Source of the DNA: a virus
Taxonomy: Duplodnaviria > Caudoviricetes
Length of the DNA stretch: 64,000 nucleotides
IMG/VR virus record: IMGVR_UViG_3300031555_004710
Span: 160,001 to 224,000 of that record
Reading direction: 5' to 3' (one strand)
Under the pieces are notes generated by a model. That model was not told where the DNA came from. It did not search any database and worked only from the letters and a program-made list of their open reading frames with translations. Position numbers and translations under genes: made by a program. Shown piece after piece: positions 1 through 64,000 of the stretch (within the stretch, counting starts at the first letter, position 1; each line of letters starts with the position of its first letter).

Positions 1-326
1 TTTATAAAAATCTTGAATATCATACAAGATATAATTTATCATCTGTAAATGGAATAACCATTCCAGACCATTTAAAATTCTCAGTATTTGCAATAGGATA
101 CACATTCATTGAATGTATTTATCTTGAAATATTGTATAGACTTGCAAATATGGATGGTGAAGATGGTGAAGAAAAATTAGTTTCCGTAAACTTCAATGAT
201 AATATTGAAATTCACGGAATTATGAAAAATGGTACTGTAAATATTACAATGCGTCCTGGTATGAATGCAAAATTACTAATCAAATGCGATGAAGTTACTG
301 AGCATACAATGGGCGATGATGAATAA
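1..326 (+). CDS. hypothetical protein, 5'-partial
   Basis: The frame of ORF 132..326 is open back to position 3, so the gene begins upstream of the window. Confidence 0.7.
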   Translation, partial: YKNLEYHTRYNLSSVNGITIPDHLKFSVFAIGYTFIECIYLEILYRLANMDGEDGEEKLVSVNFNDNIEIHGIMKNGTVNITMRPGMNAKLLIKCDEVTEHTMGDDE

Positions 327-343
327 GAAAGGGATGATATATA

Positions 344-865
344 ATGACTTTTCACGATTTGAAGTTGCCTAAAGAACTTTCAAAGAAGAAAAAACTTGAA
401 TTATATAAATGCTGGATATTGACTCCTTTAACTAAGGAGTCAAGTCCTAGAAAACTCGAACTTGATTGGGTATATGACAGATATGGCTTATCCGAACAGT
501 CTGCAGTAACTCTGGCTATAAATGAGTATGGTGAAGACTTATTGAAGAATCCAGATAAAATATTTGATATACTTTCCCAGAAATGTTTCGTGATACTTAA
601 AGTAGTTTTATTGGCTGGTACTATGGATGAGGAAGTTATAATACCACCAGAGAATAATTCTGGTATTGACATGAGTCCAAATTATGACCCAATAAATGGC
701 TTATTGAATGTAACTGTTAGACATAGAACAGCAGATTTAGATTTAAAGAATTATACTCTTACAGATATTAAGTTAGAGCTTGATGAAAATACAAATCTCC
801 TAGCTGTAAAAGATATCTCATTACAGGAGCAAATTATAAATAAATCAATTACAGGTGGAAAATAA
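344..865 (+). CDS. hypothetical protein (173 aa)
   Basis: ORF with AAGGGA SD; no recognisable motif. Confidence 0.75.
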   Translation: MTFHDLKLPKELSKKKKLELYKCWILTPLTKESSPRKLELDWVYDRYGLSEQSAVTLAINEYGEDLLKNPDKIFDILSQKCFVILKVVLLAGTMDEEVIIPPENNSGIDMSPNYDPINGLLNVTVRHRTADLDLKNYTLTDIKLELDENTNLLAVKDISLQEQIINKSITGGK

Positions 866-871
866 TTTTAA

Positions 872-936
872 TAACTAAGAAAGTCTTATGATGATAGGTG
901 TGATAATCACCATTAACTCATAAGACTTTCTAGTTA
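872..936. terminator. long compound intergenic hairpin
   Basis: TAACTA-AGAAAGTCTTATGA ... TCATAAGACTTTC-TAGTTA inverted repeat with inner GGTG/CACC stem. Confidence 0.55.
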
Positions 937-1018
937 AAATTTTAATAGAAACTATAATTTTTCTTAAAATTTGTATGAACCACTGATATTATTTAAAAAT
1001 ATAAAGGAGGAGCTTATT

Positions 1019-2824
1019 TTGCTTAATTATATATCATTATATCCAAATCCTTATGAGAAAGAATTTAATGATCAAATAATTTTGGGAACTCATGACAATT
1101 CTATTGCTGATTACGTTATTATGGAAATGATGGAGTTAGAAGCTATAGAAAATATCCATATTGAAAAAGTTGAAGTTGTAATGAATCAAGATGATATTGA
1201 TATAAATAATCATATGGTTAATATCAACTATAAAAAGAAGGATATGAATAGCATTGAAATTCCAAAATCTAAATATATAAATGATGGTAGATATGGAGAA
1301 GTAAGATTTACTATAAGAGTATCTACCAATTTGAATAGTAAGACTATATTAAAGAGAATACTTATTCCTATTGAACATGAAGGATTTTATTATAATAGCG
1401 GTAAACGAATGAAAGCAATCTGGCAGATTGTCGATGAAGCAACTTATTCTCAACGAGGAAAAATAACTTTAAAGAGCAGAATGCCAGTCATAATTTACCA
1501 GAATAAGAAAAGACAGATTACCGATGTATTAGGTAATATATATAATACTCCATCATATTCATATGCACTTAATGGTAAACAGCGTAAAGGACCTGTAAAA
1601 TCAGCTAAGAAGCCTAAAGCTAAATTTATAAATCCTATTATGATTTACTCAGCTAAAATGGGATTTCAGAATACTTTAGAATTCTTTGGTATGCAAGGAA
1701 TAGTATATATTGAACCACAGTACACTGAAGATGAACTTGAGGATCTATATATCTTCCCACTCGACGATGTATTTATAAAAGTTCATAAAGACTTATTTGA
1801 TAAATACGATTTGGTTAAATCATTCGTATGCATGACATATAATCTAAAATCACCTAAAGATTTTAGAATTGATATGAATTACTTAGAAGATAGAAAATAT
1901 TGGGTTTGTAGAATAGGAATGGTTGGTGCTGCAAGAAATAAGAATCTTGATTCATTCTTAGAAAAAGGTACTACTAACTTATTAATGATTGAAAGATTGA
2001 TCAATTCGGTAACTCAGCAATCGCTAAGACTTCCAAATTACTATAAACAAAATATATATTATTTACTGTATTGGCTGATTACCAATTTCGATGAACTTCG
2101 TAAATATAGTAATACTGATATGAGAAGTAAACGTATAAGACGAAATGAATATATTGTAAATTCTTCCCTTGGAAGAAAGTTATCAGAAAATGTGAATAAA
2201 TTAATAGAACGAAAGAGTCGTTCTAAAATGAATAATATGGATACTTTATTAGAATTATTTAACTTTGGTTCTGATATCGTAGTTGCTGGGATGAGAAATC
2301 TTAATGACTTAATTAAGACTGATGATATTGTAAATGATATGGATTTTATACAATCATTAACCTTCTCTATGAAAGGTCCGAATAGTATCGGGGAAGGAAA
2401 TAGCAAGATGATAGCTGTTAAGTATAGATATCTTGACCCTAGCATGGTTGGTGTATTAGACTTAAATGTATCATCTAATAGTGACATTGGTATGTCGGGG
2501 TCATTTGTACCTTTCGTTAATCTATATGATGGATATTTCTTCACTCCAGAAAGACAACCATGTGAAAAGAGATTTCATTTTGAAAATGAATTACAAGCTG
2601 CAGGTTTGAGAGTATATCCTATCCCAATTAATACTTTCGAAGACTACTTAAAAGTATTAGAAGATGGTGATAAGTTTAAAGAACTTCTTAAGCCTGAGAA
2701 GATTGAAATCATTGAAAAGACAACTGAGGAAATCCGAATAAAAAGAAAGAAAACTGAGGTTCCTATTACACCAGAAGAACCTGATATAAATATTGAGGAG
2801 GGTGATACAAATGAGAGTAATTAA
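1019..2824 (+). CDS. non-virion RNA polymerase beta subunit, N-terminal part
   Basis: C-terminal GPNSIG..YRYLDPSMVGVLDLNVSSNSDIGMSG matches the beta fork region ([24 protein letters not shown]); TTG start at 1019 after AAGGAGG. Confidence 0.8.
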   Translation: MLNYISLYPNPYEKEFNDQIILGTHDNSIADYVIMEMMELEAIENIHIEKVEVVMNQDDIDINNHMVNINYKKKDMNSIEIPKSKYINDGRYGEVRFTIRVSTNLNSKTILKRILIPIEHEGFYYNSGKRMKAIWQIVDEATYSQRGKITLKSRMPVIIYQNKKRQITDVLGNIYNTPSYSYALNGKQRKGPVKSAKKPKAKFINPIMIYSAKMGFQNTLEFFGMQGIVYIEPQYTEDELEDLYIFPLDDVFIKVHKDLFDKYDLVKSFVCMTYNLKSPKDFRIDMNYLEDRKYWVCRIGMVGAARNKNLDSFLEKGTTNLLMIERLINSVTQQSLRLPNYYKQNIYYLLYWLITNFDELRKYSNTDMRSKRIRRNEYIVNSSLGRKLSENVNKLIERKSRSKMNNMDTLLELFNFGSDIVVAGMRNLNDLIKTDDIVNDMDFIQSLTFSMKGPNSIGEGNSKMIAVKYRYLDPSMVGVLDLNVSSNSDIGMSGSFVPFVNLYDGYFFTPERQPCEKRFHFENELQAAGLRVYPIPINTFEDYLKVLEDGDKFKELLKPEKIEIIEKTTEEIRIKRKKTEVPITPEEPDINIEEGDTNESN

Positions 2825-3698
2825 CATTGAAGGAATTGATGCAGTTGGAAAAGAAACTGTATCTAAAGCTTTAGAGGAAAGATTAAGCGAGAAAGGATAT
2901 CGTGTAAAGCGTATATCCTTCCCAAATTATGATGGTTCTATTGGTAAATCTATAAAAGAAATTCTGATGGGAGCATGCGGTAGTGCACCTTCATTAGACC
3001 CAGATTTAATGGGACCATTTTATACAATGGATAGATTATCTTATTTTAAATGTAATATAGATGACTTGATTGATAATTACGACTATGTAATTATGGACAG
3101 AAGTTTCTATTCTAATTTAATGTATCAAGCTGCTAAATTCTATATATCTGGAAAGAATAAACCAATACAAATTTCAGACGATATTACAAAATATGGAATG
3201 AATTCCAGTACTTTAACAACAGTATTTGATTGGATTTCACGAAATTATCAATGGGAAATACAAGAGACTGGATTATATCGTTGCGATAATATGTTTACCT
3301 TTGTATTATCCATGGATGAAGAAAGTAGTAAAAAGCAATTAAGTAATAGAAAAGAAGTAGATACTAACGAAACAAGTCGTTCATATTTAGAAGAATGCAA
3401 AGAATTTATTACTAAAATACTATCAAATGATTATCGATATAATATTATGAAATTTATTGATGAATACGCATTTGCAGTTAGACTTTGTAATAGAAGCAGA
3501 TATATTCAGCAATATATGCATAATGCTGCTTTTTATTATCTATCAAATGTGGACTCTATTGAAGTTAAACATGTCGAAAATCCTAAGGATATTCCATCAG
3601 CTACAAATGAAGTTGTTAATAAAATACTTGACATGATGTACGACAATGATATGTTTGATGATGATTATGAAGGAGATGATGCTAATGGCGAAAATTGA
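2811..3698 (+). CDS. tmk: thymidylate (dNMP) kinase family
   Basis: N-terminal INIEGIDAVGKET P-loop, FPNY, DR motif (IMDRSFYSN); ATG 2811 after GGAGG. Confidence 0.85.
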   Translation: MRVINIEGIDAVGKETVSKALEERLSEKGYRVKRISFPNYDGSIGKSIKEILMGACGSAPSLDPDLMGPFYTMDRLSYFKCNIDDLIDNYDYVIMDRSFYSNLMYQAAKFYISGKNKPIQISDDITKYGMNSSTLTTVFDWISRNYQWEIQETGLYRCDNMFTFVLSMDEESSKKQLSNRKEVDTNETSRSYLEECKEFITKILSNDYRYNIMKFIDEYAFAVRLCNRSRYIQQYMHNAAFYYLSNVDSIEVKHVENPKDIPSATNEVVNKILDMMYDNDMFDDDYEGDDANGEN

Positions 3699-5694
3699 TT
3701 TTAATGGACATCCTAAGAAAAGTAAAGAAGAGCTAGATAAATTATATCCTCCTGATTTACTTATTATTATAGAAGAAGTTTTATCTTCCAAGAAATCATT
3801 TCAGTTAATATTTCAAGATTTAATTGATATTATGAAATATGGATTTGAAGATGAGAATGTTAGAAGACGTCCAATATACTATAAATTCAAAAAGCGTGAA
3901 AAGAAACAGCATGTTATGCAACTAAATCATATGATATCTAATCTTATATTTTGGAATCCATTAATTGAAGTTGATAAAGTAGAATTATTGGATGAGAGTT
4001 GGATATTTGATTTTAGTAAATTTAATACAAATACTCTTATGGATTATATCAACACACGTTTACTTCCGGTATTTGATACAGACTTTGCTTCACAAAATGT
4101 AATGGTCGATGAAATTTATCATAATATAATTTCGATATCTCATGCATTTTGTCTATTGATGGGTATGGGAATTTCGTTATATGATTTACATCAATTAGAA
4201 TTGAGAGACCCTGAAATATCTCATATAATGAGAGATTCTGTAGACCAGTCTCTTGAACCACATGAAGTAGAAGAGCAATTAAATGATAGAAATAAACGAC
4301 TAATACAGAAATTGATCGAAGACCCTATTGGAAATGACTATAAACCATTCTTTGCTAGTGGTACTGGATTAAAGGCTGCACAGTTTAGGGAATATATTGT
4401 AAGAATTGGATTTAAAGCTGATATCAACGGTAATACCGTTCCTATTCTTATAGATAATAACTTCCTATTACATGGATTATCAAAGCCTTCATTCTTATAT
4501 CTAAATGCGATATCTGGTAGAAAGAGTTTGATATTATCTAAACTTTCAATGGGAGCTCCTGGTAGTTTCTCTAAGAAGCTCACGATGAATTCAATATCTT
4601 CTACTTTAAGAGAAGACTATGAAACATGTGATAGTATTCTTACAATTGATTACTATATTAAGACTAATGAGTTCTTAAAGTTATTGAATGGAAGATATTA
4701 TTATGATGCCAGAGGTAATATGCAGCTTCTTGATTATGATAAAGATAAACATTTAATAGGTAAAGTAGTTAGATTTAAAAGTCCAGCTACATGTAATAGT
4801 AAGAACGGTGTATGTAAACATTGTTATGGACACATGTTTGATATTAATAAGAGCTTGGCTAGTGCTGGTGCATATGCTTCATTGAAGATAAGTGAACCTA
4901 TAGGTCAGGCAGTATTATCATCAAAACATAGTCAGACAACTTCATCAAACGAGCTGAAGTTCAGTGAAGGATATGATGAAGTATTTGAAACTACATCCTC
5001 AATGGTTACACTTAGAGAAGATTCTGATTTAGATGCAGATGTTTATATCAGATTGAATAATGTGTCAGTAGAAGAAATGGATGACTCTGAATTCTATTAT
5101 GTTGAATCATTTGATTTAGTTGAAGCTAATGGTAATTTGATAAGACATATTGAGGAAGAAAATAAGGCTAAGTTCTACTTAAATGATGGATTAATCTCAT
5201 TATATAAACAGAAGTTGAAGATGAAAAATAGTGAACCAATATTCTCATTAGATGAAATTGATGACGAAACTTTATTCACTATAGAAGTAAAGAATAAAGA
5301 GTTAACTGAACCTTTAAAGATATTTACTAAAGTTCTTAATACACATGAGCATATGGGTGCAACTAATTTGTCTGATTTATGTCAAATCTTTGCAGAAAAA
5401 TTAATTCTTATGGGAATTAAATATGAATTAGTTCATGCGGAAATGATAATAAGATCATTAATTAGAAAGAAGAGTAATATATTAGAGTTCCCTGATTTTG
5501 GAATGGGTGGAAATCTAAATGATTATCAGATTCTTAAATTGGATGAAGCTCAATTATATAATCCTAGTGCACTGGTTAGTATGCCTTATGGATATCTAAG
5601 AAGACAGTTATTATCAACTGAATTATATGAGAAAACTCAAACTGGAGCATTGGATGCGTTGTATGTTTCTGATTTGAGTAAGTATATTGATTAA
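3685..5694 (+). CDS. non-virion RNA polymerase beta' subunit, C-terminal part
   Basis: Zn motif FKSPATC..GVCKHCYG, bridge-helix-like GRKSLI..PGSFSKKL, trigger loop SEPIGQAVLSSKH. Confidence 0.85.
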   Translation: MAKIDFNGHPKKSKEELDKLYPPDLLIIIEEVLSSKKSFQLIFQDLIDIMKYGFEDENVRRRPIYYKFKKREKKQHVMQLNHMISNLIFWNPLIEVDKVELLDESWIFDFSKFNTNTLMDYINTRLLPVFDTDFASQNVMVDEIYHNIISISHAFCLLMGMGISLYDLHQLELRDPEISHIMRDSVDQSLEPHEVEEQLNDRNKRLIQKLIEDPIGNDYKPFFASGTGLKAAQFREYIVRIGFKADINGNTVPILIDNNFLLHGLSKPSFLYLNAISGRKSLILSKLSMGAPGSFSKKLTMNSISSTLREDYETCDSILTIDYYIKTNEFLKLLNGRYYYDARGNMQLLDYDKDKHLIGKVVRFKSPATCNSKNGVCKHCYGHMFDINKSLASAGAYASLKISEPIGQAVLSSKHSQTTSSNELKFSEGYDEVFETTSSMVTLREDSDLDADVYIRLNNVSVEEMDDSEFYYVESFDLVEANGNLIRHIEEENKAKFYLNDGLISLYKQKLKMKNSEPIFSLDEIDDETLFTIEVKNKELTEPLKIFTKVLNTHEHMGATNLSDLCQIFAEKLILMGIKYELVHAEMIIRSLIRKKSNILEFPDFGMGGNLNDYQILKLDEAQLYNPSALVSMPYGYLRRQLLSTELYEKTQTGALDALYVSDLSKYID

Positions 5695-5696
5695 AA

Positions 5697-5727
5697 TAAA
5701 AGAGAACTCAATTGAGTTCTCTTTTTT
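5697..5727. terminator. intrinsic terminator (perfect palindrome plus T tract)
   Basis: AAAGAGAACTCAATTGAGTTCTCTTT followed by T run. Confidence 0.8.
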
Positions 5728-5738
5728 GTATCTTAAAA

Positions 5739-5750
5739 AACACCTCATTA
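5739..5750 (+). promoter_or_regulatory. late-type promoter AACA-N6-TA (representative; full list in findings)
   Basis: AACA CCTCAT TA upstream of 5790; the same motif precedes about 15 units in the correct orientation. Confidence 0.75.
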
Positions 5751-5789
5751 AATATTTACAAAAAAAAAACGAAATGAGGTTGATTATAA

Positions 5790-6458
5790 ATGAATAAATC
5801 ATATGCTGATGTATTAGAATCGTATTTAATTGCAGAAGAAGGTTTATTTAGTAAAATAAAGTCTGGTATAAATAAATTAGAAAAATGGGATCGAAAGAAA
5901 AATCCACAAAAATATGCTGCAATAGATAAGAGAAAAGCTGATAAAGAAAAAGCTAGAAAAGCTACTGATTCTACAAAAGATAATTCTAATAACTATTATA
6001 AATTTAATATCAATGCAGAAAAAGCATTAGACGATTCAAAATTAAATCTAACACCATATCCTGAGGGTAAATGGGAAGATCAAGATGATTTATTTAATGC
6101 AATTGAAAGGGATTTAAAATTAGCATTACCGAAGATACTTTCTTGTAAAGAAGTAATTGAAAATGTTAATAAATTCTGTGAAGAATATAATAAAACTCCA
6201 AAAGATGAGTTAGAAGATAGATTTTTTATGGAAGATTTTCCATCTAAAATGTCATTAAGTTGGTTTAAGTCACAATTTTGTGTTGATTCTGAAGGAGATT
6301 ATTTTATGATATGTGAAGGAGACCAATGCTTTAGAAGTTCATATGGTATAGAAATCGTAGATATAATGGCAAAATATATTAAAAAGAAATATTCTAATTA
6401 TAATCTCCATGTTGGAACTGGAGATGGTGATGAAGGATGCGTTTATCCTTTTGATTAA
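5790..6458 (+). CDS. putative virion head protein with N-terminal propeptide
   Basis: Late promoter; N-terminus SYADVLESYLIAEE resembles that of 53464..53937; A-x-E cleavage-like motif. Confidence 0.5.
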   Translation: MNKSYADVLESYLIAEEGLFSKIKSGINKLEKWDRKKNPQKYAAIDKRKADKEKARKATDSTKDNSNNYYKFNINAEKALDDSKLNLTPYPEGKWEDQDDLFNAIERDLKLALPKILSCKEVIENVNKFCEEYNKTPKDELEDRFFMEDFPSKMSLSWFKSQFCVDSEGDYFMICEGDQCFRSSYGIEIVDIMAKYIKKKYSNYNLHVGTGDGDEGCVYPFD

Positions 6459-6507
6459 TGAACTTAAATAAGAGTACTCATTGAGTACTCTTATTTTTTT
6501 ATATTTT

Positions 6508-8823
6508 TTATTTGGCTATAGCTTCAAGTTTAGCTATTATTCCATCCATTCCTGCAAATGCTTGGTCTAATGTAGCTAAATCATTAGCTGCCTCAACGTA
6601 TAACGCATGTGTTTCTGCAGTTTGAGATAAATCTACTTCAGAAGGAATTGCAGAGCTAATCTGTACAATTTCTTCTTCTACTGTAGCATATTCTTCTTTA
6701 GTTACAGCATCTGTGATGCCATATCCAGCAAGTGTTGTTGGAGTATTTGTAACATTATTCCAATTCAATTCGGATACTGCAAATTCTTTAAATGCTTTAG
6801 ATACATTTAGTGACAATGTTGCAGTTGCAGTTATACCTCTGTAATTACCACTTATTAATCTATATCCAACTGCTACGTATTTTTTATTATCATAGCATAT
6901 TGATGACCAGAATGTGTTAACATCTGTAATTGAATCCTCATTCCATGTTTTACCATCTATTGAGTATAAAAATTTATTTGAAGAGCTTGATATTATTACA
7001 CATAATCCATTTGCATAACATCCTGTTCTCCAGTAGTTTTCTTCTATATTAGATGCTTGGATGATATCCCATTCAATACCATCTGTTGAACTTGCAAAAG
7101 TATTTCCAAAACTAGGTATTAGAATAAATTTATCATTTGCAAAAAATACACTACCCCATTCAGTAATACTATCAATAGTAAAAGGATTTGCCCAAGTTTT
7201 AGCATCAGTAGAATATGTTATTGTATATGCTTCATTTGTCATGTCATAACCAACAGCTACAAACTTACCATTTCCATAACATATAGACAGTAACTCATCT
7301 TCGGTATCTGTATTAGTATTAGCCTCGATAAATTTCCAATTTACCCCATCTGATGAAGTTCCAATAAGTGATTTATAATTATCTACATGTCTTCCAGCTA
7401 CAACATATTCACCATTGCCATAACATATTGATGTTAATACATGCGAATATCCAGTAACAGTCCAATCGATACCATTTTTAGAGAATGCGATAGTCCCATT
7501 TCCTGATACAGCAACGAATTTACCATTACCATAGCATATAGAATTCCAATATTTAATACCACTAGAACCAACTTTTCGTTCTGTCCAATTAATACCATCT
7601 TCAGAATATGCAAATATATCACTAGCATGTGCAATAGCTACAAATTTACCATTACCATAACATACGGATTTCCATTCTCTAACAGTGGTTATCTCAGGAT
7701 CTTTAACAGACCAATCGTTAATAATTCCCTCTGAACCAAGATATTCATCATTAGTTACAAAATACCATTCCACGCCATTGTCAGTTTCAAGACAAATTGT
7801 ATCTCCATTATGAACAGGATTCTTTTTCAATGAATATAACTCTTCTTTACTATTGAGTACATATACTCTTTCTTTCACATCATAAGGAAGAGCATCTAAA
7901 GGAATATCTCCATTAACGTTTGATATATCAACAATTACATTGTTATCTAAATTATGAATATGGTCATTATCAGCTTTAGAATCCCACTCAAGCTGTTTTA
8001 CTTTAGTTGGATGAATTAATGAATCATTTGAATGTGATTCAAGTGAAGTTTTTAACTCTGAAGTTGTATTTGATAGATTTTCTATTTTACCACTTTCTGA
8101 TAAGACTATTTGATCTATTTTATCTTCCAATGAAGATTGCATAATATTTACAGAATTCTGCAAATCTTCTTTAGATGCACTATTATTCCAGTTATTCTTT
8201 TCATCTGGAGTGACATGAATAGTATTATCGGCAATATGAACATCTATAGCATTTATAGAACCTGAAGATATTGATGCAACAGTATCTTCAATATATTTGA
8301 AGATATCTGTTTTTTTTCCTTGTGGGTCGTAGATGTCAGTTATCATTGACCCTTCTGGAATAATACTTTCCCAGTTACTATTTATATAAATTTTTAATGT
8401 TGGAAAATTAGGATTAGATGTATCCATCCAAACAGTCTTACCATCTATAGGTGATATAGGTGCAGATGGACCGGGATTAATGGAACCTTCCGATTGGTCA
8501 ATACTCCAATTTCCATATTCAGACTCACTATTTTCACTTACTCTAACATAAGATTTATTTAGTGCAGTAATAAACTGATATAAATTATCACCCATAAGTA
8601 CAATAGATATATTTATAGGAGATATATTTACTTCTCCAAAATCAGGACCATTAATAAAATGTGAGGTTGTATAGTTTCCAGGATTTTTAAGAAGATTTAA
8701 ATTTGTAGGATTCGATACAGAAGATTCTATTCTAATCCATCCATTATTTACAACTCTTATATTTCGACCTTTTTCAAGAGCCAAATCAATTTGTTCACCG
8801 GTATATTTAGTAGGCCAACCCAT
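6508..8823 (-). CDS. tail-fibre-like virion protein with beta-propeller repeat block
   Basis: H..D..IHVT..EK..WN and TPTTLAGYGITDA fibre motifs; about 7 W.SICYGNGKFVA..YS.DG.NW repeats; late promoter at 8874-8885 (-). Confidence 0.65.
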   Translation of the reverse strand: MGWPTKYTGEQIDLALEKGRNIRVVNNGWIRIESSVSNPTNLNLLKNPGNYTTSHFINGPDFGEVNISPINISIVLMGDNLYQFITALNKSYVRVSENSESEYGNWSIDQSEGSINPGPSAPISPIDGKTVWMDTSNPNFPTLKIYINSNWESIIPEGSMITDIYDPQGKKTDIFKYIEDTVASISSGSINAIDVHIADNTIHVTPDEKNNWNNSASKEDLQNSVNIMQSSLEDKIDQIVLSESGKIENLSNTTSELKTSLESHSNDSLIHPTKVKQLEWDSKADNDHIHNLDNNVIVDISNVNGDIPLDALPYDVKERVYVLNSKEELYSLKKNPVHNGDTICLETDNGVEWYFVTNDEYLGSEGIINDWSVKDPEITTVREWKSVCYGNGKFVAIAHASDIFAYSEDGINWTERKVGSSGIKYWNSICYGNGKFVAVSGNGTIAFSKNGIDWTVTGYSHVLTSICYGNGEYVVAGRHVDNYKSLIGTSSDGVNWKFIEANTNTDTEDELLSICYGNGKFVAVGYDMTNEAYTITYSTDAKTWANPFTIDSITEWGSVFFANDKFILIPSFGNTFASSTDGIEWDIIQASNIEENYWRTGCYANGLCVIISSSSNKFLYSIDGKTWNEDSITDVNTFWSSICYDNKKYVAVGYRLISGNYRGITATATLSLNVSKAFKEFAVSELNWNNVTNTPTTLAGYGITDAVTKEEYATVEEEIVQISSAIPSEVDLSQTAETHALYVEAANDLATLDQAFAGMDGIIAKLEAIAK

Positions 8824-9014
8824 TTAGGTCACATCCTTTCTTAATATTTATAGGCTTCCTATTTTACATGATTTACGAATTTGTTTTGAGGGTATTTGTA
8901 CATAAATATGATAATATTACTTAGTATTTTACATAAAATTAGCAATATATGGATTTTAACAATTCCTTAATTCGTATACATAATGTATTAATAAATGAAA
9001 GGGGTTGACCTTTT

Positions 9015-12000
9015 ATGGCTACATATCTTGAAAAAATCGCAGCTGCTCAAAAGGGAATTGATTCCACTTATGGGCTTCTTAATATTTATAAAAATTCAAG
9101 ATCTAATAATGGATGGATTGGTACTAACCCATCTGATATAAATTTAAGTAAGTTTAATACTTACTTTAGCGAAAATAATATCGTTAAATTAAATGATTCG
9201 ATAGATGCAACCCTATTTGATATCCCTATGAGTACTATGGGTTATGATAAGTACGGAAACTTTGGTGCAGGTATTCCTAGCGATATTGGATTTACTAGAA
9301 ATGTAGAGCAAAATGAGTATGGTAGTTATATTCCACATCCTCCATTATATAAAATAATAAATGGGGATACTATTGAAGCTTATGCAAGTAATAATGCGGA
9401 TATAAATATAGGTGGTAAAGTCAAATACCGCATTGTAGATAATGGAATTGAAGTATTTCCAAATGGTTCAAGTGAATCATTTATTTCTGCACCAGATAGT
9501 GAATATTTTGATCCAGAATATATTTTCCCAATAGTTCCTGTAGATGATAGTAACCATCTACATATGCTTTATGCTTTCGTATCAATAAATTATCAAAACG
9601 GTGGAATAATGTTATTTGTTACACCAAATTTTATAACTTGGAATACTCATTGTATTCTATCTCCAGATGCTGATTGGCATGAAACATGGCATAGGATATT
9701 TGATCATAATGAGGATAATATGTCACTTATTCGTAGTTCAGAAAATATTTCTATTGTAGAAAATATAATATCTAAATATTTTAGAGTGCTTCCTAATAAT
9801 AATTATCTTATTATGAGACCAGAGGATATTTCTAATGCAGCTGGTAATAATTTCCCAATGGTTAAAATGTATTCTTTATGGAATAAAGATCCATTATTAA
9901 TAATTATGAATCCATATAATTTTGATTATGATAATATCGAAGGATATTTAAATGTTATATACAATGGATTCTCATCATTTATGACAGAAAATGGAGAAAT
10001 TGTATTATATTATAATAATTCTGGATATACTCCATTAGTTCTGTATAATGGTAGAACAATGGGCACATTTACAGGAGAAGTTTCTGATAATTATAGACAT
10101 GAAATCATTGAATCTCCAAAAGTTGCAAAGATATATGATATGCAGATTGATAAAACTGCGCCATATACAAAAACCGTTGATAATATGGCAATGGATTGTG
10201 CTGTAAGTATACTGGAAAGTAAAAATAAAAAATTAACAAATGATGATATTCCCGCAGCATCAGTACAACTTGCACTGGGCGATATTGGTAGACCTTATAT
10301 CGATAACATGTTAGATGAAATATCTTTACATGTAGATAAATCAATAGATATGATGAATAATATCGATGTTGATTTTAGCGATTATATTTATGCTAAAAAT
10401 AATAACGGTCAAGATTATTTAGAAAAAGATTCTGATTTGCAGAATAATGATATCCAATTGATGGATTGTAATACGAAAAATGGAGAAATTATAGAAACTC
10501 TTGTTACTAATATATGCTATGGTAATGGTAAATATATTATTTTTAATGATGATGGAACTATCATATATTCAAATGATGGTATTGTTTGGGAGTATAATTA
10601 TTCTCCTTATTATTATTCATCATTTTATAATTTTGGATGTTATGGGGATAATAAATTTATTACTATCGGAAATACCGAATCAGGCTCATTTACTGACGGG
10701 GAATTAACTTTTAACTATTCTACTGATGGTATTGAGTGGACAAATATATCTGTATCGAATATTGATACTAGTAAGCATTATATTTGCTCATTGTGCTATG
10801 GTAATGGTAAATTTGTAGCAATTAAATCTTATTCATCTATAATATATTCAAATGATGGTTTTGTATGGAATGAAGTTGATATTAGCAATTTTAATAAAAA
10901 CTGGTATGATGTATGCTATGGTGACGGTAAGTTTGTAGCAATCGCTGCTGATACTGCAGAAATAATTACTTTCATATATTCTATTGATGGTATTAATTGG
11001 ACAGAATGTATAGCTAGCGGCATGGATTTAGCTTGGTATTCAATATGTTACGGTAATGGTAAATTTGTTGCAGTTGGTAGCAATGTACCATATGCGGATA
11101 CTCCAGTAGTAGCACATTCAACTAACGGTGTTGATTGGACTGTGGAATATATTGATCCATATAAATACTATGATTTTTCAGATGGTGGATACTCATATTA
11201 TGATCGTATACGTTATGGTAATGGAAAATACATTGTTATTGATGGTAGCTGTAATGTTATTTATTCTACTAATGCTATTGACTGGATATATATAGATAAT
11301 ATAGAAGATAATTATAATGAAATACCCAATATTGGTTATGGAAATGGTAAATTTATACTAACCACATATAGTACTATTAAATATTTAGATTCCATTGACT
11401 TTTCAATTCATTCTAATATCTCAAATAATAATAAATTAACTATTCTTTCTGACCCTTCATTATATAATAGTAATGTAAGATATCGTTCTTCGATAATTGG
11501 AAATACTTTAGAAACCGGGATTAATATAAATAATATTGATACATGGGTTGAAAGTAATATAAGTGATACAACTAGAATGTGGACCTCAGTATGTTATGGT
11601 GATGGTAAATTTATAGCATTTGGAATTGACAACGTATCTGCTTATTCTATAGATGGTATTAATTGGACTGAAGTTACAGTAAGTGATATTAGTAGAGATT
11701 GGGAATCGGTATGTTATGGCGATGGTAAATTTGTAGCTATTTCTTGCGATGACAATATATTTGCTTATTCTACAGATGGTATTAATTGGACAGAAGGTAC
11801 TATAAGTGATAATTATAGATACTGGGAATCGGTATGTTATGGTAATGGTAAATTTGTAGCGGTTACAGCTTATGATGGTGACAACGTATCTGCTTACTCT
11901 ACAGATGGTATTAATTGGATAGAATGTGCTATAAGTGATAATTATAGATCTTGGGCTTCTGTATGTTATGGTGATGGTAAATTCGTAGCAGTAGGATATG

Positions 12001-12446
12001 GTGATTCATTTGCTTATTCTATAGATGGTATTACTTGGACAGAAGTTACAGTAAGTTATTACGATAGATTTTATCGTTCTATATGTTATGGTGATGGTAA
12101 ATTCGTAGCAGTTGCATATGAATCTATATTTGCTTATTCTACAGATGGTATTAATTGGACAGAAGGTACTATAAGTGATGTAGAAAGAACTTGGGTCTCT
12201 GTATGTTATGGTAATGGTAAATATGTAGCAGTTGCATATTATTCTAATATATTTGTATATTCTACAGATGGTATAACATGGACAGAAGGTACTATAAGTA
12301 ATACTAAAAGAAATTGGGAATCGGTATGTTATGGTAATGATAAATTTGTAGCAGTAGATCATGATAATATTTCTGCATGTTTTAGTAAATTTATTAATAT
12401 ACTATATAAAGATAAGAATAATCCTTCACTTGGAAATTTATACTAA
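9015..12446 (+). CDS. large virion protein with two beta-propeller repeat blocks
   Basis: About 45-aa repeats W.SVCYGDGKFVA...AYSTDGINWTE; late promoter at 8958-8969. Confidence 0.65.
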   Translation: MATYLEKIAAAQKGIDSTYGLLNIYKNSRSNNGWIGTNPSDINLSKFNTYFSENNIVKLNDSIDATLFDIPMSTMGYDKYGNFGAGIPSDIGFTRNVEQNEYGSYIPHPPLYKIINGDTIEAYASNNADINIGGKVKYRIVDNGIEVFPNGSSESFISAPDSEYFDPEYIFPIVPVDDSNHLHMLYAFVSINYQNGGIMLFVTPNFITWNTHCILSPDADWHETWHRIFDHNEDNMSLIRSSENISIVENIISKYFRVLPNNNYLIMRPEDISNAAGNNFPMVKMYSLWNKDPLLIIMNPYNFDYDNIEGYLNVIYNGFSSFMTENGEIVLYYNNSGYTPLVLYNGRTMGTFTGEVSDNYRHEIIESPKVAKIYDMQIDKTAPYTKTVDNMAMDCAVSILESKNKKLTNDDIPAASVQLALGDIGRPYIDNMLDEISLHVDKSIDMMNNIDVDFSDYIYAKNNNGQDYLEKDSDLQNNDIQLMDCNTKNGEIIETLVTNICYGNGKYIIFNDDGTIIYSNDGIVWEYNYSPYYYSSFYNFGCYGDNKFITIGNTESGSFTDGELTFNYSTDGIEWTNISVSNIDTSKHYICSLCYGNGKFVAIKSYSSIIYSNDGFVWNEVDISNFNKNWYDVCYGDGKFVAIAADTAEIITFIYSIDGINWTECIASGMDLAWYSICYGNGKFVAVGSNVPYADTPVVAHSTNGVDWTVEYIDPYKYYDFSDGGYSYYDRIRYGNGKYIVIDGSCNVIYSTNAIDWIYIDNIEDNYNEIPNIGYGNGKFILTTYSTIKYLDSIDFSIHSNISNNNKLTILSDPSLYNSNVRYRSSIIGNTLETGININNIDTWVESNISDTTRMWTSVCYGDGKFIAFGIDNVSAYSIDGINWTEVTVSDISRDWESVCYGDGKFVAISCDDNIFAYSTDGINWTEGTISDNYRYWESVCYGNGKFVAVTAYDGDNVSAYSTDGINWIECAISDNYRSWASVCYGDGKFVAVGYGDSFAYSIDGITWTEVTVSYYDRFYRSICYGDGKFVAVAYESIFAYSTDGINWTEGTISDVERTWVSVCYGNGKYVAVAYYSNIFVYSTDGITWTEGTISNTKRNWESVCYGNDKFVAVDHDNISACFSKFINILYKDKNNPSLGNLY
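11560..12390 (+). repeat. tandem coding repeats of about 130-140 bp
   Basis: Recurring GTATGTTATGGT(G/A)ATGGTAAAT and TGCTTATTCTACAGATGGTATTAATTGGACAGAAG. Confidence 0.85.
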
Positions 12447-12542
12447 TTAATGAAGAGATGCAGCTGCATCTCTTCATTTATATTAAATTTACACCAACTA
12501 ACATTTTTTATAATATTATAAAAATGGAAGAGGTGAACTTAT

Positions 12543-13064
12543 ATGAAATTTAAAAATCTATTAAAGAAATTATTTTGTAATCATGATACAAATCTTATTT
12601 TTATTAGAAATATTCATGGCGATGAGATTAATCAATTGAATGCCAGATCAATTTGGAGATGTTCAGATTGTAATAAATTAATTTACAAAAAGATGCTATA
12701 TGATACTGGTAAAATATCGGATGGATATTATACATTTGATGAATTATATCATCATAGAACAATTTTATTTGCAGTAATATGTAGTATGTATAAAGATAGG
12801 TGTTGGAAGTCATATCGTCATCATGCACAAGATGGAGATATGTACAAAAATATGTTTATAGTTGGAATTAACACTCCCACTGGAACTGCAACATATCATG
12901 TTGATATTAAATATTGGGATTCTTTTAATGTTCCAATATACATCCATGCTCCTAAATGGGATGGTCATACTCCAGATGAAGCAATTAAAAGAATATCATC
13001 ACTCATTGGATATGATATAGATAGTGATAAAAAATATCGAGTTATACATAGAAATTTTAATTAA
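12543..13064 (+). CDS. conserved phage hypothetical protein
   Basis: SDGYYTFDELYHHR...TYH...WDGHT pattern typical of a widespread phage family. Confidence 0.6.
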   Translation: MKFKNLLKKLFCNHDTNLIFIRNIHGDEINQLNARSIWRCSDCNKLIYKKMLYDTGKISDGYYTFDELYHHRTILFAVICSMYKDRCWKSYRHHAQDGDMYKNMFIVGINTPTGTATYHVDIKYWDSFNVPIYIHAPKWDGHTPDEAIKRISSLIGYDIDSDKKYRVIHRNFN

Positions 13065-13099
13065 AAATAGAGAGTGTTTTTAGCACTCTCTATTTTCTT

Positions 13100-14281
13100 T
13101 TAATCAACTATTCGAACGTGATAGTTTCGGTGTAAATTATCAGTTGCCATCTTTGCAGTATGGTCTATTTCAAAATTTAATCCTTCAATATTACTTGGTA
13201 ATGGGTAATCTGGTATTAAAGTACCATCTCGGTCTTCAGCTATAACACCCTGTACTCTATCATCGGAATCTACAAGCAATACATATTCTACTCCTCTATC
13301 TTCATATTGTAAGAATTTAGAACCATCATTATCAGTAGATATAGAAGAAGTATTATCGTCACTAAAGTATCTTCTTTGGATTTCTTCATCATCCATCTCA
13401 TCTGATACCATAACTCCATAATCCGATTCATTATCATTTCTTGCTCCAGAAACTCCTCCATATCCACCCATAGAATTTACTAAGCCGCTTCTAGAACTTG
13501 AAAATATACTCTGTAAGGTATTAGCATTAATATCATTACTACCAGCATTTTCTGACTCTTTTCTAGCAGCTTCTTTTTGACGCATATCAAATATACTTTT
13601 ACGTAAAGCGTTTACTTCTTTAACTATTGATAATTGAGTACTTTGCATAGAGTTCTTTACACTTATCATGTCAGCTAATGATTTTCCTCCACGACCAGGC
13701 ACTCTCATTCTTTCAATATCCTTTTGTAAACTTAGTTTATCTTTATCCAATTCCTCATATAAAGCTTTTAATCTTTTCTCAGAATCAGCAAATGTTTTTG
13801 TAATCTCTGAAGATTCTTTAGAAACTGAACTATCTCTAGCATATTTTCTTCCTAAGCTAATAAGATTATTTCTCATTTCAGCATCTTCTTCAGCACTAAA
13901 TAAACTTTCATCATCTAAAAAGTCATCGAACTCATCAGCTGAAGCTAATTGAGCTGATTGAACTAATTTTTTAGTGGTTTCCATAATTTCATCTACTTTA
14001 CGTCTATCTTTAGGTCTATAAGAATCTTCCGAATCTCCAAATAAATATTCATATGTTTTTTGTTTTTTACTCTTTTTAGATTTCTTTTTACTTTTATAAC
14101 CGGAATCTTTAAGATAGGAATCGATTGATAATTCCCCAAGATTAAAATCAAAAGGTTCATCATCCACTGAATCATTTACAACTTCAAAAGAACTTTCGGA
14201 ATCAGAAATTCCAGATAATTCTTTATCATATTCAAAAGATGATTTTCCTGCTAAAATATTTAGTTTATTACTAAGATCCAT
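13100..14281 (-). CDS. hypothetical acidic coiled-coil protein, late
   Basis: 393-aa ORF, AAGGAG SD, AACA-N6-TA at 14328-14339 (-). Confidence 0.7.
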   Translation of the reverse strand: MDLSNKLNILAGKSSFEYDKELSGISDSESSFEVVNDSVDDEPFDFNLGELSIDSYLKDSGYKSKKKSKKSKKQKTYEYLFGDSEDSYRPKDRRKVDEIMETTKKLVQSAQLASADEFDDFLDDESLFSAEEDAEMRNNLISLGRKYARDSSVSKESSEITKTFADSEKRLKALYEELDKDKLSLQKDIERMRVPGRGGKSLADMISVKNSMQSTQLSIVKEVNALRKSIFDMRQKEAARKESENAGSNDINANTLQSIFSSSRSGLVNSMGGYGGVSGARNDNESDYGVMVSDEMDDEEIQRRYFSDDNTSSISTDNDGSKFLQYEDRGVEYVLLVDSDDRVQGVIAEDRDGTLIPDYPLPSNIEGLNFEIDHTAKMATDNLHRNYHVRIVD

Positions 14282-14482
14282 ATGTATTCACGCTCCTTTA
14301 TATAAAACATAAAATCATCTAGTAGGTTAGCGAAATGTTAAACTAAATTCTTTTTTGTATTATCTTATTTTAAGAAGTTTTTAATACGAATCTTTCTATT
14401 ATGTATTTTTTATATGATATAAGATAAATTAATTGATTACATTGAAATAACATTTGATGTAAACGTGAAAGGAGAAATGATT

Positions 14483-16351
14483 ATGAAATTTTTACCATTA
14501 GAGTTAGTGCGTCCACATCTAATACCATTAAATATTGTATACTATAATCCAGTATCTAATGGTGGTACTTTTTCAGACCCAGATGTATTAACGATAACCT
14601 ATAAAGACCAAGATTCTGGTCAAAAATTTGTATATGACCTTAAAGAACCAAAAATTGAAATATTTATAGTTAAACCAGAACATCGAACTTTTAATCACAT
14701 GAGAGATATGATTACAATGGAAGTATGCGATAAATACACTGTTCCATATAAATCAAGATGGGGTTTTGCTGCTAAGAAATTAGGTTTAGCAAGCGCCGAT
14801 GAAGCTAAAGCTTCACCTTATGTATTTAATGCCGATTTACCAATCGAGACATATTATTTGATTCAATTTGTTATGGAATATTATTCTGATTCTCCAAAAG
14901 CTCTTTCATTAGGAAAACTGGATATAGAAAATGATATCATAGCATGTGAAGATTTTCCATTACATGGTGAAACTCCAATAAATGCAGTAACATATATCAA
15001 TATGGAATCAAATGATGTATATACCTTAGTTCTATTAAAAGATAACCTCCCATTATTACCAGAAGGACATAAAAAATATCAAGAGTATAAAGAATTAAAA
15101 GAAAAATTCTATGATCAAGTTGATAAGTTAAATTCAAATCCAGAATATATGGTACAACAATGCCATGAAAAGTTTGATGAAATGTATCCTGGAATGAAGT
15201 ATAATCTTTTATATTATACTGAGGAACTACAATTATTAAAAGATTTAATGTATATAATTCATAGTACAGATAATGATTATATTGGTATCTGGAATATGCC
15301 TTACGATATGCAAAATATAATTGCTAGACCTTCTCATATTGGTGGAGATGCTTTAGAACTTATTCCCGATGAAAGATTTTCTTTAAAGATGGTATCATTT
15401 AAAGAAGATACAAATCCTGTTGCACATAAGCGTCGTCATCAATGTACAACTTCAACTATTCCAACCTTTGTAGATGATATGGTTCATTATGCAGGTATAC
15501 GTTCTGGTGGTGGAGTTATTCCGTCATTGAAACTTAATAATGTTGCTAAAACTGAATTGAAAGATGAAAAGTATGACTATAGTGAAGTAAGTGATATTAA
15601 ACATCTTTTCTATGACGATTTAGAAAAATTTATCTTATATAATATCAAGGACGTTCTCTTGCTAGTCGGACTTGAAAATAAATCAAAAGATACAAACACA
15701 ATTTATTCTCGTATGTATCAAATGTGTGTATTTCCTAAAGAAGCTTTCACAACTACTAAAGTTGTATGGCATTCATTGATAAAGTTTATGTATGAACGTG
15801 GATATGTGCCTGGTACAAATAGAAATAAAGGTAAGAATAAAAAGAATATTATTGACTATTCTTCCGCTTTAAGTAATCAATTAAGTGACGATATTGATGA
15901 TTTTGAAGAAAGTTTATTTATAGTGGATGAACCGGATTTAGAATCAGAAGGCGATGAAGAAAAAGAAGAAAAATATCAGGGTGCTTTTGTAATGAATACA
16001 TTACATATGCAACCAACTAATGTTAAAATAATGGGAAAACCTGCAAAGTATATACACGATAATGTAGCTGACCTCGACATTGGGTCAGAATACCCCAGTG
16101 CAATTAATACCTGTGATATATCTAATGAAACTTTAGTTGCTAAAGTTTATTTAGAAAATCCTGATGATGTAGATATTAAAATTCCTGAAGGATTTGTGTT
16201 TCGTGGTGATGATAGAGAAAAATATAAGATGGATAAAGGAAATTATCTATTGGAAACTTACACCGAAGGAGACATATTTAATTTTAGTAACATCTTCTTA
16301 GGACTTCCCACTCCAGATAAAATCTTAAATGAAATTCAAGATTTAATTTAA
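14483..16351 (+). CDS. family B DNA polymerase, N-terminal half (3'-5' exonuclease plus motif A)
   Basis: ExoI LDIEND, ExoII WNMPYD, ExoIII YNIKDV, YQGAFV, motif A DLDIGSEYPS; no motif B or C. Confidence 0.88.
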   Translation: MKFLPLELVRPHLIPLNIVYYNPVSNGGTFSDPDVLTITYKDQDSGQKFVYDLKEPKIEIFIVKPEHRTFNHMRDMITMEVCDKYTVPYKSRWGFAAKKLGLASADEAKASPYVFNADLPIETYYLIQFVMEYYSDSPKALSLGKLDIENDIIACEDFPLHGETPINAVTYINMESNDVYTLVLLKDNLPLLPEGHKKYQEYKELKEKFYDQVDKLNSNPEYMVQQCHEKFDEMYPGMKYNLLYYTEELQLLKDLMYIIHSTDNDYIGIWNMPYDMQNIIARPSHIGGDALELIPDERFSLKMVSFKEDTNPVAHKRRHQCTTSTIPTFVDDMVHYAGIRSGGGVIPSLKLNNVAKTELKDEKYDYSEVSDIKHLFYDDLEKFILYNIKDVLLLVGLENKSKDTNTIYSRMYQMCVFPKEAFTTTKVVWHSLIKFMYERGYVPGTNRNKGKNKKNIIDYSSALSNQLSDDIDDFEESLFIVDEPDLESEGDEEKEEKYQGAFVMNTLHMQPTNVKIMGKPAKYIHDNVADLDIGSEYPSAINTCDISNETLVAKVYLENPDDVDIKIPEGFVFRGDDREKYKMDKGNYLLETYTEGDIFNFSNIFLGLPTPDKILNEIQDLI

Positions 16352-16469
16352 ATATAGATGAGGTAAATATTTACCTCATCTATTTATTTTTTTCTATATT
16401 TAATGATTTTAACAAATTCTTAAAGTCTATGAATGATAACTATTAAATATGAAAGGATGTGTTTTTATC

Positions 16470-19400
16470 ATGGCAATGCCAATTACTAAAGCACGTAAAG
16501 AACGTATTGATGTTTTAAATCAAGATATTGATACTAAACTTTCTGAAATTAAATCTACATATGAAAATAGTGGTTTTGGTTTTGATGCAGTTGCTGCAAA
16601 TGGATTTAGTAGATCTAATTTAGTACAAGATTTAAATAATAACGTACATGGTATAGCAGTTCCTGAAGAATCCGAAATTATATCTTTAGGAAATGTAAAC
16701 GGATATGAAACTGTAAATGCATTTCCACTTAAAGGTAATTGTAAAAATGGAGTTAAATATGCTGACCCAAATAACCCTGCTGAAGTTTATGTAGAAAATA
16801 ACAGTAATACATTAGTAACTGATAGAGCTGATGAAAATTTAGATATCGATCGTTGGACTTCAAGAACTATATTTAAATTCAAATCTGAGAACTATGGATA
16901 TGATAGATGTGTTTATGTCATTCCAATTGCTGATTTAGCAAATGGATTTATTATTAATAGCGAAAAAGATACTCCGCATGGAAATACATTAAAGAATTAT
17001 CCATATCCAGAAGAAATTATTATGACTTCTCAAAAAACTGAGAAGAATTTTATTCATTTTATAAATGTCCAATATACAGATAGTCACTATGGACATTTTA
17101 ATGGAAGAAATTACAATTTAATGATTGTAAAAAATAGAACTAGATATGGAGTATTAGATGAATCTGGAAATAGTTTTAAAGAATATACAAGTGTATATGC
17201 AAATGATATAGAAACTGAATTAGCATATGTAGATAACGGATATTTATATTTACCAGTTCCAAGTCCAGCATTTGGTGAAGAGATGTTAGATACTCTATGG
17301 GATTGTAGAGTTATATGGAGAAGAGATATTCCAGATAGAAATATTTCTATTAACTTAGAGATCAATTCGGATTCCAGAGATATTTATGCTAATTGGAAGG
17401 ATGTTGTAGTTGAGTCTGAAGGAAGATTTTGGGACTCTATATGCTATGGTGATGGAAAATTCGTAGCTATTGGAAGTACTACTAATCTTACTGATGATAC
17501 GATATGTGCTTATTCTACAGATTGTATAAATTGGACAGTGACCACAGTGAGTAGTAATAAAAGAATATCGAGTGACATATGCTATGGTGGTGGAAAATTC
17601 GTAGCTATTGGTTCAGGTACGACATTTGCTTATTCTACAGATTGTATAAATTGGACAGAAATTACTGTAAGTAATACATTTAACCTTTGGTCTTCTATAT
17701 GCTATGGTGGTGGAAAATTCGTAGCTATTTGTTCAGGTACGACATTTGCTTATTCTACAAATGGTATAAAATGGACAGAAATTACTGTATGTAATACAGA
17801 GGTATTAGTATGGAAAACCATATGTTATGGTGATGGAAAATTCGTAGCTCTTTCATCTAATCCAAATCTATTTGTTTATTCTACGAATGGTATAAATTGG
17901 ACGGAAGGTACTATAGGTAATATACGTAAATATTGGTCTTCCATATGTTATGGTGATGGAAAATTCGTAGCTATATCGAGTGGCAATGATTCTAATTCTA
18001 GCATAATATTTGCTTATTCTACTGACGGTATTAATTGGACAGAATATACAATAGAATCTGCAGTTAGATTCTGGGACTCTATATGCTATGGTGATGGAAA
18101 ATTCGTAGCTATCGCAAATTATTCCCCAAATAAACAATTTATATTTGCTTATTCGACTGACGGTATTAATTGGACAGAAGGTTCAATGAGTATATATACT
18201 ACTGGTTGGAAGTCTATATGTTATGGTGATGGGAAATTTGTATCTGTGGGAGCATACCATCCATTCACCTATATTAATAGTGATGAAATTAATAGATTTG
18301 ATGATGTTAATAGTATGCAAATCATCGATGATAGAATTCATTTAGGTTTTGGAAATAAAGATTATATTGCATATAATAGAAGTTCCAATCTCAATTTAAC
18401 TGGAGAATATTACGACATTGTAAATTCAATTATTGATGGTAGGTGTGTTATCACTGATGATGGGACTATAAAGATTGCACCTCTATTTAATGATAGTTAT
18501 AATTTGATTCAGCCACTTCAAGATGATAGATTTGAATACTATTGGGGTGTAGGTTGCCCTAATCAAATATTTAAAATTTCCGATAATAATTATCTCGGTT
18601 TTTATTATAAATATTGTGATCATATAGGTGATGATTACATTGATGAAGTAACTCAATTATATTGGGGTATTTTTGATTCTAGCATGAGAACTATAAATCC
18701 CGTGCCATCCGATGATAGTCATATTCCTGAACCATATCCATGCCAATATTATTCATCAGAATTTATGAATACTGGAAAAATAATAAAAGTATTTAGAGAT
18801 AATATCAATGAAGTTACACAGAAATCTTCCTATTTAGTATTTGCTCAAAGAGGAATATATAGATTTAATTTCTGTATGACGGGGATAGATGCGATAGAAC
18901 TTACATCAATAGAAACTATACTTACACTCGAATCTAAATATAACCGTTATACATTGTATGATATTGAACGAATCTCAGATAGTGAATTTTATTTTATTTA
19001 TGATATCGAATGTGTTAAGGTAGATATTATTGATAAAACGATGAGTCATATTTGTTCATTGGCAAATATACTATTTGGTAGAACTTGTATTGCAGATCTT
19101 GGGCTTGGTGAATCAAATATCCAAAGATATTTATATGATAGTAATCAATTGATTATACCAAATAATAGCTACTACGATACTGCATTAATTGAATCTGATA
19201 GCAAAATTAAATATAAATATGGTATATTTAAAAATGAGAAATATGAACCAATATTACACAAATTAGTAGAGAAATTTAGTTTCGATAAAGAACTTATGCA
19301 GCCTCCGTCGTATTGGATAAGTAGAGAATATACTATAAGCACATCATATAAATATAATGATATCTCTTATAGTGATGACAGGTTTATTGCTAAGAATCCT

Positions 19401-20174
19401 AATCGTAATACATTTGCTTATTCTACCGATGGTATTAATTGGATGGAAAATGAAGTTATTATGAGTGACAATCTCAATACAACCTATTCTAGCATATGTT
19501 ATGGTAATGGTAAGTATGTAGCAAGTAGATATACCGATAATATAGTATACTCTACTGATGGCATTAATTGGATAGAAGTATCATTAGATAATTTCGGTGG
19601 AAGTTGGAATGACGTATGTTATGGAGATGGTAAATTTGTAGTAGTAGGGGATGCTGCTGGTGCAATAATTGCTTACTCTACCGATGGTATTAATTGGACA
19701 CATGCTAGCACTGGTGCTGCTAATCTTAGCTATATAAAATACTGTGATGGTAAATTTATGTCAATCGATGATACCAATAATCTCGTATATTCTGATGATG
19801 GTATTAATTGGAATTGGCATGAAATGGATATATCTATACCAGTTATCTATGATATGTGCTATGGAGATGGTAAATTTGTTGCAATTGGATGGGAAGATGA
19901 CCAGAGTACCGAACCGTGGGGAACAACATCTTTTCTAACATATTCGACTGATGGTAGTACTTGGACAACTGTCTATATAGATATAGGTATTGAATGGGAT
20001 TCTATATGCTATGGGGATGGTAAATTTGTAGTAGATAAGGGTTATTATTCTATCGATGGTATTAATTGGATGCAGACTGGTACTACTTCACTAAATAGTA
20101 TCTGTTACGGCAATGATAAATTTGTAGGAGTTAATTATAATTCATCTAAATCCACATTACTAATAGATTTTTAA
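16470..20174 (+). CDS. large virion protein with two beta-propeller repeat blocks
   Basis: Same repeat family in blocks at about 17395-18270 and 19310-20160; late promoter at 16411-16422. Confidence 0.65.
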   Translation: MAMPITKARKERIDVLNQDIDTKLSEIKSTYENSGFGFDAVAANGFSRSNLVQDLNNNVHGIAVPEESEIISLGNVNGYETVNAFPLKGNCKNGVKYADPNNPAEVYVENNSNTLVTDRADENLDIDRWTSRTIFKFKSENYGYDRCVYVIPIADLANGFIINSEKDTPHGNTLKNYPYPEEIIMTSQKTEKNFIHFINVQYTDSHYGHFNGRNYNLMIVKNRTRYGVLDESGNSFKEYTSVYANDIETELAYVDNGYLYLPVPSPAFGEEMLDTLWDCRVIWRRDIPDRNISINLEINSDSRDIYANWKDVVVESEGRFWDSICYGDGKFVAIGSTTNLTDDTICAYSTDCINWTVTTVSSNKRISSDICYGGGKFVAIGSGTTFAYSTDCINWTEITVSNTFNLWSSICYGGGKFVAICSGTTFAYSTNGIKWTEITVCNTEVLVWKTICYGDGKFVALSSNPNLFVYSTNGINWTEGTIGNIRKYWSSICYGDGKFVAISSGNDSNSSIIFAYSTDGINWTEYTIESAVRFWDSICYGDGKFVAIANYSPNKQFIFAYSTDGINWTEGSMSIYTTGWKSICYGDGKFVSVGAYHPFTYINSDEINRFDDVNSMQIIDDRIHLGFGNKDYIAYNRSSNLNLTGEYYDIVNSIIDGRCVITDDGTIKIAPLFNDSYNLIQPLQDDRFEYYWGVGCPNQIFKISDNNYLGFYYKYCDHIGDDYIDEVTQLYWGIFDSSMRTINPVPSDDSHIPEPYPCQYYSSEFMNTGKIIKVFRDNINEVTQKSSYLVFAQRGIYRFNFCMTGIDAIELTSIETILTLESKYNRYTLYDIERISDSEFYFIYDIECVKVDIIDKTMSHICSLANILFGRTCIADLGLGESNIQRYLYDSNQLIIPNNSYYDTALIESDSKIKYKYGIFKNEKYEPILHKLVEKFSFDKELMQPPSYWISREYTISTSYKYNDISYSDDRFIAKNPNRNTFAYSTDGINWMENEVIMSDNLNTTYSSICYGNGKYVASRYTDNIVYSTDGINWIEVSLDNFGGSWNDVCYGDGKFVVVGDAAGAIIAYSTDGINWTHASTGAANLSYIKYCDGKFMSIDDTNNLVYSDDGINWNWHEMDISIPVIYDMCYGDGKFVAIGWEDDQSTEPWGTTSFLTYSTDGSTWTTVYIDIGIEWDSICYGDGKFVVDKGYYSIDGINWMQTGTTSLNSICYGNDKFVGVNYNSSKSTLLIDF

Positions 20175-20437
20175 TACTAACTTATATTCATATATTATAC
20201 ATTCAATAATAGCAGAGAGATCATAATGGATAAATTCAGATAAAATCTTAATATACTTATAGTTTCACTATCTATTTTACATTAATTTATCTTTTATAAT
20301 AATCTTTGTGATATTATTTAATTCTATAAATACTTTTAAAATAAATATAAATATATAGCGAGAGTTTAACTCTCGCTATATATGCTTTTTTATTTAAGTT
20401 TTATTCATGTATTATTTTTATGAGGTGATATTATATT

Positions 20438-20806
20438 ATGAAAATTTTTAGATATTATTATAATAAGACAAAAACTTTTAGAAAAGCTGGTTTTCTTACT
20501 AGAGTTGGTGATATAATAGAATTTCATGAAAATCATCGAGATATATTAGAAGCATTGACAAAATATTTTGATGATGAATTACCATTTCCAGATGATCGAT
20601 TATTTGATTTAAGCAGAAATGGTATTAGAATGACAAGTTGGTTTACTTCTGTTGGTAATGAGAAATTCAAACTTCATATTTCTAGAATAAATAAATATAT
20701 TAAGAAGAGATTTAATCAAAATATGATTTGTAATGTGAAAGATATTTCAGAAAATAATAAAGATATTCTTTATCAGGATAAGTATCAAGTTACATTAAAA
20801 GAATAG
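20438..20806 (+). CDS. hypothetical protein, early
   Basis: GAGGTG SD; TGTATTAT-N5-TG at 20408. Confidence 0.7.
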   Translation: MKIFRYYYNKTKTFRKAGFLTRVGDIIEFHENHRDILEALTKYFDDELPFPDDRLFDLSRNGIRMTSWFTSVGNEKFKLHISRINKYIKKRFNQNMICNVKDISENNKDILYQDKYQVTLKE

Positions 20807-20900
20807 AAGATAATTGATATCTTCTATTCTTTTTTATTTTTAATTTAACTTATAAGTAATTGATTTAATACCTAGATTTTTTTAATCGGCTTGGTATTAA

Positions 20901-20915
20901 TATATTATTTTTATG
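20901..20915 (+). promoter_or_regulatory. early-type promoter TATATTAT-N5-TG (representative; full list in findings)
   Basis: TATATTAT TTTTA TG; recurs with fixed spacing about 11 times upstream of non-structural units. Confidence 0.75.
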
Positions 20916-20936
20916 TAATAGAAAGGAGTTGCTAAT

Positions 20937-21812
20937 ATGCAAGGGAACATAAAAGGAAAATTTAAAGTAATAACACTTTGCGGTTCAAGTAAATTCAAGA
21001 AAGAATTTATAGAAGTTGCAGAAAAACTTTCATTGGAAGGAAATATTGTAATTTCATTAGGATTATTTGGTCATGCTGATAATAAGTTTGCTACAGTGAT
21101 AACTGATGATGTTAAAGCAATGCTTGACGCAGCGCATAAACAAAAAATTGAAATGTCTGATGCAATTTATGTAATAAATCCAGGAGGATATATAGGAGAC
21201 TCAACTAGAAGTGAAATAGGTTATGCAATTAATCTTGGAAAAGAAGTTCATTTCTTAGAACCAATAAAAAGTATTCAAAAAATCGGTGATATATATAAAG
21301 TTATTACTGATAATGATACTCTTGATTCACCTGGAGATCCTATGAATAATGATATTATTACGTATAAAATAGATGATTTTAAGTATTTTGATGATTTATG
21401 TTCATTCTATAGAAATACACCAAAAGAAGAAGTTATAGATAAAAATCTTTTATTTAGAATAACTGCATCTGGTGGATATGATTATCGTAATAAATATATC
21501 GAAGAAGACGATCTTATAAAACCAATTATTGTAGATGGTTTATTGACTTGGATTAAAATACCATTATCATTTGATGGATTATCATTGTCGACTAGTTTCA
21601 AAGACCTTTGTGAAACATTTAATCCACATATACACATGGCTAAATTTGGTAAAGTTTATCAAATTATAAAGGGTGGAGGAAAAGATTATTATGGTGAGCC
21701 TATAATGGATGGTGATTATTTAACATATCATGATACTAAAAAAGGAGTTTATGCATGGAGTAAACTCCACAGTAAATTATTGGAGGTAATACAAAATGAG
21801 CAAATCAAATAA
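20937..21812 (+). CDS. protein with N-terminal nucleoside 2-deoxyribosyltransferase-like (DUF4406-like) domain
   Basis: VITLCGSSKF...HKQKIEMSDAIYVINPGGYIGDSTRSEIGYA. Confidence 0.6.
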   Translation: MQGNIKGKFKVITLCGSSKFKKEFIEVAEKLSLEGNIVISLGLFGHADNKFATVITDDVKAMLDAAHKQKIEMSDAIYVINPGGYIGDSTRSEIGYAINLGKEVHFLEPIKSIQKIGDIYKVITDNDTLDSPGDPMNNDIITYKIDDFKYFDDLCSFYRNTPKEEVIDKNLLFRITASGGYDYRNKYIEEDDLIKPIIVDGLLTWIKIPLSFDGLSLSTSFKDLCETFNPHIHMAKFGKVYQIIKGGGKDYYGEPIMDGDYLTYHDTKKGVYAWSKLHSKLLEVIQNEQIK

Positions 21813-23589
21813 ATGTAATATAGAATACGTTAGAGTAGAAAAGATACCACTTGACTTAGAGTGTTGGCATGATATTGCTACTGGCAATGGTATTAGACTT
21901 ACTTCAGTTGAATCTTTTGATAAAAAGAATCAGAAGATATATAGAGGGCTTCAGTCAGAATTCTTTGGTTCAGACTTTTCATCAGACTGGGCTTTTAAAG
22001 AAAGATATAGTTGTAAATGTGGAAAATATATGGCTAAAGCATATTCTGGAATGGTATGTGATTTCTGTGGCACTAAAGTAGAATATCACGATATTGACCT
22101 TAAGAAAACTGGATGGGTAATTCTTGATAAGTTCGAAGTTCTTTCTCCTATATATTCGGCAAAACTTACAGAAGCGTTAGGTAAGGCTGATGGAGAATCT
22201 GTACTTAGAATGATACTTAATCGTAGATATCATGAAGAAGGGGTAATTGAGTACTCTGAAAAAGAATTAACAAACATAAAGAAGCATCCATTTTCTCAAA
22301 GAGGTATGCAGTGGCTTAGAGAGAATATAATGGAAGTATTAGACTTCTACGAAAAGAGAAAACCTGGTAAACAAAAACTCTTTGAAGAACTTAGAAATGA
22401 ACAGGCTAATATGTGGACACATTCTATTCCTATTTACAGTTCTCTTTTAAGAACAGAACTTCCTGGAGAAAAAGGTTCTAAAAACTTTAAGCTTAAAGTA
22501 AACACTCATTTCAAATCAATCATTCGATTAGTAAATGCAATTAATGATATAGACCCAGATGATATGGATTATATCACATTAAATTCTATAGATATATATC
22601 TTGCAGGAATTCAAAAAGAAATAGACCAAGTATTTGATGTTACTTTTAAAGACCTTACAGATAAAACTGGTATTATAACAAGTAAGATACTCGGTGGAAG
22701 ATATAACTTTAGTTCAAGAGATATTATAGTTCCTGATAGTGGAACTTTAAGGTCTGATGAAGTTATAATAGGATATATACCATTTCTTGAATTATATAGA
22801 TATGAAATTCAGAATGAATATAGAAAAATACATGGCTGTACTCCAGCACAAGCAAATACTGCTTGGAAAAGAGCGACTAATCATTTCGATCCTAAGATTT
22901 ATGCTATAATAGAGCATATGGTTAATGACCCTGAATATAGAAGATATTTAGGTGTATTGATTAACAGAAATCCTAGTATAAACTATGGATCATTTGATTA
23001 TGTTAAAATCGTTGGTGTTAAGAAAGATATCTCGGATAAAACTCTTACAATACCAACACACATAATAGTTCCAATGAATGCCGACTTAACAAATCCGTTG
23101 AGGTCGGGTACAGTAGTAATATTGTACATGTATCTAGGTGAACGCTTAACCAGCGGTGTCTATTCTATAGGCTAACGGTAGAAGTTAGATAAGCATTATA
23201 GATGTCGAATACGCTTCGTAAGAAAAGCTACGGTCCATTTATAATATGGATAGCAGCCAATACCGTGCCAAGCTTCTATATACATATAGTTGAAGGTGTA
23301 GAGACTAATTATTAGGATATATGATGGAAAGCATATATTCGAAGCGCCTAGCTCCTATGTAAATAGGATGAAGATATAGTCCACATATTATTGAAAAATA
23401 GTAATTATTATTGTCGATGGCGATTTGCTTAATGTATTTCGTATTATTGGAATGGATTTCCAGAAACGATTTGAGAAAAATATGAATCCAAGATACAATT
23501 TATTTGTATCCAGAGCAGATGGTAAAGTTAACAAAGAGGTCGTACCAGTTAAGGATGAGCTTGTCTGTTTCTGGGCATTTAATAATTAA
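21796..23589 (+). CDS. non-virion RNA polymerase beta' subunit, N-terminal catalytic part; spliced join(21796..23086,23414..23589), 488 aa
   Basis: Zn finger CKCG..CDFC, ILGGRYNFSSR, NRNPSI; splicing restores AAT GCC GAC T|TC GAT GGC GAT = NADFDGD; exon 2 open to TAA at 23587-23589. Confidence 0.93.
23087..23413 (+). ncRNA. group I self-splicing intron (subgroup IA-like), ORF-less, 327 nt
   Basis: 5' exon CCGACU pairs with IGS GGUCGG (23102-07) with U.G at the splice site; P10 CCGUUGA/UCGAUGG; P3 23134-40/23345-51; P4 ACGGUA/UACCGU; P7 GACUA/UAGUC; terminal G at 23413. Confidence 0.93.
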
Positions 23590-23658
23590 TAAACTAATTT
23601 CCAAGTATGTATTTATTTACATACTTGGAAATAAATATTTGTTAAGAGGTGATTTTTA

Positions 23659-23916
23659 ATGTTCATGAAATATACTGGTCCTAATATTGTAGATCATGAA
23701 TTAGTAAATGGTAAAATATATGATGTCGATAATAGATGGAACTGGCATTATCGTCATATGTCACGTATCAAGGGGACTGAGGTATGGGTAAATAGAAAAT
23801 TCTTAAAGCCTCTATATCTTAGATCATCATTATTGCATCTTATAGTAAAATTTATATTAAAGTTATTAATAGCTACTATATTGGTAACTATTATTCGTAA
23901 ATTATTTATTAATTAA
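23659..23916 (+). CDS. hypothetical protein with C-terminal hydrophobic helix
   Basis: GAGGTG SD; C-terminal LLHLIVKFILKLLIATILVTII. Confidence 0.7.
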   Translation: MFMKYTGPNIVDHELVNGKIYDVDNRWNWHYRHMSRIKGTEVWVNRKFLKPLYLRSSLLHLIVKFILKLLIATILVTIIRKLFIN

Positions 23917-23928
23917 GGAGGGAGTTTT

Positions 23929-24546
23929 ATGTTTCTTAAATATATAGGAGAACAGCAACCGGGAATATATGCATTAACTCCAAATAAATACTATCATGTA
24001 AACCTTAAGGTAACCGATGATGCATTGGAAGGAACTGATTGTAGAGAAGGTACTAAATATATTTTAGAAAGAGTGACTGAAGATGGTACTATAGTTAGCT
24101 ATGTACATTTTAGTATTGATGAAATAAATCGAAATTGGGAAGCATATGAGGGATTTACAAAAACCACAGTAATTCATAAACTTGTAAGAGATCGAATCCC
24201 AGAAAAGATAATTCATAATGATCAATTGAAAGAAGTACCATTCTACCATAAATTAACTGATAAAAATGAAATTCTTCATGCTCTAGAAAAGAAACTTGAT
24301 GAGGAAGTTAAAGAATTTAAAGAATGCAGAGATGTAGAAGAACTTGCAGACATTGTAGAAGTTATATATGGTATATTATACCAATTAGAAGTTGACAAAA
24401 AATCCTTCTTTGGTATTGTAGATCGTAAACGAGCTCTTAACGGTGGCTTTAAAAATGGTATAGTATTAGACTATACTGTGGCAGATGAGTATAATCCTAC
24501 TGCATCTCCAGTATATTATTTCGTGAGTAGAAAGGAAGATGAATAA
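23929..24546 (+). CDS. MazG-like / phosphoribosyl-ATP pyrophosphohydrolase-like protein
   Basis: KLVRDRIPE...KLDEEVKEF...EELADIVEV...KR..NGGF. Confidence 0.75.
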   Translation: MFLKYIGEQQPGIYALTPNKYYHVNLKVTDDALEGTDCREGTKYILERVTEDGTIVSYVHFSIDEINRNWEAYEGFTKTTVIHKLVRDRIPEKIIHNDQLKEVPFYHKLTDKNEILHALEKKLDEEVKEFKECRDVEELADIVEVIYGILYQLEVDKKSFFGIVDRKRALNGGFKNGIVLDYTVADEYNPTASPVYYFVSRKEDE

Positions 24547-25187
24547 TGATAAAACCTAAATGTATCATTACAAAGGCAAAGACAAAAATTGATAAAACTG
24601 CTGAAGAATATAAAAAACTTATAAATTTAGAAGAAGAAAAAATCGATAATGATTCAAAAGATTCTGAAAAAGATTATCCACGATCATATGGTGGAAGATC
24701 GGGTCCATATAATGAAAAAATAGTAGCAAATGCTGATGAAATATTTAATAATGAAATACTTCAGCATGTAAAATTAACTCCAGATATCAAATGGATAAGT
24801 GCTAAAGAAGTAAGATATATTTATGAAAATATGGTTAAAAGTATGGTTAATGAAATAGGTGTGGTATATCTACATTTAGAAGAGAAAGATATAGTACAAT
24901 CGATTTGTTTATCAAAACAAGGAATTGATCCAATTGAGTTAATTGGTAAAGCTACATGTAATCTTGCAAGAATAAATAACAAATATTCTACATATCTTGC
25001 AGCTACAATTTTTATTACATTATGTAGAGAAAATTCAATTTCAATAAACATTAAGAGTGAAACACTTCTTCACACCTTAAATAAAGTAAAATATAATACA
25101 GTAACTTATGATAGTTTTATAAATATGATATCTGGAGATTCATCACTTAAATCATGCTCTAGTGGAATGGTTGCTACTATTTTATAA
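24546..25187 (+). CDS. degenerate Doc/Fic-fold protein
   Basis: Doc-like outline (KWISAKEV..I ... AATIFITLCREN.ISI ... VTYDSF), Fic motif absent; paralogous to 25526..26014. Confidence 0.45.
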   Translation: MIKPKCIITKAKTKIDKTAEEYKKLINLEEEKIDNDSKDSEKDYPRSYGGRSGPYNEKIVANADEIFNNEILQHVKLTPDIKWISAKEVRYIYENMVKSMVNEIGVVYLHLEEKDIVQSICLSKQGIDPIELIGKATCNLARINNKYSTYLAATIFITLCRENSISINIKSETLLHTLNKVKYNTVTYDSFINMISGDSSLKSCSSGMVATIL

Positions 25188-25254
25188 ATAGAATTAATTC
25201 CTTTTAAACTATTAATTAATAAAGTATGAATAGTTAGAGGAGGAATGATTAATA

Positions 25255-25482
25255 ATGAGTAATGATAAAGAATATATTCAGCTTTTGACAGAGAAAAGAA
25301 ATATTGAAAGGCATGAAAAAATTTTAAAACAAGTTCCATCTAAAGCAGATTACAAACATTCTAAAAAAATATTAGAGGATTTTGATATTACTGATGTTGA
25401 TATACCAGAGTTTGATTCTAAATTAGAACTAGAACGATTTATAAAAACTACAATTTCTACACATTTAGATAAATACGAATAA
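25255..25482 (+). CDS. small hypothetical protein
   Basis: GAGGAGG SD; 75 aa. Confidence 0.7.
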   Translation: MSNDKEYIQLLTEKRNIERHEKILKQVPSKADYKHSKKILEDFDITDVDIPEFDSKLELERFIKTTISTHLDKYE

Positions 25483-25525
25483 TAGCAATATTGCTATTAT
25501 TCGTATTTAATAATTAAAAAGGAGA

Positions 25526-26014
25526 ATGATTATGGTTAGGACTAAAGATGTACTTGATATTGCTAAAAATATTATAGATGAAAATATAGAGGAGTTTTCA
25601 TCAATGTTTCATGGAAGAGATCCTAGACATGGAGATATTGAATGGATCACAGTTGATGATGTATTATCAATTCATAATGAAATCATCGATAAATTAAATG
25701 GCCGTAAAGGAGTTCATAATCTAATTGATTTGAAATATGCAGTTGATTTTCCTATTATGAATATTGAAGGATGTCCACCTAAGCCAACATTTGAGAAAAT
25801 ATGTAATTGCGCATATCTTTTAGGAAGATGCTTTGTTGATTGTGGTGCACAGGTTGCCGCAACTGTTTTCTGTACGCTCTGTAAAAAGAATAACTATGAA
25901 GTTAAATTTAAACTAGGAGATATCTATGACATATTTTCAAAAACTATAGGACCAAATATTGAGTTTAGTGAATTTCATTATTCATTATCAGAACTCACAA
26001 AACGCAATTTTTAA
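25526..26014 (+). CDS. degenerate Doc/Fic-fold protein
   Basis: WITVDDVLSIHNEII..G..GV.NL.DL.YAVD.P..PTFEK..AYLL then RCFVDCGAQ in place of HxFxDGNKR. Confidence 0.6.
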   Translation: MIMVRTKDVLDIAKNIIDENIEEFSSMFHGRDPRHGDIEWITVDDVLSIHNEIIDKLNGRKGVHNLIDLKYAVDFPIMNIEGCPPKPTFEKICNCAYLLGRCFVDCGAQVAATVFCTLCKKNNYEVKFKLGDIYDIFSKTIGPNIEFSEFHYSLSELTKRNF

Positions 26015-26126
26015 AAGAGAGTATATAATACTCTCTTTTATTTTTTCGTTTAAATTAAAATTTACACAAACCACGAAAATATAACATTTCATTAACTTTT
26101 TAAGATAAAACGAGGTGATATTTATT

Positions 26127-26873
26127 ATGACAATTGCTGAATATTTACAAAATCCTTATGGAAAAGGCTCGGCATTTTCGTCGAGCTCAAAACAGAAAGA
26201 TGATTTGGATAAGCAATTTAAACAAATCTCTGAAAAGATAATTTCAAAAATTTATCGTTATCGTGATTTTGTTATATATCATGTAATCGTTCCTAGTACC
26301 AAAAAAGACTTTGTTAATTATGATGTAGTAATTGAAGTAGAAACAAAGAAACTTCATGAAGGAGCAGCAAATTTGGAAGGACTTGAATTTAAAGTATTCT
26401 CAAATTGCCCTTCATTCATATTTACATATGCACATGTTTTTAGGGGTAGTGGAATGTTATGTGACTGGCTTCTTCCTAAATATAATAAAGAAGTTAGGAC
26501 AAAAGCTCCAGTTAAACGAAATCAATACGGTATCGTAGGCTTAGAAAGAAGTGTGTATTTAGCACTTAAGCATTTACATGCTAGTGGAAAAACCCATTTT
26601 GGAGTTTATCAAACTGCTGGAAAGAAAGTTCATGGTAGAAATGAGATTATTAATGCCGTTAGAACTCAGCAGCAAATTATGGATAGGGTTAAGGAAAAAA
26701 TTCCTGCACATAAAGACCCTTCAGCATTTAGTCCAAAAACAATTGCTACAAATCCCCATGCCAATAAAGATAGGACAACTCGAACTACAGTTTTTACAAA
26801 ATCTGTAAAAAATATAAAGAGTGGAAAAATGACAAAAAGTACAAAAACATCAAAAACGACGAAAAAAATATAA
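26127..26873 (+). CDS. hypothetical protein with basic C-terminal tail, late
   Basis: GAGGTG SD; AACA-N6-TA at 26083-26094; VFSNCPSFIF motif. Confidence 0.7.
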   Translation: MTIAEYLQNPYGKGSAFSSSSKQKDDLDKQFKQISEKIISKIYRYRDFVIYHVIVPSTKKDFVNYDVVIEVETKKLHEGAANLEGLEFKVFSNCPSFIFTYAHVFRGSGMLCDWLLPKYNKEVRTKAPVKRNQYGIVGLERSVYLALKHLHASGKTHFGVYQTAGKKVHGRNEIINAVRTQQQIMDRVKEKIPAHKDPSAFSPKTIATNPHANKDRTTRTTVFTKSVKNIKSGKMTKSTKTSKTTKKI

Positions 26874-26925
26874 ATCAATATATTTTTTTTATGTATATTA
26901 AAAAGATTATGAGGAGGCTAAAACA

Positions 26926-28470
26926 ATGGGCAATTTAAAACCACTAGCATTTCAGGAGAATCCTCCACTTTATGAGTGGGTACCTAATCCTGGAGAAATA
27001 TATTATATATATGATGGAGAAAACGTAAAAGCAGACTATGATGGACGTGTTGGAAAGATTGAAGAAATTTCAACCCTACCAATATTTTACATAAAAAAGA
27101 ATCATTATAAAACTAGAATGGATGAAATTACTAGAGTATTGAACTATTTTACTAGATTTTATGATTTAGATAGAGAATCATTTTTCGCTATGATGGTTGC
27201 AAAATATTACTGCGATACACATCTTGATGTATTGCAGAAAGATTTTATAAACTATCTAATGGAAAATGTAGTTACCTCTAGCTTTGTATCTAAATGTAAA
27301 ATGATGTCATGCGATTTATATAAATTAAATATAAATGCAGACTCTTCAGGAAAATTCAATAACACTCCAAAAATCACAAATGCTCAGGCATTTCAAATTG
27401 TAGCAGTTTCATTCTGTTTTAAAATATTGACTCCATTAATGTTACATTTCTCAAACGTGAATACTAATTTTGATCCAGCTGTGAAGACAGAATATTTGAA
27501 ATGGTTCAATAAGTTATTCAATAAAGTAATCAAGAAATTTGAAGAAGGGGATACACCTTTCTATACGTCTCTTTGCAAATTCGTTGTATTTAGGGGAGAG
27601 AAAATCTCTAGAAATAACTCAACTGCATTTTACCAAAAGAAAATGCTTAGAGGAGATACTCTCGAATTATATAATGAAAATTTAATAAAAGAGGTAGTTT
27701 GTGTAAAGACTCTTTATAAGTTAGATTACAGACATTCATGTGTAGCATTTATTGATGGAGTTATTCATAACTATAATATGAACTACTTAAAAGAAAACTT
27801 TAGTAGTAAACCATATGAGATAGATTCTGAAGAAACTTCAAAAGATTCAGATGAATCATTATCTCATGCAGAAGCTATGGAAATGGCAATGTATAAAAGA
27901 GATGAATCTGCCGCAATGGTTGCAGATATCAATGGAGAATATGTAATGAATCAAATTCGAAAATGGTACAAAGCATTTGATATCAGTAATGAAGAATTTG
28001 AGTTCTATTACAATAACTTCTATCCTAACGAAGTTAACCAATCATTATTCAATGATTTTTATGCTGGGAAATTTAAAGACCCATATGCTGTAAATAATCT
28101 TAATAGAAAAGATACAGTATATCTTTTAATTTGCATGAAGAAAGTATTCCAGACATATAAAATGTATCATCTTGCACAGATTTGTACTGCTCAGGTATTT
28201 CGTAAGTACAAAGAAAATGTAATTAAAAATGGCAAATATATGGAAAGAATAACTTCCTCTAATGTATATAAGGAAATAGTTTCTAGAAAATATTCTAATA
28301 TCGTTGAGTTAGGTATGAAAGAGAATCCTATACTTAAAACTCTTGAGACGATTATCAATAGTGTATTTACTTTAGTAGACTATGAGCCTGAAATAAATGG
28401 ATATAAACTTGAGCATTTAGATAGAGATGCTATTGCAGATGAATATTTACTTTTCCTAAGTATTATATAA
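26926..28470 (+). CDS. sigma-like promoter-specificity subunit of the non-virion RNAP (AR9 gp226 / phiKZ gp68 type)
   Basis: 514 aa; end-to-end resemblance to AR9 gp226 as recalled (F.I.K..Y....D.I...LN; KIL.P....F; DESLS..E.ME...RD; D.IADE.L.FL..I); from memory, needs alignment. Confidence 0.7.
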   Translation: MGNLKPLAFQENPPLYEWVPNPGEIYYIYDGENVKADYDGRVGKIEEISTLPIFYIKKNHYKTRMDEITRVLNYFTRFYDLDRESFFAMMVAKYYCDTHLDVLQKDFINYLMENVVTSSFVSKCKMMSCDLYKLNINADSSGKFNNTPKITNAQAFQIVAVSFCFKILTPLMLHFSNVNTNFDPAVKTEYLKWFNKLFNKVIKKFEEGDTPFYTSLCKFVVFRGEKISRNNSTAFYQKKMLRGDTLELYNENLIKEVVCVKTLYKLDYRHSCVAFIDGVIHNYNMNYLKENFSSKPYEIDSEETSKDSDESLSHAEAMEMAMYKRDESAAMVADINGEYVMNQIRKWYKAFDISNEEFEFYYNNFYPNEVNQSLFNDFYAGKFKDPYAVNNLNRKDTVYLLICMKKVFQTYKMYHLAQICTAQVFRKYKENVIKNGKYMERITSSNVYKEIVSRKYSNIVELGMKENPILKTLETIINSVFTLVDYEPEINGYKLEHLDRDAIADEYLLFLSII

Positions 28471-28574
28471 ATAAGATGGAGACTGGTAGTCTCCATCTTA
28501 TTTTTTGTATTTATAAGGATTAAAACATTTCCCTAATAATCTATAATATTTTTTATCCGGAGGTGAAATAAATT

Positions 28575-29825
28575 ATGGCTAAAAAATCAATTGATAATGA
28601 ATACGAAGAAGTTGATTTAGTCGACGATAGTTATCAAATAGACCAAGTTCCAAAAACATATGTTTTATTAGATAAATATTGGGATACGATTGAAGATAAT
28701 TTACCTCGTAATAGATCAGTATTAAAAAGATTTATTGCAACTTATAGAAATAAAAATATTGATAAATTGGAAACACCATATCCTATCGATTTTCCACCTT
28801 GGACTCCTCCTTGTAACAAAATATTTTATGCTGTAACTGGGATTGATGAAGAGGAATTTGTTGAATCTGTAATGACTATTAGAGGTCATGAAGGATATCT
28901 GGATCCTTATTTAAAAGACAAAGCTCCATATATCTTAGCGTTAATGATTGCTAGATGGTTAATGATACATGATTATACTCAAGAATTGACTATAATGCAA
29001 CATTATATAGGATACTCTCATTATTGGGCAGTATTTAGTGTTTTCTTTTACTCTAATAAAAATAAGAGAAAATATAAACCTAAACTGGAAGTAATGAAAT
29101 ATACTATTAATGAGATGAGTTATAAGAGTAGATTAAAAGCTTTAGGCTCAGTTGATAAATGGTTACAAGATGGTGTAATGAATGGTATGAATACTTATAA
29201 AGAAAGATTGCTTAGAGCATCGGATTTCGAATTGCATTATATAAATGAAAAGATTCGTTCTAAATTTAAGAGTGCAATGAAAACTTTATATAGAGCTCAA
29301 GAAAAGAATGAACGTGAAAAAAATTATATATTTACTTCAAGTAGTCACATGGGTGATGATATAATTGATAATACATATGGAGTTGCGGAGGTAATTTCAT
29401 TAGCAAGCACATTTACTACAAAATTCTTTGCAGACCCTATTACAGAGAAAGCTTTAAAAGGAGCGCTGATTCCTGGAGGTATTACAGAGAAGGACCTTCG
29501 TAATGTAATTCTAATGATTTCTGATGATAAAAAGAATCTAGACGATGTATCAAAATTATATCAGTCGTTATTTTATATCTTTTTAGAAGATAATAAATAT
29601 AAAGTTCGTGATATTGGTGGTAATAGATTCTATTATGAAATGGAAAAATTATATAAACCTGGGAATACAAACGACCCAAATAGAAATTACATCAAAACTA
29701 TTCTTGATAAGTGGTTAAGTATGGGAAGTGCTACTTTTAGATCTACTAATAGGACTGCTACTATAACAACTTTTAGAAAATCAATCTATGAATATTTTGT
29801 ATTGAAGATAATGTATGATAAATAA
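28575..29825 (+). CDS. hypothetical protein, late (probably structural or assembly)
   Basis: 416 aa; AACA-N6-TA at 28524-28535. Confidence 0.7.
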   Translation: MAKKSIDNEYEEVDLVDDSYQIDQVPKTYVLLDKYWDTIEDNLPRNRSVLKRFIATYRNKNIDKLETPYPIDFPPWTPPCNKIFYAVTGIDEEEFVESVMTIRGHEGYLDPYLKDKAPYILALMIARWLMIHDYTQELTIMQHYIGYSHYWAVFSVFFYSNKNKRKYKPKLEVMKYTINEMSYKSRLKALGSVDKWLQDGVMNGMNTYKERLLRASDFELHYINEKIRSKFKSAMKTLYRAQEKNEREKNYIFTSSSHMGDDIIDNTYGVAEVISLASTFTTKFFADPITEKALKGALIPGGITEKDLRNVILMISDDKKNLDDVSKLYQSLFYIFLEDNKYKVRDIGGNRFYYEMEKLYKPGNTNDPNRNYIKTILDKWLSMGSATFRSTNRTATITTFRKSIYEYFVLKIMYDK

Positions 29826-29927
29826 GAATACCAATTGGTATTCTTATTTATTTTCGTAAAAATAGGCTAAAAAACAAATTCGTAATCTATGCGAATAAAG
29901 AATAGAAAATATGTGAGGTGATAAATA

Positions 29928-32900
29928 ATGGCGAAAAATCCTCTTTATAGAAATGAATATTATTTCTTTTCTAATATGTATGATGATTCTTTAATTACTG
30001 ATTTTTATAAAAAGATAACATCTGAATCATATGATAAATCAGTATATTATCAACAACATGCAGTTGGTAGAAATCGTCATTTTAATGATGATTCAATTTA
30101 TTATAAATCATCATTGGGAGAATTTGTTATAGATAATAAATATAATGAAATTGCTGGTTTACCTAAAGGAACCAGGACATTAAAATTTAACACAATGGTA
30201 CTCCCTATTCATGATAAACGTAAATATATATCAACGTATGGTATTTCTTATAAAAAAATCCCATTACTTGATTTTTATGCAAGAACTGATATATTTGATA
30301 AAGCTATATCATTGCAAATAGGCAAATATCAAATAATGTCAGCATATTTAATTGAAAATAATGATAAAACTATTACATTAGCTTTTACTGACGGTGCTAT
30401 AAGCTTTTCTGAGTTTGCTAAACTTAAATCGGAGTATTCTGATTCTGAACCAGTATGGTTATTTACAAACGAACTTACTAAAACTTATTATCGCCAGGCA
30501 ACTACTACAGGACTTATTTCTGGTAGAGTTGATGATAATTATTTATTACTTATTCCAGAATCAGCTGAAATAAATAAAATTGATAACGGTGTAAATAGTA
30601 ACGAATCTAATTCTTGGGATTGTTTAATGTCATATGAAGTTATACCTGGATACGACAATTCAAACTTATTATTATCGATTCCGTGTACATACACTGGGCA
30701 AACTATTAAAAATGGTACTAAATGTGCGACTTTTAGTGTCCCTGCAAATTTTGTAAAGGCTATTATTAGCCATTCTACATCTACTAGAGTTAAAGTTTGC
30801 TTTATTAAACGTCCAAATAGAATATATATATCTCATTATATTTATTCCGATAATACTTCACCAGTTATTAATTTAGATTATATTAATAATCCTACTGGAA
30901 ATATTAACCTAGAAGTATATGAAACCACTGCGGATATGAGTTATCGAGGACGGAGATTATATGATTCAAAATTTATGCAATCATATTTTCCTAACATCTA
31001 TGATTTTTCTAAATTAAATGTAAATAAATCTAATTTATTAATTGAAGTTACAGAATATGATACAACCCACACTAATCAAAAAATGAGAAACTCGATAAAA
31101 CCATTAATTGACTCTCTAGGTTCTGATTTCTACACAGAATATGTTGTAAATGGTTATGATAAATCATTAGATGGAAATTCAATGAACTTAAAAGAATATA
31201 ATCCAAAAGCATATCCAGCATCATTAGAAGATTATAGATCTAGTGAATACTATGGTGATTATAGAGGTTATATATTAGATAAGATTGCAAAGACAATTGA
31301 AAGTGATCCTTATCTACTTTCTGAATATTATGATTTTATGGCATCTAAAAATCAATTGGTTATTAGTAGAAGTGGAACTCCTAAATATTTTAGGTTTAAA
31401 ACTGGTAGACTTGGTGAATTCTCTGGTTCTAATAAATTTGTAATGAACACTTCCATAGCATCAATAAACCCGGATGATATTCAATATTTTGATGAAACCC
31501 ATTCATATATATCATACTATAGCTCAGGAAATAAATGTCCAGCAAATGTATATATTAATGGAAAGTATATTAGACCTACGTGTACTAGATATTATATGGG
31601 AATGAATTATTTATTTTTCCCAATAGATATAGTAAATAAGGAATTATTAAAATACTCAACTGACGAAGAACTTCTTGAAGCTTCACCTATAGTAGTTGAT
31701 TTTTATCCATATACATATACTTCATTATCAGAAGCTCCAAAAGATATTATTACAATTAATAGTTCATCAGATGTAATTAAAATATTTAAAAAATTAGAGA
31801 ATCCAGTATTTTCCTTAAATGAATTGGTAGCATATGATAATTCTACTGGTAAATACTTAGGTTTACTAACGGATATATTTAATGTAAATTTATCCGTATC
31901 ACAGTATAAAATAGACCATCCTGAAGAAACTAATGAGATTTTAATTTCTAAAGGAGAAGAACCGGAATATTTGATGACAATGATGAATGAAATATATCGT
32001 ACTATGGATAATGTACCAATAATAATAGGTGGAGATACTGTAAATTTATCATGGAATACATTTATTGATTCATTGATTGATGAAGGAGTAATTGATGAAA
32101 ATGGAAAATCTGATTTAATGAATAAGAAAATAGATTTTACAGATATTGAATTAACTCCTAAAGATTCTACTTTTATAGGCATGAATATAGTAATATATAG
32201 CAGAGCATTCAAACAAGAATATTGTATTTCTGCTATAGATGGAAAATATGATGAGGAAAAAAATGAAACTACTTACACGGTAGATGGTAATGTTGATTTT
32301 GATTCTAATAGATATATGATATTTAAAGATGGTAGAATGATATCAGATGTTAAAGTATATGTAGATAATACATATGGTGGTAAATTATCATTTAGTATTT
32401 ATGGTGATAACTATACCACTACAGATGGTGATTTTTTAGTAGTTCATACACCTATCACTTATTATAAGAACTGGTATGAAGTTAGCGATAAGGTATTCTA
32501 CATGAAAAAAGCAAATACGAATGAAACTACTCCTATTGGCATTTGGGACTCTGACTCAGATACCTCTGGTTTTATCTTACAGTCACACACCGATACATTT
32601 ACAAATAATGGTCCATTTGAAAATGATATAAATATGAAATTCTCATCAACTGGATTAAGATTGCCTCCACATTCTGGTAGCACAAATACAATGTATTCTC
32701 AATACTATAGTTACAATAGAGCAAAATGCTATGGTTTAGAAAAAGAAGTAGACAATTTGTCATACTCATATAATATTAAAAATGATATCCCATTGACAGA
32801 TATTGGAAAACAGAATCCAAGCTCATATGAGAACTATAATACATCCAGAGCCACGAATCCATTAGATATCTTATTATATTATATCAAATTGATTGATATG

Positions 32901-32957
32901 CCAGAAATAGAACCAGACCCAGGTGACTTTCCTCCAGGATGGATACCAATAACTTGA
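29928..32957 (+). CDS. large virion structural protein (baseplate-like)
   Basis: 1009 aa, beta-rich; AACA-N6-TA at 29873-29884. Confidence 0.5.
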   Translation: MAKNPLYRNEYYFFSNMYDDSLITDFYKKITSESYDKSVYYQQHAVGRNRHFNDDSIYYKSSLGEFVIDNKYNEIAGLPKGTRTLKFNTMVLPIHDKRKYISTYGISYKKIPLLDFYARTDIFDKAISLQIGKYQIMSAYLIENNDKTITLAFTDGAISFSEFAKLKSEYSDSEPVWLFTNELTKTYYRQATTTGLISGRVDDNYLLLIPESAEINKIDNGVNSNESNSWDCLMSYEVIPGYDNSNLLLSIPCTYTGQTIKNGTKCATFSVPANFVKAIISHSTSTRVKVCFIKRPNRIYISHYIYSDNTSPVINLDYINNPTGNINLEVYETTADMSYRGRRLYDSKFMQSYFPNIYDFSKLNVNKSNLLIEVTEYDTTHTNQKMRNSIKPLIDSLGSDFYTEYVVNGYDKSLDGNSMNLKEYNPKAYPASLEDYRSSEYYGDYRGYILDKIAKTIESDPYLLSEYYDFMASKNQLVISRSGTPKYFRFKTGRLGEFSGSNKFVMNTSIASINPDDIQYFDETHSYISYYSSGNKCPANVYINGKYIRPTCTRYYMGMNYLFFPIDIVNKELLKYSTDEELLEASPIVVDFYPYTYTSLSEAPKDIITINSSSDVIKIFKKLENPVFSLNELVAYDNSTGKYLGLLTDIFNVNLSVSQYKIDHPEETNEILISKGEEPEYLMTMMNEIYRTMDNVPIIIGGDTVNLSWNTFIDSLIDEGVIDENGKSDLMNKKIDFTDIELTPKDSTFIGMNIVIYSRAFKQEYCISAIDGKYDEEKNETTYTVDGNVDFDSNRYMIFKDGRMISDVKVYVDNTYGGKLSFSIYGDNYTTTDGDFLVVHTPITYYKNWYEVSDKVFYMKKANTNETTPIGIWDSDSDTSGFILQSHTDTFTNNGPFENDINMKFSSTGLRLPPHSGSTNTMYSQYYSYNRAKCYGLEKEVDNLSYSYNIKNDIPLTDIGKQNPSSYENYNTSRATNPLDILLYYIKLIDMPEIEPDPGDFPPGWIPIT

Positions 32958-33016
32958 TAAAACTTATATAAAGAATAAGGATATGAGATTTAAATCTCAT
33001 ATCCTTATTTATATTT

Positions 33017-34138
33017 TTAAAGTTCAAAATCTGAACCACTTATATTATTAATCTCTTGAGGATTGTATTCTGCTTTATTGGCAATTTTCATATCCTTTTC
33101 TGCAGCTTTTTCAGACTTTGTAATCTTATAATCAATTACATCTGTCATATTTTCAAGAGAATTAAGCATTTTCTTTTGCTTTTCAACCGCTGTAGGACTA
33201 GATTCAGATGCAGCATTTACTCTTAATATAGTAGCAGCATTTTTAAGTCTATCTGAAAGCTTTCCAGCGCAGTTTATGAAGTAATATATTACTCCACGAG
33301 CAATGATAAATAATGTTACTAAAATACCAATTATTTTAAATGGATTTGGAATGCCCTTCCAAATTTTCTTTAATCCTTGACCAAGTTCTGATACTTTTGA
33401 AGGTGTACCAGCTTCTTTATCTCCAACAAAAATATTTTTAATTCCATTATTTAATTCAGCTCTTGGAGAATTAATTGAAAATGATGCAGATATATCAGCT
33501 TCATTTGCAATCAAAGAATGTCCAGCAGATTTAAAGCTCTTCATAAGAGTTGCCCATTGACCACTCTCATACATTTTGATAAACTGGTTAGTTGTTTTAG
33601 TTACCCATCTCACCTGCTTAGCAGTTGGAGTTGTGAGCTCCATGGATAATTTATTTCTCAAATATTCAGTTGCATCTACTGCACATACATTTATCATTTC
33701 GTATAATGATGTTACCATCAAATTATACATATTAATGATTATGAAGTTATCAGTTCTATAACCAAATGTAAAATCTTGTCTAGCGTTTAATATGATCTGA
33801 TGAAGTTTATTCATACTTTCAATATTTGGTGTAGGGTGATCTTCTACCAAACTATTAAGAACATCAATACACTTAAACATTTGATCATAGTAAACATATT
33901 TTGTGATATCGCCTTTACTATCAGGAATCTTTCCAAAATCAATTTCTTCAACTTTCTGGAAGTCTTTGAAAAGTTTATTTAAAAGACCTGCCTGTTTAGT
34001 AGGATTTGAAAAAGCTTCAGTAACGATATCAACATATCTGATACGGTCTCTTCCTTCTTGAGAAATTGACATATCATAAATACCTTCCATAACAATATCA
34101 TTGCTACGTAATTCCATATATAAACTTTCGTCTCTCAT
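33017..34138 (-). CDS. putative virion (head) protein
   Basis: Second gene of a late operon; VME/ANE cleavage-like motifs; one hydrophobic helix. Confidence 0.5.
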   Translation of the reverse strand: MRDESLYMELRSNDIVMEGIYDMSISQEGRDRIRYVDIVTEAFSNPTKQAGLLNKLFKDFQKVEEIDFGKIPDSKGDITKYVYYDQMFKCIDVLNSLVEDHPTPNIESMNKLHQIILNARQDFTFGYRTDNFIIINMYNLMVTSLYEMINVCAVDATEYLRNKLSMELTTPTAKQVRWVTKTTNQFIKMYESGQWATLMKSFKSAGHSLIANEADISASFSINSPRAELNNGIKNIFVGDKEAGTPSKVSELGQGLKKIWKGIPNPFKIIGILVTLFIIARGVIYYFINCAGKLSDRLKNAATILRVNAASESSPTAVEKQKKMLNSLENMTDVIDYKITKSEKAAEKDMKIANKAEYNPQEINNISGSDFEL

Positions 34139-34155
34139 TTATTATTCCTCCCTTC

Positions 34156-35559
34156 TTAATATTTTCCCATAGCTAATAAGTTTGCTTCTTTCTTACTATC
34201 AGCTACCATAGATCTTAAGGAATAATTAGTGAATTCAGTTTCACCATCATATATTATACTTAACATTTTTCCTTCAGTATCATAGATACCAAATCCAAGT
34301 AAGAAATATTTATCCATCATTTTACGAACATTTGAAACATCTTTAGGATTTACACCACATTTTTCCTGAATCATATGTGCATCAGCTTCAGTTATAATGA
34401 TAGTGCAGTTAGGATTAAGTTTATTACCAAATGCTCTAAATACTTTATCTTTCTTAGATCTCTTACGAAGAATTTTAAGCCATCTACGTTCAGCTTTCAT
34501 ATTTGCGTTTTCTCTCGCACTACTTAAGCCTAAGAATAAATCAGCCCATTTAATTTCTCCACGAGTATATTTAATAAACTTAAATATTACTCTATCCTTG
34601 AAAGCTTCAACCATATTAGAAATCATAATTGATTGAGGAAGAAGTCTAGGCATTGCTCTAACACCAATAATGAGTTCCTGAGACCAAGCAGAACCAGCAC
34701 CTTTCTTAATATTGGCAAGGTTCATACGAAGAATTGTAGGTGTAAGACTATTATATTTTTCATCTTTAACCATTTCTCCATGATTTCTATTCTTAGCGTC
34801 AGATTCAAATTTATTTAGAGAAGCACTATTATCTTTCCAATCGCTCATCTTTTTAGGTTCACCATATTCTTTTACCATATTATTATATTGATTAGATCCT
34901 TTAGAAGGAGCTTCAATATATTGATACATCGGTTCGCCATCTTTATTGGTTAAGATAATATTATTTCCACTACCATCAGTCATAATATTCTTATTACTAT
35001 CTCTTTTATACTCAACTCTCTTGAAGTACTCCTTATCATCTGCTTCCATTGCAACAGATAATTTCGCAGCTTCAACGGCACGAGTAAGTTTTGCAGCAGT
35101 TCTCTGATATGGCAAATACATATCGTTTATAGATTCAGAATCTAATTGCTCTCCAACACAATCCCACATATCAATTAATTCTTTATCAGACATATAACCT
35201 TCAGAAGCAATAGCTTCAGTTACATCAATATCGCTTTCAAGAGCATCAAAAGGAATGTCATTGTTATTATGAAATTTGCGAAGGAACTTATTAATATTTT
35301 CATACTTGTTACGATCAACTACACCTTCATTAACAATTGCAGTCATTACGATAGCAGCATAGTTCTTTTCTATACTCTTAATCATTGGGAATTTTTCATC
35401 ATCGTTGATGTCAGCATCCATGATAAGAGGGAATTGGAATACTTGATCTTTTGTTAAACGCATCAATGATGATTTTGATGTTGCAGATTTAACTTGAATG
35501 CCAACATCTGCAATATCTTTTGCTGTATTGACAACGTTTTTAACGTCAGAAGCGTTCAT
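34156..35559 (-). CDS. putative virion (head) protein
   Basis: Start MNASDV after GGAGG; AACA-N6-TA at 35608-35619 (-); ALE/ASE/AME motifs. Confidence 0.55.
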   Translation of the reverse strand: MNASDVKNVVNTAKDIADVGIQVKSATSKSSLMRLTKDQVFQFPLIMDADINDDEKFPMIKSIEKNYAAIVMTAIVNEGVVDRNKYENINKFLRKFHNNNDIPFDALESDIDVTEAIASEGYMSDKELIDMWDCVGEQLDSESINDMYLPYQRTAAKLTRAVEAAKLSVAMEADDKEYFKRVEYKRDSNKNIMTDGSGNNIILTNKDGEPMYQYIEAPSKGSNQYNNMVKEYGEPKKMSDWKDNSASLNKFESDAKNRNHGEMVKDEKYNSLTPTILRMNLANIKKGAGSAWSQELIIGVRAMPRLLPQSIMISNMVEAFKDRVIFKFIKYTRGEIKWADLFLGLSSARENANMKAERRWLKILRKRSKKDKVFRAFGNKLNPNCTIIITEADAHMIQEKCGVNPKDVSNVRKMMDKYFLLGFGIYDTEGKMLSIIYDGETEFTNYSLRSMVADSKKEANLLAMGKY

Positions 35560-35681
35560 ATTCGAAACCTCCTTAAAATTTAGGTATAAAAACTTTATAA
35601 ACAATATTATTCAGCTGTTTTTATATTTTTAATTATCTTAAGGAACTTCTATATAAATATTGTAAAATAGGAGGTATTTTT

Positions 35682-36062
35682 ATGGAAATAAAACCTGCTG
35701 GGAGAATTCCATATACCGAAAAGGTGTGGAATGAATTTAAAATAAGATTATCAGATACTCTTAGAAATGAAGCACTAGATAATGAACAGATATTCTCAAA
35801 TCCCGATTATAAAAATTTTATTGTATCATATGTTGAGTCTGAGTTATTATCTCAGAAGAAAGATAATGAACGATTAATATTAGGTACTAATATTAGATTA
35901 GCTCATATGGATATCGAAACTTCTGAAGGTACTAAAACGTATCCTATTATAAATGAATATAAAGTTCATCATCTTATGAAAACATATTATTTTTATAAAG
36001 CTGACGATGGTATTAAAATGGGATGCGTCGAAGTTAATAAAAAATCAATAATAATTACATAA
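35682..36062 (+). CDS. hypothetical protein
   Basis: GGAGGT SD; 126 aa. Confidence 0.7.
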   Translation: MEIKPAGRIPYTEKVWNEFKIRLSDTLRNEALDNEQIFSNPDYKNFIVSYVESELLSQKKDNERLILGTNIRLAHMDIETSEGTKTYPIINEYKVHHLMKTYYFYKADDGIKMGCVEVNKKSIIIT

Positions 36063-36124
36063 TTTTATTCATATCATATATTATTTATATGAATCTAATA
36101 AATAAAGGAGATGTTAATTAAATT

Positions 36125-36943
36125 ATGGCTACAATTAATAGGTATGATCAAATTATTGATTCATATATGTCAAAAATACAAACTGTTGAGGATACTTTAT
36201 CTAAAAAGATTGATGAAGAAATATCTGCTACAAATAAAAGAATAGATGAAGTAAAAGGGAATCTTAATGATAGAATAATACGTTCCAATAATAATACTAT
36301 TATTTCTTTTAAGAATATTCTCAAAAAATATTTGATCTTATCAGCAATTATAATTGGTATCCTAATATTTGCTATTATCGTAAGTTTTCAGATGCACTTC
36401 ACAACGATTTCTAAATATAACGATATGAAGGATAAATATGATTCAATAGTACTGAAAAATATTGAACTTACAAAACAACTGGTTTCAGAGGATAAACATT
36501 TAAACTTAACTGATATTACATCGCCATCAGGATTATCAGCAGATCAATTAAATGGAATAGTTAATAGTCGTTTAATTGATGTAAATAAGACTAATAGTAA
36601 GATGGTTAATATTGGAGAAACTCTATTTACAATGGAAAATGAGCATCAAATAAATGCTTTATTCTGTATAGCCGTTGGTTCTTTGGAATCTGGATATGGT
36701 ACATCAGATGCCGCAATAAAGCATAATAATTTATTTGGTATGATGGTAAATGGAAAGATACGAGATTTTAAATCTATTGATGAATGCATTCTCTTTTGGG
36801 GAAAACACTTAAAAGATAATTATATTGGTAAAGGATTAAATACAATTGAAAAAATTCAACCGAAATATTGCCCACCTGATTCTGAGTGGGATACTAAAAT
36901 TATAAATATTATGAAAACGTATACAGAATACATAAAAATCTAA
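36125..36943 (+). CDS. membrane-anchored glucosaminidase (GH73-like)
   Basis: TM LILSAIIIGILIFAIIVSF; catalytic ALFCIAVGSLESGYGTS..NNLFGM..KYCP; early promoter at 36077. Confidence 0.8.
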   Translation: MATINRYDQIIDSYMSKIQTVEDTLSKKIDEEISATNKRIDEVKGNLNDRIIRSNNNTIISFKNILKKYLILSAIIIGILIFAIIVSFQMHFTTISKYNDMKDKYDSIVLKNIELTKQLVSEDKHLNLTDITSPSGLSADQLNGIVNSRLIDVNKTNSKMVNIGETLFTMENEHQINALFCIAVGSLESGYGTSDAAIKHNNLFGMMVNGKIRDFKSIDECILFWGKHLKDNYIGKGLNTIEKIQPKYCPPDSEWDTKIINIMKTYTEYIKI

Positions 36944-37033
36944 TATTTATTGAAAAAATAAATAAATCATATATTATTTATATGAGACAATAGTAATATT
37001 GCAATTTATAATTATTATTTGGAGGTAATGATC

Positions 37034-37678
37034 ATGTCAGAAAACACTTACGTACCCGAATTTCTTGTATATAACAATTTCGGGATTAGACCGGTAGAGG
37101 CAACTTTTCAGCTTGATTGTAAAAGTTTTACAGAAACTGTACGCAAGATAGCATCTGAAAAAATATCCGGTATCGAAGAGGTAACATTACAGAATGATAA
37201 GAATGGTAATGTTGCACTATTTATTTGGTTCAATGCGAACTCAGAACATTTCGCAGATAGCAGTACAGAAAATACTGCAATTAAAGCAAAATTATCAAGA
37301 TTATCAAAAGAAATGCAGGAATTTATTGAAAAATTTGGTTGGAATGAAGCTGATGATGACCCGAGAAATGGAAGCACCAAAATTCATCCTAACAAAATTA
37401 TTATTAATAATGATAATCCTGAAGTTAAAGGTAAATGGATTGCAATTCATGTTGCTGTTAATCCATTTCTACTTATCATGTTTGATATGCAAGGTAATGC
37501 ATTCAAGAGACAATTTAATAGAAACTCTCCAAAGACTAGAATTCGTCGTGAATGGGTTTGGTCAAAAGGTTCTAGCGGAAAATTCCATTCTCTTAATGGA
37601 ATAAGAATCACTAAGATGATATTCAATCCTACAGTATCTAGAGATGGCCTTCATGCTAAGATGCCTGGAAAGTTTTAA
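37034..37678 (+). CDS. hypothetical protein, early
   Basis: GGAGGT SD; TATATTAT at 36970. Confidence 0.7.
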   Translation: MSENTYVPEFLVYNNFGIRPVEATFQLDCKSFTETVRKIASEKISGIEEVTLQNDKNGNVALFIWFNANSEHFADSSTENTAIKAKLSRLSKEMQEFIEKFGWNEADDDPRNGSTKIHPNKIIINNDNPEVKGKWIAIHVAVNPFLLIMFDMQGNAFKRQFNRNSPKTRIRREWVWSKGSSGKFHSLNGIRITKMIFNPTVSRDGLHAKMPGKF

Positions 37679-37737
37679 TATTACAATATAAAGAAGCAGT
37701 GGGATAAACCACTGCTTCTATTTTTTAATTAACGGAG

Positions 37738-38862
37738 GTGAGTATAATAGAAAGAATCTTTAATGCATATAAAATTAGATATGCAATATTAAATAATCAA
37801 ATGCTTCCCATACGAGCTTCACGAAAAATAAGAAATATTAATATCTATATAAATGTAGACGATTTCTTCCATAAACTCCATCGTCCTATTACAGATAGAG
37901 AATTCCAGACTACTGGAAAAAATGTTTCTAAACAGGTTGTAGCAAATATAATTAACTTAGCTGCTCATTATAAACACTGGGCCGTAAAAGAGCATTTATC
38001 CCCAACTATATATTTAATATATACAACATCAAAAATATTTAGAAATGATATGACGTTAAAATCATACAGAAATCATTATAAAAAAATTACCAATATCGAT
38101 AATCCTGATTTCTTTTATGTTAATAACGCAATGTCTAATAGTTTCTCAATTTTACAAGTTATCACTAAATATATACCAAGAGTGTATGCAATTGACTCAA
38201 ATTATATAGAACCGTCAACTGTCCCTCTATATTTAAGTGAAATAAATCCTGCGGATTTCAATTTACTTATATCTAGAGATGAATATGACCTACAATACAC
38301 ACATCTGGATAAATGGGGAGTAATAACTCCTAAAGGAGAAGTCTCCACTATTATTACAAGTGGTAATTTATGGAAATATATCCAGTTGAAAGAGAAATTA
38401 GATGATAAGTTTTATTATCATCCAGAGACATTTATATGGGCTAAAGCTATAGTAGGAGATAAATATAGAGGTATTCCTAAATTAACTCGTACTAGTTGGA
38501 AAACTGTAATAAAATATTTAGAAGAATGTAGTTCTAATAATAATGATAGTATTGAAATACTTGAATTACAATTAAAAAAATTAGCTGACTATATTGCTAA
38601 AAAGAAGATTGAAGATACAGATTTTAATACTAATTTATTTTGCACATCTGTAAAGTTGCAGTTAGATAGGTTAATGGAAGTTGATAAAATAATGATTAAG
38701 CAACAGTTAACCGATATGGAAGATATGCAATCATTACAGCAAGCTAATAATACAATATTTAAAGAATACCCTTTAAATTTATTATTTCTATTACAAGAAA
38801 ACTCTTTAAATAATCAACCACATGATGATTATTTCTGGAGACAAAGAAAGGATGTTTATTAA
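37738..38862 (+). CDS. 5'-3' exonuclease / flap endonuclease (RNase H-like, H3TH)
   Basis: LISRDEYDLQ and AIVGDKYRGIPKL helix-3-turn-helix motifs. Confidence 0.6.
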   Translation: MSIIERIFNAYKIRYAILNNQMLPIRASRKIRNINIYINVDDFFHKLHRPITDREFQTTGKNVSKQVVANIINLAAHYKHWAVKEHLSPTIYLIYTTSKIFRNDMTLKSYRNHYKKITNIDNPDFFYVNNAMSNSFSILQVITKYIPRVYAIDSNYIEPSTVPLYLSEINPADFNLLISRDEYDLQYTHLDKWGVITPKGEVSTIITSGNLWKYIQLKEKLDDKFYYHPETFIWAKAIVGDKYRGIPKLTRTSWKTVIKYLEECSSNNNDSIEILELQLKKLADYIAKKKIEDTDFNTNLFCTSVKLQLDRLMEVDKIMIKQQLTDMEDMQSLQQANNTIFKEYPLNLLFLLQENSLNNQPHDDYFWRQRKDVY

Positions 38863-38863
38863 T

Positions 38864-39364
38864 ATGAGTACAAGACACTATATACCAACTACAATTGTAT
38901 CAGGATTTCCTGCAATAGGAAAATCTTATATTGCGGGAAAATTTCCTACAATGGTAAGGGACTTAGAATCCAGCGAATATCACTGGACATATGCCGGCGA
39001 TATTAAAAATCATAAGGTTGTTAATCCTAATTGGCCAAATAATTATATTGAAACTATCGCAGTATTATCTAGAAGCGGAATGTATAGAATGGTATGTGTT
39101 TCTTCTCATGAAGAAATTAGAAAATTAATGAAAGAGGCAAATATTAAATATTCAAATGTGTTCCCAGAAAATACTCCAGAGATGAGAAAACTTATTCTTG
39201 AGAGATGTAGATTAAGACAAAGCAGTCCAGGTTTTATTGTAAATCTGGATGCTAATTGGGATGAATATATAAACTCGATGAAAAACGACCCAGGTGCAGT
39301 AGCTAAAATTCAGTTAACTCCACAGACAATTGAAATGTGGTCTGGTTGGGGGTTGATGGAGTGA
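38864..39364 (+). CDS. P-loop nucleotide-kinase-like protein
   Basis: IVSGFPAIGKS...DLESS. Confidence 0.6.
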   Translation: MSTRHYIPTTIVSGFPAIGKSYIAGKFPTMVRDLESSEYHWTYAGDIKNHKVVNPNWPNNYIETIAVLSRSGMYRMVCVSSHEEIRKLMKEANIKYSNVFPENTPEMRKLILERCRLRQSSPGFIVNLDANWDEYINSMKNDPGAVAKIQLTPQTIEMWSGWGLME

Positions 39365-39801
39365 TTAATTATATTATCAATATTGCTAGTATCTTATTAA
39401 TTTCATTAGTTGTATTTACTATAATTAAGAAAAATAAAAAATCTTCAGATTCAAATATTGATTTAGATTATATGGAAATAGTAAAAGTATTACAGGAAAT
39501 AGCATGTGATTATAGAGTACGTGTTGTTAAATCTGGTTGGGGTGAAGGTATAGATCCATATATTGAAAATCAATGTCTTTCAGATATGGAAATTGAACAT
39601 TTATACATGCTAGCTGAAAAATATATAGATAATGATAGTGATGAATACTACTTTATAGGTTTTAAAGTGTTTGGTAAATACTATCTAACATATGCCAAAA
39701 ATGAAATGTTAGCATGGGCAAATGTTGTGCGTAAAGCTAGAGAAAGAAGTAGAGACCTATTTGGTAGAACAGGTTCTCTAGATAAATATAAAATACAATA
39801 A
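39361..39801 (+). CDS. hypothetical membrane protein
   Basis: N-terminal TM helix followed by KKNKK; GTG start overlaps the upstream stop. Confidence 0.65.
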   Translation: MINYIINIASILLISLVVFTIIKKNKKSSDSNIDLDYMEIVKVLQEIACDYRVRVVKSGWGEGIDPYIENQCLSDMEIEHLYMLAEKYIDNDSDEYYFIGFKVFGKYYLTYAKNEMLAWANVVRKARERSRDLFGRTGSLDKYKIQ

Positions 39802-39840
39802 AAATAAAGAGGTGATCATAATCACCTCTTTATTTATTTT

Positions 39841-40989
39841 TTAATTATAAAGCCATCTTAATTTAAATACATTTCCTTTATCAGTTTTACAGTGGAAAAT
39901 TACAGGTCTTCCGACAAAGTTCTTACCAAGGAATGTATCAGCATTATATATTGGAACTGTATGTTTAGTATAGTCGAATGGATTTAATTTTTTATCTTTA
40001 AAAGCCCCATTCATAGCAGTATAGCCTAATGAATTATATTGAAAATCCATAAGAATATATCTATCCATTTGCTCACATACAAAGTAAGAAAATGTAATAG
40101 AAGTTTTAGTTTCTGCACCACTATTTCTATTAAAACTTAAATCGGACATTGGTACCGCAGTTGGAACACAACCTGTATATTTAGCCCAATATACTATATT
40201 TTCTCCAGTTTCATCTACGATGAAATCATATATACTTGTAGCATAGTCCAATGCATTATATTGTAAATATCTATCTTTTGGACGGAAAATATTTCGCATT
40301 ACTTTATCTTGATAATATATCCATGCATAGAATAATTTATGAATAGAATAATACTTATCTTCCCTGAAACTAAGATCGAAAGAACCTCCTGTTAGAGATT
40401 CTATAGCCGATGTAGTATATGGTATTGTGTATTTAGTATATGGCTGAACTATTGCATTTTGTTTAATTGAATAGTCTGGTAGTTGTAAAGATTCTACTCT
40501 TGTAGTTATATATGGCATAAATGAATGAAGTGGTAACGGTGTTCCATCAATTGATGTGTTCGATGATTTTAACCCCGCGAAATCGCTTGTTAATGATGCA
40601 ATTATTTCTGGGTGCCATTGAGCAAGATATGTAAAATAAGGATCTACATGTACTCTACTCTCTGAACTTAAAGTTATTTTTCCATCCGTACACAAATCCG
40701 AATTTACTAAATATAAATCTGGTCTACACATAAAAATATAATGTCTACCAGATGGTAATTCATTTTCTAAATCGACAGAATAAAATCTATCAAAATCTAC
40801 CCAAAATTGTTTATGAGATTTATCTTCTGTACCATCATTCATCTGAAGACGCACATTCATATATCTATTATGTTCATTTTCAGTGAAATTTGAAGAAAAA
40901 TATCCAGGTAATAATCCATATTCTCTATTTACTTTACTATTAGATACTTGATACGATGTCGATTTAAACAACCAATCGCGTAGAGCCAT
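39841..40989 (-). CDS. tail tube / baseplate-like structural protein
   Basis: IFMCRPDL, FDLSFRED, YWAKYTGCVPTAVP pattern of tube-fold jumbo-phage proteins; AACA-N7-TA upstream. Confidence 0.5.
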   Translation of the reverse strand: MALRDWLFKSTSYQVSNSKVNREYGLLPGYFSSNFTENEHNRYMNVRLQMNDGTEDKSHKQFWVDFDRFYSVDLENELPSGRHYIFMCRPDLYLVNSDLCTDGKITLSSESRVHVDPYFTYLAQWHPEIIASLTSDFAGLKSSNTSIDGTPLPLHSFMPYITTRVESLQLPDYSIKQNAIVQPYTKYTIPYTTSAIESLTGGSFDLSFREDKYYSIHKLFYAWIYYQDKVMRNIFRPKDRYLQYNALDYATSIYDFIVDETGENIVYWAKYTGCVPTAVPMSDLSFNRNSGAETKTSITFSYFVCEQMDRYILMDFQYNSLGYTAMNGAFKDKKLNPFDYTKHTVPIYNADTFLGKNFVGRPVIFHCKTDKGNVFKLRWLYN

Positions 40990-41189
40990 TTATTACTCCC
41001 CCTTTCTATATTTTGGGATTCTAATCGTTCATTATCAAAATTGTTAAAATATAGAAAAATAGAAATTAATTTTCAATCATATATTATTTTAATGGTGTAG
41101 AGTAATAAATTTGAGTTTATTAAAAATGGTTAATTTAGAGACAGAAATCTCACTGTCAATTAAAAGCGATTATGAAAGGAGATATAGCA

Positions 41190-42341
41190 ATGAAATTCTT
41201 CACAAAAGTTATTAAATTTGTAAAGAAAGCATTTCGTGCAATTGCAAAAATGTTTAAAGATAAAAATCCTGTTGAAGTAATCAATGATGTTACAAAAGCA
41301 TCTGTTGCACTAGCTACAACTGGATTAGCTTTATATACAGGAGTTAATGCTATTAGAGTGCATTTTGCTCCATCCACAAAGAAGAATAAAAATTACAATG
41401 GTAAATCTGCTCACGAAATAATATTTGAAAATCGTAATGCTGGTTCCATTGATGAAAAACTTGCGACTATTAGAAAGAATAATTCTAGAATAGGCAAAAA
41501 GCATTCCACCACAATAAAATCAGAGGATTTGAAAGTTCTCGAATCTATTGCAAAAACCAGAAATAGTTTCTTCCAGAGTCTGTCTGCGGAAGAGCAAATG
41601 AATGTCCTTGAAATGGAGGATTTTGATTTTAAAGCATACTCAAAAGAGATGAAAAAGAAATCACGTTTTTCATTATTTGGGAATAAAAAGTGTTCTAAGA
41701 AGCTAGGAGTTTCATCTACTAATAAAGCTTTTCGTGAACCTGTAAATTATGGATTCTTTAATTTCATTTTACAGCCAATTGACGACTTTATTCATTGGAT
41801 AAAGAATGACCCAGTTCCAAAGAAGGTTCCTCAGATTCAAGTAATTGAGCATCCTGAAATTCCTAATGTTCCTTGTGAGACTGCATTAGATCTAGTTTCT
41901 ACTGCAAGAAATTTAGAATCCTATTTGAGTCATAACAAAACATTATCATCAGAATTTAATGTCACAACTCCAGCAGAGAGTGAAGAACAACAAATTCTCG
42001 CAGATGAAATATTTAGACACAAATCTTTATCAAAATTCAAAAGGGCGGTGAATAGATGTATGGCACAGTCTAATTTTAATACTCCAAACATCTTTGATTT
42101 AATGGACGATGACAAAAATTTTAAGAAAAAGAAAAAGAATAAAAAGAAACATTCCTACGATGATGATTTTTCGTTCATGGATAATGACAAACCTAAGAAG
42201 AAAAAGAAAAAAGGTATGAGTAAAGAAGATCGTGAAGCTGAAAGCATGGCTGATAAACGAGCAAAAGAATTATATAGATACCATTTAGAAAAAGCAATGA
42301 AAGGCGAATTTGACAGAAAAGGATATGGATTTGACTTTTAA
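41190..42341 (+). CDS. Lys-rich hypothetical early protein with hydrophobic helix
   Basis: AAAGGAG SD; TATATTAT at 41080; poly-K tracts. Confidence 0.7.
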   Translation: MKFFTKVIKFVKKAFRAIAKMFKDKNPVEVINDVTKASVALATTGLALYTGVNAIRVHFAPSTKKNKNYNGKSAHEIIFENRNAGSIDEKLATIRKNNSRIGKKHSTTIKSEDLKVLESIAKTRNSFFQSLSAEEQMNVLEMEDFDFKAYSKEMKKKSRFSLFGNKKCSKKLGVSSTNKAFREPVNYGFFNFILQPIDDFIHWIKNDPVPKKVPQIQVIEHPEIPNVPCETALDLVSTARNLESYLSHNKTLSSEFNVTTPAESEEQQILADEIFRHKSLSKFKRAVNRCMAQSNFNTPNIFDLMDDDKNFKKKKKNKKKHSYDDDFSFMDNDKPKKKKKKGMSKEDREAESMADKRAKELYRYHLEKAMKGEFDRKGYGFDF

Positions 42342-42461
42342 TTTGAAATCTTAGGAATATTTGCAAATATCCCTTACAGGATAATAAGAGAGAACTATCA
42401 GAGTTCTCTCTTATTTTTTATTTCGTAATAATAAATTTTTTTATTGATATATTATTATTAT

Positions 42462-42825
42462 GAGTAAGTAAGATTATAATGGTCGGGTGACTCTATAAGT
42501 TCTTGCGGAGATAAACATCGGTAAGATTGGAAATCTTGGGATGTCCGGGGAATGACTAGATACCATTATCTTAAGTGCAATAATCTATCCACCCAATGTC
42601 GATACCAGGCAGAGGGACTAGATTAACACCGAGGGTATTCTTATAATGTTAATTTATAAGAATCATTCAATCAATAAACGAAAATAGTCGATAATAAGTT
42701 GGCAGCTTGCATTGACCACCATACTCAATGCAATACGGAAACCAACTTGACAATCTTCTATAAGTCCATCGAATATTGAAAGATGATTCAAGTAGATTAA
42801 TATTTAGAATACTCTCTTACTGCTC
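42462..42825 (+). ncRNA. putative structured ncRNA of about 365 nt, unknown family
   Basis: Early promoter at 42448; ORF-less; 5'/3' ends pair (42462-73 with 42815-25); several internal helices. Confidence 0.65.
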
Positions 42826-42855
42826 GAAAATCTAATCTAATTTATTTTTTTTTTC

Positions 42856-42899
42856 AAAAAAATATATGAAGCGAAATCACGGGATTTCGCTTCATATAT
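42856..42899 (-). terminator. intrinsic terminator
   Basis: ATATATGAAGCGAAATC/GATTTCGCTTCATATAT 17-bp stem; A7 on the plus strand. Confidence 0.85.
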
Positions 42900-42964
42900 A
42901 AAAGGAGTAGCTAATGAGCATGACAATAGAAAAAACACATTAAAGTTCAAAAACTTTACGACTT
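42856..42964 (-). ncRNA. putative late small RNA of about 110 nt
   Basis: AACA-N6-TA at 42964-75 (-); 5' hairpin, single-stranded anti-SD region, 17-bp terminator plus U7. Confidence 0.45.
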
Positions 42965-42999
42965 ACTTTATTGTTATATAGATTTTGCATTATTATACA

Positions 43000-43299
43000 C
43001 TATAGTTCATCTATATGAGGACCAGTAATAGTACCATACCAAGCTACTTTACCATCAGTAGTCGTCTGTTTACCATAAACTTCCTCACAAATATATTCTT
43101 GCTCATCTTCAACTTTAATAACTGATTCAGTGTTATTATTTTTTTCTTTTCTTTCCTTTAATGCTTCTATTCCCATTTCTAAAGCTTCGATATATTTTTT
43201 GACACCATGATCTTGATATCTCTTTTCATATCCTCGTTTTATAAAATCGAGAATATAAATAGCCATATCTTCATTAGGGCACATTTTATATTCACTCAT
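43000..43299 (-). CDS. hypothetical protein
   Basis: GGAGGT SD; EALEMGIEAL motif common in Firmicutes phage small proteins. Confidence 0.7.
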   Translation of the reverse strand: MSEYKMCPNEDMAIYILDFIKRGYEKRYQDHGVKKYIEALEMGIEALKERKEKNNNTESVIKVEDEQEYICEEVYGKQTTTDGKVAWYGTITGPHIDEL

Positions 43300-43317
43300 A
43301 TAGAATACCTCCTATAA

Positions 43318-43659
43318 TTACCACCATGAATAAAATTCTTGATTCTCTTCATTACCTCTATAAGTCTCAACTTCTTCATTTCTTACAATTTTTCCATCCT
43401 TAAGAATAAATCCTTTTTTACCAGAGTTTCTGAAATCATATATTTTATATGCTTCAGCGTATACCTGCTCTTCAATACCCAGTCTCCTTGCAAAAAGTTG
43501 CAATTCATAAACTTGGTCAAGTAGCCATGATGAATGATTCTTATCTTTTTTATTATAAAACCATTCATCTGCTCGCTTTTGTAAATCTGCAATCTCTTTT
43601 GCAAATTCTTTTATGATAGTTTTTCTTCTTACTAAAAATTTCATGTAAATAACCTCCAT
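43318..43659 (-). CDS. hypothetical protein
   Basis: 113-aa ORF; true start probably the second Met after GGAGG. Confidence 0.7.
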   Translation of the reverse strand: MEVIYMKFLVRRKTIIKEFAKEIADLQKRADEWFYNKKDKNHSSWLLDQVYELQLFARRLGIEEQVYAEAYKIYDFRNSGKKGFILKDGKIVRNEEVETYRGNEENQEFYSWW

Positions 43660-43779
43660 TTAAGACTTATAGATTTATTCTGAATTATAAGAATTATTAA
43701 ACATTCCTTTATTTTATGCTAAAAAACAGCCTCTTAAAGATTAGAGATTATTAATTATATAGAAAGGAGCTGAGATAAT

Positions 43780-46713
43780 ATGTCTTACTTTACAGTAAGT
43801 TTAAGTGAGCTTCTCAGTAATTCTCATATATCAGCAATGGAAGCTAAATCGGAGCCAATTGAAATAATATCCAAAGTTGAAGATCCGGATGTATCAATGG
43901 CGATAGCTCTCATTACTGATAATATTATAATGAATTCAAATTTGAAGCCAGTTACAGATCCAATTGCTCACAGTGCTGGAGGAATTCCAACAGATGGTGG
44001 ATTATTTTCTGATATAATATTTGGCAGAGACCCAGAGTCTAGGCAGAGACAATTTGCGTATATTGATCTTCATGAAAAGTTCTTTCATCCATATGTATAC
44101 GAAATATTAAAAGCATTAATGCCAAAAAGATTTGAAAAATGTGCTCATGGAAGTGGAACGTCATGGAAAATTACAAACGATGGTGAATTAGTTGAAGTTA
44201 AAAAGGGAAATGCCGATTATAATGAAGATAATAGTGGTATAGCATGGCTTATAAAAAATTACCATAAATTAAAATTTTCTGAAACTGGTTCTATGATAAG
44301 AGGAGATAGAATTAAACTTCTAAAATCTCTTTCAGATAATGAAATATTTATTACTAAATGGATTGTAGTTCCGATTGTCTATAGAGATATTGATAAAAAT
44401 TCAAGTATTCATAAATTACCGGAACTAAATACTCATTATAATAAGATTATTCAATATGCTAATAGTCTTAAAGATGCGACATTTGATTTCTTTAATAATC
44501 AAATTAGATATAATCTACAGCAAGAATTGATAATAATTCGTAAATATGGTCAGAGTCTTATTGAGAAGAAACATGGGTTTTTCCATAAAGCAATTCTAGG
44601 TAAGTCAATAGATAGAGGTTCTCGTGACGTAATCTCTGTACCAACGATGACTAACTTGCAGAGACCTGAAGATAATCCTATTGATATTTTTCATAGTGGA
44701 ATTCCTCTTGCAAAATGTCTTATTCTTGGATATGATTTTGTTTTAAGATATTGCATCCAATTCTTCGCTGATAACTTTAGAAATGTAACAGAATATCCCG
44801 TGCATAAATTAGTTAACGGTGAGTATAAAATTGTAGGTTCTGTTAAAATAAAGAATCAAGTTGAAAAATTTTCTTCCGATTATATAAAGAAGAAAATTAA
44901 TAGATTCAAAAACTCATATGGAACTCGTTTTGAATATATTATGATTGAGACAGAAGACGGTCAGGAAATACCTATGCATTTATCTGGCCAGTTTGCACCT
45001 ATGTCTGAGACAAAACCTATGACATCTACTATTATAAATCGTCCTATGACTTGGACCGATTTGTTCTATTTAGCTGCAGAAAATACTTTAAGTGATAAGT
45101 ATGTATATATAACTCGTTTCCCAGTTACTTCTCATAGTAGTATTTTCCCATCTCAATGTAGAGTATTATCTACAATTAAAACTATCCCAGCTTATATAGA
45201 TGGTCAATTTTATAAGTACTATCCTTATATTGATTTAAATACTCCAAAGGATAGAATTTCTAGTGTATTCAATGATACAGTTACAATGTCAAATATGTAT
45301 CTTGCTGCACTTGGTGGAGACTATGATGGTGACCAAACTGCTCAGAAATTATGTTTCTCTATTGAAGCAAATGCCGAAGCAAAAGAGATTGCTGAATCTG
45401 TAAGAAACTTTGTTTCTCCTGAAGGAAAATTACTACGTACTCTTGGAAATGAAGCATATCTTACATTCTATAATATGACTAGAGATAAACCATCCGGAGG
45501 TATCTTGTCTAATGAACTTAAGAAAGAATTATTAGCTCTTAAATCTAAAGAGCTTACAATTAATAAAATTGCTGACCTTTTTGGTAAAACTACATCAATG
45601 AATAGTAAGGATAAAAAATCTGTATTTGATGTAAAGGAACCAAAATTTAATCCTCAAGCTAAATTTACTTTACAAGCTGGAGAGTATATTAATAAAGAAA
45701 CTATTACCACTACAGTCGGTATTTTCTTATTTAATAAACTTCTAATTGAAGGGTTACTTGAGGATGTGGTTCCTGGTGGTTATTATAATGAAATTTGTAA
45801 TAAAAAGAATTTCAGTAAATTGACTGATATGGTAGCATCTGCTATCATGAGTCAGAAAATTCAAATTAAGCCTACTTTAGTAGACTTTTTAAATGCAAAT
45901 GAATTTTGGGGATTGGGATTAGTAGCTATTTTTGGCACTTCTTATTCCATGGAAACTATAGTTCCTAATAAACAGTTAGAAGCTAAGAAAGCGGAGTTAC
46001 TTAAGAATGCTCCAGATAATGACTTGGCTACGTTATCTAAAATAGAGCAAGAATTGATTAAAGAAGCTGATAGATTAACTGAAGGCACTCCTGGTAAATT
46101 CTTATTTGATTCAGGTGCAAGAGGTTCTTTTAGTAATGACTTTAAGAATATGGCAATCAGTATTGGTCCTGTAGAAAATCCTATAACTGGAGAATTTGAC
46201 TTCATGTCTTCTAACTATATGCAAGGTATTAAGAAAGAAGATATTCCTGCTGCTGCTAATAGTATACTTAATGCTGAATATCCTAAAGCAATAGGTACTG
46301 CAAAAGGTGGTTACATGGGTAAAATCATGTATTCAGTATTCCAAACAATGGGAATTGATGAAGATGGAACTGATTGTGGTACTAATAATGGTCTAATGGT
46401 AACATTAACCAAAGATAATATAAGAGATTATTATGATCAATATATAATGGATGGAAAAAATCTTATTTTAATAGATGCTTATCTTCCAGTAAAATATATG
46501 AATCATCCCGTAATGCTAAGAAGCCCAATGTATTGTATTAGTGATAAATTGTGTAGTAAATGTGCAGGCAAGAGATTCTATAAGGTAGGAATTACCGACA
46601 TAGGTCTTACAGTACCAGCAATGACCGGTTCACTTATGAACGCACAATTGAAAAAAAGGCATAGCATGGAAGTTAAAATGCACTATATTGACGAGAATGA
46701 GATATTAAAATAG
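43780..46713 (+). CDS. virion RNA polymerase beta' subunit (unsplit)
   Basis: GLFSDIIFG, ILGKSIDRGSRDVI, catalytic GGDYDGDQ, SGARGS, GTAKGGYM, RSPMYC..CSKCAG, trigger-loop KKRH; late promoter 43725-36; SAME propeptide-like N-terminus. Confidence 0.9.
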   Translation: MSYFTVSLSELLSNSHISAMEAKSEPIEIISKVEDPDVSMAIALITDNIIMNSNLKPVTDPIAHSAGGIPTDGGLFSDIIFGRDPESRQRQFAYIDLHEKFFHPYVYEILKALMPKRFEKCAHGSGTSWKITNDGELVEVKKGNADYNEDNSGIAWLIKNYHKLKFSETGSMIRGDRIKLLKSLSDNEIFITKWIVVPIVYRDIDKNSSIHKLPELNTHYNKIIQYANSLKDATFDFFNNQIRYNLQQELIIIRKYGQSLIEKKHGFFHKAILGKSIDRGSRDVISVPTMTNLQRPEDNPIDIFHSGIPLAKCLILGYDFVLRYCIQFFADNFRNVTEYPVHKLVNGEYKIVGSVKIKNQVEKFSSDYIKKKINRFKNSYGTRFEYIMIETEDGQEIPMHLSGQFAPMSETKPMTSTIINRPMTWTDLFYLAAENTLSDKYVYITRFPVTSHSSIFPSQCRVLSTIKTIPAYIDGQFYKYYPYIDLNTPKDRISSVFNDTVTMSNMYLAALGGDYDGDQTAQKLCFSIEANAEAKEIAESVRNFVSPEGKLLRTLGNEAYLTFYNMTRDKPSGGILSNELKKELLALKSKELTINKIADLFGKTTSMNSKDKKSVFDVKEPKFNPQAKFTLQAGEYINKETITTTVGIFLFNKLLIEGLLEDVVPGGYYNEICNKKNFSKLTDMVASAIMSQKIQIKPTLVDFLNANEFWGLGLVAIFGTSYSMETIVPNKQLEAKKAELLKNAPDNDLATLSKIEQELIKEADRLTEGTPGKFLFDSGARGSFSNDFKNMAISIGPVENPITGEFDFMSSNYMQGIKKEDIPAAANSILNAEYPKAIGTAKGGYMGKIMYSVFQTMGIDEDGTDCGTNNGLMVTLTKDNIRDYYDQYIMDGKNLILIDAYLPVKYMNHPVMLRSPMYCISDKLCSKCAGKRFYKVGITDIGLTVPAMTGSLMNAQLKKRHSMEVKMHYIDENEILK

Positions 46714-46844
46714 TAAATTAATATAAAGATAGAACCCATATGGGTTCTATCTTTATATGTATAAGTATTTAATGAATCTGTTTTTATTTGTATATTATTT
46801 ATATGAGTAATTAAATATATTTATTTTACTAAGGAGGAAAAATA

Positions 46845-47144
46845 ATGATTAACATCAAGGATTTAGACAAAGCGGAGGTATTAAAAGCTCTATATGATCA
46901 TAGTCATATTCAGGGCTTAGGTTTTCTACAGGCAGTACCAGAAGGAACTGTTACAGTGGAGCATTGTAGGGAGTTATTGAAGAATAATGACTCAAAGTAT
47001 TTTGATTATTTATATGGTAAAGTCTTAAAAGTTCATTTAAGCGACGATGAATTCGATGAAACTCTATATGATAGAGATAATGGACCAGGTGCAGCATATG
47101 ATGCAATCCAGAGTATTATACGTAAAAAAGATGGAGGTCAGTAA
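46845..47144 (+). CDS. conserved hypothetical protein
   Basis: First gene of an early array (TATATTAT at 46791); DKAEVLKALY..YFDYL.G..YDRDNG.G. Confidence 0.7.
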   Translation: MINIKDLDKAEVLKALYDHSHIQGLGFLQAVPEGTVTVEHCRELLKNNDSKYFDYLYGKVLKVHLSDDEFDETLYDRDNGPGAAYDAIQSIIRKKDGGQ

Positions 47145-47147
47145 TAA

Positions 47148-47909
47148 ATGAAAACTATTAAGAATGATTATCGAGCTTATCTCGAATTATGGAGAGACTA
47201 TCCAGAGCTTTCTTTCATTAAAACATATAGTGCAGATGAACCATGTATATTTAAATACATTGATCAATTTGGTACACATATCATATTTGATGAATGCCCC
47301 ACAAAATCATTAATGGTGAAAGAATTTAAACTAGCTAATCCAGATATTGATGTAATTGAAATACTAAATATTTTTGTCCATCCAGAGCATCGATATAACG
47401 GTATTGGTTCTAGATTACTAAAAACAATTGCCACAATGTATGAAAACTATGCAATTCTAGTATTAGTTGGGGTAAGTGAAAAAGAATATCCAAAATTAGA
47501 TGAGAAAGATATTCCCAAAATTCTTAAAGATCTACTTCCATTTTATACTAAGAATAATTTTGTCAATGTAAATAATATTTATGGCAGTTATTCTAATTTT
47601 ATACCAATGCTATATACCGGAAATGAAATTGGTAAAAATATAGCAGATAAATTAGGACTTAATTCTATAGAGAAGAAATACGAAGTGGAATGTCCAGTAT
47701 GTAAAACATCTGAATTTCTAAAATATGATATGGGATCACATGCTGGTGGCGGTGATGATTGTATTGAATACCACCATGAAGATTATTTATGTGATAAATG
47801 TGGAGGTGAATTTACTGCAGTATACGAGATTAAAGATAATCAAGTATTGTATCTTAAAATTGATTATAAATCTAAAAGAACCGATAGAAGCGGATTTACC
47901 CGTGCATAA
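47148..47909 (+). CDS. GNAT acetyltransferase with C-terminal Zn ribbon
   Basis: IFVHPEHRYNGIGSRLL acetyl-CoA motif; FYTKNNF; CPVC..CDKC. Confidence 0.8.
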   Translation: MKTIKNDYRAYLELWRDYPELSFIKTYSADEPCIFKYIDQFGTHIIFDECPTKSLMVKEFKLANPDIDVIEILNIFVHPEHRYNGIGSRLLKTIATMYENYAILVLVGVSEKEYPKLDEKDIPKILKDLLPFYTKNNFVNVNNIYGSYSNFIPMLYTGNEIGKNIADKLGLNSIEKKYEVECPVCKTSEFLKYDMGSHAGGGDDCIEYHHEDYLCDKCGGEFTAVYEIKDNQVLYLKIDYKSKRTDRSGFTRA

Positions 47910-47926
47910 GATTGGAGGTATAAAAT

Positions 47927-48217
47927 ATGAATGAAAATAAAAAAGTTATAACTTTAGAAATAACAGGTGCACCTTCAGGAGATTACGAAAATAACTGTAT
48001 TGATGTATCACAAGAAGAATTTAAAAGACTGACAGGATTCGATCCTATAGAGTATGATGAATCGTATTTTTATAAGAATCTTTTTAGGTATTACGATGTA
48101 CTGATTCCTTATAAATATCTTCATAAATACATTGAGGAATCTGGTAAAGGATCTATTTTTAAATTGAAGATTACTTGTGAGATTGAAAAAGTCGGAGAAG
48201 CTGAAGAGAAAGATTAA
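47927..48217 (+). CDS. hypothetical protein
   Basis: GGAGGT SD. Confidence 0.7.
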   Translation: MNENKKVITLEITGAPSGDYENNCIDVSQEEFKRLTGFDPIEYDESYFYKNLFRYYDVLIPYKYLHKYIEESGKGSIFKLKITCEIEKVGEAEEKD

Positions 48218-48255
48218 TAAAACATTTATTTTATTGGGAAAGTGAGGACTGCGTT

Positions 48256-48492
48256 ATGAATTTAGAGATGATATGTTCCCTATTTATACTTCTTACAATA
48301 ATCGAAGTATTTATATTAACACCAGTTTGTGGTATGGATTTATCAATATTAAATCCAATAAGAAATTATAATGAATGGCGTAAACTAAATTGGTTTGGAA
48401 TAAGTGTTATTACTATTATTTTAAATATAGTATGTTTACCATATGCATTTTGTTATTGGGTATACAAATTATTTACAGTAGGCAGGAAATAA
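48256..48492 (+). CDS. small membrane protein
   Basis: Two hydrophobic helices. Confidence 0.7.
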   Translation: MNLEMICSLFILLTIIEVFILTPVCGMDLSILNPIRNYNEWRKLNWFGISVITIILNIVCLPYAFCYWVYKLFTVGRK

Positions 48493-48526
48493 AATACACA
48501 TTTTATCTTGAAAGTTGGTGATTTGA

Positions 48527-48808
48527 ATGTCTTTTGTAAACAAAGAGTTGTTAATACAGAGAGCATCTGCTTTAAATTCCAACACAGAAGTAGGAAGACG
48601 CTATTATGGTTCGATATATCATATGATAATCAATATGCCTATTGCTGATGTTGAAGATGTAAAGCATGGTGAGTGGATTGATGAAGATAGAAACGATGGT
48701 GAAATTTATTGTTCACTCTGTGGCGCCACCGAAAAAATTTCTGATAGTCAGTATAAAAGTCCACGATGTCCACTTTGTGGTGCTCATATGATTATTAAAA
48801 TTAAATAG
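48527..48808 (+). CDS. Zn-ribbon phage protein
   Basis: MPIADVEDVKHGEW..CSLCG..CPLCGA, typical of Clostridia-phage small proteins. Confidence 0.7.
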   Translation: MSFVNKELLIQRASALNSNTEVGRRYYGSIYHMIINMPIADVEDVKHGEWIDEDRNDGEIYCSLCGATEKISDSQYKSPRCPLCGAHMIIKIK

Positions 48809-48841
48809 AATACCCATTTTATGGTGAAAGTTGGTGATATT

Positions 48842-49057
48842 ATGATTGATATAAAAAAGCTTTTAAGTAGTCCTCATATAACAGTCAGACGATATTGGAT
48901 ATTTACATTTCATAATAAATGTGGCTATGGGCATTGTAGACATGAAACTTGTAAGAATTGTTGTCATACCAACTATCATATTCATGTTAGAAATAGTTCT
49001 CACGAATATCGATTGCCTAATTGGATGCAACGGATTTTGAGAAAAATATTGAATTGA
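48842..49057 (+). CDS. Cys/His-rich hypothetical protein
   Basis: ATG after GTTGGTGA; C..HC..TC..CC. Confidence 0.55.
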   Translation: MIDIKKLLSSPHITVRRYWIFTFHNKCGYGHCRHETCKNCCHTNYHIHVRNSSHEYRLPNWMQRILRKILN

Positions 49058-49095
49058 CACAATAAATAAAAATACATATGTTATGAAGAGAGGAT

Positions 49096-49452
49096 ATGAT
49101 TAAAATGTCTTATATAGATAATCGTTCCGATATTGATAAAGAAATAGAATCGTGCTACTCGCAGATTGAAGAGCTTAGAAATAGAATAAAGATTCTTGAA
49201 GCAGAGAAAGAGAAAGAGAGTAGAATAGATAATCTCGCCAAGCAGATATCCACAAATGTAGTAAACGATTCAGTGAAGGATAGTTATCCTAAATATAGTA
49301 ACAATAGTGGATTATGTGATAGCGCTGGAAATCCATCTGTTGGAGAAGATATAGATTATCTTTTTAATGAAGTTGAAAATGGTAGAATACCATTAAATCA
49401 TCTGGATAACACTCTAGACTTAGGTAATGGAATTTTGATTGTACCAAGATAA
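49096..49452 (+). CDS. hypothetical coiled-coil protein
   Basis: GAGAGGA SD. Confidence 0.7.
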   Translation: MIKMSYIDNRSDIDKEIESCYSQIEELRNRIKILEAEKEKESRIDNLAKQISTNVVNDSVKDSYPKYSNNSGLCDSAGNPSVGEDIDYLFNEVENGRIPLNHLDNTLDLGNGILIVPR

Positions 49453-49488
49453 ATAAAATACATATTATAATAAGAACGAGGTAGTTAA

Positions 49489-49773
49489 ATGAGTAACACT
49501 ATGAAGGAATTTAAAGAACTGATATCAAATATTAATAAACTAAGAGAAAAAGAAAAATTAATGATAGAATCTTTTGAAAAATCAACTTGTGAATTATCTG
49601 AAATTTTTCATTACATCATAAACTGTGAATTAGATGGAAGGCATCATTGTATGCTTTCCATCGATATATGTTTACCACTATATGCTAAATCATTAGAAAA
49701 TATGGGATTTGAAGTACGTGAAAATAGAAATTGTTTTGATGCGTTATGTGGATATGATATTTACTGGGGATAG
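49489..49773 (+). CDS. hypothetical protein
   Basis: GAGGT SD. Confidence 0.7.
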   Translation: MSNTMKEFKELISNINKLREKEKLMIESFEKSTCELSEIFHYIINCELDGRHHCMLSIDICLPLYAKSLENMGFEVRENRNCFDALCGYDIYWG

Positions 49774-49791
49774 ATAAGGATGGTGTTATAA

Positions 49792-49995
49792 TTGAGAGAA
49801 TTTTTAAAGAAGTTATTTTGCAGACATCAATATGTAAAAATTTCATGGATGGCAGAATTTGATGCTCAGCAAAATATTATGTATTCAGTTAGGATGTACA
49901 AATGTAAAAAATGTAATAAAATCATACATGTAGATGGTAGAAGAGATCCGTTTGATAATGTAATATCTCATAAATTTTCCGTGGAGGAGGAATAG
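49792..49995 (+). CDS. small Zn-binding protein
   Basis: KLFCRH..CKKC, similar to the N-terminus of 12543..13064. Confidence 0.6.
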   Translation: MREFLKKLFCRHQYVKISWMAEFDAQQNIMYSVRMYKCKKCNKIIHVDGRRDPFDNVISHKFSVEEE

Positions 49996-49997
49996 AA

Positions 49998-50795
49998 ATG
50001 AAGAAGCGATTGCATATAAATAATTATTGGAAAGGTAAGGATAACTCTAAAGTACCTTATTGTAAAAGTACTGCACTTGGAATAGATACTCCTGAATGTA
50101 GTGAAGAATGTTGTAAATTTGATAAGTGTACTAGTGATAGAAAAAGAAATTATATTATTAATAAATTTACACAAGGAGAAAATAAAGTTACCCATACAGA
50201 TTCTACGAATAATTCAGGTATTAGTAGTCTTACTATCAATGATAAAGTATATACTTATAAAGAACTAAGTGAAATTCTCAAAAAACATGAAGTTGAGGAA
50301 GATAAAAAATATACTAAATGTGATAGATGTGGAAATAAATATCTAGAAAATACTATGCACGATATGGTAGATAATTATTTGAATGAAGAATTGGAACATA
50401 GACCAGGTACAGCTTGGGGGTATTCGATTCGACCTATTATAACAGGATTCCAAATAAATTCTACATGTGGAAATGGTAAAAAGGTTAAATTGTGTGATAA
50501 CTGTTTATTTGAATTGATAGATTGGTTAGAAAACAGAGGAAAAGTTGAAGCATATGCTAATGTATCAAATATATCAAATGAGTGGATAAGTATCATAGAA
50601 AGATTACCTAATAGAGAAGAGTATCTAACATTCCTCGATGATGGTTTAAGTTGTTATAAACGATTAAATATAGCATACAAAACTGACATAATAGAATACG
50701 ATATAGGATATTACGATGGTTATAAATGGTTTACTGATCTACACAAAATACAAAATGTTATTGCATGGAAGCCATTTACAAAGTATGAACCATAA
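49998..50795 (+). CDS. Cys-rich protein with C-terminal DUF551-like domain
   Basis: WISIIERLP...YDG.KW...VIAWKP. Confidence 0.65.
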   Translation: MKKRLHINNYWKGKDNSKVPYCKSTALGIDTPECSEECCKFDKCTSDRKRNYIINKFTQGENKVTHTDSTNNSGISSLTINDKVYTYKELSEILKKHEVEEDKKYTKCDRCGNKYLENTMHDMVDNYLNEELEHRPGTAWGYSIRPIITGFQINSTCGNGKKVKLCDNCLFELIDWLENRGKVEAYANVSNISNEWISIIERLPNREEYLTFLDDGLSCYKRLNIAYKTDIIEYDIGYYDGYKWFTDLHKIQNVIAWKPFTKYEP

Positions 50796-50818
50796 TAAAT
50801 ATTTGATAAAATAATGAG

Positions 50819-51019
50819 GTGAATATTATGATGAGTAGTAAACCTTGCGAAGGCTGTTGTCATGATGGGTGCTGTGGTTACTTCAGTGAATTAAATAAAT
50901 GTGAGACTGAAGATGAAGCATTTCTTGAATTTTGTGCTGGTTGTGCTTGCGGTGATGGAGCAGAATGTAACAGAGACCAAGGATGTGATAACTACGAAAC
51001 GGAACCAATTATGGGTTAA
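50819..51019 (+). CDS. small Cys-rich protein
   Basis: Numerous Cys in 66 aa; GAGGTG SD. Confidence 0.6.
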   Translation: MNIMMSSKPCEGCCHDGCCGYFSELNKCETEDEAFLEFCAGCACGDGAECNRDQGCDNYETEPIMG

Positions 51020-51049
51020 ATAAAACATTTATTCTATGGAGGTATTAGT

Positions 51050-51241
51050 ATGAAAATAACTAAAGAAATATGGAAAGAATTATTGAAAATTTTAAATAAA
51101 CATAAAATTCAGTATACCTCCCATATTACAGAGCTTAAAGGAGATATGGAATATTCAGACAAGACTATTCATAATAAACATATTCAAATCAATTTAGTTA
51201 TCCCAGATTATTTTGAGGAAGGAAGTGATCATAATGGATAA
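51050..51241 (+). CDS. hypothetical protein
   Basis: GGAGGT SD. Confidence 0.65.
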   Translation: MKITKEIWKELLKILNKHKIQYTSHITELKGDMEYSDKTIHNKHIQINLVIPDYFEEGSDHNG

Positions 51242-51452
51242 AGCTAAAATGTATGTGCAAGCAAAACGCCCAGAAATGGAAGCAGAGATGCACGTATTAT
51301 CTCGTCCAATAATTAAAAATGGAAGTATATTATCAATTGGAGGGAATATTGCTGCTACTAAAGTAAAGGTAGATCAACACTTTAATTGGTTCCAAAAGAA
51401 AATGTGGAAATTATTATTAGGTATTACTATTGAGGATTACCGCGAAGAATAG
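51234..51452 (+). CDS. hypothetical protein
   Basis: ATG after GGAAG; NWFQKKMWKLLLG motif. Confidence 0.6.
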   Translation: MDKAKMYVQAKRPEMEAEMHVLSRPIIKNGSILSIGGNIAATKVKVDQHFNWFQKKMWKLLLGITIEDYREE

Positions 51453-51474
51453 TATTTATAAGGAGATAATTATT

Positions 51475-51801
51475 ATGTCAGATAAAGAAAAATTATTGAA
51501 GTCCATTGAATCAATTGATGGAAGTTTTGAAGATATTATTATTGCTCATCTCAATACATATTCTTCAGACTTTACACCTTCTAGATTAAATAATCTTATA
51601 TCGACAATTTCATCTATTTTAAATGAGAAATTAAGAGCTAATGATTGTGCTATACATAATTCAATAGAATACGCTACATATGTAAAAATGTATCTTGAAG
51701 GTAAATTATATGCTACAAAAGAAGCCGCAGAGAAATCTGTTGATATTCAAATAGGTCATTTAGATAATATTCTAAGACTATGCGAAGAGGCATTAAATTA
51801 A
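51475..51801 (+). CDS. hypothetical protein
   Basis: AAGGAG SD before MSDKEK. Confidence 0.65.
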   Translation: MSDKEKLLKSIESIDGSFEDIIIAHLNTYSSDFTPSRLNNLISTISSILNEKLRANDCAIHNSIEYATYVKMYLEGKLYATKEAAEKSVDIQIGHLDNILRLCEEALN

Positions 51802-51848
51802 AAAGTAAATAAGATATGAAGAATATTCTTCATATCTTATTTTTTTAT

Positions 51849-51925
51849 TGGTCCGAGTAGCAGGATTTGAACCTGCGGCATCCTGCTCCCAAAGCAGGCG
51901 CGCTACCTAACTGCGCTATACCCGG
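51849..51925 (-). tRNA. tRNA-Pro(UGG)
   Basis: Cloverleaf; anticodon arm CCTGC-TTTGGGA-GCAGG; TTCAAAT T-loop; encoded CCA. Confidence 0.95.
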
Positions 51926-51931
51926 AATTAA

Positions 51932-52007
51932 TGGCTGGGATGGTTGGATTCGAACCAACGAAATGCAGGAGTCAAAGTCCTGTGCCTTACCGCTTGGCTA
52001 CATCCCA
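51932..52007 (-). tRNA. tRNA-Gln(UUG)
   Basis: Cloverleaf; CAGGA-CTTTGAC-TCCTG; TTCGAAT; encoded CCA; late promoter at 52014-25 (-). Confidence 0.95.
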
Positions 52008-52084
52008 ATAATTTATAAAAATGTTTATAATATTATATGAAATTAAATAAGGGAAGGATATTAATATCCTTCCCTACTAAAGTT

Positions 52085-53317
52085 TTAATATATTTCTTTG
52101 ATATCATCGATTATTTCGATATCATTTGTATTTGCATGTAATACAATTACTCTAACTTGATAAGTTCTTAAGTCTAAAAATGGACATGCTACCGTATTAT
52201 TATCCATCTCATAATAGTTACGATCCATTCCCATATTATTGATATTGATAACTCTAGTTTTTTCTAAAGACCCAAGGAATAGTCTATTAGGATATTCTTC
52301 AAATTTCATATATCGTTTTACATTTATAAAATCATTAAGAATTCCAAAATCATATTTAACTTCAGTAGTATTATCTTCTATATAGCTAGTATGAGATTGT
52401 ATAATCTGAGATATCGCTTCTTCTTCTTTGGCATCCAACGATGGATCATCCCAAGATTCTGCAGCAATATCAATGTTAGTAGAACTTGCCATTGTGTTTA
52501 TCATTGATTCAAAAGTTGCAAAGTTCTTCGTTTTTGTAAAATCTCCAGCTTCTTCAAAGAAATTCATATATCTATCAAAAGCTACATTATCTTGTAATCC
52601 GTAATAATTTACTATAGCCAAGAAATAATATCTTTGACACTCTGGTGATACACTATCATTTCTTTTAGTAAGATTATCCAAATTAATAAGATTAACTTTA
52701 TCTATATTATATTTATCATCGAATAATACTGTAGTAAGTGATGTATTCATCATAATTTCTGCAAGATTCTTTAAAAGTAAATTAATTAAAGTTTCTTTTA
52801 TATTGACTCCAATATACTGCTTAGCACTTCCTACAATATCTGCATGTAGTGTTTCTTCAGCAGATTCTAAATCAGGTCTACGAACCATTTGATCATATGG
52901 TACAATAGGAGATGAATTAGTCATAAAGCTTTCAAGATCACCTTTAGCTTTTTGCTCATCTCTAATTTTATTAAGATAATTAGAAGCAAATTGTCTTAAT
53001 GCTTTTTTAATATCTTTATCATATTCTGAAAATGCGTTATCAATCGATATGATAAAATCTTTCATGATATTTCTCTTTAAATCAGAATATGATACATTAC
53101 TTTTAATTTTTCTAATCAAATATGATACGTGTACCATTAATTGCATATATTTATTATATTTTGCAATTTCATCGCACTCTCTTTCATAGACTCCAGTTTG
53201 CATACACATAAATGGGCCATATGCAAACACAAAATTATCATCAACTGATTTAAGTGAGCCTTCTGAATATTCTCTATATTGATCTAATTTATTATCGATA
53301 AATGTATTAATATCCAT
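52085..53317 (-). CDS. hypothetical protein, probably virion
   Basis: 410 aa; AACA-N7-TA upstream; SAEE/AAE motifs. Confidence 0.6.
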   Translation of the reverse strand: MDINTFIDNKLDQYREYSEGSLKSVDDNFVFAYGPFMCMQTGVYERECDEIAKYNKYMQLMVHVSYLIRKIKSNVSYSDLKRNIMKDFIISIDNAFSEYDKDIKKALRQFASNYLNKIRDEQKAKGDLESFMTNSSPIVPYDQMVRRPDLESAEETLHADIVGSAKQYIGVNIKETLINLLLKNLAEIMMNTSLTTVLFDDKYNIDKVNLINLDNLTKRNDSVSPECQRYYFLAIVNYYGLQDNVAFDRYMNFFEEAGDFTKTKNFATFESMINTMASSTNIDIAAESWDDPSLDAKEEEAISQIIQSHTSYIEDNTTEVKYDFGILNDFINVKRYMKFEEYPNRLFLGSLEKTRVININNMGMDRNYYEMDNNTVACPFLDLRTYQVRVIVLHANTNDIEIIDDIKEIY

Positions 53318-53463
53318 ATTTTAACAACACCCTTTCAAAAATATTTGGTCTTAAAGTCTTTATGAGATTTGTTTTTATGGTATAAATTACATTAAATTAG
53401 AAAGATTTTTTAAGTACAATTTAATAAATATTAGAAAAATAAATGGGAAAGAGGTTGTTTAAA

Positions 53464-53937
53464 ATGTATTACTCATATGCAGATATCTTAGAAAGCTATA
53501 TAATCGAACCTGCAGAAGAAAGTAAGTTAGATGGAATAAAAAATGCTTATAATACTATAAAAAATTCCAAAGGTGGAAAGGCTATAGTAACTGCAGCGAA
53601 AGGTATTGGAGCAGCATATACAATCTATAGTACTGTAAAAGGTATTGGTGGTATTGTAAAGAATAACATCTCATCTGCTAAAGGTGAAGAAATAGAAAGA
53701 TTTATAAAAAATAAATTACTTATAAAATATAGACTTATTGGAAAGCTAAAGATAATTTCTGACTATTCACCAGACAATAGTATTATTTGTGCATTATCGT
53801 CACAATCTAATATTAGTGAGGATGATAATGAAAATCTTCATTTATTATTATCGGAACTAAAGCAAAATTATAAATTTTTAAAATATCGAATAGGTTCTGA
53901 TGAAGAACATGAAGTTCTTGTTAAAATATTTTATTAA
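53464..53937 (+). CDS. putative virion head protein with propeptide
   Basis: N-terminus SYADILESYIIEPAEE, like 5790..6458. Confidence 0.5.
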   Translation: MYYSYADILESYIIEPAEESKLDGIKNAYNTIKNSKGGKAIVTAAKGIGAAYTIYSTVKGIGGIVKNNISSAKGEEIERFIKNKLLIKYRLIGKLKIISDYSPDNSIICALSSQSNISEDDNENLHLLLSELKQNYKFLKYRIGSDEEHEVLVKIFY

Positions 53938-54052
53938 AAGATAATATATAGAGACATCAGTGTCTCTATATATTATATCCGACATTTTTAAATGATTAAA
54001 CCATCTTATAATAGTTTCTAAAACTTTTTATAAAGTAAAGTAGGTGATAAAA

Positions 54053-55159
54053 ATGGAATTAAAAGATCTTGTATTGAAAAATGTTCTATATTATATGCAA
54101 ACATTTGTTATTACTGCAGGGGAGAAAACATTTGAAGTTCCTAGATCAATGATAGCAAATATAGATATTGCAAAAGAATATGATACAATGCTTTATCCGA
54201 TGTGGTATGTTTGTGTAAATGTGCCAAATTGGTTTTATACAGAAATGACAAAAAATCCTAATAATATATCAGTGTCAATGAATCTACAGTATAGATTAGG
54301 TTCAACTAATGAAAAGTTAATATCTAGTACAGGTTCATTAACTACAGAAATATCTGGAAATTTCAAAGCAATTATTCCATATACAACTCAAGTAGGAGAT
54401 CATTCACTTCAGAAAAAAATTGAAAAAGATGATGGTTCCTATAATAATAACTATAGTTACAATGAGTACGCATTCGTTGAACTATGTTTATACAATAGTG
54501 CAGCATATGCTGCATCATTCAATACATTGAATGCAGTAATATCATCATCAACTCTTACAGATGTGGTAACATACTGCTTTAATAAGTGTGGGATAAATAA
54601 TATCCTTATAAGTAAAGCGGATAATAATACAACTTATTCAGAATTTAAGATATTACCTCAAAGTGGGATGTTAAATATTCTTAGAATTGTCGAAAATTAT
54701 AAATTCCATGATAGTGGCTCAACTTTATTCTTTGACTTAACTGAATCATATTTAGTTACAAATAAAATGGGATGTCATGCTTGGAAAAATAACGAATATA
54801 AGACTACTCACATATTATCATTATCGGAATTTAGTGAAGCATTTGGTAGTGGTGACGGTATTAGCATTGATAATAAATATAAATGTAATATAATTGTGGT
54901 AAATAAATATGCTTATAATTCTCAAGATATCGGTACATCTCCAGTTGTTAAGAATACAGGAGAGACAGAATTATTTTCAGTTACAACTAAAAATGCTTTG
55001 ATAAGTACGCTTACACCTAATAAAGAATTTATAGTAAATGTAGACTCACCAGATAATAGAAATTATAATGGTAAGTATAGATTAATGGCAATGTCAGTAA
55101 ATATGGTTCCAAATGGAGAATTTTTAACTCCGACATTTACATTAACTTTAAGACGATAA
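54053..55159 (+). CDS. baseplate hub-like structural protein
   Basis: Beta-rich; C-terminal LTPNKEF..NYNGKYRL..TLTLR. Confidence 0.4.
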   Translation: MELKDLVLKNVLYYMQTFVITAGEKTFEVPRSMIANIDIAKEYDTMLYPMWYVCVNVPNWFYTEMTKNPNNISVSMNLQYRLGSTNEKLISSTGSLTTEISGNFKAIIPYTTQVGDHSLQKKIEKDDGSYNNNYSYNEYAFVELCLYNSAAYAASFNTLNAVISSSTLTDVVTYCFNKCGINNILISKADNNTTYSEFKILPQSGMLNILRIVENYKFHDSGSTLFFDLTESYLVTNKMGCHAWKNNEYKTTHILSLSEFSEAFGSGDGISIDNKYKCNIIVVNKYAYNSQDIGTSPVVKNTGETELFSVTTKNALISTLTPNKEFIVNVDSPDNRNYNGKYRLMAMSVNMVPNGEFLTPTFTLTLRR

Positions 55160-55212
55160 AAATTAAATAGATCATACTCAAATAGAGTATGATCTATTAT
55201 ATTATTTAAAAA

Positions 55213-56559
55213 TTAGCCTTCATAATCAGATGCTTCCGGAGGCATTTTTACGAAAAATTTATAACCAGATGAGAAACTCTTTTTAGCTAGAGTTGCTTGT
55301 CTAAGTTGCTCAAGAGAATCTTTCATTGCATCAATCTTACCAGACCATTTACGTACTAATGACTTATCTGGTGATATTGCTTCCTCAAAAGTATTAATTC
55401 TATCTAAAAGTTCATAAATCAAATCAAGTACAAAAATTCTATCGTGATGATTTGTAATCTTATCAACTTCTACAGCAATAGCATCAACTTCATACTGTGA
55501 AGGCATCTCTGCTTTTATTTTCTTACGACGATTAAATACCGCTTCGAGAGCAATTGATTCTGAATTCATTAATGATTGAAGTTGCTTATCAAATCTAGCA
55601 GATTCTAAAGCGTCTACAATTGGTTCATATTTCTTCATTACGTCAGGATCAGATAAAAGTTCTAAAGAATTTTCTACCACATATCCGGTATATCTTTCTC
55701 TCATCTTAAATCCTATTTTATCAAGCAGGATAATTGTGATTGCTTTTACATAATTAGATTTAGTTCTAATAGCTTTGTAATAAAGCTCATCTTTAAGTTT
55801 TTCTTTACGAAGCATTACATCAGAAATATTTTTATTGCACCACTGCATTGATGTATCGAGTTCTGCTTGCATTTGATTAGTGTTAGAATTTATTGAACCG
55901 AAATGTCTAATTATCTTATTAAAAGCTTCAACTAAGTAATCACCATAACCAAGTTCAACAACTGATTTATCTGCAATAAGTTCAACGTTTACCTGATTTT
56001 TATCATTTACCCAGCGTCTCTGCATGCAAGCAAGTGATAAAGGAATCATGTAAATGTGATACATTAATTTCTGGGTTGCTCTATCAGAAATAGTCATTCT
56101 AACTTTAGCTTCACGATATGCTCTATAGAATCCTTCTATTGGGCTATCTGAATATATCACATGCCCAATTTCATGAAGGGTAAGAGCTACTAATTCTTTA
56201 GGAGTAAAGTTTATAGTATTTCTATTAAAGAGAACTCCATCTAATTCTAAAAACCAAGAATCAATAGTTCTCCATCTTTTTGATAACTCATTAAATTTAA
56301 CAAGTTTATCAGATTCTTCATTAACAAGATCTTTACAGAATTCATCAAGTTCTTCAATTTTAGGGAACACTCTCATTCCAAAGAACTTTTCTGTCATTTT
56401 TTGGTTTGTAATCTGTACAGAAAAACTTTTATTTCTACCATCAAATGGCATTGCATTGAGGGCAGTTTCGATATCTTTACATAATTGTGATTCAGATGTC
56501 GATTTCATTATATATCTACTATATGCATTTTCTAATGAAAGTAAAATTCTTTCAATCAC
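55213..56559 (-). CDS. virion protein with HEXXH zincin-like motif
   Basis: ELVALTLHEIGH ... ELIAD..V.ELGYG; GTG start after GAGGTG; AACA-N6-TA at 56604-15 (-). Confidence 0.6.
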   Translation of the reverse strand: MIERILLSLENAYSRYIMKSTSESQLCKDIETALNAMPFDGRNKSFSVQITNQKMTEKFFGMRVFPKIEELDEFCKDLVNEESDKLVKFNELSKRWRTIDSWFLELDGVLFNRNTINFTPKELVALTLHEIGHVIYSDSPIEGFYRAYREAKVRMTISDRATQKLMYHIYMIPLSLACMQRRWVNDKNQVNVELIADKSVVELGYGDYLVEAFNKIIRHFGSINSNTNQMQAELDTSMQWCNKNISDVMLRKEKLKDELYYKAIRTKSNYVKAITIILLDKIGFKMRERYTGYVVENSLELLSDPDVMKKYEPIVDALESARFDKQLQSLMNSESIALEAVFNRRKKIKAEMPSQYEVDAIAVEVDKITNHHDRIFVLDLIYELLDRINTFEEAISPDKSLVRKWSGKIDAMKDSLEQLRQATLAKKSFSSGYKFFVKMPPEASDYEG

Positions 56560-56677
56560 AGATAAACACCTCTTTCTATAAAAAATATTTGTCATTATAC
56601 ATTTAAGGCAATGTTTTGAAACCCTATAATTTAAGATAAAAAATAAAAGCAAGTCAATGACTTGCTTTTAATGCGTA

Positions 56678-56917
56678 TTAATTTAAATTACGGATTTTAG
56701 AGAAATCCACTTGAACTGAATGGATTAACTCTTTTCCGCAACTTAGACAATTTACTTTTTCATAATAAAAGTCGACTGTTGGATTTTCTTCTATCGACTT
56801 TTTTAAATCTTTCTGATTATAGGAAAATCTAACACCACAGTCACATGTTCGTAAGAATATAATTTCATTATTAATATTTTTAAGTTCTGTAACTTTTTCA
56901 TGTAGCATATAAATCAC
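56678..56917 (-). CDS. Zn-ribbon hypothetical protein
   Basis: CDCG..CLSCG. Confidence 0.65.
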   Translation of the reverse strand: MIYMLHEKVTELKNINNEIIFLRTCDCGVRFSYNQKDLKKSIEENPTVDFYYEKVNCLSCGKELIHSVQVDFSKIRNLN

Positions 56918-56931
56918 CTCATCAATTTAAA

Positions 56932-57264
56932 TTATTGTCCATTTTTATATTCATCGGTTATTACAAATGCATCACCATTTCCAACATTGATTTTCTCTAT
57001 CTTCGTTGTACGAGCATAATCTTCACTAGTCTTACATAACATATTGCTGACTATATATGGGACATAATCAATATCACTAGCAAATGCTATGACAATTTTA
57101 TCTTCTTTAACTGCACCATTATCAAATTCTACATGACATTTATAGATATCTAAATTAGGAACCTGCTTTATTCTAGGTAAAGAATCTATATCTGTTACAT
57201 GTAGATGTGCTACTCCATGCTCACCAAATAAATCATATACATCTTTAGTATTTAAATAAGCCAT
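56932..57264 (-). CDS. hypothetical protein
   Basis: GGAGGT SD. Confidence 0.7.
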   Translation of the reverse strand: MAYLNTKDVYDLFGEHGVAHLHVTDIDSLPRIKQVPNLDIYKCHVEFDNGAVKEDKIVIAFASDIDYVPYIVSNMLCKTSEDYARTTKIEKINVGNGDAFVITDEYKNGQ

Positions 57265-57281
57265 AATAAATTATACCTCCA

Positions 57282-57611
57282 CTATCTATGAGTTATGACA
57301 TGTGTAATATCGTTTGCTATATTTTTAATACATGATAACCATCTAGGAGCATTTGTAATAGATGAACCTCCACGAGATATTTTAGCAATCTCTGGGGCAT
57401 GATTTACAAATACTTTCTCAACTTCAAAACTTAATGATTCAGGTATATTTATAACGATATCGTTATTTATAGGATTAACAAATCCTTTTACTCCACCAGT
57501 TGGTTCTTTAGAAAATACCTCGTTAAATGCTTTATTTACTTTCGGGTTTTTCATTGCCTGTAGAAACTTACGAAGTTCCTGAAATTCTCTGTTGCTCATT
57601 TGAATAGTCAT
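57282..57611 (-). CDS. hypothetical protein
   Basis: GGAGG SD. Confidence 0.7.
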   Translation of the reverse strand: MTIQMSNREFQELRKFLQAMKNPKVNKAFNEVFSKEPTGGVKGFVNPINNDIVINIPESLSFEVEKVFVNHAPEIAKISRGGSSITNAPRWLSCIKNIANDITHVITHR

Positions 57612-57701
57612 AATACTATTTAGCCTCCTATTTTTATTAATATTTTAACACAAAGTTAATTCAAATCATAAAATTTAATCATTTGAAAGGTGGTAATTTA
57701 A

Positions 57702-58301
57702 ATGCCTAAGAAAATTGAAGAAAGATTAAATATTCTTTCACCTTATAGAGGATTTATTGCTCCTATTAATATGATGGGACCTATTGTACATCCTCTTCCA
57801 GTTGATAAATCGAAAGTTGCTAAAATTATTGCAAGTGGTGCTAAGGTTTATGAATTTATACCTAAGACAAAAGAAACCATTGAGCTAACTCTTTCGAATT
57901 TAAATAATCCTGATAGATATAATTCAGTTAAAGCTCAGGAAGAAGTAAAGGCAGAAACTAAACCTGAACCAATTCCTGTTGAACCTGTTACAAAAGTTGG
58001 AGTTCCTAAAATAGAGACTCCCGTTGAAGTAATTGAAGAAGCTGCAGAAGAAGAAACTCCTGTAGAAGAAATTGTTACAGAAGAAGTAATTGAAGAAGCT
58101 CCTACAGAAGAAACAGTTGAGGAATCAATCGTAGAAGAAGAAACTGCTGAAAAAGATAACGAACTTATCACATTCCAATATAATGAAGATGGAACTGTAG
58201 ATGAATCAGTTATCGATTGGAGCAAATATACTAAAAACGAAAGAAAATCTATTCGTACTCTTATAAATGAGCATAACTCATCTATACCAGTAAATGAATA
58301 A
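57702..58301 (+). CDS. acidic Glu/Pro-rich late protein
   Basis: EE-rich low-complexity linker; AACA-N6-TA at 57647-58. Confidence 0.7.
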   Translation: MPKKIEERLNILSPYRGFIAPINMMGPIVHPLPVDKSKVAKIIASGAKVYEFIPKTKETIELTLSNLNNPDRYNSVKAQEEVKAETKPEPIPVEPVTKVGVPKIETPVEVIEEAAEEETPVEEIVTEEVIEEAPTEETVEESIVEEETAEKDNELITFQYNEDGTVDESVIDWSKYTKNERKSIRTLINEHNSSIPVNE

Positions 58302-58338
58302 TTTTAATAGAAGATAGGAAATTCCTATCTTCTATTTT

Positions 58339-59406
58339 TTATAACTTGAGTTGATATACATATTCGTTTATCTTTTCTTTAGATACACCAAAATCTTTTT
58401 CATTAGCATATACATTACGATGTATATATACTTTATCAATCCATGTTTGATAGAACGGTTTTCGTAATAATGATAAATGGTCTTTATCCGTTTTATCATT
58501 ATCAGAATATACATGTAGATTAATGTCAGTAGTAACCCCCGTATATATTAAATATTTTAATATGGTACTAAAACTGTAACCACAGCTAGCGAAAAATAAG
58601 GAGTTCTGAGAAGTTTCTGGCTTTAAATTTAAATAAACGCTCAATATATCAAATGTTCCTTCTGCAATATGAATATTAATTGGTTCTGTATATAATAAAT
58701 CAAATGTACTCATGAGAGAATAAAATGTATTTGGGCTTCTATTCAAGATATCCAGAGTAACTTTATAATATCTACCTAGAAATCCAGAGCTATCTATACT
58801 CACATCTCTAAATACAATTTTATTATTATTCGCAGATACAAATCCCAAATATTTTTCATCTAAAGTTTTTACAATTGTTGATTTTAAGCATCCACCCATT
58901 ACATCTGGTACATCTACTGGGATTTTATTTGCATCTATAAATTCCCAGAAGCTTAAAACGATTTTATATTTTGCACAATCTGAAAATGTTAAATTTGTAC
59001 CAAGTCGAGTATTTAGATAATTTAATTTACGATAATTTGTACTACTATCACTAGGTACTGGAACTATAAAATTCTTTACTTTATCTTTAAAATATGAAGT
59101 ATTTGAACTCATCCTACTTAGCAACTCAAGTTGCTTATTTAATGATTGATCATATCCCAATTGTAAATCTTCTAAAACTTGAGGAATTAATATTCCCGAC
59201 TCATTACATTTTAGACATCTATACAGCATTGGTGCATCTGAATTCAGATCTACCAATATTGAAAAATGTCCATGATTGGATTTAACACTGTCGCCACAAT
59301 ACGGACAACGAACTACCCATTGTCTCATATTTGAACTTGGTTTGCAAACTGGTAAAGTTTTTAATTGATTTATTACTTGCTCTTTTATTTCTATACCAGG
59401 TTTCAC
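58339..59406 (-). CDS. DNA primase
   Basis: Zn finger RCPYCGDS..H..YRCLKC; TOPRIM IAEGTFD and YSDND; early-type promoter at 59445-52 (-). Confidence 0.88.
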   Translation of the reverse strand: MKPGIEIKEQVINQLKTLPVCKPSSNMRQWVVRCPYCGDSVKSNHGHFSILVDLNSDAPMLYRCLKCNESGILIPQVLEDLQLGYDQSLNKQLELLSRMSSNTSYFKDKVKNFIVPVPSDSSTNYRKLNYLNTRLGTNLTFSDCAKYKIVLSFWEFIDANKIPVDVPDVMGGCLKSTIVKTLDEKYLGFVSANNNKIVFRDVSIDSSGFLGRYYKVTLDILNRSPNTFYSLMSTFDLLYTEPINIHIAEGTFDILSVYLNLKPETSQNSLFFASCGYSFSTILKYLIYTGVTTDINLHVYSDNDKTDKDHLSLLRKPFYQTWIDKVYIHRNVYANEKDFGVSKEKINEYVYQLKL

Positions 59407-59533
59407 AATTAACCACCACCATTTCTATTAACTATTTCAAATAAATAATACATGATTAAAGTTCATTTATATTTAAATTTTCTATGAGCCACGAAAAATT
59501 GATAAACGAATTTTAATGATATATTATTTGAGT

Positions 59534-60522
59534 GAGTAGTAGAATAAATATATTGGTTTTTAATAAGTTTTACATATATAGGCGTCGTGTATCTATTACT
59601 CCATGTTGATGAAAACTTTAGACGAGGATGGCATGCTCGTTGACTATGATGGTGATAGGGAAAGTCACATAGTTGCACTATAAATATAATGGCCGCATGT
59701 GGCGTGGATCAAACGTGGAGGGTCCGTCGTTATATTTATATAGTGAGCTCGGTTCTATCGTGGACTATCACGTAGGACAGCATATTGATAGATAGGCTAG
59801 GTCGGTCATGTAATGTAGCTCAGTTTACTATATAGTCATAGAATAGACCTGAAAGTCTGAGCGGGCGAATATTGAGTGGATAATCTATAATTATCGATGA
59901 GGCGAAATATCCCATGACAAAGGATGAGGTGTGGTCAAGGCAGAGAATAACTCTAGGCCTTGGTGTAATTGAAATTATAGTTATTCACTCGATTAGTAGC
60001 TTTAATTACCTTATGATACTTTTATAATACTTATTGCCACATTTGAGTATTATTTAAGTTATAAATAGATACCTGAAGTTGCCTAAAGTCTGAAATAAAC
60101 ATTTCAGAAGACAAAGCACGCCAAGCTAAGCGAGTATCGGACTTAGTGGGTTACCGAGTTTCCTGATTGGATAGTATACTAAATGACCCTGTTGTACGAA
60201 ATGGTATCCATCAACTATATTAAAAAATAAATTTATTTAAATATTATGTACTTATAGTTGATGAAAATACTCGGCGCCATAATAGTGATATTATGGGAAA
60301 GTGACTTCTGAGGGGAGGTCACTATATATAAAAACTGTATATAATTTACTTCTTCCCACCTCACTTTTATATATCGATACTATATAAAAGTATTATACGT
60401 TATGATTTCCTTCTTCCTGGAATTTTATCCCTATTCCAGTGTTTAATCATAATGTATTATTAAATGGTAAATTATATACAATATAGTTTTAGAGAAAGTA
60501 TAAAGGGTGCTTTCTCTTTTTT
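59534..60522 (+). ncRNA. putative very large (about 990 nt) structured ncRNA, unknown family
   Basis: Early promoter 59520-34; no credible ORF; raised GC; more than 15 helices; terminator 60491-60522. Confidence 0.75.
60491..60522 (+). terminator. intrinsic terminator closing the large ncRNA
   Basis: AGAGAAAGTA-N7-TGCTTTCTCT plus T run. Confidence 0.8.
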
Positions 60523-60570
60523 ATAAAAAATGTATAGAGAATGAGTATATACTCATTCTCTATATTAATC

Positions 60571-61086
60571 TTACTTATCGCTAGCTTCTGCTTTAGCTAT
60601 CTGAGCATCTATTTTACTGGTGATATCTTTACCAGCTTTAGAGTTCATGTTAGCAGCTTTATTTCTAGCATTTTTGATAATCTTCTTAGCTTCAATCTTA
60701 GCTTTTGCTCCGTATTTAACATATATCTTTTCACGAGTTTCAATAAGAAGATCTCTGTATTTTCTGTATTTACTATACATTGCATCATTATTTATCATTG
60801 CCATTCTAATAGCAGTACGCTTTGCAATACGATTAAAGTTAGCCACTTTCCAATCTTTTATAACGATTCTTTTAGCAGCTTCTGTAGCCATGTCTGCATC
60901 AGAGATTACATCATACAATGCTAATTCTGTACCAGCAGATTCAAGAACTTCAGAAAATTCTTCATCTGTAGCGCATTCATTACGAATAGCAGATAAAACT
61001 ATCTCAGATTCAATAGCAGCATTACCAATAACTGTAACGTCCTCAGCTGTAGGCATCTGCTGAAGTTCATTCATGATTCCTGACAT
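60571..61086 (-). CDS. putative virion head protein
   Basis: Acidic N-half ending in ATE, basic C-half; AACA-N6-TA at 61144-55 (-). Confidence 0.55.
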   Translation of the reverse strand: MSGIMNELQQMPTAEDVTVIGNAAIESEIVLSAIRNECATDEEFSEVLESAGTELALYDVISDADMATEAAKRIVIKDWKVANFNRIAKRTAIRMAMINNDAMYSKYRKYRDLLIETREKIYVKYGAKAKIEAKKIIKNARNKAANMNSKAGKDITSKIDAQIAKAEASDK

Positions 61087-61272
61087 AATGAATAACCTCC
61101 CAATTAAAAATAATAAAATAATAAATTAATTTTCATAAACTATTAGTCGGTTGTTTTATAAAAATTAAATTATTCGTAAAAAATACAAAATTAAATGATA
61201 TATTATTTTTATGACGATAATAAAATAATTGATCGTTATACAAAATTATATTATTATGGAGGACTTAAAATT

Positions 61273-62046
61273 ATGGAACCTTTCACTATTTATGTAAACT
61301 CGAAGGAGATTAATGACATGCAAGAACAGAGCTCATATAGTTTAGCTAGAACAAAAGCTAGACTTAGAAAAACTAGAAAAAGATTAAAATTAACTAAGTT
61401 TGTAACATTTATTATTTCAGTATTATTTATAGCTAGTTTAATATATAATGTAAATATAATAAATGCTAAAAATGAAAAAATAGAAACTCTTTCTGAGCAT
61501 TGTCAAACTCTTGAAAAAAACTTACAAACATTATTAGATGAATCTATTGAAGACGAGACAACCACAAAAGATATAGATTCATTACCTTCAAAATTTGCAG
61601 CAATTCCTTTAAGTGATGATTTAAAGAATTACATCTACACATCGGCAATCGAAGCAAATATTCCAGCAGAAATTATGTTTAGTATGGCTTGGAAAGAAAG
61701 TACATTTAATCCAAATGCAAAATCTGAAACAAATGACCATGGATTATTCCAAATCAACGAATGTAACTTTGAAAGATTAGCGACGGAGTTTGGTTATACA
61801 TATAAAGAAATGTGTAAAAAAATCTATGATCCATATGTGAATACCGACTGTTCAATTTACATTATTAAAGAGTACCGCGATAATTATCATAATGATAATT
61901 GGCATCATGTATTAATGAGATATAACATGGGACCTAATAAGGCTAACGCACTATTCAAATCAGGTGTATATTCATCTAATTATAGTAGAGCTATAGTTTC
62001 ATATGCACAAAATAACTTCAATATTTCTGATATTGACGTTAACTAA
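61273..62046 (+). CDS. membrane-anchored lytic transglycosylase (SLT domain)
   Basis: TM FVTFIISVLFIASLIY; AWKESTFNPNA..GLFQIN..YNMG; early promoter at 61199. Confidence 0.85.
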   Translation: MEPFTIYVNSKEINDMQEQSSYSLARTKARLRKTRKRLKLTKFVTFIISVLFIASLIYNVNIINAKNEKIETLSEHCQTLEKNLQTLLDESIEDETTTKDIDSLPSKFAAIPLSDDLKNYIYTSAIEANIPAEIMFSMAWKESTFNPNAKSETNDHGLFQINECNFERLATEFGYTYKEMCKKIYDPYVNTDCSIYIIKEYRDNYHNDNWHHVLMRYNMGPNKANALFKSGVYSSNYSRAIVSYAQNNFNISDIDVN

Positions 62047-62164
62047 AAAATAGCAAAAGACTTTAGGAAAATTTAAAGATAATTTATTATCTCATATTTC
62101 CTAAAGTCTTTTCTTTTTTTGTATTCTACACTGAATTAATATATTATTTATATGAGGTGATATA

Positions 62165-64000
62165 ATGAGTAATACAGAATTTTCATATTTAAAAGATTGG
62201 AAAGAGAAAATGACTCATATTGTAAGATTGCAATATGATGAGAATCAAATCTCTGATAAGAAATTAAATAAGTTTCTGGATAAAAAGATTGAGGAAGAAC
62301 TAACGAATCATAAAGTTCTATTAGTAAATAATTATACTAATAAAGTGTCTAGAATGACAATATTAGATATGATTGATTTAATTCGTAATAATCGTCTTAT
62401 ATGTGCTGGTGGAGGGTGTTTATTCTTACCACATAATACAAAACGAAATATTCTTATTGAATTTATTATGTATATTATGCAAGGGCGTAAAGATGCGAAA
62501 AATGAACGTAAGAATTATGATAAGGGAACTGATGAGTGGGATGAAGCTGATAGAAAACAGTTGGCTTTTAAATTAATAATAAACTCCCTATACGGTTGCA
62601 TGGGATATCCTGGATTCATTATGTTTAATATATTCCTTGCAGAAGCAATTACTAATCAAGGAAGACATATTATTACAAGTGCTATTAATGCAATTGAAAA
62701 CTTTCTTGGAGATTCGATGTGGTTTGAAAATGAGTCTGAAGTATTTCATGTAATATCAAATATTGATAAAGAATTTTATGCTAAGACAAAAGGTCATCTT
62801 AGTAAAGAAGCTTTAGATAGATTTGACATTGATTTTGATAGACTTCCACAAATGGTTACTGAAAGATTTATAAAACATTGCATATTCCAATATAGCCCAG
62901 AGTTTCCTAAAACACTATATGGAATATTTAGTAAAATGAGTACAGATGAGTTGCTACTCATGTACTATAAAAATAATATGATGGAGTTTAGTAGACTTCC
63001 ATTTATGAAAGATAAAATCAAAGCATTAATATTAGCAAATGGAAAATTAATATTCTGTGAGGATTATAATTATGCTAATGACACATGTTTAGAAATGTTA
63101 AATGATATTTGGAGTTTCTATGAATTCTTTGTATTGTATGATTATCCAATATTTGATAGAATTCAAAAAGCAATGTATCTTGATAAAAATAGAAGCTTAT
63201 ATACAGATACAGACTCAGTATTCGTATCATTAAATGAAGTGGTTAAATTCATAGAAAACGAAGTATTCTCTTCGCCAGAAGAAGCTGGAATGGGTGCACA
63301 GGATTTAACATTTACTGCAGCAAACTTCACATTATCTATAGCAAATAGAATGATTGATAGAGCATTAAAGACTCTATGTAAATCTCTAAATATTACTCCG
63401 GAATATGCGAAGCTTCTTAATATGAAAAATGAATTCTTCTTCCAGAGAATAATGTTCCAAGATGTAAAGAAACGTTATATATCATTAGCACTACTTCAGG
63501 AAGGGCAGGTACTTGGTGATGGTAAAGGTTTACCAGAAATTAAAGGATTTGATTTTAAGAAAGCTGGAACTAAACCATTCGTAAATAAATATTATACTGA
63601 TTTATGTCTTGAAGAAATTTTATATCCTGAGGAAATTAAACCTCAAAGAATATTTAAAAGAGTTCTTGATTTAAAGAGACTTATGGAAGATACTATTAAA
63701 GATGGAAACATGGAATTCTTTAAGCAGGCAAATGTAAAGAGACCAGAATATTATAAGAATCCTTATAGTACTCAGGGAGTGTGTGCAATTATGCTATGGA
63801 ATACATTATGTCCTGATAAGGCATTAGAATTTCCAACTGATGTTAACATAGTTCCTATTAAAGAGTTAACTTATCCAAAACCACCAAAGAATAGTCCTAA
63901 TAGTCCGGTTAATAGAATGGTAAATAAAATGCCAACTGACTATAAAAATATTGCTTGGTATGAAGAAAAGCATCCTGAGGCTTATCGAAGATTATTTAAA
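62165..64000 (+). CDS. family B DNA polymerase, C-terminal half (motifs B and C), 3'-partial; absent from the ORF track
   Basis: ATG at 62165 after GAGGTG; QLAFKLIINSLYG (motif B), YTDTDS (motif C), KKRY..KGFD; early promoter at 62140. Confidence 0.9.
   Translation, partial: MSNTEFSYLKDWKEKMTHIVRLQYDENQISDKKLNKFLDKKIEEELTNHKVLLVNNYTNKVSRMTILDMIDLIRNNRLICAGGGCLFLPHNTKRNILIEFIMYIMQGRKDAKNERKNYDKGTDEWDEADRKQLAFKLIINSLYGCMGYPGFIMFNIFLAEAITNQGRHIITSAINAIENFLGDSMWFENESEVFHVISNIDKEFYAKTKGHLSKEALDRFDIDFDRLPQMVTERFIKHCIFQYSPEFPKTLYGIFSKMSTDELLLMYYKNNMMEFSRLPFMKDKIKALILANGKLIFCEDYNYANDTCLEMLNDIWSFYEFFVLYDYPIFDRIQKAMYLDKNRSLYTDTDSVFVSLNEVVKFIENEVFSSPEEAGMGAQDLTFTAANFTLSIANRMIDRALKTLCKSLNITPEYAKLLNMKNEFFFQRIMFQDVKKRYISLALLQEGQVLGDGKGLPEIKGFDFKKAGTKPFVNKYYTDLCLEEILYPEEIKPQRIFKRVLDLKRLMEDTIKDGNMEFFKQANVKRPEYYKNPYSTQGVCAIMLWNTLCPDKALEFPTDVNIVPIKELTYPKPPKNSPNSPVNRMVNKMPTDYKNIAWYEEKHPEAYRRLFK

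Follow-up and report, generated by a model that had tools for sequence, protein, structure and literature searches.

The stretch of DNA analysed here, referred to as the window, comprises 64,000 nucleotides (bases 160001-224000) of a virus genome record in IMG/VR, a single contig of 236,671 bp with 29.7% GC and an estimated completeness of 94%. Its tail-tube protein gene, located at 39841-40989 (Pfam Phage_TTP_15), encodes a product that shares 24-30% identity with virion proteins of AR9, PBS1, vB_BpuM-BpSp, Staphylococcus jumbo phages and phiR1-37, which places this uncultured phage among the AR9-like jumbo phages as a distant member. The stretch occurs in DNA runs from animal faeces and gut, including bovine gut, and the runs listed as containing it include no RNA run. 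Four DNA runs contain contigs of this phage or of a very close one that provide no informative variation. The two ends of the contig share an identical sequence that includes an early promoter (genome positions 1-112 and 236512-236671, with promoters at 98 and 236609), which points to a terminal repeat or to an assembly overlap of a circularly permuted genome.

The locus of interest lies downstream of a gene for a 389-amino acid protein (41172-42341), whose intrinsic terminator on the plus strand (42383-42415, a 14-bp stem followed by a T-run) forms the left border of the unit. A T-run is present directly upstream of the corresponding promoter in relatives as well. The right border is the terminator of convergent minus-strand genes (43000-43659), which is located at 42862-42899 on the minus strand and consists of a 17-bp stem and a T-run, and therefore no gene on the same strand directly follows the unit. 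In agreement with an earlier sequence-only reading that described the segment as lacking an ORF, the gap between the two terminators carries no plus-strand ORF of at least 30 amino acids. The GC content of the segment is 35.9% compared to approximately 30% in its flanks, and GC skew exhibits no turning point or other feature at this site. ARAGORN identifies only tRNA-Pro and tRNA-Gln genes in the window and in the genome, and these are located 9 kb from the unit.

The tail-tube protein has 113 relatives in a large protein collection, and twelve contig look-ups led to loci of related phages. A search with an RNA HMM yielded full-length homologues of the segment at seven loci (L003, L005, L124, L125, L127, L129 and L130), whereas the copy at L128 is identical to that at L127. 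The seven homologues are always found on the strand of the early genes, begin with the same bases as the window copy and share 69-75% nucleotide identity with it, and the family as a whole has a length of 365-430 nt. The neighbouring genes exhibit similar values, with 68-77% for the tail-tube gene, 65-75% for the 389-amino acid gene and 63-81% for a gene encoding a 977-amino acid protein. The RNA is therefore conserved as strongly as the adjoining structural genes. The longest plus-strand ORFs vary among the homologues and are absent from the window, such that no reading frame is conserved. HMM and covariance-model searches indicate that the RNA is present as a single copy in the genome.

The early promoters of AR9 are used by its virion RNA polymerase and conform to the consensus AAATATATATTAT-6N-G(+1) (PMC5312081). 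The segment is preceded on the plus strand by a promoter of this type at 42448-42461, which includes TATATTAT at 42448-42455 and a 6-nt spacer, followed by G42462. This arrangement matches the AR9 early consensus, in line with the early promoter assigned by the sequence-only reading, and an annotated AR9 early promoter has the same form, TATATTAT-6N-G. The motif is retained in eight of eight homologues. Genome-wide, there are 35 copies of TATATTAT-N5-TG compared to 5.0 in shuffled sequences, a sevenfold enrichment, and 27 of the 35 have an SD-led ORF within 160 nt. The copies without such an ORF include the locus described here and that of a second ORF-less unit of approximately 1 kb. Because the promoter architecture is shared with the early units of AR9, the virion RNA polymerase presumably transcribes the RNA as well, and with the timing of those units. 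In AR9, the early promoters that have been described precede protein genes (Lavysh et al. 2017, PMC5312081), whereas here the promoter precedes an ORF-less RNA.

The sequence-only reading also noted that the 5ˊ end (TGAGTA...) resembles that of the 1-kb unit. The likeness exists, but not as a sign of kinship between the two RNAs. Specifically, the TGAGTAA start also occurs at early promoters of protein genes (+1 at genome positions 129397 and 206805), which makes it a feature of the promoter and start region. In most homologues, another conserved element, TTCGTAA, is found about 20 nt upstream of TATATTAT (window 42420-42447), and it also precedes the early promoter whose TATATTAT begins at genome position 221199 (+1 at 221213). 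This sequence may be an upstream promoter element.

Structurally, the RNA proper extends over approximately 364 nt on the plus strand, from the predicted +1 at G42462 to the end of a closing helix, P1, at 42825. The plus strand folds with a predicted free energy of -107.3 kcal/mol (z = -5.66), a value that none of 100 shuffled sequences match, whereas the fold of the minus strand is weaker (z = -2.95). A consensus fold was derived with RNAalifold from an alignment (A3) of eight sequences, the window copy and its seven homologues, among which there are close pairs (L003/L124 and L127/L129). In this model, P1 and three domains termed A, B and C are arranged on a four-way junction. The 130 consensus pairs are formed by standard base pairs in 91.6% of alignment cells, compared to 40-44% when the 3ˊ partner is slid by one to three columns, and 64 of them exhibit compensatory changes, compared to 13-25 in the slid controls. 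Each homologue folded singly adopts the same architecture. The strand of the RNA is set by invariant G-U pairs that form on the plus strand. Structural conservation, whose absence from relatives the sequence-only reading had named as a refutation, is evident in that the fold is kept in eight lineages with many compensatory changes. All the helices named in that reading are located where it had placed them and belong to the eight-homologue consensus, most with covariation.

The 5ˊ strand of P1 (GAGTAAGTAAGA, 42462-42473) pairs with 42815-42825, as had been noted, and P1 covaries in eight homologues, with 10 pairs that are 83-94% standard and include GC/AU exchanges. P1 thereby joins the first transcribed bases to the 3ˊ end and creates a closed molecule. 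In addition, the predicted +1 is the first base of this helix (GAG with CUC), which fits a molecule beginning exactly at G42462. Domain A (42476-42569) is closed by ATAATGGT/ACCATTAT (42476-83/42562-69), a helix with 98% standard pairs, and continues through an internal rod (42492-42508/42544-42560) with 15 pairs, eight of them covarying, to a hairpin with a UGGAA-type loop (42516-42543). Five relatives carry an extra hairpin of about 40 nt at 42512-42515, where six of the 11 pairs covary, which suggests that this region tolerates insertions.

Domain B (42574-42630) is formed by three stacked helices, including TAATCTA/TAGATTA (42581-88/42618-25), with an invariant tandem AA/GA internal loop. 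Its 7-nt terminal loop (42601-42607) is GAYACCA in seven of the eight sequences and differs only in L005. In an alignment of this domain alone (A6, model R2), 98.3% of cells are paired compared to 30-42% in slid controls, 10 of 22 pairs are compensatory, and none of 500 shuffles score as high.

Domain C (42633-42814) is a long rod whose middle helices vary and whose distal core is conserved, and this rod forms in every homologue folded alone. The core (42676-42777; alignments A4 and A7, model R1) remains 97.4% paired when the more distant L007 sequence is added, and none of 500 shuffles reach its fraction of paired cells or its covariation score. Its invariant features are a TTGAC junction and an internal loop formed by AAAA and UAAGYCCAU (42760-42768, inside the block 42755-42768). 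At the end of the rod, a distal module (42696-42748) is composed of a basal helix, an invariant CAGCU/AUAYGGAAA internal loop and a covarying hairpin of 8-9 bp with a loop of 9-11 nt, which together correspond to the AAGTTGG..TTGCATTGA/TCAATGCAA..CCAACTT hairpin. Overall, approximately 150 alignment columns are invariant at about 70% overall identity, many of them in junctions and internal loops. A search for pseudoknots among compensating pairs of unpaired columns gave no run of adjacent pairs, and the invariant loops have no antisense targets in the phage genome.

The closing helix of domain C (42633-42642/42805-42814) is where the sequence-only reading had seen a possible switch, in which 42637-46 pairs either with 42806-14 or locally with 42654-63. 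The local alternative is significant in the window only (z = -3.1), with values of -1.5 to +0.75 in the seven relatives, whereas the long-range helix is retained through compensatory changes in the window and in L005. These observations argue against a conserved switch.

A T-run at 42845-42856 likely marks the 3ˊ end region of the transcript, and the poly-T run of the sequence-only reading is thus present. In the window this run begins 18 nt after P1 and does not have the form of a canonical intrinsic terminator. A T-run is found 20-200 nt past P1 in every homologue, in some cases after an additional hairpin. The transcript probably continues past P1 to the T-run. In some homologues, P1 and the T-run are separated by an extra 3ˊ hairpin or domain that is closed by a TATAGTRAT/ATYACTATA helix, as observed on the minus strand of L127 (about 3000-3105) and of L129 (about 3780-3930), where the domain is GC-rich and about 130 nt long.

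More diverged forms of the RNA are found at L007/L008 and L220, in phages whose tail-tube proteins are 57-59% identical. These RNAs are 310-330 nt long, have paired ends, and occupy the equivalent site behind the same promoter. The L007 and L220 RNAs keep only the distal module of domain C, which is matched by model R1 at 5399-5449 in L007 (E = 1e-6) and with E = 0.28 in L220. As the sole part kept in both RNAs, it is the foremost candidate for a functional centre of the molecule. At L001 the RNA is absent from the site, which instead carries a different AT-rich leader with a weak match to model R2 (E = 0.06), and there is no copy within 6 kb at L219. The RNA therefore appears to be dispensable for some relatives.

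Additional collections were searched for further members of the family. In IMG/VR, single-protein queries with the 389-amino acid and tail-tube proteins returned no relatives, and a scan with a 14-mer and a gapped pattern gave chance matches only. A gapped pattern of the module gave 86 matches among JGI metagenome contigs, none of which are real by HMM. Among GTDB genome contigs, the domain B pattern had no match and the module pattern had 69, all by chance; the best two of these (L259 and L282) lie inside a membrane-protein gene that is TspO-like by eye. The INPHARED phage collection yielded no blastn match to the RNA, and the two sub-domain covariance models, R1 and R2, detected no homologue in the cultured phages AR9, vB_BpuM-BpSp, vB_StaM_SA1, LPJP1 and phiR1-37 (best E above 1).

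The RNA was also compared with known families. At gathering thresholds, Rfam 15 annotates two tRNAs only in the whole window. At E<=10, searches with 661-, 111- and 413-nt segments returned no family that overlaps 42462-42829, and the L003 homologue likewise has none; the single match in a homologue is to a sequence-only lncRNA model (E = 0.9). The same permissive mode detects a group I intron of this phage, located within its RNA polymerase gene (23151-23403, plus strand; Intron_gpI, 36.4 bits, E = 9.4e-8), which served as a positive control. The intron scores below the gathering score of 50 and is thus missed by a default scan.

The ARAGORN and Rfam searches concur with the sequence-only reading that signatures of tmRNA and RNase P RNA are lacking. 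Specifically, tmRNA is rejected because ARAGORN finds only tRNA-Pro and tRNA-Gln and no ORF is conserved, and RNase P RNA is rejected because there is no model match at E<=10 and the order of elements misfits. With regard to the P4 helix of RNase P, the AAGYCCAU stretch resides in the 3ˊ domain with no conserved complementary strand after it. A group I intron is rejected on the basis that there is no Intron_gpI match at E<=10 and that the RNA has its own promoter and lies between terminators, outside any gene. No model match was obtained for 6S RNA, which is also excluded by the four-way junction and by internal loops of about 4-9 nt per strand in domain C, or for GOLLD and ROOL in the window or in six related loci. 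For this genome specifically, a riboswitch or cis-acting leader is disfavoured, as convergent genes follow the RNA and only the window sequence has a significant alternative hairpin. Resemblances to hairpin-ribozyme loops, the 11-nt tetraloop receptor, the k-turn, the sarcin-ricin motif and the T-box double T-loop were dropped by eye because the strands misfit the consensus of each. In summary, the RNA represents a new and uncatalogued family that is so far found only in an uncultured clade of AR9-like gut jumbo phages.

T4 encodes two stable RNAs of about 120-140 nt, species 1 and 2 (rnaC and rnaD), that are co-located and co-transcribed with the phage tRNAs. The RNA described here is likewise phage-encoded and resides beside tRNAs in some relatives. 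However, it is much longer and unrelated in sequence, and the window copy does not adjoin tRNA genes.

The genes that follow the RNA differ among relatives. Convergent genes lie downstream in the window and in L125, where no gene on the same strand comes directly after the RNA. Small ORFs on the same strand follow in L003, L124, L127, L129 and L130, and in L005 the RNA is followed by a T-run and then by six tRNA genes. In L129 and L003, tRNAs are located 1.3-2.2 kb downstream. The tRNA arrays in the early region after the RNA have five to six genes and occupy 2747-3390 in L005 and 1719-2637 in L129, both on the minus strand. None of the downstream ORFs or tRNAs in the relatives is preceded by a separate early-promoter match. 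The RNA thus heads an early region that is otherwise variable.

Judged from sequence and comparative data, the segment 42462-42825 is probably a stand-alone gene for a compactly folded, trans-acting non-coding RNA of approximately 365 nt. The closed P1 helix, the signals resembling terminators and the fact that the unit stands alone in two phages favour an independent trans-acting RNA. The virion RNA polymerase would transcribe it during the first minutes after infection, the transcript would end at the T-run, and the resulting stable RNA would act in trans. As a mechanism, we tentatively propose that it might bind a protein of the host or of the phage, as a scaffold or as a decoy, a model that we hold with limited confidence. 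The host take-over or anti-defence function suggested by the sequence-only reading is speculative. In the scaffold model, contact would be made through the invariant distal portion of domain C, formed by the AAAA/UAAGYCCAU loop and the CAGCU/AUAYGGAAA module, and the remainder of the RNA would be a structural chassis that tolerates insertions. After a scaffold, the next most likely mechanisms are a ribozyme and an RNA-only assembly, to each of which we assign a small probability.

An unlikely alternative to a trans-acting RNA is that the segment forms a structured leader or attenuator that acts in cis on an early operon and controls read-through into downstream early genes or tRNAs. In the relatives where same-strand ORFs or tRNAs follow with no early promoter of their own, a role as a leader or first cistron is possible, and a weak hairpin with a T-run before the next gene could cause attenuation. 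The position of the RNA at the head of a variable early region thus keeps this explanation as a minor rival. However, the RNA is equally conserved in the window and in L125, where convergent genes and a bidirectional terminator region follow. P1 defines a molecule that is closed from its first transcribed bases to its 3ˊ end, the downstream genes differ among relatives, and the sole candidate for an alternative pairing is not conserved.

It is distinctly unlikely that the RNA is a new large ribozyme, either for tRNA or other RNA processing or for self-cleavage or ligation. Its size of 365-430 nt, its several domains and its invariant columns in junctions and internal loops would suit such an activity, as would its location directly upstream of the L005 tRNA array and near the arrays in L129 and L003. 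In addition, the AAGUCCAU stretch resembles the 5ˊ strand of P4 in type B RNase P RNA, a likeness that serves as a lead only. Against this explanation, no Rfam ribozyme family matches at E<=10 in the mode that detects the group I intron, the P4-like strand has no conserved partner, the RNase P order of elements is not followed, and the window phage has just two tRNAs that are 9 kb distant.

The closest analogues by context, although not relatives, are GOLLD (RF01998) and ROOL (RF03087), which are phage- or prophage-associated, multi-domain ornate non-coding RNAs often found near tRNA genes (PMC5737381). GOLLD and ROOL are reported to form RNA-only complexes (bioRxiv 10.1101/2024.12.08.627333). 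The RNA of the AR9-like phages is similarly phage-borne and ornate, it is adjacent to tRNA genes in some relatives, and in L005 it heads the six-tRNA array. A multimeric RNA-only assembly with biology like that of GOLLD and ROOL but an unrelated sequence might therefore be envisaged, and the closing helix of domain C is self-complementary on both strands in most homologues. We nonetheless consider this very unlikely. The window and L005 copies are not palindromic at this position, yet pairing between the two strands is kept by compensation, which argues for an intramolecular helix. Moreover, the RNA matches neither model and is smaller, with 365-430 nt compared to about 580 and about 800 nt for GOLLD and ROOL. 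It also has a different architecture, lies behind a virion-polymerase early promoter, and is confined to AR9-like gut jumbo phages.

Finally, the absence of the RNA from L001 could be taken to mean that the segment is non-functional, as a decayed gene, an origin or primer transcript or a chance fold, but this is extremely unlikely given conservation equal to that of structural genes, massive compensatory variation, no conserved reading frame and a GC skew with no turning point at the site.

To our knowledge, large and intricately folded RNAs of bacteria and phages are rare, and those that have been studied are ribozymes, ribonucleoprotein cores or, more recently, RNA-only cages. The family described here is well supported and of tractable size (365-430 nt), and its defined predicted start, its clear four-domain fold (P1 plus A, B and C) and its small invariant core offer an obvious entry point for mutagenesis. 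The AR9-like phages in which it occurs encode RNA polymerases of their own and form a clade about which little is known. If the proposed trans-acting role is correct, an RNA that an injected polymerase produces ahead of all phage proteins would represent an immediate-early effector of a new kind.

Another early promoter in the window precedes the ORF-less unit of approximately 1 kb (59534-60522, plus strand), which has a predicted folding energy of -273.8 kcal/mol (z = -7.6) and no Rfam match at E<=0.1. HMM and covariance-model searches of the genome revealed no second copy or paralogue of the 365-nt RNA and no module shared between it and the 1-kb RNA. The presence of at least one more large structured RNA in the genome suggests that functions at the RNA level are a theme of this phage group. 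A bolder proposal, which we regard as doubtful, is that the 365-nt RNA, the 1-kb early RNA and a late RNA of about 760 nt from another part of the genome are means by which the clade acts on its host by RNA rather than by protein, with the 365-nt RNA being a catalytic or self-assembling molecule made by the virion polymerase in the first minutes.

Downstream of the RNA, the L003 and L129 loci share the start of an SD-led mini-ORF on the minus strand (about 4060-4130 and about 3180-3420, respectively). The common sequence is GGAGGAATG, followed by C in L003 or T in L129, and then CAAGACCTTGGGC. The L129 mini-ORF has 11 codons, and about 160 nt of more GC-rich sequence come after it; this may be another leader or small RNA.

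Follow-up and report, generated by a model that had tools for sequence, protein, structure and literature searches.

What are the six 18-bp inverted repeats that stand between small genes in an early operon of an uncultured phage? The DNA analyzed here (the window) is a 64,000-nt stretch of a virus record (IMG/VR IMGVR_UViG_3300031555_004710, positions 160,001 to 224,000), in which the repeats, each made of two short inverted arms around a 6-bp spacer, recur at gene junctions. They may be chance palindromes in AT-rich DNA, binding sites or RNA signals of the operon, or joints at which single genes are exchanged among phages. The first-pass annotation favored single-gene cassettes shuffled by site-specific recombination (Xer-dif, pdif or integron-like), with repressor operators or RNA-processing sites as alternatives.

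Phage genome and early operon

The window phage is an uncultured AR9-like jumbo phage with two multisubunit RNA polymerases (phiKZ/AR9-type subunits); its genome (G000) is 236,671 bp and 94% complete. Both promoter classes of AR9 (consensus from Lavysh et al., 2017, PMC5312081) are used nearly letter for letter: the early promoter RTATTAT-6N-G gave 44 intergenic matches in G000 (8.5 expected) and the late promoter AACA-6N-TA gave 62 (8.8 expected). The left anchor of the variable region is a conserved, unsplit RNA polymerase beta' gene of 977 aa (43780..46713, + strand), which matched PHROG RNA polymerase beta families at 1e-80 and 7e-56 and is ∼33-35% identical to the N-terminal part of beta' in AR9, PBS1, and BpSp. 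Behind it lies an inverted repeat (46721..46758, +), a self-complementary BLAST match that we read as a probable terminator hairpin. An AR9-type early promoter (46792..46805, +) follows at the head of the array; it should drive all of it, being the last canonical promoter before the two-way terminator hairpin at 51807..51842 (16-bp stem and T-run), which closes the operon. All genes in this frame are on the + strand. No canonical early or late promoter was found inside the array, and a search for the late pattern from 43725 to 57647 gave no match, which leaves the cassettes promoterless and co-oriented.

The first genes behind the promoter encode a 99-aa protein and a 253-aa GNAT acetyltransferase with a zinc ribbon (46845..47909, +; Pfam Acetyltransf_7 and Acetyltransf_1), with homologs in the relatives L008 and G002; they frame the array on the left. 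The final genes of the operon (63, about 72, and about 108 aa; 51050..51801, +) end with a gene of about 108 aa that L008 and G002 retain as well and that frames the array on the right. Between these frames lie, all on the + strand, cassette genes of 96 aa (47927..48217), 78 aa (hydrophobic; 48256..48492), 93 aa (C-terminal zinc ribbon, phrog_22543; 48527..48808), 71 aa (Cys/His-rich; 48842..49057, although gene callers place the start at 48821, inside a junction site) and 118 aa (coiled-coil N-terminus; 49096..49452). They are followed by three genes of 94, 67, and 265 aa (49489..50795), which belong to PHROG families of unknown function and have short junctions that lack the motif; a further motif-free junction (50796-50827) precedes a Cys-rich cassette gene of 63 aa (50828..51019). 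The array proteins show no mutual similarity and are not paralogs; an origin of the repeat as a by-product of tandem gene duplication is therefore ruled out. We concluded that these unrelated small genes make up a single early operon, which varies between its GNAT gene and the gene that precedes the terminator.

Junction motif

All six 18-mers reported by the first-pass annotation are present on the + strand: C1 (48217..48234, spacer CATTTA), C2 (48489..48506, TACACA), C3 (48805..48822, TACCCA), C4 (49067..49084, TACATA; the weakest copy), C5 (49453..49470, TACATA, right arm TTATAA), and C6 (51020..51037, CATTTA, right arm TTCTAT). The upstream stop codon falls within the left arm of C2 and, as TAG, of C3. 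The placement described earlier was accurate: every site is at the upstream stop codon or within 10 nt of it, 12-21 nt before the next start, and directly ahead of a ribosome-binding site, and five of the six do occupy consecutive junctions. The sequence noted to follow two copies is a 13-mer, GAAAGTTGGTGAT, found at 48510-48522 after C2 and at 48826-48838 after C3; it is an extended ribosome-binding site. One correction concerns the spacer, which is conserved as well as the arms and falls into two classes, CATTTA and TACAYA, giving the consensus ATAAAA-YAYWYA-TTTTAT.

The first-pass annotation had called for comparison with an AT-matched background; here the sites were scored against the whole genome. 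When a matrix was built from five sites, the sixth ranked 1-11 among 473,308 genome positions, with 49067 ranking 87; with the matrix of all six, the sites scored 27.8-35.9 bits and nothing else in the 236,671-bp genome exceeded 15 bits. The degenerate pattern with up to two mismatches had nine matches in the window against 2.3 expected, seven of them, representing five sites, within the 2.8 kb of the array. The six sites are a true family, more than chance. The motif occurs at 6 of the 11 array junctions, and its absence from other junctions, first remarked for the window, holds for the whole genome.

In G000 all copies of the motif lie within a single 2.8-kb array and in G002 within one of 3.6 kb, with no dispersal over either genome; its conservation extends over G000, G002, and G003. 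Across the arrays of G000 and its relatives there are ∼25 distinct motif-bearing junctions, with non-homologous genes on either side. The whole 18-mer, spacer included, is conserved with the same two spacer classes in G000 and G002 despite very divergent polymerases, which could reflect recognition by a sequence-specific protein. The motif is absent from the close relative L008, in which the whole cassette segment is missing. The cultured AR9-like phages AR9, BpSp, LPJP1, DC4, and JD-Fnp1 showed no enrichment of the palindrome, and the published AR9 transcript maps are therefore not usable for its function. A motif scan of IMG/VR returned mostly chance matches, yet it led to G002, G003, and unrelated palindrome-rich phages; close relatives sought there by protein, and by motif plus ribosome-binding site, were not found. 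In metagenome contigs the scan hit at least 120 loci, and among the matches listed none has a cassette of the array. At comparable junctions, one of the unrelated phages (G001, 122.8 kb) carries 41 longer palindromes, which share the inner arms of the motif and have random spacers; these would form stems of 10-14 bp followed by a T-run.

Strain comparison and cassette exchange

The first-pass annotation asked whether gene gain and loss in related phages break at the motif, and the breakpoints of gain, loss, replacement, and reordering do fall at the sites. One case is the joint shared by L032, L038, and L039, which are assemblies from two or three samples. They match the window from 48487 to 49079 at 99.8% and then from 49449 onward at ∼96%, with an 18-base overlap of the two matches, and they lack the 118-aa gene. 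Their joint is a chimera: the left part, with its five A's, comes from C4 and the right arm from C5. These near-identical strains are without exactly one gene between two sites, and a chimeric site remains in its place.

Replacement is seen at C2, where the homology of L032 and L038 begins at 48487: another, unrelated gene stands in the place of the 78-aa gene and reaches the first base of the site. L040, L041, and L043 diverge from the window right after the last base of C1 (48234); a non-coding insert in L040 gave no matches in tRNA and Rfam searches. In L042 and L044, 98% identity is limited to window positions 47911-48247 around the 96-aa gene, with other neighbors on both sides. In L037 the 93-aa gene is 92% identical over 48488 to 48813, a span that reaches from one site to the next, and the 78-aa gene stands behind the 71-aa gene; gene order is permuted in L037 and likewise in G002. 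Neighboring cassettes differ in divergence, and orthologous cassettes variously keep, change, or lose the motif. The 71-aa gene, for example, has 79% nucleotide identity in G002, where the upstream site is of a different type, and the 118-aa gene has N-terminal homologs in G002 and G003. Ten of the 12 ends of recent homology blocks lie inside a site or within 2 nt of one. Since the junctions are only 34-38 nt long and the motif makes up half of each, any intergenic breakpoint falls near a motif, and position alone is weak evidence. The argument is carried by the chimeric site and by the motif shared in both partners, which bear out the proposal that the sites are joints of single-gene cassettes.

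G002 and the L040 strain share an 80-aa gene at 97% identity, which runs from the left motif to the last base of the right motif apart from 2 bp lost in the right arm. For the polymerase of G002 the identity is just 38-39%, and for the other shared cassettes it is 72-79%. Judged from these sequence identities, at least one cassette has evidently moved recently between distantly related phages.

Mechanism of exchange

The best fit is recombination within short linker repeats, of the kind known from PeSLs of T4-type phages, and in our judgment this is the probable mode of exchange. The six sites would be copies of a portable gene-to-gene joint that links promoterless single-gene cassettes in one early operon, each joint comprising a stop codon (usually inside the left arm), the palindrome, and a ribosome-binding site. 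Here and in co-occurring relatives, the same 18-40 bp separate genes that are unrelated, and a crossover or template switch is therefore possible there. The general recombination or replication machinery of the phage would cross over or switch template within the joint, and whole genes would be deleted, inserted, replaced, reordered, or laterally exchanged with reading frames and translation signals intact. Short homology presumably drives the exchange without a dedicated enzyme, and the everyday role of the joint may be intercistronic, in translation termination and re-initiation or in the binding of some factor. Two features of the C4/C5 chimera are counterpoints, however. Its identical run is 11 nt, which is short for classical homologous recombination, and the crossover lies within 7 nt (the 6-bp spacer plus one right-arm base), where a tyrosine recombinase would also cut. 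No phage recombination gene was identified; the sole RecA match was weak (13 bits).

A tyrosine recombinase, either the host Xer pair or an unrecognized phage enzyme, could bind the arms, exchange strands in the 6-bp spacer, and move cassettes as circles like those of integrons and pdif modules. The 7-nt crossover between parents with identical spacers fits this mechanism, as do the inverted 6-8 bp arms flanking a 6-bp spacer, the complete sites that bound the transferred cassette, the two spacer classes common to G000 and G002, and the integron-like row of promoterless, co-oriented cassettes behind the single promoter at 46792. Xer and pdif sites, however, are 28 bp long with two ∼11-bp arms and a 6-8 bp center, and attC sites are imperfect palindromes of 57-141 bp with R''-L''/L'-R' boxes that fold as single strands. 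The junction sites measure 18 bp, and their folding does not exceed that of shuffled sequences. Their conserved arm is just 6-8 bp across ∼25 copies against the 11 bp of Xer arms and does not extend to such outer ends: beyond it, the left flanks are coding ends and the right flanks are varied ribosome-binding sequences. Natural variants with spacers of 5, 8, and 15 bp, with a truncated right arm, or with a composite of both spacer classes argue against a core site of fixed geometry, which should not tolerate them. Different spacer classes also flank the same cassette, so that excision would need non-identical spacers to recombine. The search for a tyrosine recombinase that the first-pass annotation had asked for came back empty: Pfam searches of the 94%-complete G000 at E<=1 gave no match to Phage_integrase, Resolvase, or Y1_Tnp, no tyrosine, serine, or HUH recombinase was found, and no integrase was found in G002. 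Without a Phage_integrase match, the intI and attI of an integron are not in evidence. The locus thus resembles integrons (IntI, attC) and the pdif modules of Acinetobacter plasmids (XerC/D) in its promoterless single-gene co-oriented cassettes behind one promoter, its imperfect inverted repeats, and the presence of a cassette in unrelated backbones, and it differs in having no integrase, 18-bp sites, a variable spacer, and mixed spacer classes per cassette. On these grounds the Xer-dif, pdif, or integron mechanism first proposed is improbable. A related idea is a long shot: the 18-mer would serve as the core of a still unrecognized system, dedicated to cassette exchange in rumen or gut jumbo phages, in which an enzyme outside the known recombinase families or a hijacked host Xer pair excises and inserts single early genes as circles. 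If it were true, lytic giant phages would have an integron-like shared gene pool, and the 41 longer palindromes of G001 would represent this system on the scale of a whole genome.

The palindrome could instead be mainly a candidate binding site for a dimeric phage or host protein, with recombination incidental; in the DNA it would shut off the early operon as a roadblock of the stoperator type, or in the mRNA it would be a translational operator immediately before each ribosome-binding site. Conserved arms, dyad symmetry, the constant place between stop codon and ribosome-binding site, retention in G000, G002, and G003, and the unrelated 122.8-kb phage with the same inner arms at similar junctions all speak for a bound protein. 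So do the SAS/ESAS of Cluster K mycobacteriophages (Pope et al., 2011, PMC3203893) and the Cluster A stoperators, which are likewise short inverted-repeat motifs by starts or stops (SAS/ESAS immediately 5' of starts, as here), next to varied gene families, and kept among relatives. They differ in being genome-wide and GC-rich and in not being reported as recombination joints, whereas the sites described here are confined to the array; stoperators are moreover asymmetric 13-mers bound by a known repressor of temperate phages. Against the proposal, PHROG and Pfam searches of the array proteins found no recombinase, HTH, or other DNA-binding domain, orthologous cassettes do not hold on to the motif consistently, only about half of the array junctions carry it, and it is missing from L008 and the cultured AR9-like phages; we regard it as unlikely. 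That the sites are promoters, either of a third class or as weak late-promoter variants, and yield one transcript per cassette would be suggested by the reading of both site classes as AAYA-7N-TA, one base longer than the late consensus, by the altered spacing of some AR9 late promoters (PMC5312081), and by the late-matrix score of C1, which is marginal (5.2, training minimum 4.1). With matrices trained on 36 early and 64 late promoters of G000, however, the other five sites scored -1.5 to -6.8 on the late matrix (training median 13) and all six scored -5 to -18 on the early one (training median 24); intergenic DNA of the whole genome shows no excess of the 7-nt spacing (24 vs. 17 expected), sigma-70-like sites are not enriched either (30 vs. 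38), and the motif keeps to one array and is absent from cultured AR9-like phages. Canonical promoter identity was rejected by these scores and counts, and the wider promoter proposal is very unlikely. The T7 early transcript has RNase III sites between its cistrons, and the intercistronic position of the repeats recalls them; hairpins could serve as RNase processing sites or weak terminators that divide the early transcript into single-gene messages, and the related G001 palindromes, with their longer stems and T-run, point the same way. The six junctions nevertheless folded like shuffled sequence (MFE -0.8 to -5.8 kcal/mol, z -0.64 to +0.95), the stems have just 6-9 A-U pairs, and the loop sequence is conserved, although a signal that works by structure alone would not require this. 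Hairpin, terminator, and RNase III identities were rejected on this folding, which lends no support to the RNA-processing alternative of the first-pass annotation; such a role is extremely unlikely.

Discussion

Recombination at short linkers has a precedent in the promoter-early stem-loop (PeSL) cassettes of the hyperplastic regions of T4-type phages (Arbiol et al., 2010, PMC2839356; Comeau et al., 2014, PMC4122927). A PeSL joins a strong sigma-70-type early promoter to a terminator stem-loop, a single chimeric element is found where an ORFan is missing (PMC2839356), and exchange has been attributed to recombination between the repeated modules without a dedicated recombinase (PMC2839356, PMC4122927). 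In both systems a short conserved intergenic module surrounds small, functionally uncharacterized genes in an early region that varies (here six copies in the window and ∼25 in the arrays of relatives), the breakpoints of indels, replacements, and swaps between close relatives lie inside the module, and a chimeric module marks the missing gene, as at C4/C5. The module itself is different: it is an 18-bp AT palindrome with a ribosome-binding site inside a polycistronic operon, and the promoter matrices, the lack of sigma-70 enrichment, and the folding gave neither a recognizable promoter nor a stable hairpin. The carrier is an AR9-like jumbo phage with its own polymerases, with the motif in a single array; the junction sites fit neither promoter class of AR9, and AR9 itself lacks the palindrome. 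By analogy, the exchange is likely to be the same kind of process as at T4-type PeSLs, in an unrelated lineage and with a far smaller linker.

How phages trade small accessory genes, many of them for host takeover or anti-defense, without damage to their genomes is a long-standing question, and the linker model of modular evolution has few clean examples, the T4-type PeSLs foremost. The natural evidence here is unusually clear: a chimeric site, uneven divergence of cassettes, and a cassette 97% identical across phages whose polymerases are ∼39% identical. The sites could become landing pads for the engineering of jumbo phages. For the phages themselves, the array suggests that very short conserved translation joints may suffice to maintain a shared pool of cassettes among co-infecting phages.

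Phage identity and operon structure

The IMG/VR record from which the window derives (G000; the window is its bases 160001-224000) is 236,671 bp long, 94% complete and has a GC content of ∼29%. Its large ORFs include matches to the families of split beta and beta' polymerases from phiKZ/AR9-type phages, and the beta' polymerase gene (977 aa; 43780-46713, + strand) shows 33-35% identity to that of the Bacillus phages AR9, PBS1, and BpSp. The early and late promoters of AR9 have been published (PMC5312081), and the same two motifs recur upstream of genes genome-wide here: the early-type RTATTAT-6N-G, in this phage extended to aT[AG]TATTATT-4N-TGA, has 44 intergenic copies vs 8.5 expected, and the late-type [AT]AACA-6N-TA has 62 vs 8.8 expected. 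From the polymerase matches and the AR9-matching promoter motifs we infer that G000 is an uncultured AR9-like jumbo phage; its own predicted virion and non-virion polymerases should transcribe its genes. The two record ends (G000:99-122 and G000:236610-236633, outside the window) carry identical sequence including an early-promoter match, which may point to terminal redundancy, or else to an assembly that is circularly permuted.

A canonical early promoter (46792-46805, + strand) is found 3' of the hairpin that trails the polymerase gene, and a two-way terminator with a 16-bp stem (51807-51842, both directions) closes the operon. A pattern scan detected no further early or late promoter match between the two. 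Because there is one early promoter, one terminator and no promoter match between them, we read the array as a single early polycistronic operon of ∼14 small genes. A terminator-like hairpin with a 12-bp stem (49633-49662) is present within the 94-aa gene at 49489-49773. Directly past the operon terminator are tRNA-Pro (tgg) and tRNA-Gln (ttg) genes (51849-52007, minus strand), which explain the many weak matches to phages.

The neighbourhood of the polymerase gene differs among relatives. A strain 98.6% identical across this gene (L017:3802-4963) has an ORF of >362 aa with an HNH-type motif right after the beta' gene, in the place of the window's 99-aa gene and with its own early-promoter-like sequence; this ORF, at the variable region's edge, probably encodes a free-standing homing endonuclease. 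In two ∼80% identical relatives (L012:10001-14320 and L014:10001-14341) the beta' gene, unsplit in the window, is divided into parts of 542-544 and 413-414 aa with a minus-strand ORF between them, which in L012 gives a weak GIY-YIG match.

A conserved 18-bp site family at gene junctions

The first-pass annotation had reported six 18-bp inverted-repeat sites (C1-C6) at 48217, 48489, 48805, 49067, 49453, and 51020 on the + strand. All six were located, each at a junction of small + strand genes, where it lies between the upstream stop codon and the ribosome-binding site of the gene that follows, and five of them indeed occupy consecutive junctions. The 13-mer noted after two of the sites also proved to be the same in both, and it is an extended Shine-Dalgarno sequence. 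Checked for enrichment over background by leave-one-out, genome-wide matrix scores and loose-pattern clustering, the family is statistically real. With leave-one-out matrices the held-out site ranked 1-11 among 473,308 positions, except for 49067, the weakest, at rank 87; in the matrix scan the six sites scored 27.8-35.9 bits and the rest of the genome never exceeded 15 bits; and seven of the nine loose-pattern matches in the window, corresponding to five sites, fall within the 2.8 kb of the array. The spacer is conserved too, in two classes (CATTTA and TACAYA), hence the consensus ATAAAA-YAYWYA-TTTTAT.

Stops in all three frames are present at 4/6 joints. For the gene after C3, public gene calls begin at ATG 48821 within the right arm of the site (78 aa); ATG 48842 (71 aa), immediately past the extended ribosome-binding site, is the likelier start. 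The proteins flanking the sites show no similarity when compared with each other, and domain searches of the array proteins found no recombinase or helix-turn-helix domain. Several array proteins are small and zinc-ribbon or Cys-rich, and the gene framing the array on the left encodes a GNAT acetyltransferase.

Gain, loss and replacement of cassettes

A graded series of relatives was gathered from beta' protein homologues, and ∼30 contigs of near-identical strains were obtained by exact-sequence look-ups of cassette proteins. Most of these ∼30 contigs are colinear with the window and several are not. In a relative with 86% beta' identity (L008), the whole ∼47910-51430 segment is missing, and a plain stop/Shine-Dalgarno joint connects the GNAT gene directly to a homologue of the operon's final gene. 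L032, L038, and L039 match window positions 48487-49079 at 99.8% and 49449 onward at ∼96%, the two matches overlapping by 18 bases, and the 118-aa gene between C4 and C5 is absent. Their joint is chimeric, with a left part from C4 (five A) and a right arm from C5, which places the crossover in the stretch common to both sites, spacer included. The gene that L032 and L038 carry left of C2 is a different, unrelated one, and identity begins two bases before C2.

L040, L041, and L043 are 97-98% identical to the window through the last base of C1, after which a non-coding insert of ∼130 nt leads to a site that matches the consensus perfectly, followed by other genes. The insert (L040:2170-2290 in L040) has tRNA-like ends, was not recognised in L040 by ARAGORN or Rfam, and may be a non-coding cassette. 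The 96-aa gene and its joints are found in L042 and L044 between other genes, one of them a methyltransferase gene. Gene order is changed in L037, where the 78-aa gene comes after the 71-aa gene and not before the 93-aa gene; identities of 89, 92, and 75% for the three cassettes in common indicate separate histories. The motif is found at nearly every junction of the variant arrays, and its left arm often holds the stop codon of unrelated upstream genes, several of which end Lys-stop.

An IMG/VR motif scan led to G002, a phage of 209.8 kb from a sample that also yielded one copy of the G000 phage; its beta' is only 38-39% identical. The exact palindrome is present five times in G002, all in one 3.6-kb array whose spacers fall into the two classes seen in the window. 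Homologues of the window's GNAT gene and last operon gene frame this array. Several window cassettes are also present in G002 at 72-79% identity, in a different order. For one 80-aa gene, G002 and the L040 strain share 97% identity, which sets in at the left motif and runs no further than the final base of the right one; this is a lone cassette, recently transferred between backbones that differ greatly. G003, a third record, likewise shares the motif and cassettes. In these relatives the points at which genes have been gained, lost, replaced or reordered coincide with the motif, in support of the single-gene cassettes suggested by the first-pass annotation.

Similar palindromes occur in unrelated phages. 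G001 (122.8 kb; L055/L057, loci L069-L074) contains 41 exact copies of ATAAAA-6N-TTTTAT vs 0 for the reversed control, each within a longer palindrome with arms of ∼14 bp (roughly AAAACCAC + core + GTGGTTTT) and random 6-nt spacers. The copies lie mostly 12-30 nt ahead of start codons (e.g., L057:2307-6087), some with the upstream stop in the left arm. In G005 (68.8 kb), ATAAAA-6N-TTTTAT occurs 16 times. Such elements may serve as operators, as recombination sites or as terminator-like hairpins. Genes for tyrosine recombinases are present in G001 as well as in G005, and may represent ordinary integrases.

Role of the joints and mechanism of exchange

With matrices built from the early and late promoters of this genome, the sites scored far under true promoters, C1 alone (which contains AACA) being marginal, and sigma-70-type promoters were not enriched. 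Folding of junction RNA was no better than that of shuffled sequence, so the sites were rejected as RNA hairpins and the RNA-processing alternative of the first-pass annotation was not supported. No palindrome excess was found in cultured AR9-like phages; the palindrome is therefore not a general signal of the AR9-type transcription machinery. The fixed place, built-in stop codons and adjacent extended ribosome-binding site suggest that in its everyday role the joint is an intercistronic adaptor. The dyad symmetry and conserved sequence of the linker would also be compatible with binding of a further factor, for which the mycobacteriophage SAS/ESAS and stoperator motifs are precedents (PMC3203893), a reading that we consider unlikely.

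Of 12 ends of recent-homology blocks, ten fall inside a site or no more than 2 nt from one. Breakpoint position by itself is weak evidence for exchange at the motif, since half of each 34-38 nt spacer consists of the motif and breakpoints outside intergenic DNA would not survive selection anyway. Stronger support comes from the chimeric site, from the motif as the sole sequence common to recombining partners, and from the mosaic divergence of neighbouring cassettes. The inverted arms around a 6-bp spacer had been likened to a tyrosine-recombinase system, and exchange by such a site-specific enzyme seems improbable: no integrase, resolvase or Y1 transposase was detected in the 94% complete G000, nor an integrase in G002; the arms are conserved over only 6-8 bp; and spacers of 5, 8, and 15 bp exist. 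Moreover, sites of different spacer class flank one mobile cassette, one site in L037 is a composite of both classes, and the right arm of the 97%-identical cassette has a 2-bp loss that persists in three assemblies. The probable process, in our view, is recombination at short linkers that recur between genes, or template switching there; a crossover or template switch within a linker would exchange whole cassettes.

Shuffling of this kind at promoter-early stem-loop linkers (PeSLs) is known for T4-type phages. There, an ORFan between two PeSLs in one phage corresponds to a single chimeric PeSL in a relative (PMC2839356), and the exchange has been attributed to recombination between repeated regulatory modules (PMC2839356; PMC4122927). 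The pattern of exchange at the joints of the array is the same as that described in T4-type phages. New here are the jumbo-phage lineage, a minimal linker that has no promoter and lies within a single operon, and direct evidence that distantly related jumbo phages have exchanged cassettes.

What the first reader, a model, noticed from the sequence alone, without database searches (positions are those of the whole stretch)
59534..60522. About 1-kb ornate, ORF-less RNA with its own early promoter and terminator: candidate new large phage ncRNA
Seen: TATATTAT-N5-TG promoter (59520-34) with the same spacing as at early genes, no SD-led ORF downstream, raised GC, and a terminator at 60491-60522. 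A roughly 500-nt 5' domain is closed by GTATCTATT 59589-97/AATAGATAC 60064-72 and TAGGCG 59579-84/TGCCTA 60080-85. Internal helices include 59641-48/59668-75, a 15-bp helix 59679-93/59726-40, 59873-92/59973-91 and 60024-33/60044-53. The 3' part has 60154-59/60269-74, 60209-18/60254-63, a GNRA hairpin 60277-96, 60301-22 and a perfect 14-bp helix 60336-49/60467-80. The many G.U pairs imply selection on the + strand RNA. A possible loop-loop pseudoknot joins ATGTGGC 59697-703 with GCCACAT 60036-42. Inference: size and architecture recall ROOL/GOLLD-class phage RNAs, but I recognise no known family.
Basis: partly seen in the sequence, partly recalled or inferred. Interest (0 to 1): 0.9.

Follow-up and report, generated by a model that had tools for sequence, protein, structure and literature searches.

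The report
Stand-alone group I ribozyme-like phage RNA
The proposed "new giant RNA" is a real RNA gene with its own promoter and terminator, but its conserved centre has the fold of a self-splicing group I intron that has lost its exons and substrate helix, while the large 5' domain occurs only in this phage strain; such exon-less ribozyme genes are unusual and their job is unknown.

Summary
The 1,164-nt gap between primase and a virion gene is free of conserved ORFs. It starts at an AR9-type early promoter and ends at a terminator. It folds better on the + strand.

Five related gut jumbo-phage contigs (primase 72-82% identical, plus one at 99%) share only about 240 nt, window 60064-60300, and a conserved 3' hairpin and terminator. 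A seventh contig (85%) shows only its first 25 nt.

Covariation in this core is strong: 18 of 35 modelled pairs change on both sides, against 0 of 500 shuffles. The helices form a group I intron core of the phage IA type: a P3/P7 pseudoknot, P4-P6, P7.1/P7.2, P8, and P9 with a GUGA loop. The junction motifs resemble those of AR9-family introns.

In relatives the predicted start lies 3 nt before P3, so there is no P1/P2, no guide and no exon. Rfam RF00028 does not detect the RNA.

The 530-nt 5' domain and the 138-nt 3' extension occur only in this strain and its 99% relative, and their structure is weakly supported. The cassette is absent from some close relatives.

Best reading: a stand-alone RNA gene derived from a group I intron, of unknown function. 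It is not a new ROOL/GOLLD-like class. This scan has noted exon-less phage group I ribozymes on other DNA before.

The parts
59519..59534 (+). Early-type promoter RTATATTAT-N5-TG; the predicted +1 is G59534
   Evidence: There are 10 copies in the window, all on the + strand, against 1.15 expected. It matches the AR9 early consensus with +1 six nt after TATATTAT. The same motif sits 3 nt before P3 in L002, L004, L142, L151 and L156.
59534..60063 (+). Lineage-specific 5' domain of about 530 nt and up to 43% GC, at the position where P1/P2 would lie
   Evidence: It is present only in the window and L150 and absent in five relatives. MFE is -143.7 with z -2.75, against -97.8 with z -1.68 on the minus strand. 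Comparison of the window with L150 gives weak support. No Rfam hit.
60068..60208 (+). P3 (60068-73 with 60203-08), which encloses P4-P6, the 5' strand of P7, P7.1 and P7.2
   Evidence: C-G changes to G-C at 60072/60204 in 3 of 6 sequences.
60078..60151 (+). P4-P6 domain. P4 is 60078,60080-82 with 60116-19. J4/5 is CUAAA. P5 is 60088-96 with 60101-12. J5/4 is AAA. P6 is 60120-22 with 60149-51. P6a is 60125-30 with 60142-47.
   Evidence: Changes on both sides occur in P4, P5 and P6a, while the junctions are invariant. The segment GACAA-GCA-C-GCCAAG parallels the AR9-type GACAAUCAGCAUCCAAG.
60154..60274 (+). P7 (60154-59 with 60269-74), a pseudoknot with P3. The presumptive G-binding pair is G60156-C60272, followed by A-U.
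   Evidence: C-G becomes U-A in L002, and G-C becomes A-U in L151. The flanking GGGUUACC parallels the canonical GGUUCAAC.
60161..60197 (+). P7.1 (60161-63 with 60169-71), the GAGUAG-type linker, and P7.2 (60174-81 with 60190-97), followed by CGAAAU before P3'
   Evidence: Both hairpins covary. The same GAGUAG and GAAAY linkers are found in AR9-type IA introns.
60209..60263 (+). P8, here a plain AU hairpin. It is a 97-179-nt branched domain in L002, L004, L142 and L151.
   Evidence: The base of the helix is kept with different sequences in each relative.
60264..60268 (+). J8/7: the context reads GAUGAAAAU, against GAUGAAGAU in canonical introns
   Evidence: It is invariant in 6 sequences. The canonical form is seen.
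60277..60296 (+). P9 hairpin with an invariant GUGA (GNRA) loop
   Evidence: 5 of 8 pairs change on both sides and the loop is invariant. The invariant C-G and U-A pairs at 60090-91/60106-07 in P5 fit the known GUGA receptor (and knowledge).
60301..60322 (+). P9.1 hairpin
   Evidence: It is shared with L150 and L002. Other relatives carry different sequence here.
60330..60490 (+). P9.2: the base AAAAC/GUUUU is conserved in all relatives. The tip 60337-60474, including the 14-bp helix, is an expansion specific to this strain.
60491..60522 (+). Intrinsic terminator that ends the RNA
   Evidence: A hairpin plus U-run lies at the same place in every relative.

Best explanation
**What it is.** The locus is a stand-alone early RNA gene. 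Its conserved core (60064-60300, plus P9.1/P9.2 and the terminator) derives from a phage IA-type group I intron and keeps that fold. The kept elements are P3-P8, the P4-P6 domain, P7 knotted with P3, P7.1/P7.2, P9 with a GNRA loop, and invariant J4/5, J6/7 and J8/7.

**What is missing.** It has lost everything that makes an intron an intron. In relatives, transcription is predicted to start 3 nt before P3. So there is no P1/P2, no internal guide, no 5' splice site and no exon, and a terminator follows P9.2. It therefore cannot self-splice.

**Strain-specific additions.** In this strain two expansions were added at places where group I introns tolerate peripheral domains. One is a 530-nt GC-rich block 5' of P3. 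The other is a 138-nt tip on P9.2. P8 is reduced to a plain hairpin.

**Shown:** the transcription-unit signals, conservation, covariation, topology and motif resemblance.

**Inferred:** descent from an intron, and function. My split, given group I origin:
- about 45%: the core still acts as a ribozyme on a helix supplied in trans (or, in this strain, by the 5' domain), as engineered cores lacking P1/P2 do;
- about 35%: it serves as a non-catalytic folded RNA, for example a protein or RNA binder;
- about 20%: it is a selfish relic.
For: **Transcription unit.** The promoter motif is enriched and matches the experimentally mapped AR9 early consensus. The terminator is found. The same promoter, RNA and terminator layout occurs in L002, L004, L142 and L151.

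**Structure under selection.** On the model-fitted alignment of 6 sequences, 97.1% of cells pair, against 82.8% in shuffles. 18 of 35 pairs change on both sides (0 of 500 shuffles). Partners slid by 1-3 columns pair only 29-41%. P7, P8 and P9 also covary.

**Group I topology.** P3 (60068-73/60203-08) and P7 (60154-59/60269-74) interleave, and each has compensatory changes. P4-P5-P6 lie inside P3, P8 lies between P3' and P7', and P9 follows.

**Motif parallels.** These are to RF00028-validated introns of the same window and of AR9-family phages:
- GACAA..GCA..CCAAG;
- GGUU(C)A-C-GA;
- GAGUAG between P7.1 and P7.2;
- GAAAY before P3';
- GAUGAA(G/A)AU before P7'.

**Tertiary contact.** The invariant GUGA L9 and the invariant CU:AG pairs in P5 fit the known L9-P5 contact (plus knowledge: Costa and Michel 1995).

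**Context.** AR9-like phages are the nearest named relatives. They carry 4-19 RF00028 matches per genome, and this window has one in an RNAP beta-like gene.
Against: - RF00028 gives no match on the window copy or on L004, nor in the own genome at E<=10. This is not a matter of the threshold.
- My own models are too narrow to link the two. R1 (our core) does not score the canonical intron.
- R2, built from AR9-type introns, scores the canonical control at only 14.3 bits and does not score ours at all. nhmmer behaves likewise.
- The group I assignment therefore rests on topology and short motifs compared by eye.
- P4 has only 4 pairs, J3/4 is long, and P7 lacks the usual bulge.
- L151 has A-U at the presumptive guanosine-binding pair, which argues against conserved G-dependent catalysis.
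- The cassette is missing in L157, in the P0015 contig and in L152, so it is dispensable.
- The transcript start, the transcript end and expression itself are all inferred.
Confidence: 0.68

Rival explanations
1. This is a new class of large structured phage RNA unrelated to group I introns. The likeness to group I is convergent or over-read.
For: No Rfam family matches, RF00028 included. Neither R1, R2 nor nhmmer links it statistically to canonical introns. The 5' domain has no recognisable relative anywhere.
Against: The helices supported by covariation reproduce the full group I order, including the pseudoknot and the IA-specific P7.1/P7.2. Five junction motifs match those of introns in related phages, at the corresponding places. 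The positive control also barely passes R2, so those negative results are weak.
Confidence: 0.12
2. This is a stranded, decaying intron copy: a selfish cassette without function for the phage that merely happens to be transcribed.
For: It is patchily present among close relatives. It diverges faster than its flanks: 70-90% identity against 97-100% between the window and L150. L151 has lost the G-C of the G-binding pair. The phage family is rich in introns.
Against: Decay would break helices. Instead 97% of cells stay paired, with many double changes, and the junctions stay invariant across primase identities of 72-99%. A dedicated early promoter is kept exactly 3 nt before P3 in five lineages, and a terminator follows each copy.
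Confidence: 0.15
3. The 989-nt unit is two RNA modules in tandem. On this reading the 5' domain (59534-60063) is a separate RNA that arrived with its own promoter, upstream of the older core gene. It would not be an integral domain of one ornate RNA.
For: All relatives except L150 start the core directly at the promoter. A decayed promoter-like AGTATTAT-N6 remains just before P3 in the window. The first bases of the 5' domain (GAGUAGUAGAAU) resemble those of the second orphan RNA at 42456 (GAGUAAGUAAGAU). No helix that joins the two parts is supported.
Against: No terminator lies between the two parts. There is no significant similarity between the 5' domain and the second RNA beyond the first bases. 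Only two copies of the 5' domain are known.
Confidence: 0.3

Closest known systems
Phage group I introns of subgroup IA (T4 td/nrdB/sunY type; the many introns of AR9, PBS1-like and related jumbo phages)
   Same: The order of P3-P9 is the same, as are the P3/P7 pseudoknot and the P7.1/P7.2 insert. The linker and junction motifs match: GGUU.A.CGA, GAGUAG, GAAAY and GAUGAA.AU. P9 carries a GNRA loop, and P9.1 and P9.2 follow.
   Different: There is no P1/P2, internal guide, splice sites or exons. It lies in no gene. It has its own early promoter and terminator. P4 is short and P7 has no bulge. RF00028 does not detect it.
Engineered group I cores without P1/P2 (Tetrahymena L-21-type ribozymes; the sunY core used by Doudna and Szostak on external duplexes): from my own knowledge
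   Same: It is an RNA that begins at or near P3, so it could act only on a substrate helix supplied from outside.
   Different: Those are laboratory constructs with proven activity. Here activity is untested, and not even a short guide remains.
Allosteric group I ribozyme of Clostridioides difficile (a c-di-GMP aptamer upstream of a group I intron in a 5' UTR; PMC3984707)
   Same: A group I ribozyme outside a coding sequence, with a separate folded domain on its 5' side, as in the window copy.
   Different: That RNA still splices, has a P1 and controls a downstream gene. Here no gene follows, and the 5' domain is 530 nt with no recognised aptamer.
GIR1 lariat-capping ribozyme (from my own knowledge)
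   Same: A natural derivative of a group I intron that lacks P1 and has taken on another reaction.
   Different: GIR1 lies inside eukaryotic twin-ribozyme introns and has a P2/P2.1/P10 junction and P15. None of these is seen here, and no Rfam match was found.
ROOL and GOLLD large ornate RNAs
   Same: A long, ORF-less, highly folded RNA in a phage genome.
   Different: The conserved part is only about 240 nt and has a different, known fold.

Membership tests
Group I intron (fold) | P3 and P7 form a pseudoknot that encloses P4-P6, with P8 between P3' and P7' | tested here: met
   P3 is 60068-73/60203-08 and P7 is 60154-59/60269-74. They interleave, and both have compensatory changes. P4-P5-P6 lie inside P3 and P8 lies after P3'.
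Group I intron (fold) | Conserved core junctions: an A-rich J4/5 and J5/4, J6/7, and a purine-rich J8/7 | tested here: met
   CUAAA and AAA, UA, and GAAAAU are invariant in 6 sequences while the helices vary. J8/7 differs by one base from the canonical GAAGAU.
Group I intron (fold) | A guanosine-binding G-C pair followed by A-U in P7 | tested here: inconclusive
   G60156-C60272 followed by A-U is present in 5 of 6 sequences. L151 has A-U instead. There is no bulged base. Binding itself was not testable.
Group I intron (fold) | An L9 GNRA loop with its receptor in P5 | tested here: met
   The GUGA loop is invariant, and so are the C-G and U-A pairs at 60090-91/60106-07. The GUGA-CU:AG rule is from my own knowledge.
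Group I intron (as an intron) | P1 with a U.G pair at the 5' splice site and an internal guide; a 5' exon | tested here: not met
   The predicted +1 is 3 nt before P3 in five relatives. No + strand gene lies upstream.
Group I intron (as an intron) | A terminal G, P10 and a 3' exon | tested here: not met
   P9.2 runs straight into the terminator, and no + strand ORF or conserved 3' flank follows. A terminal G cannot be assigned.
Group I intron (Rfam RF00028) | A match to the covariance model | tested here: not met
   There is no match at E<=10 on the window copy, on L004 or in the own genome. The same model finds the intron at 23151-23403 with 36.4 bits.
Subgroup IA | Extra P7.1 and P7.2 hairpins between P7 and P3' | tested here: met
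   Two covarying hairpins lie at 60161-71 and 60174-97. The linkers match those of AR9-type introns.
ROOL / GOLLD / other Rfam large RNAs | A match to the family's covariance model | tested here: not met
   cmscan with gathering scores, and with E<=10, lists none of them.

The most novel reading that the evidence does not exclude
A natural trans-acting group I ribozyme. On this reading, jumbo phages of animal guts express, from an early promoter, a catalytic core without P1, guide or exons. The core works on separate RNAs, for example completing the splicing of introns that lack a core, or cutting and joining phage or host transcripts. In this strain the added 530-nt 5' domain would supply or regulate the substrate.
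Probability: 0.25. Interest if true: 0.85.

Novelty: new variant of a known kind. Interest (0 to 1): 0.62.

Why it matters
Group I ribozymes are known in nature almost only as introns that remove themselves. The known departures still splice or sit inside other introns: the c-di-GMP-controlled ribozyme, IStrons and GIR1.

This would be different. It is a core without substrate helix, guide or exons, kept under selection as its own early gene in several phage lineages. That would mean the fold has been put to another use. It would be a natural counterpart of the P1-deleted ribozymes used in the laboratory.

It also shows that Rfam's single group I model misses diverged phage copies. Some 'novel large phage RNAs' may therefore be hidden group I derivatives.

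The strain-specific 5' domain remains an unexplained GC-rich RNA block.

Tried and rejected
**Searches for homologues that found nothing**
- blastn of the whole gap against 50,697 phage records gave no match.
- Exact 39-mer and degenerate core patterns found nothing in viral contigs or genome contigs.
- A primase-based search of viral contigs found no relative.
- A 17-mer scan of viral and metagenome contigs returned 16 and more than 80 loci.

**Model-based tests that lacked power**
- R1 finds no paralogue in the own genome and none in AR9, BpSp, LPJP1 or Machias.
- R1 with filters off does not score the canonical intron.
- R2, from AR9-type introns, and an nhmmer profile barely find the positive control and do not find our RNA. 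These tests are uninformative rather than negative.

**Other ideas rejected**
- Permuted intron-exon layout: the 3' tail is only P9.1, P9.2 and the terminator. The terminator hairpin has no U.G pair (reading).
- No similarity beyond shuffles was found among the 5' domain, the core, the second orphan RNA, the canonical intron and the P8 domains of relatives.
- The LPJP1 partial RF00028 hit near its primase looks like an ordinary intron between two annotated CDSs.

**Expression**
- No RNA holder was listed among public runs. The 11 holders are DNA runs of animal faeces or gut.
- The contigs laid showed only the window's allele and the L150 allele.

**Literature**
- Searches of the held library found no report of promoter-driven, exon-less group I cores in phages.

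Full report
**Setting.** The window is bases 160001-224000 of a 236,671-bp IMG/VR virus record. The finding lies in a 1,164-nt gap (59407-60570). On one side is a minus-strand DNA primase (58339-59406, phrog_19847). On the other is a minus-strand 171-aa virion-type protein (60571-61086). An SLT transglycosylase and a family B DNA polymerase follow on the + strand. The nearest named phages, by primase at about 30% identity, are AR9/PBS1-like Bacillus phages, Staphylococcus and Listeria jumbo phages, and phiR1-37. Near-identical DNA occurs in animal faeces and gut metagenomes.

**The observation.**
- The gap has no ORF above 71 aa. That ORF is broken by indels in the closest relative.
- GC reaches 0.43 with a G-rich skew.
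- The promoter-like RTATATTAT-N5-TG at 59519-59534 is one of ten copies in the window. All are on the + strand, against 1.15 expected by chance. One of them lies just ahead of the DNA polymerase gene.
- The motif is the early promoter mapped by dRNA-seq in AR9, AAATATATATTAT-N6-G(+1) (PMC5312081). This puts +1 at G59534.
- A terminator lies at 60491-60522.
- The + strand RNA folds at -273.8 kcal/mol (z -7.6). The minus strand folds at -217.
- No Rfam family matches.

**Relatives split the RNA into a shared core and private additions.** Primase homologues are plentiful in ENA and Logan assemblies. With the same gene order, the gap is 546 nt in L002 (82% primase identity), 605 nt in L004 (72%) and 588 nt in L142 (74%). 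It is at least 600 nt in L151 (79%) and 1,143 nt in L150 (99%).

Alignment shows that all copies share three things: the promoter, then window 60064-60336, and then the last about 50 nt. In L002, L004, L142, L151 and the short contig L156 (85%), the promoter is followed after N6 by G-A-A and at once by the conserved sequence. Only the window and L150 have the 530 nt between +1 and that point (59534-60063) and the 138 nt at 60337-60474.

The cassette is absent in L157 (79%), in the P0015 contig (77%, gap 162 nt) and in L152 (69%, a 62-aa ORF instead). In more distant relatives the gene order is lost.

**The core is under selection for structure.** A covariance model of its 5' half (R1) refits six sequences. 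On that alignment 97.1% of cells pair, against 82.8% after shuffling. 18 of 35 pairs change on both sides, which none of 500 shuffles reaches. Sliding the partners by 1-3 columns drops pairing to 29-41%. The alignment is fitted to the model, so it leans towards the structure, but the margin is large. My own count on an independent MAFFT alignment adds P7, P8 and P9.

**The helices.**
- P3 is 60068-73 with 60203-08. C-G becomes G-C in three sequences.
- P4 is 60078 and 60080-82 with 60116-19.
- An A-rich internal loop (CUAAA / AAA) follows.
- P5 is 60088-96 with 60101-12.
- P6/P6a is 60120-30 with 60142-51.
- After two bases comes the 5' strand of P7 (60154-59). It pairs with 60269-74 and so crosses P3. 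C-G becomes U-A in L002, and G-C becomes A-U in L151.
- Two small hairpins follow, at 60161-71 and 60174-97.
- P8 is 60209-63.
- A five-base junction follows.
- P9 is 60277-96, with an invariant GUGA loop.

This is the order and pseudoknot of a group I intron core with the P7.1/P7.2 insert of subgroup IA. The two invariant pairs C-G and U-A in P5, next to freely covarying pairs, fit the known receptor of a GUGA L9 loop. That rule comes from my own knowledge of Costa and Michel 1995.

**Comparison with real introns.** RF00028 finds one intron in this window, at 23151-23403, at the end of an RNAP beta-like gene (36.4 bits). It finds 19, 15, 12 and 4 matches in AR9, BpSp, Machias and LPJP1.

| Position | AR9-type introns | This RNA |
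|---|---|---|
| J5/4, P4', P6 | GACAAUCAGCAUCCAAG | GACAAAGCACGCCAAG |
| P6', J6/7, P7 | GGUUCAACGACUA | GGGUUACCGAGU |
| Between P7.1 and P7.2 | GAGUAG | GAGUAG in three of six (one-base variants in the rest; GAUAG in the window copy) |
| Before P3' | GGAAAY | CGAAAU |
| Before P7' | GAUGAAGAU | GAUGAAAAU |

Each match sits at the structurally corresponding place.

Statistical links failed. RF00028 gives nothing on our RNA. R1 does not score the canonical intron. A model of AR9-type 3' halves (R2) scores the validated intron of this window at only 14.3 bits and ours not at all. These models are too narrow to decide the matter. The assignment therefore rests on topology plus motifs, and I put it at about 0.8.

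**What it is not.** It is not an intron in the working sense. There is no P1, P2, guide or 5' exon, because the upstream DNA is the primase gene on the other strand. After P9 come P9.1, P9.2 and the terminator, with no 3' exon. A permuted layout does not fit either. L151 carries A-U at the pair that should bind guanosine, so G-dependent chemistry may not be what is conserved.

**The private 5' domain.** It is GC-rich and folds modestly better than shuffles: z -2.75, against -1.68 on the other strand. Only two copies exist, about 90% alike, while the flanks are 97-100% alike.
- On a joint fold, no pair breaks. Two change on both sides and 14 on one side. That fold is chosen to fit both sequences.
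- On the window's own MFE, 13 changed pairs are kept and 12 are broken, which is no better than the other strand.
- Individual hairpins look real: 59641-75, which has several changes on both sides; the long AU helix 59679-93/59726-40, whose tip is 27 nt shorter in L150; and 59873-92/59973-91.
- The proposed loop-loop pseudoknot is lost in L150.
- Its first bases resemble those of a second promoter-driven ORF-less RNA at 42456-42856. Otherwise there is no similarity.

It may be a peripheral domain at the P2 position, or a second RNA module fused upstream.

**Mechanism.** Shown: signals of an early transcription unit, a conserved and covarying fold, and a group I-like core without substrate parts. 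Inferred: because the active-site junctions are invariant while the helices drift, the core is probably used as a folded unit. It may act as a ribozyme on a helix supplied from elsewhere, or as a binding scaffold. Its patchy presence makes it an accessory gene. No RNA data were available (listed under tried and rejected).

**Earlier notes of this scan.** The notes describe exon-less or rewired group I ribozymes in other phages. I did not test them. They agree that the phenomenon recurs.

Noticed in passing
window 23151-23403 (+): A group I intron recognised by RF00028 (36.4 bits, below the gathering score of 50). It has canonical GAAGAUAUAGUCC and a P7.1/P7.2-type insert. It sits at the 3' end of ORF 21796-23175, which matches an RNA polymerase beta subunit family (phrog_2987).
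   Followed up: partly
window 42447-42856 (+): A second ORF-less RNA with the same early promoter and a long U-run at its end. By eye it carries motifs like the group I R and S elements (GGGACUAGAU; CGAAAAUAGUCGA). RF00028 and R1 do not match it. It may be a second exon-less group I derivative.
   Followed up: partly
window, 10 sites (20900, 26998, 36076, 36969, 41079, 42447, 46790, 59519, 61198, 62139): The early-promoter motif RTATATTAT-N5-TG occurs ten times, always on the + strand, against about one expected. One copy lies 11 nt ahead of the DNA polymerase start.
   Followed up: partly
records KU878088.1, KT895374.1, MW349128.1, MZ422438.1: AR9, vB_BpuM-BpSp, Machias and LPJP1 carry 19, 15, 12 and 4 RF00028 matches. 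Many lie in tandem clusters, for example AR9 95.3-96.8 kb and 150-153 kb. This phage group is unusually rich in introns.
   Followed up: no
L152:2727-2915 and L157:1-315: At the same site between primase and the virion gene, some close relatives have no RNA cassette at all. One of them has a 62-aa ORF instead. The site behaves as a swap point for accessory cassettes.
   Followed up: partly
L004:3548-3719, L142 and L151 equivalents: In three relatives P8 carries a 158-179-nt branched domain with conserved stretches (for example GGCAAGUUUAAAUACAGCC). In the window it is replaced by a plain AU hairpin. Its role is unknown.
   Followed up: no
window 51852-52007 (-): Two adjacent tRNA genes (RF00005, 69.7 and 65.3 bits).
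   Followed up: no
window 60351-60440 (+): The strain-specific tip of P9.2 exposes C/U-rich runs (CUUCUUCCCACCUCAC, UUUCCUUCUUCC) that resemble anti-Shine-Dalgarno sequence. Another first-stage entry noted this as well. It was not tested.
   Followed up: no
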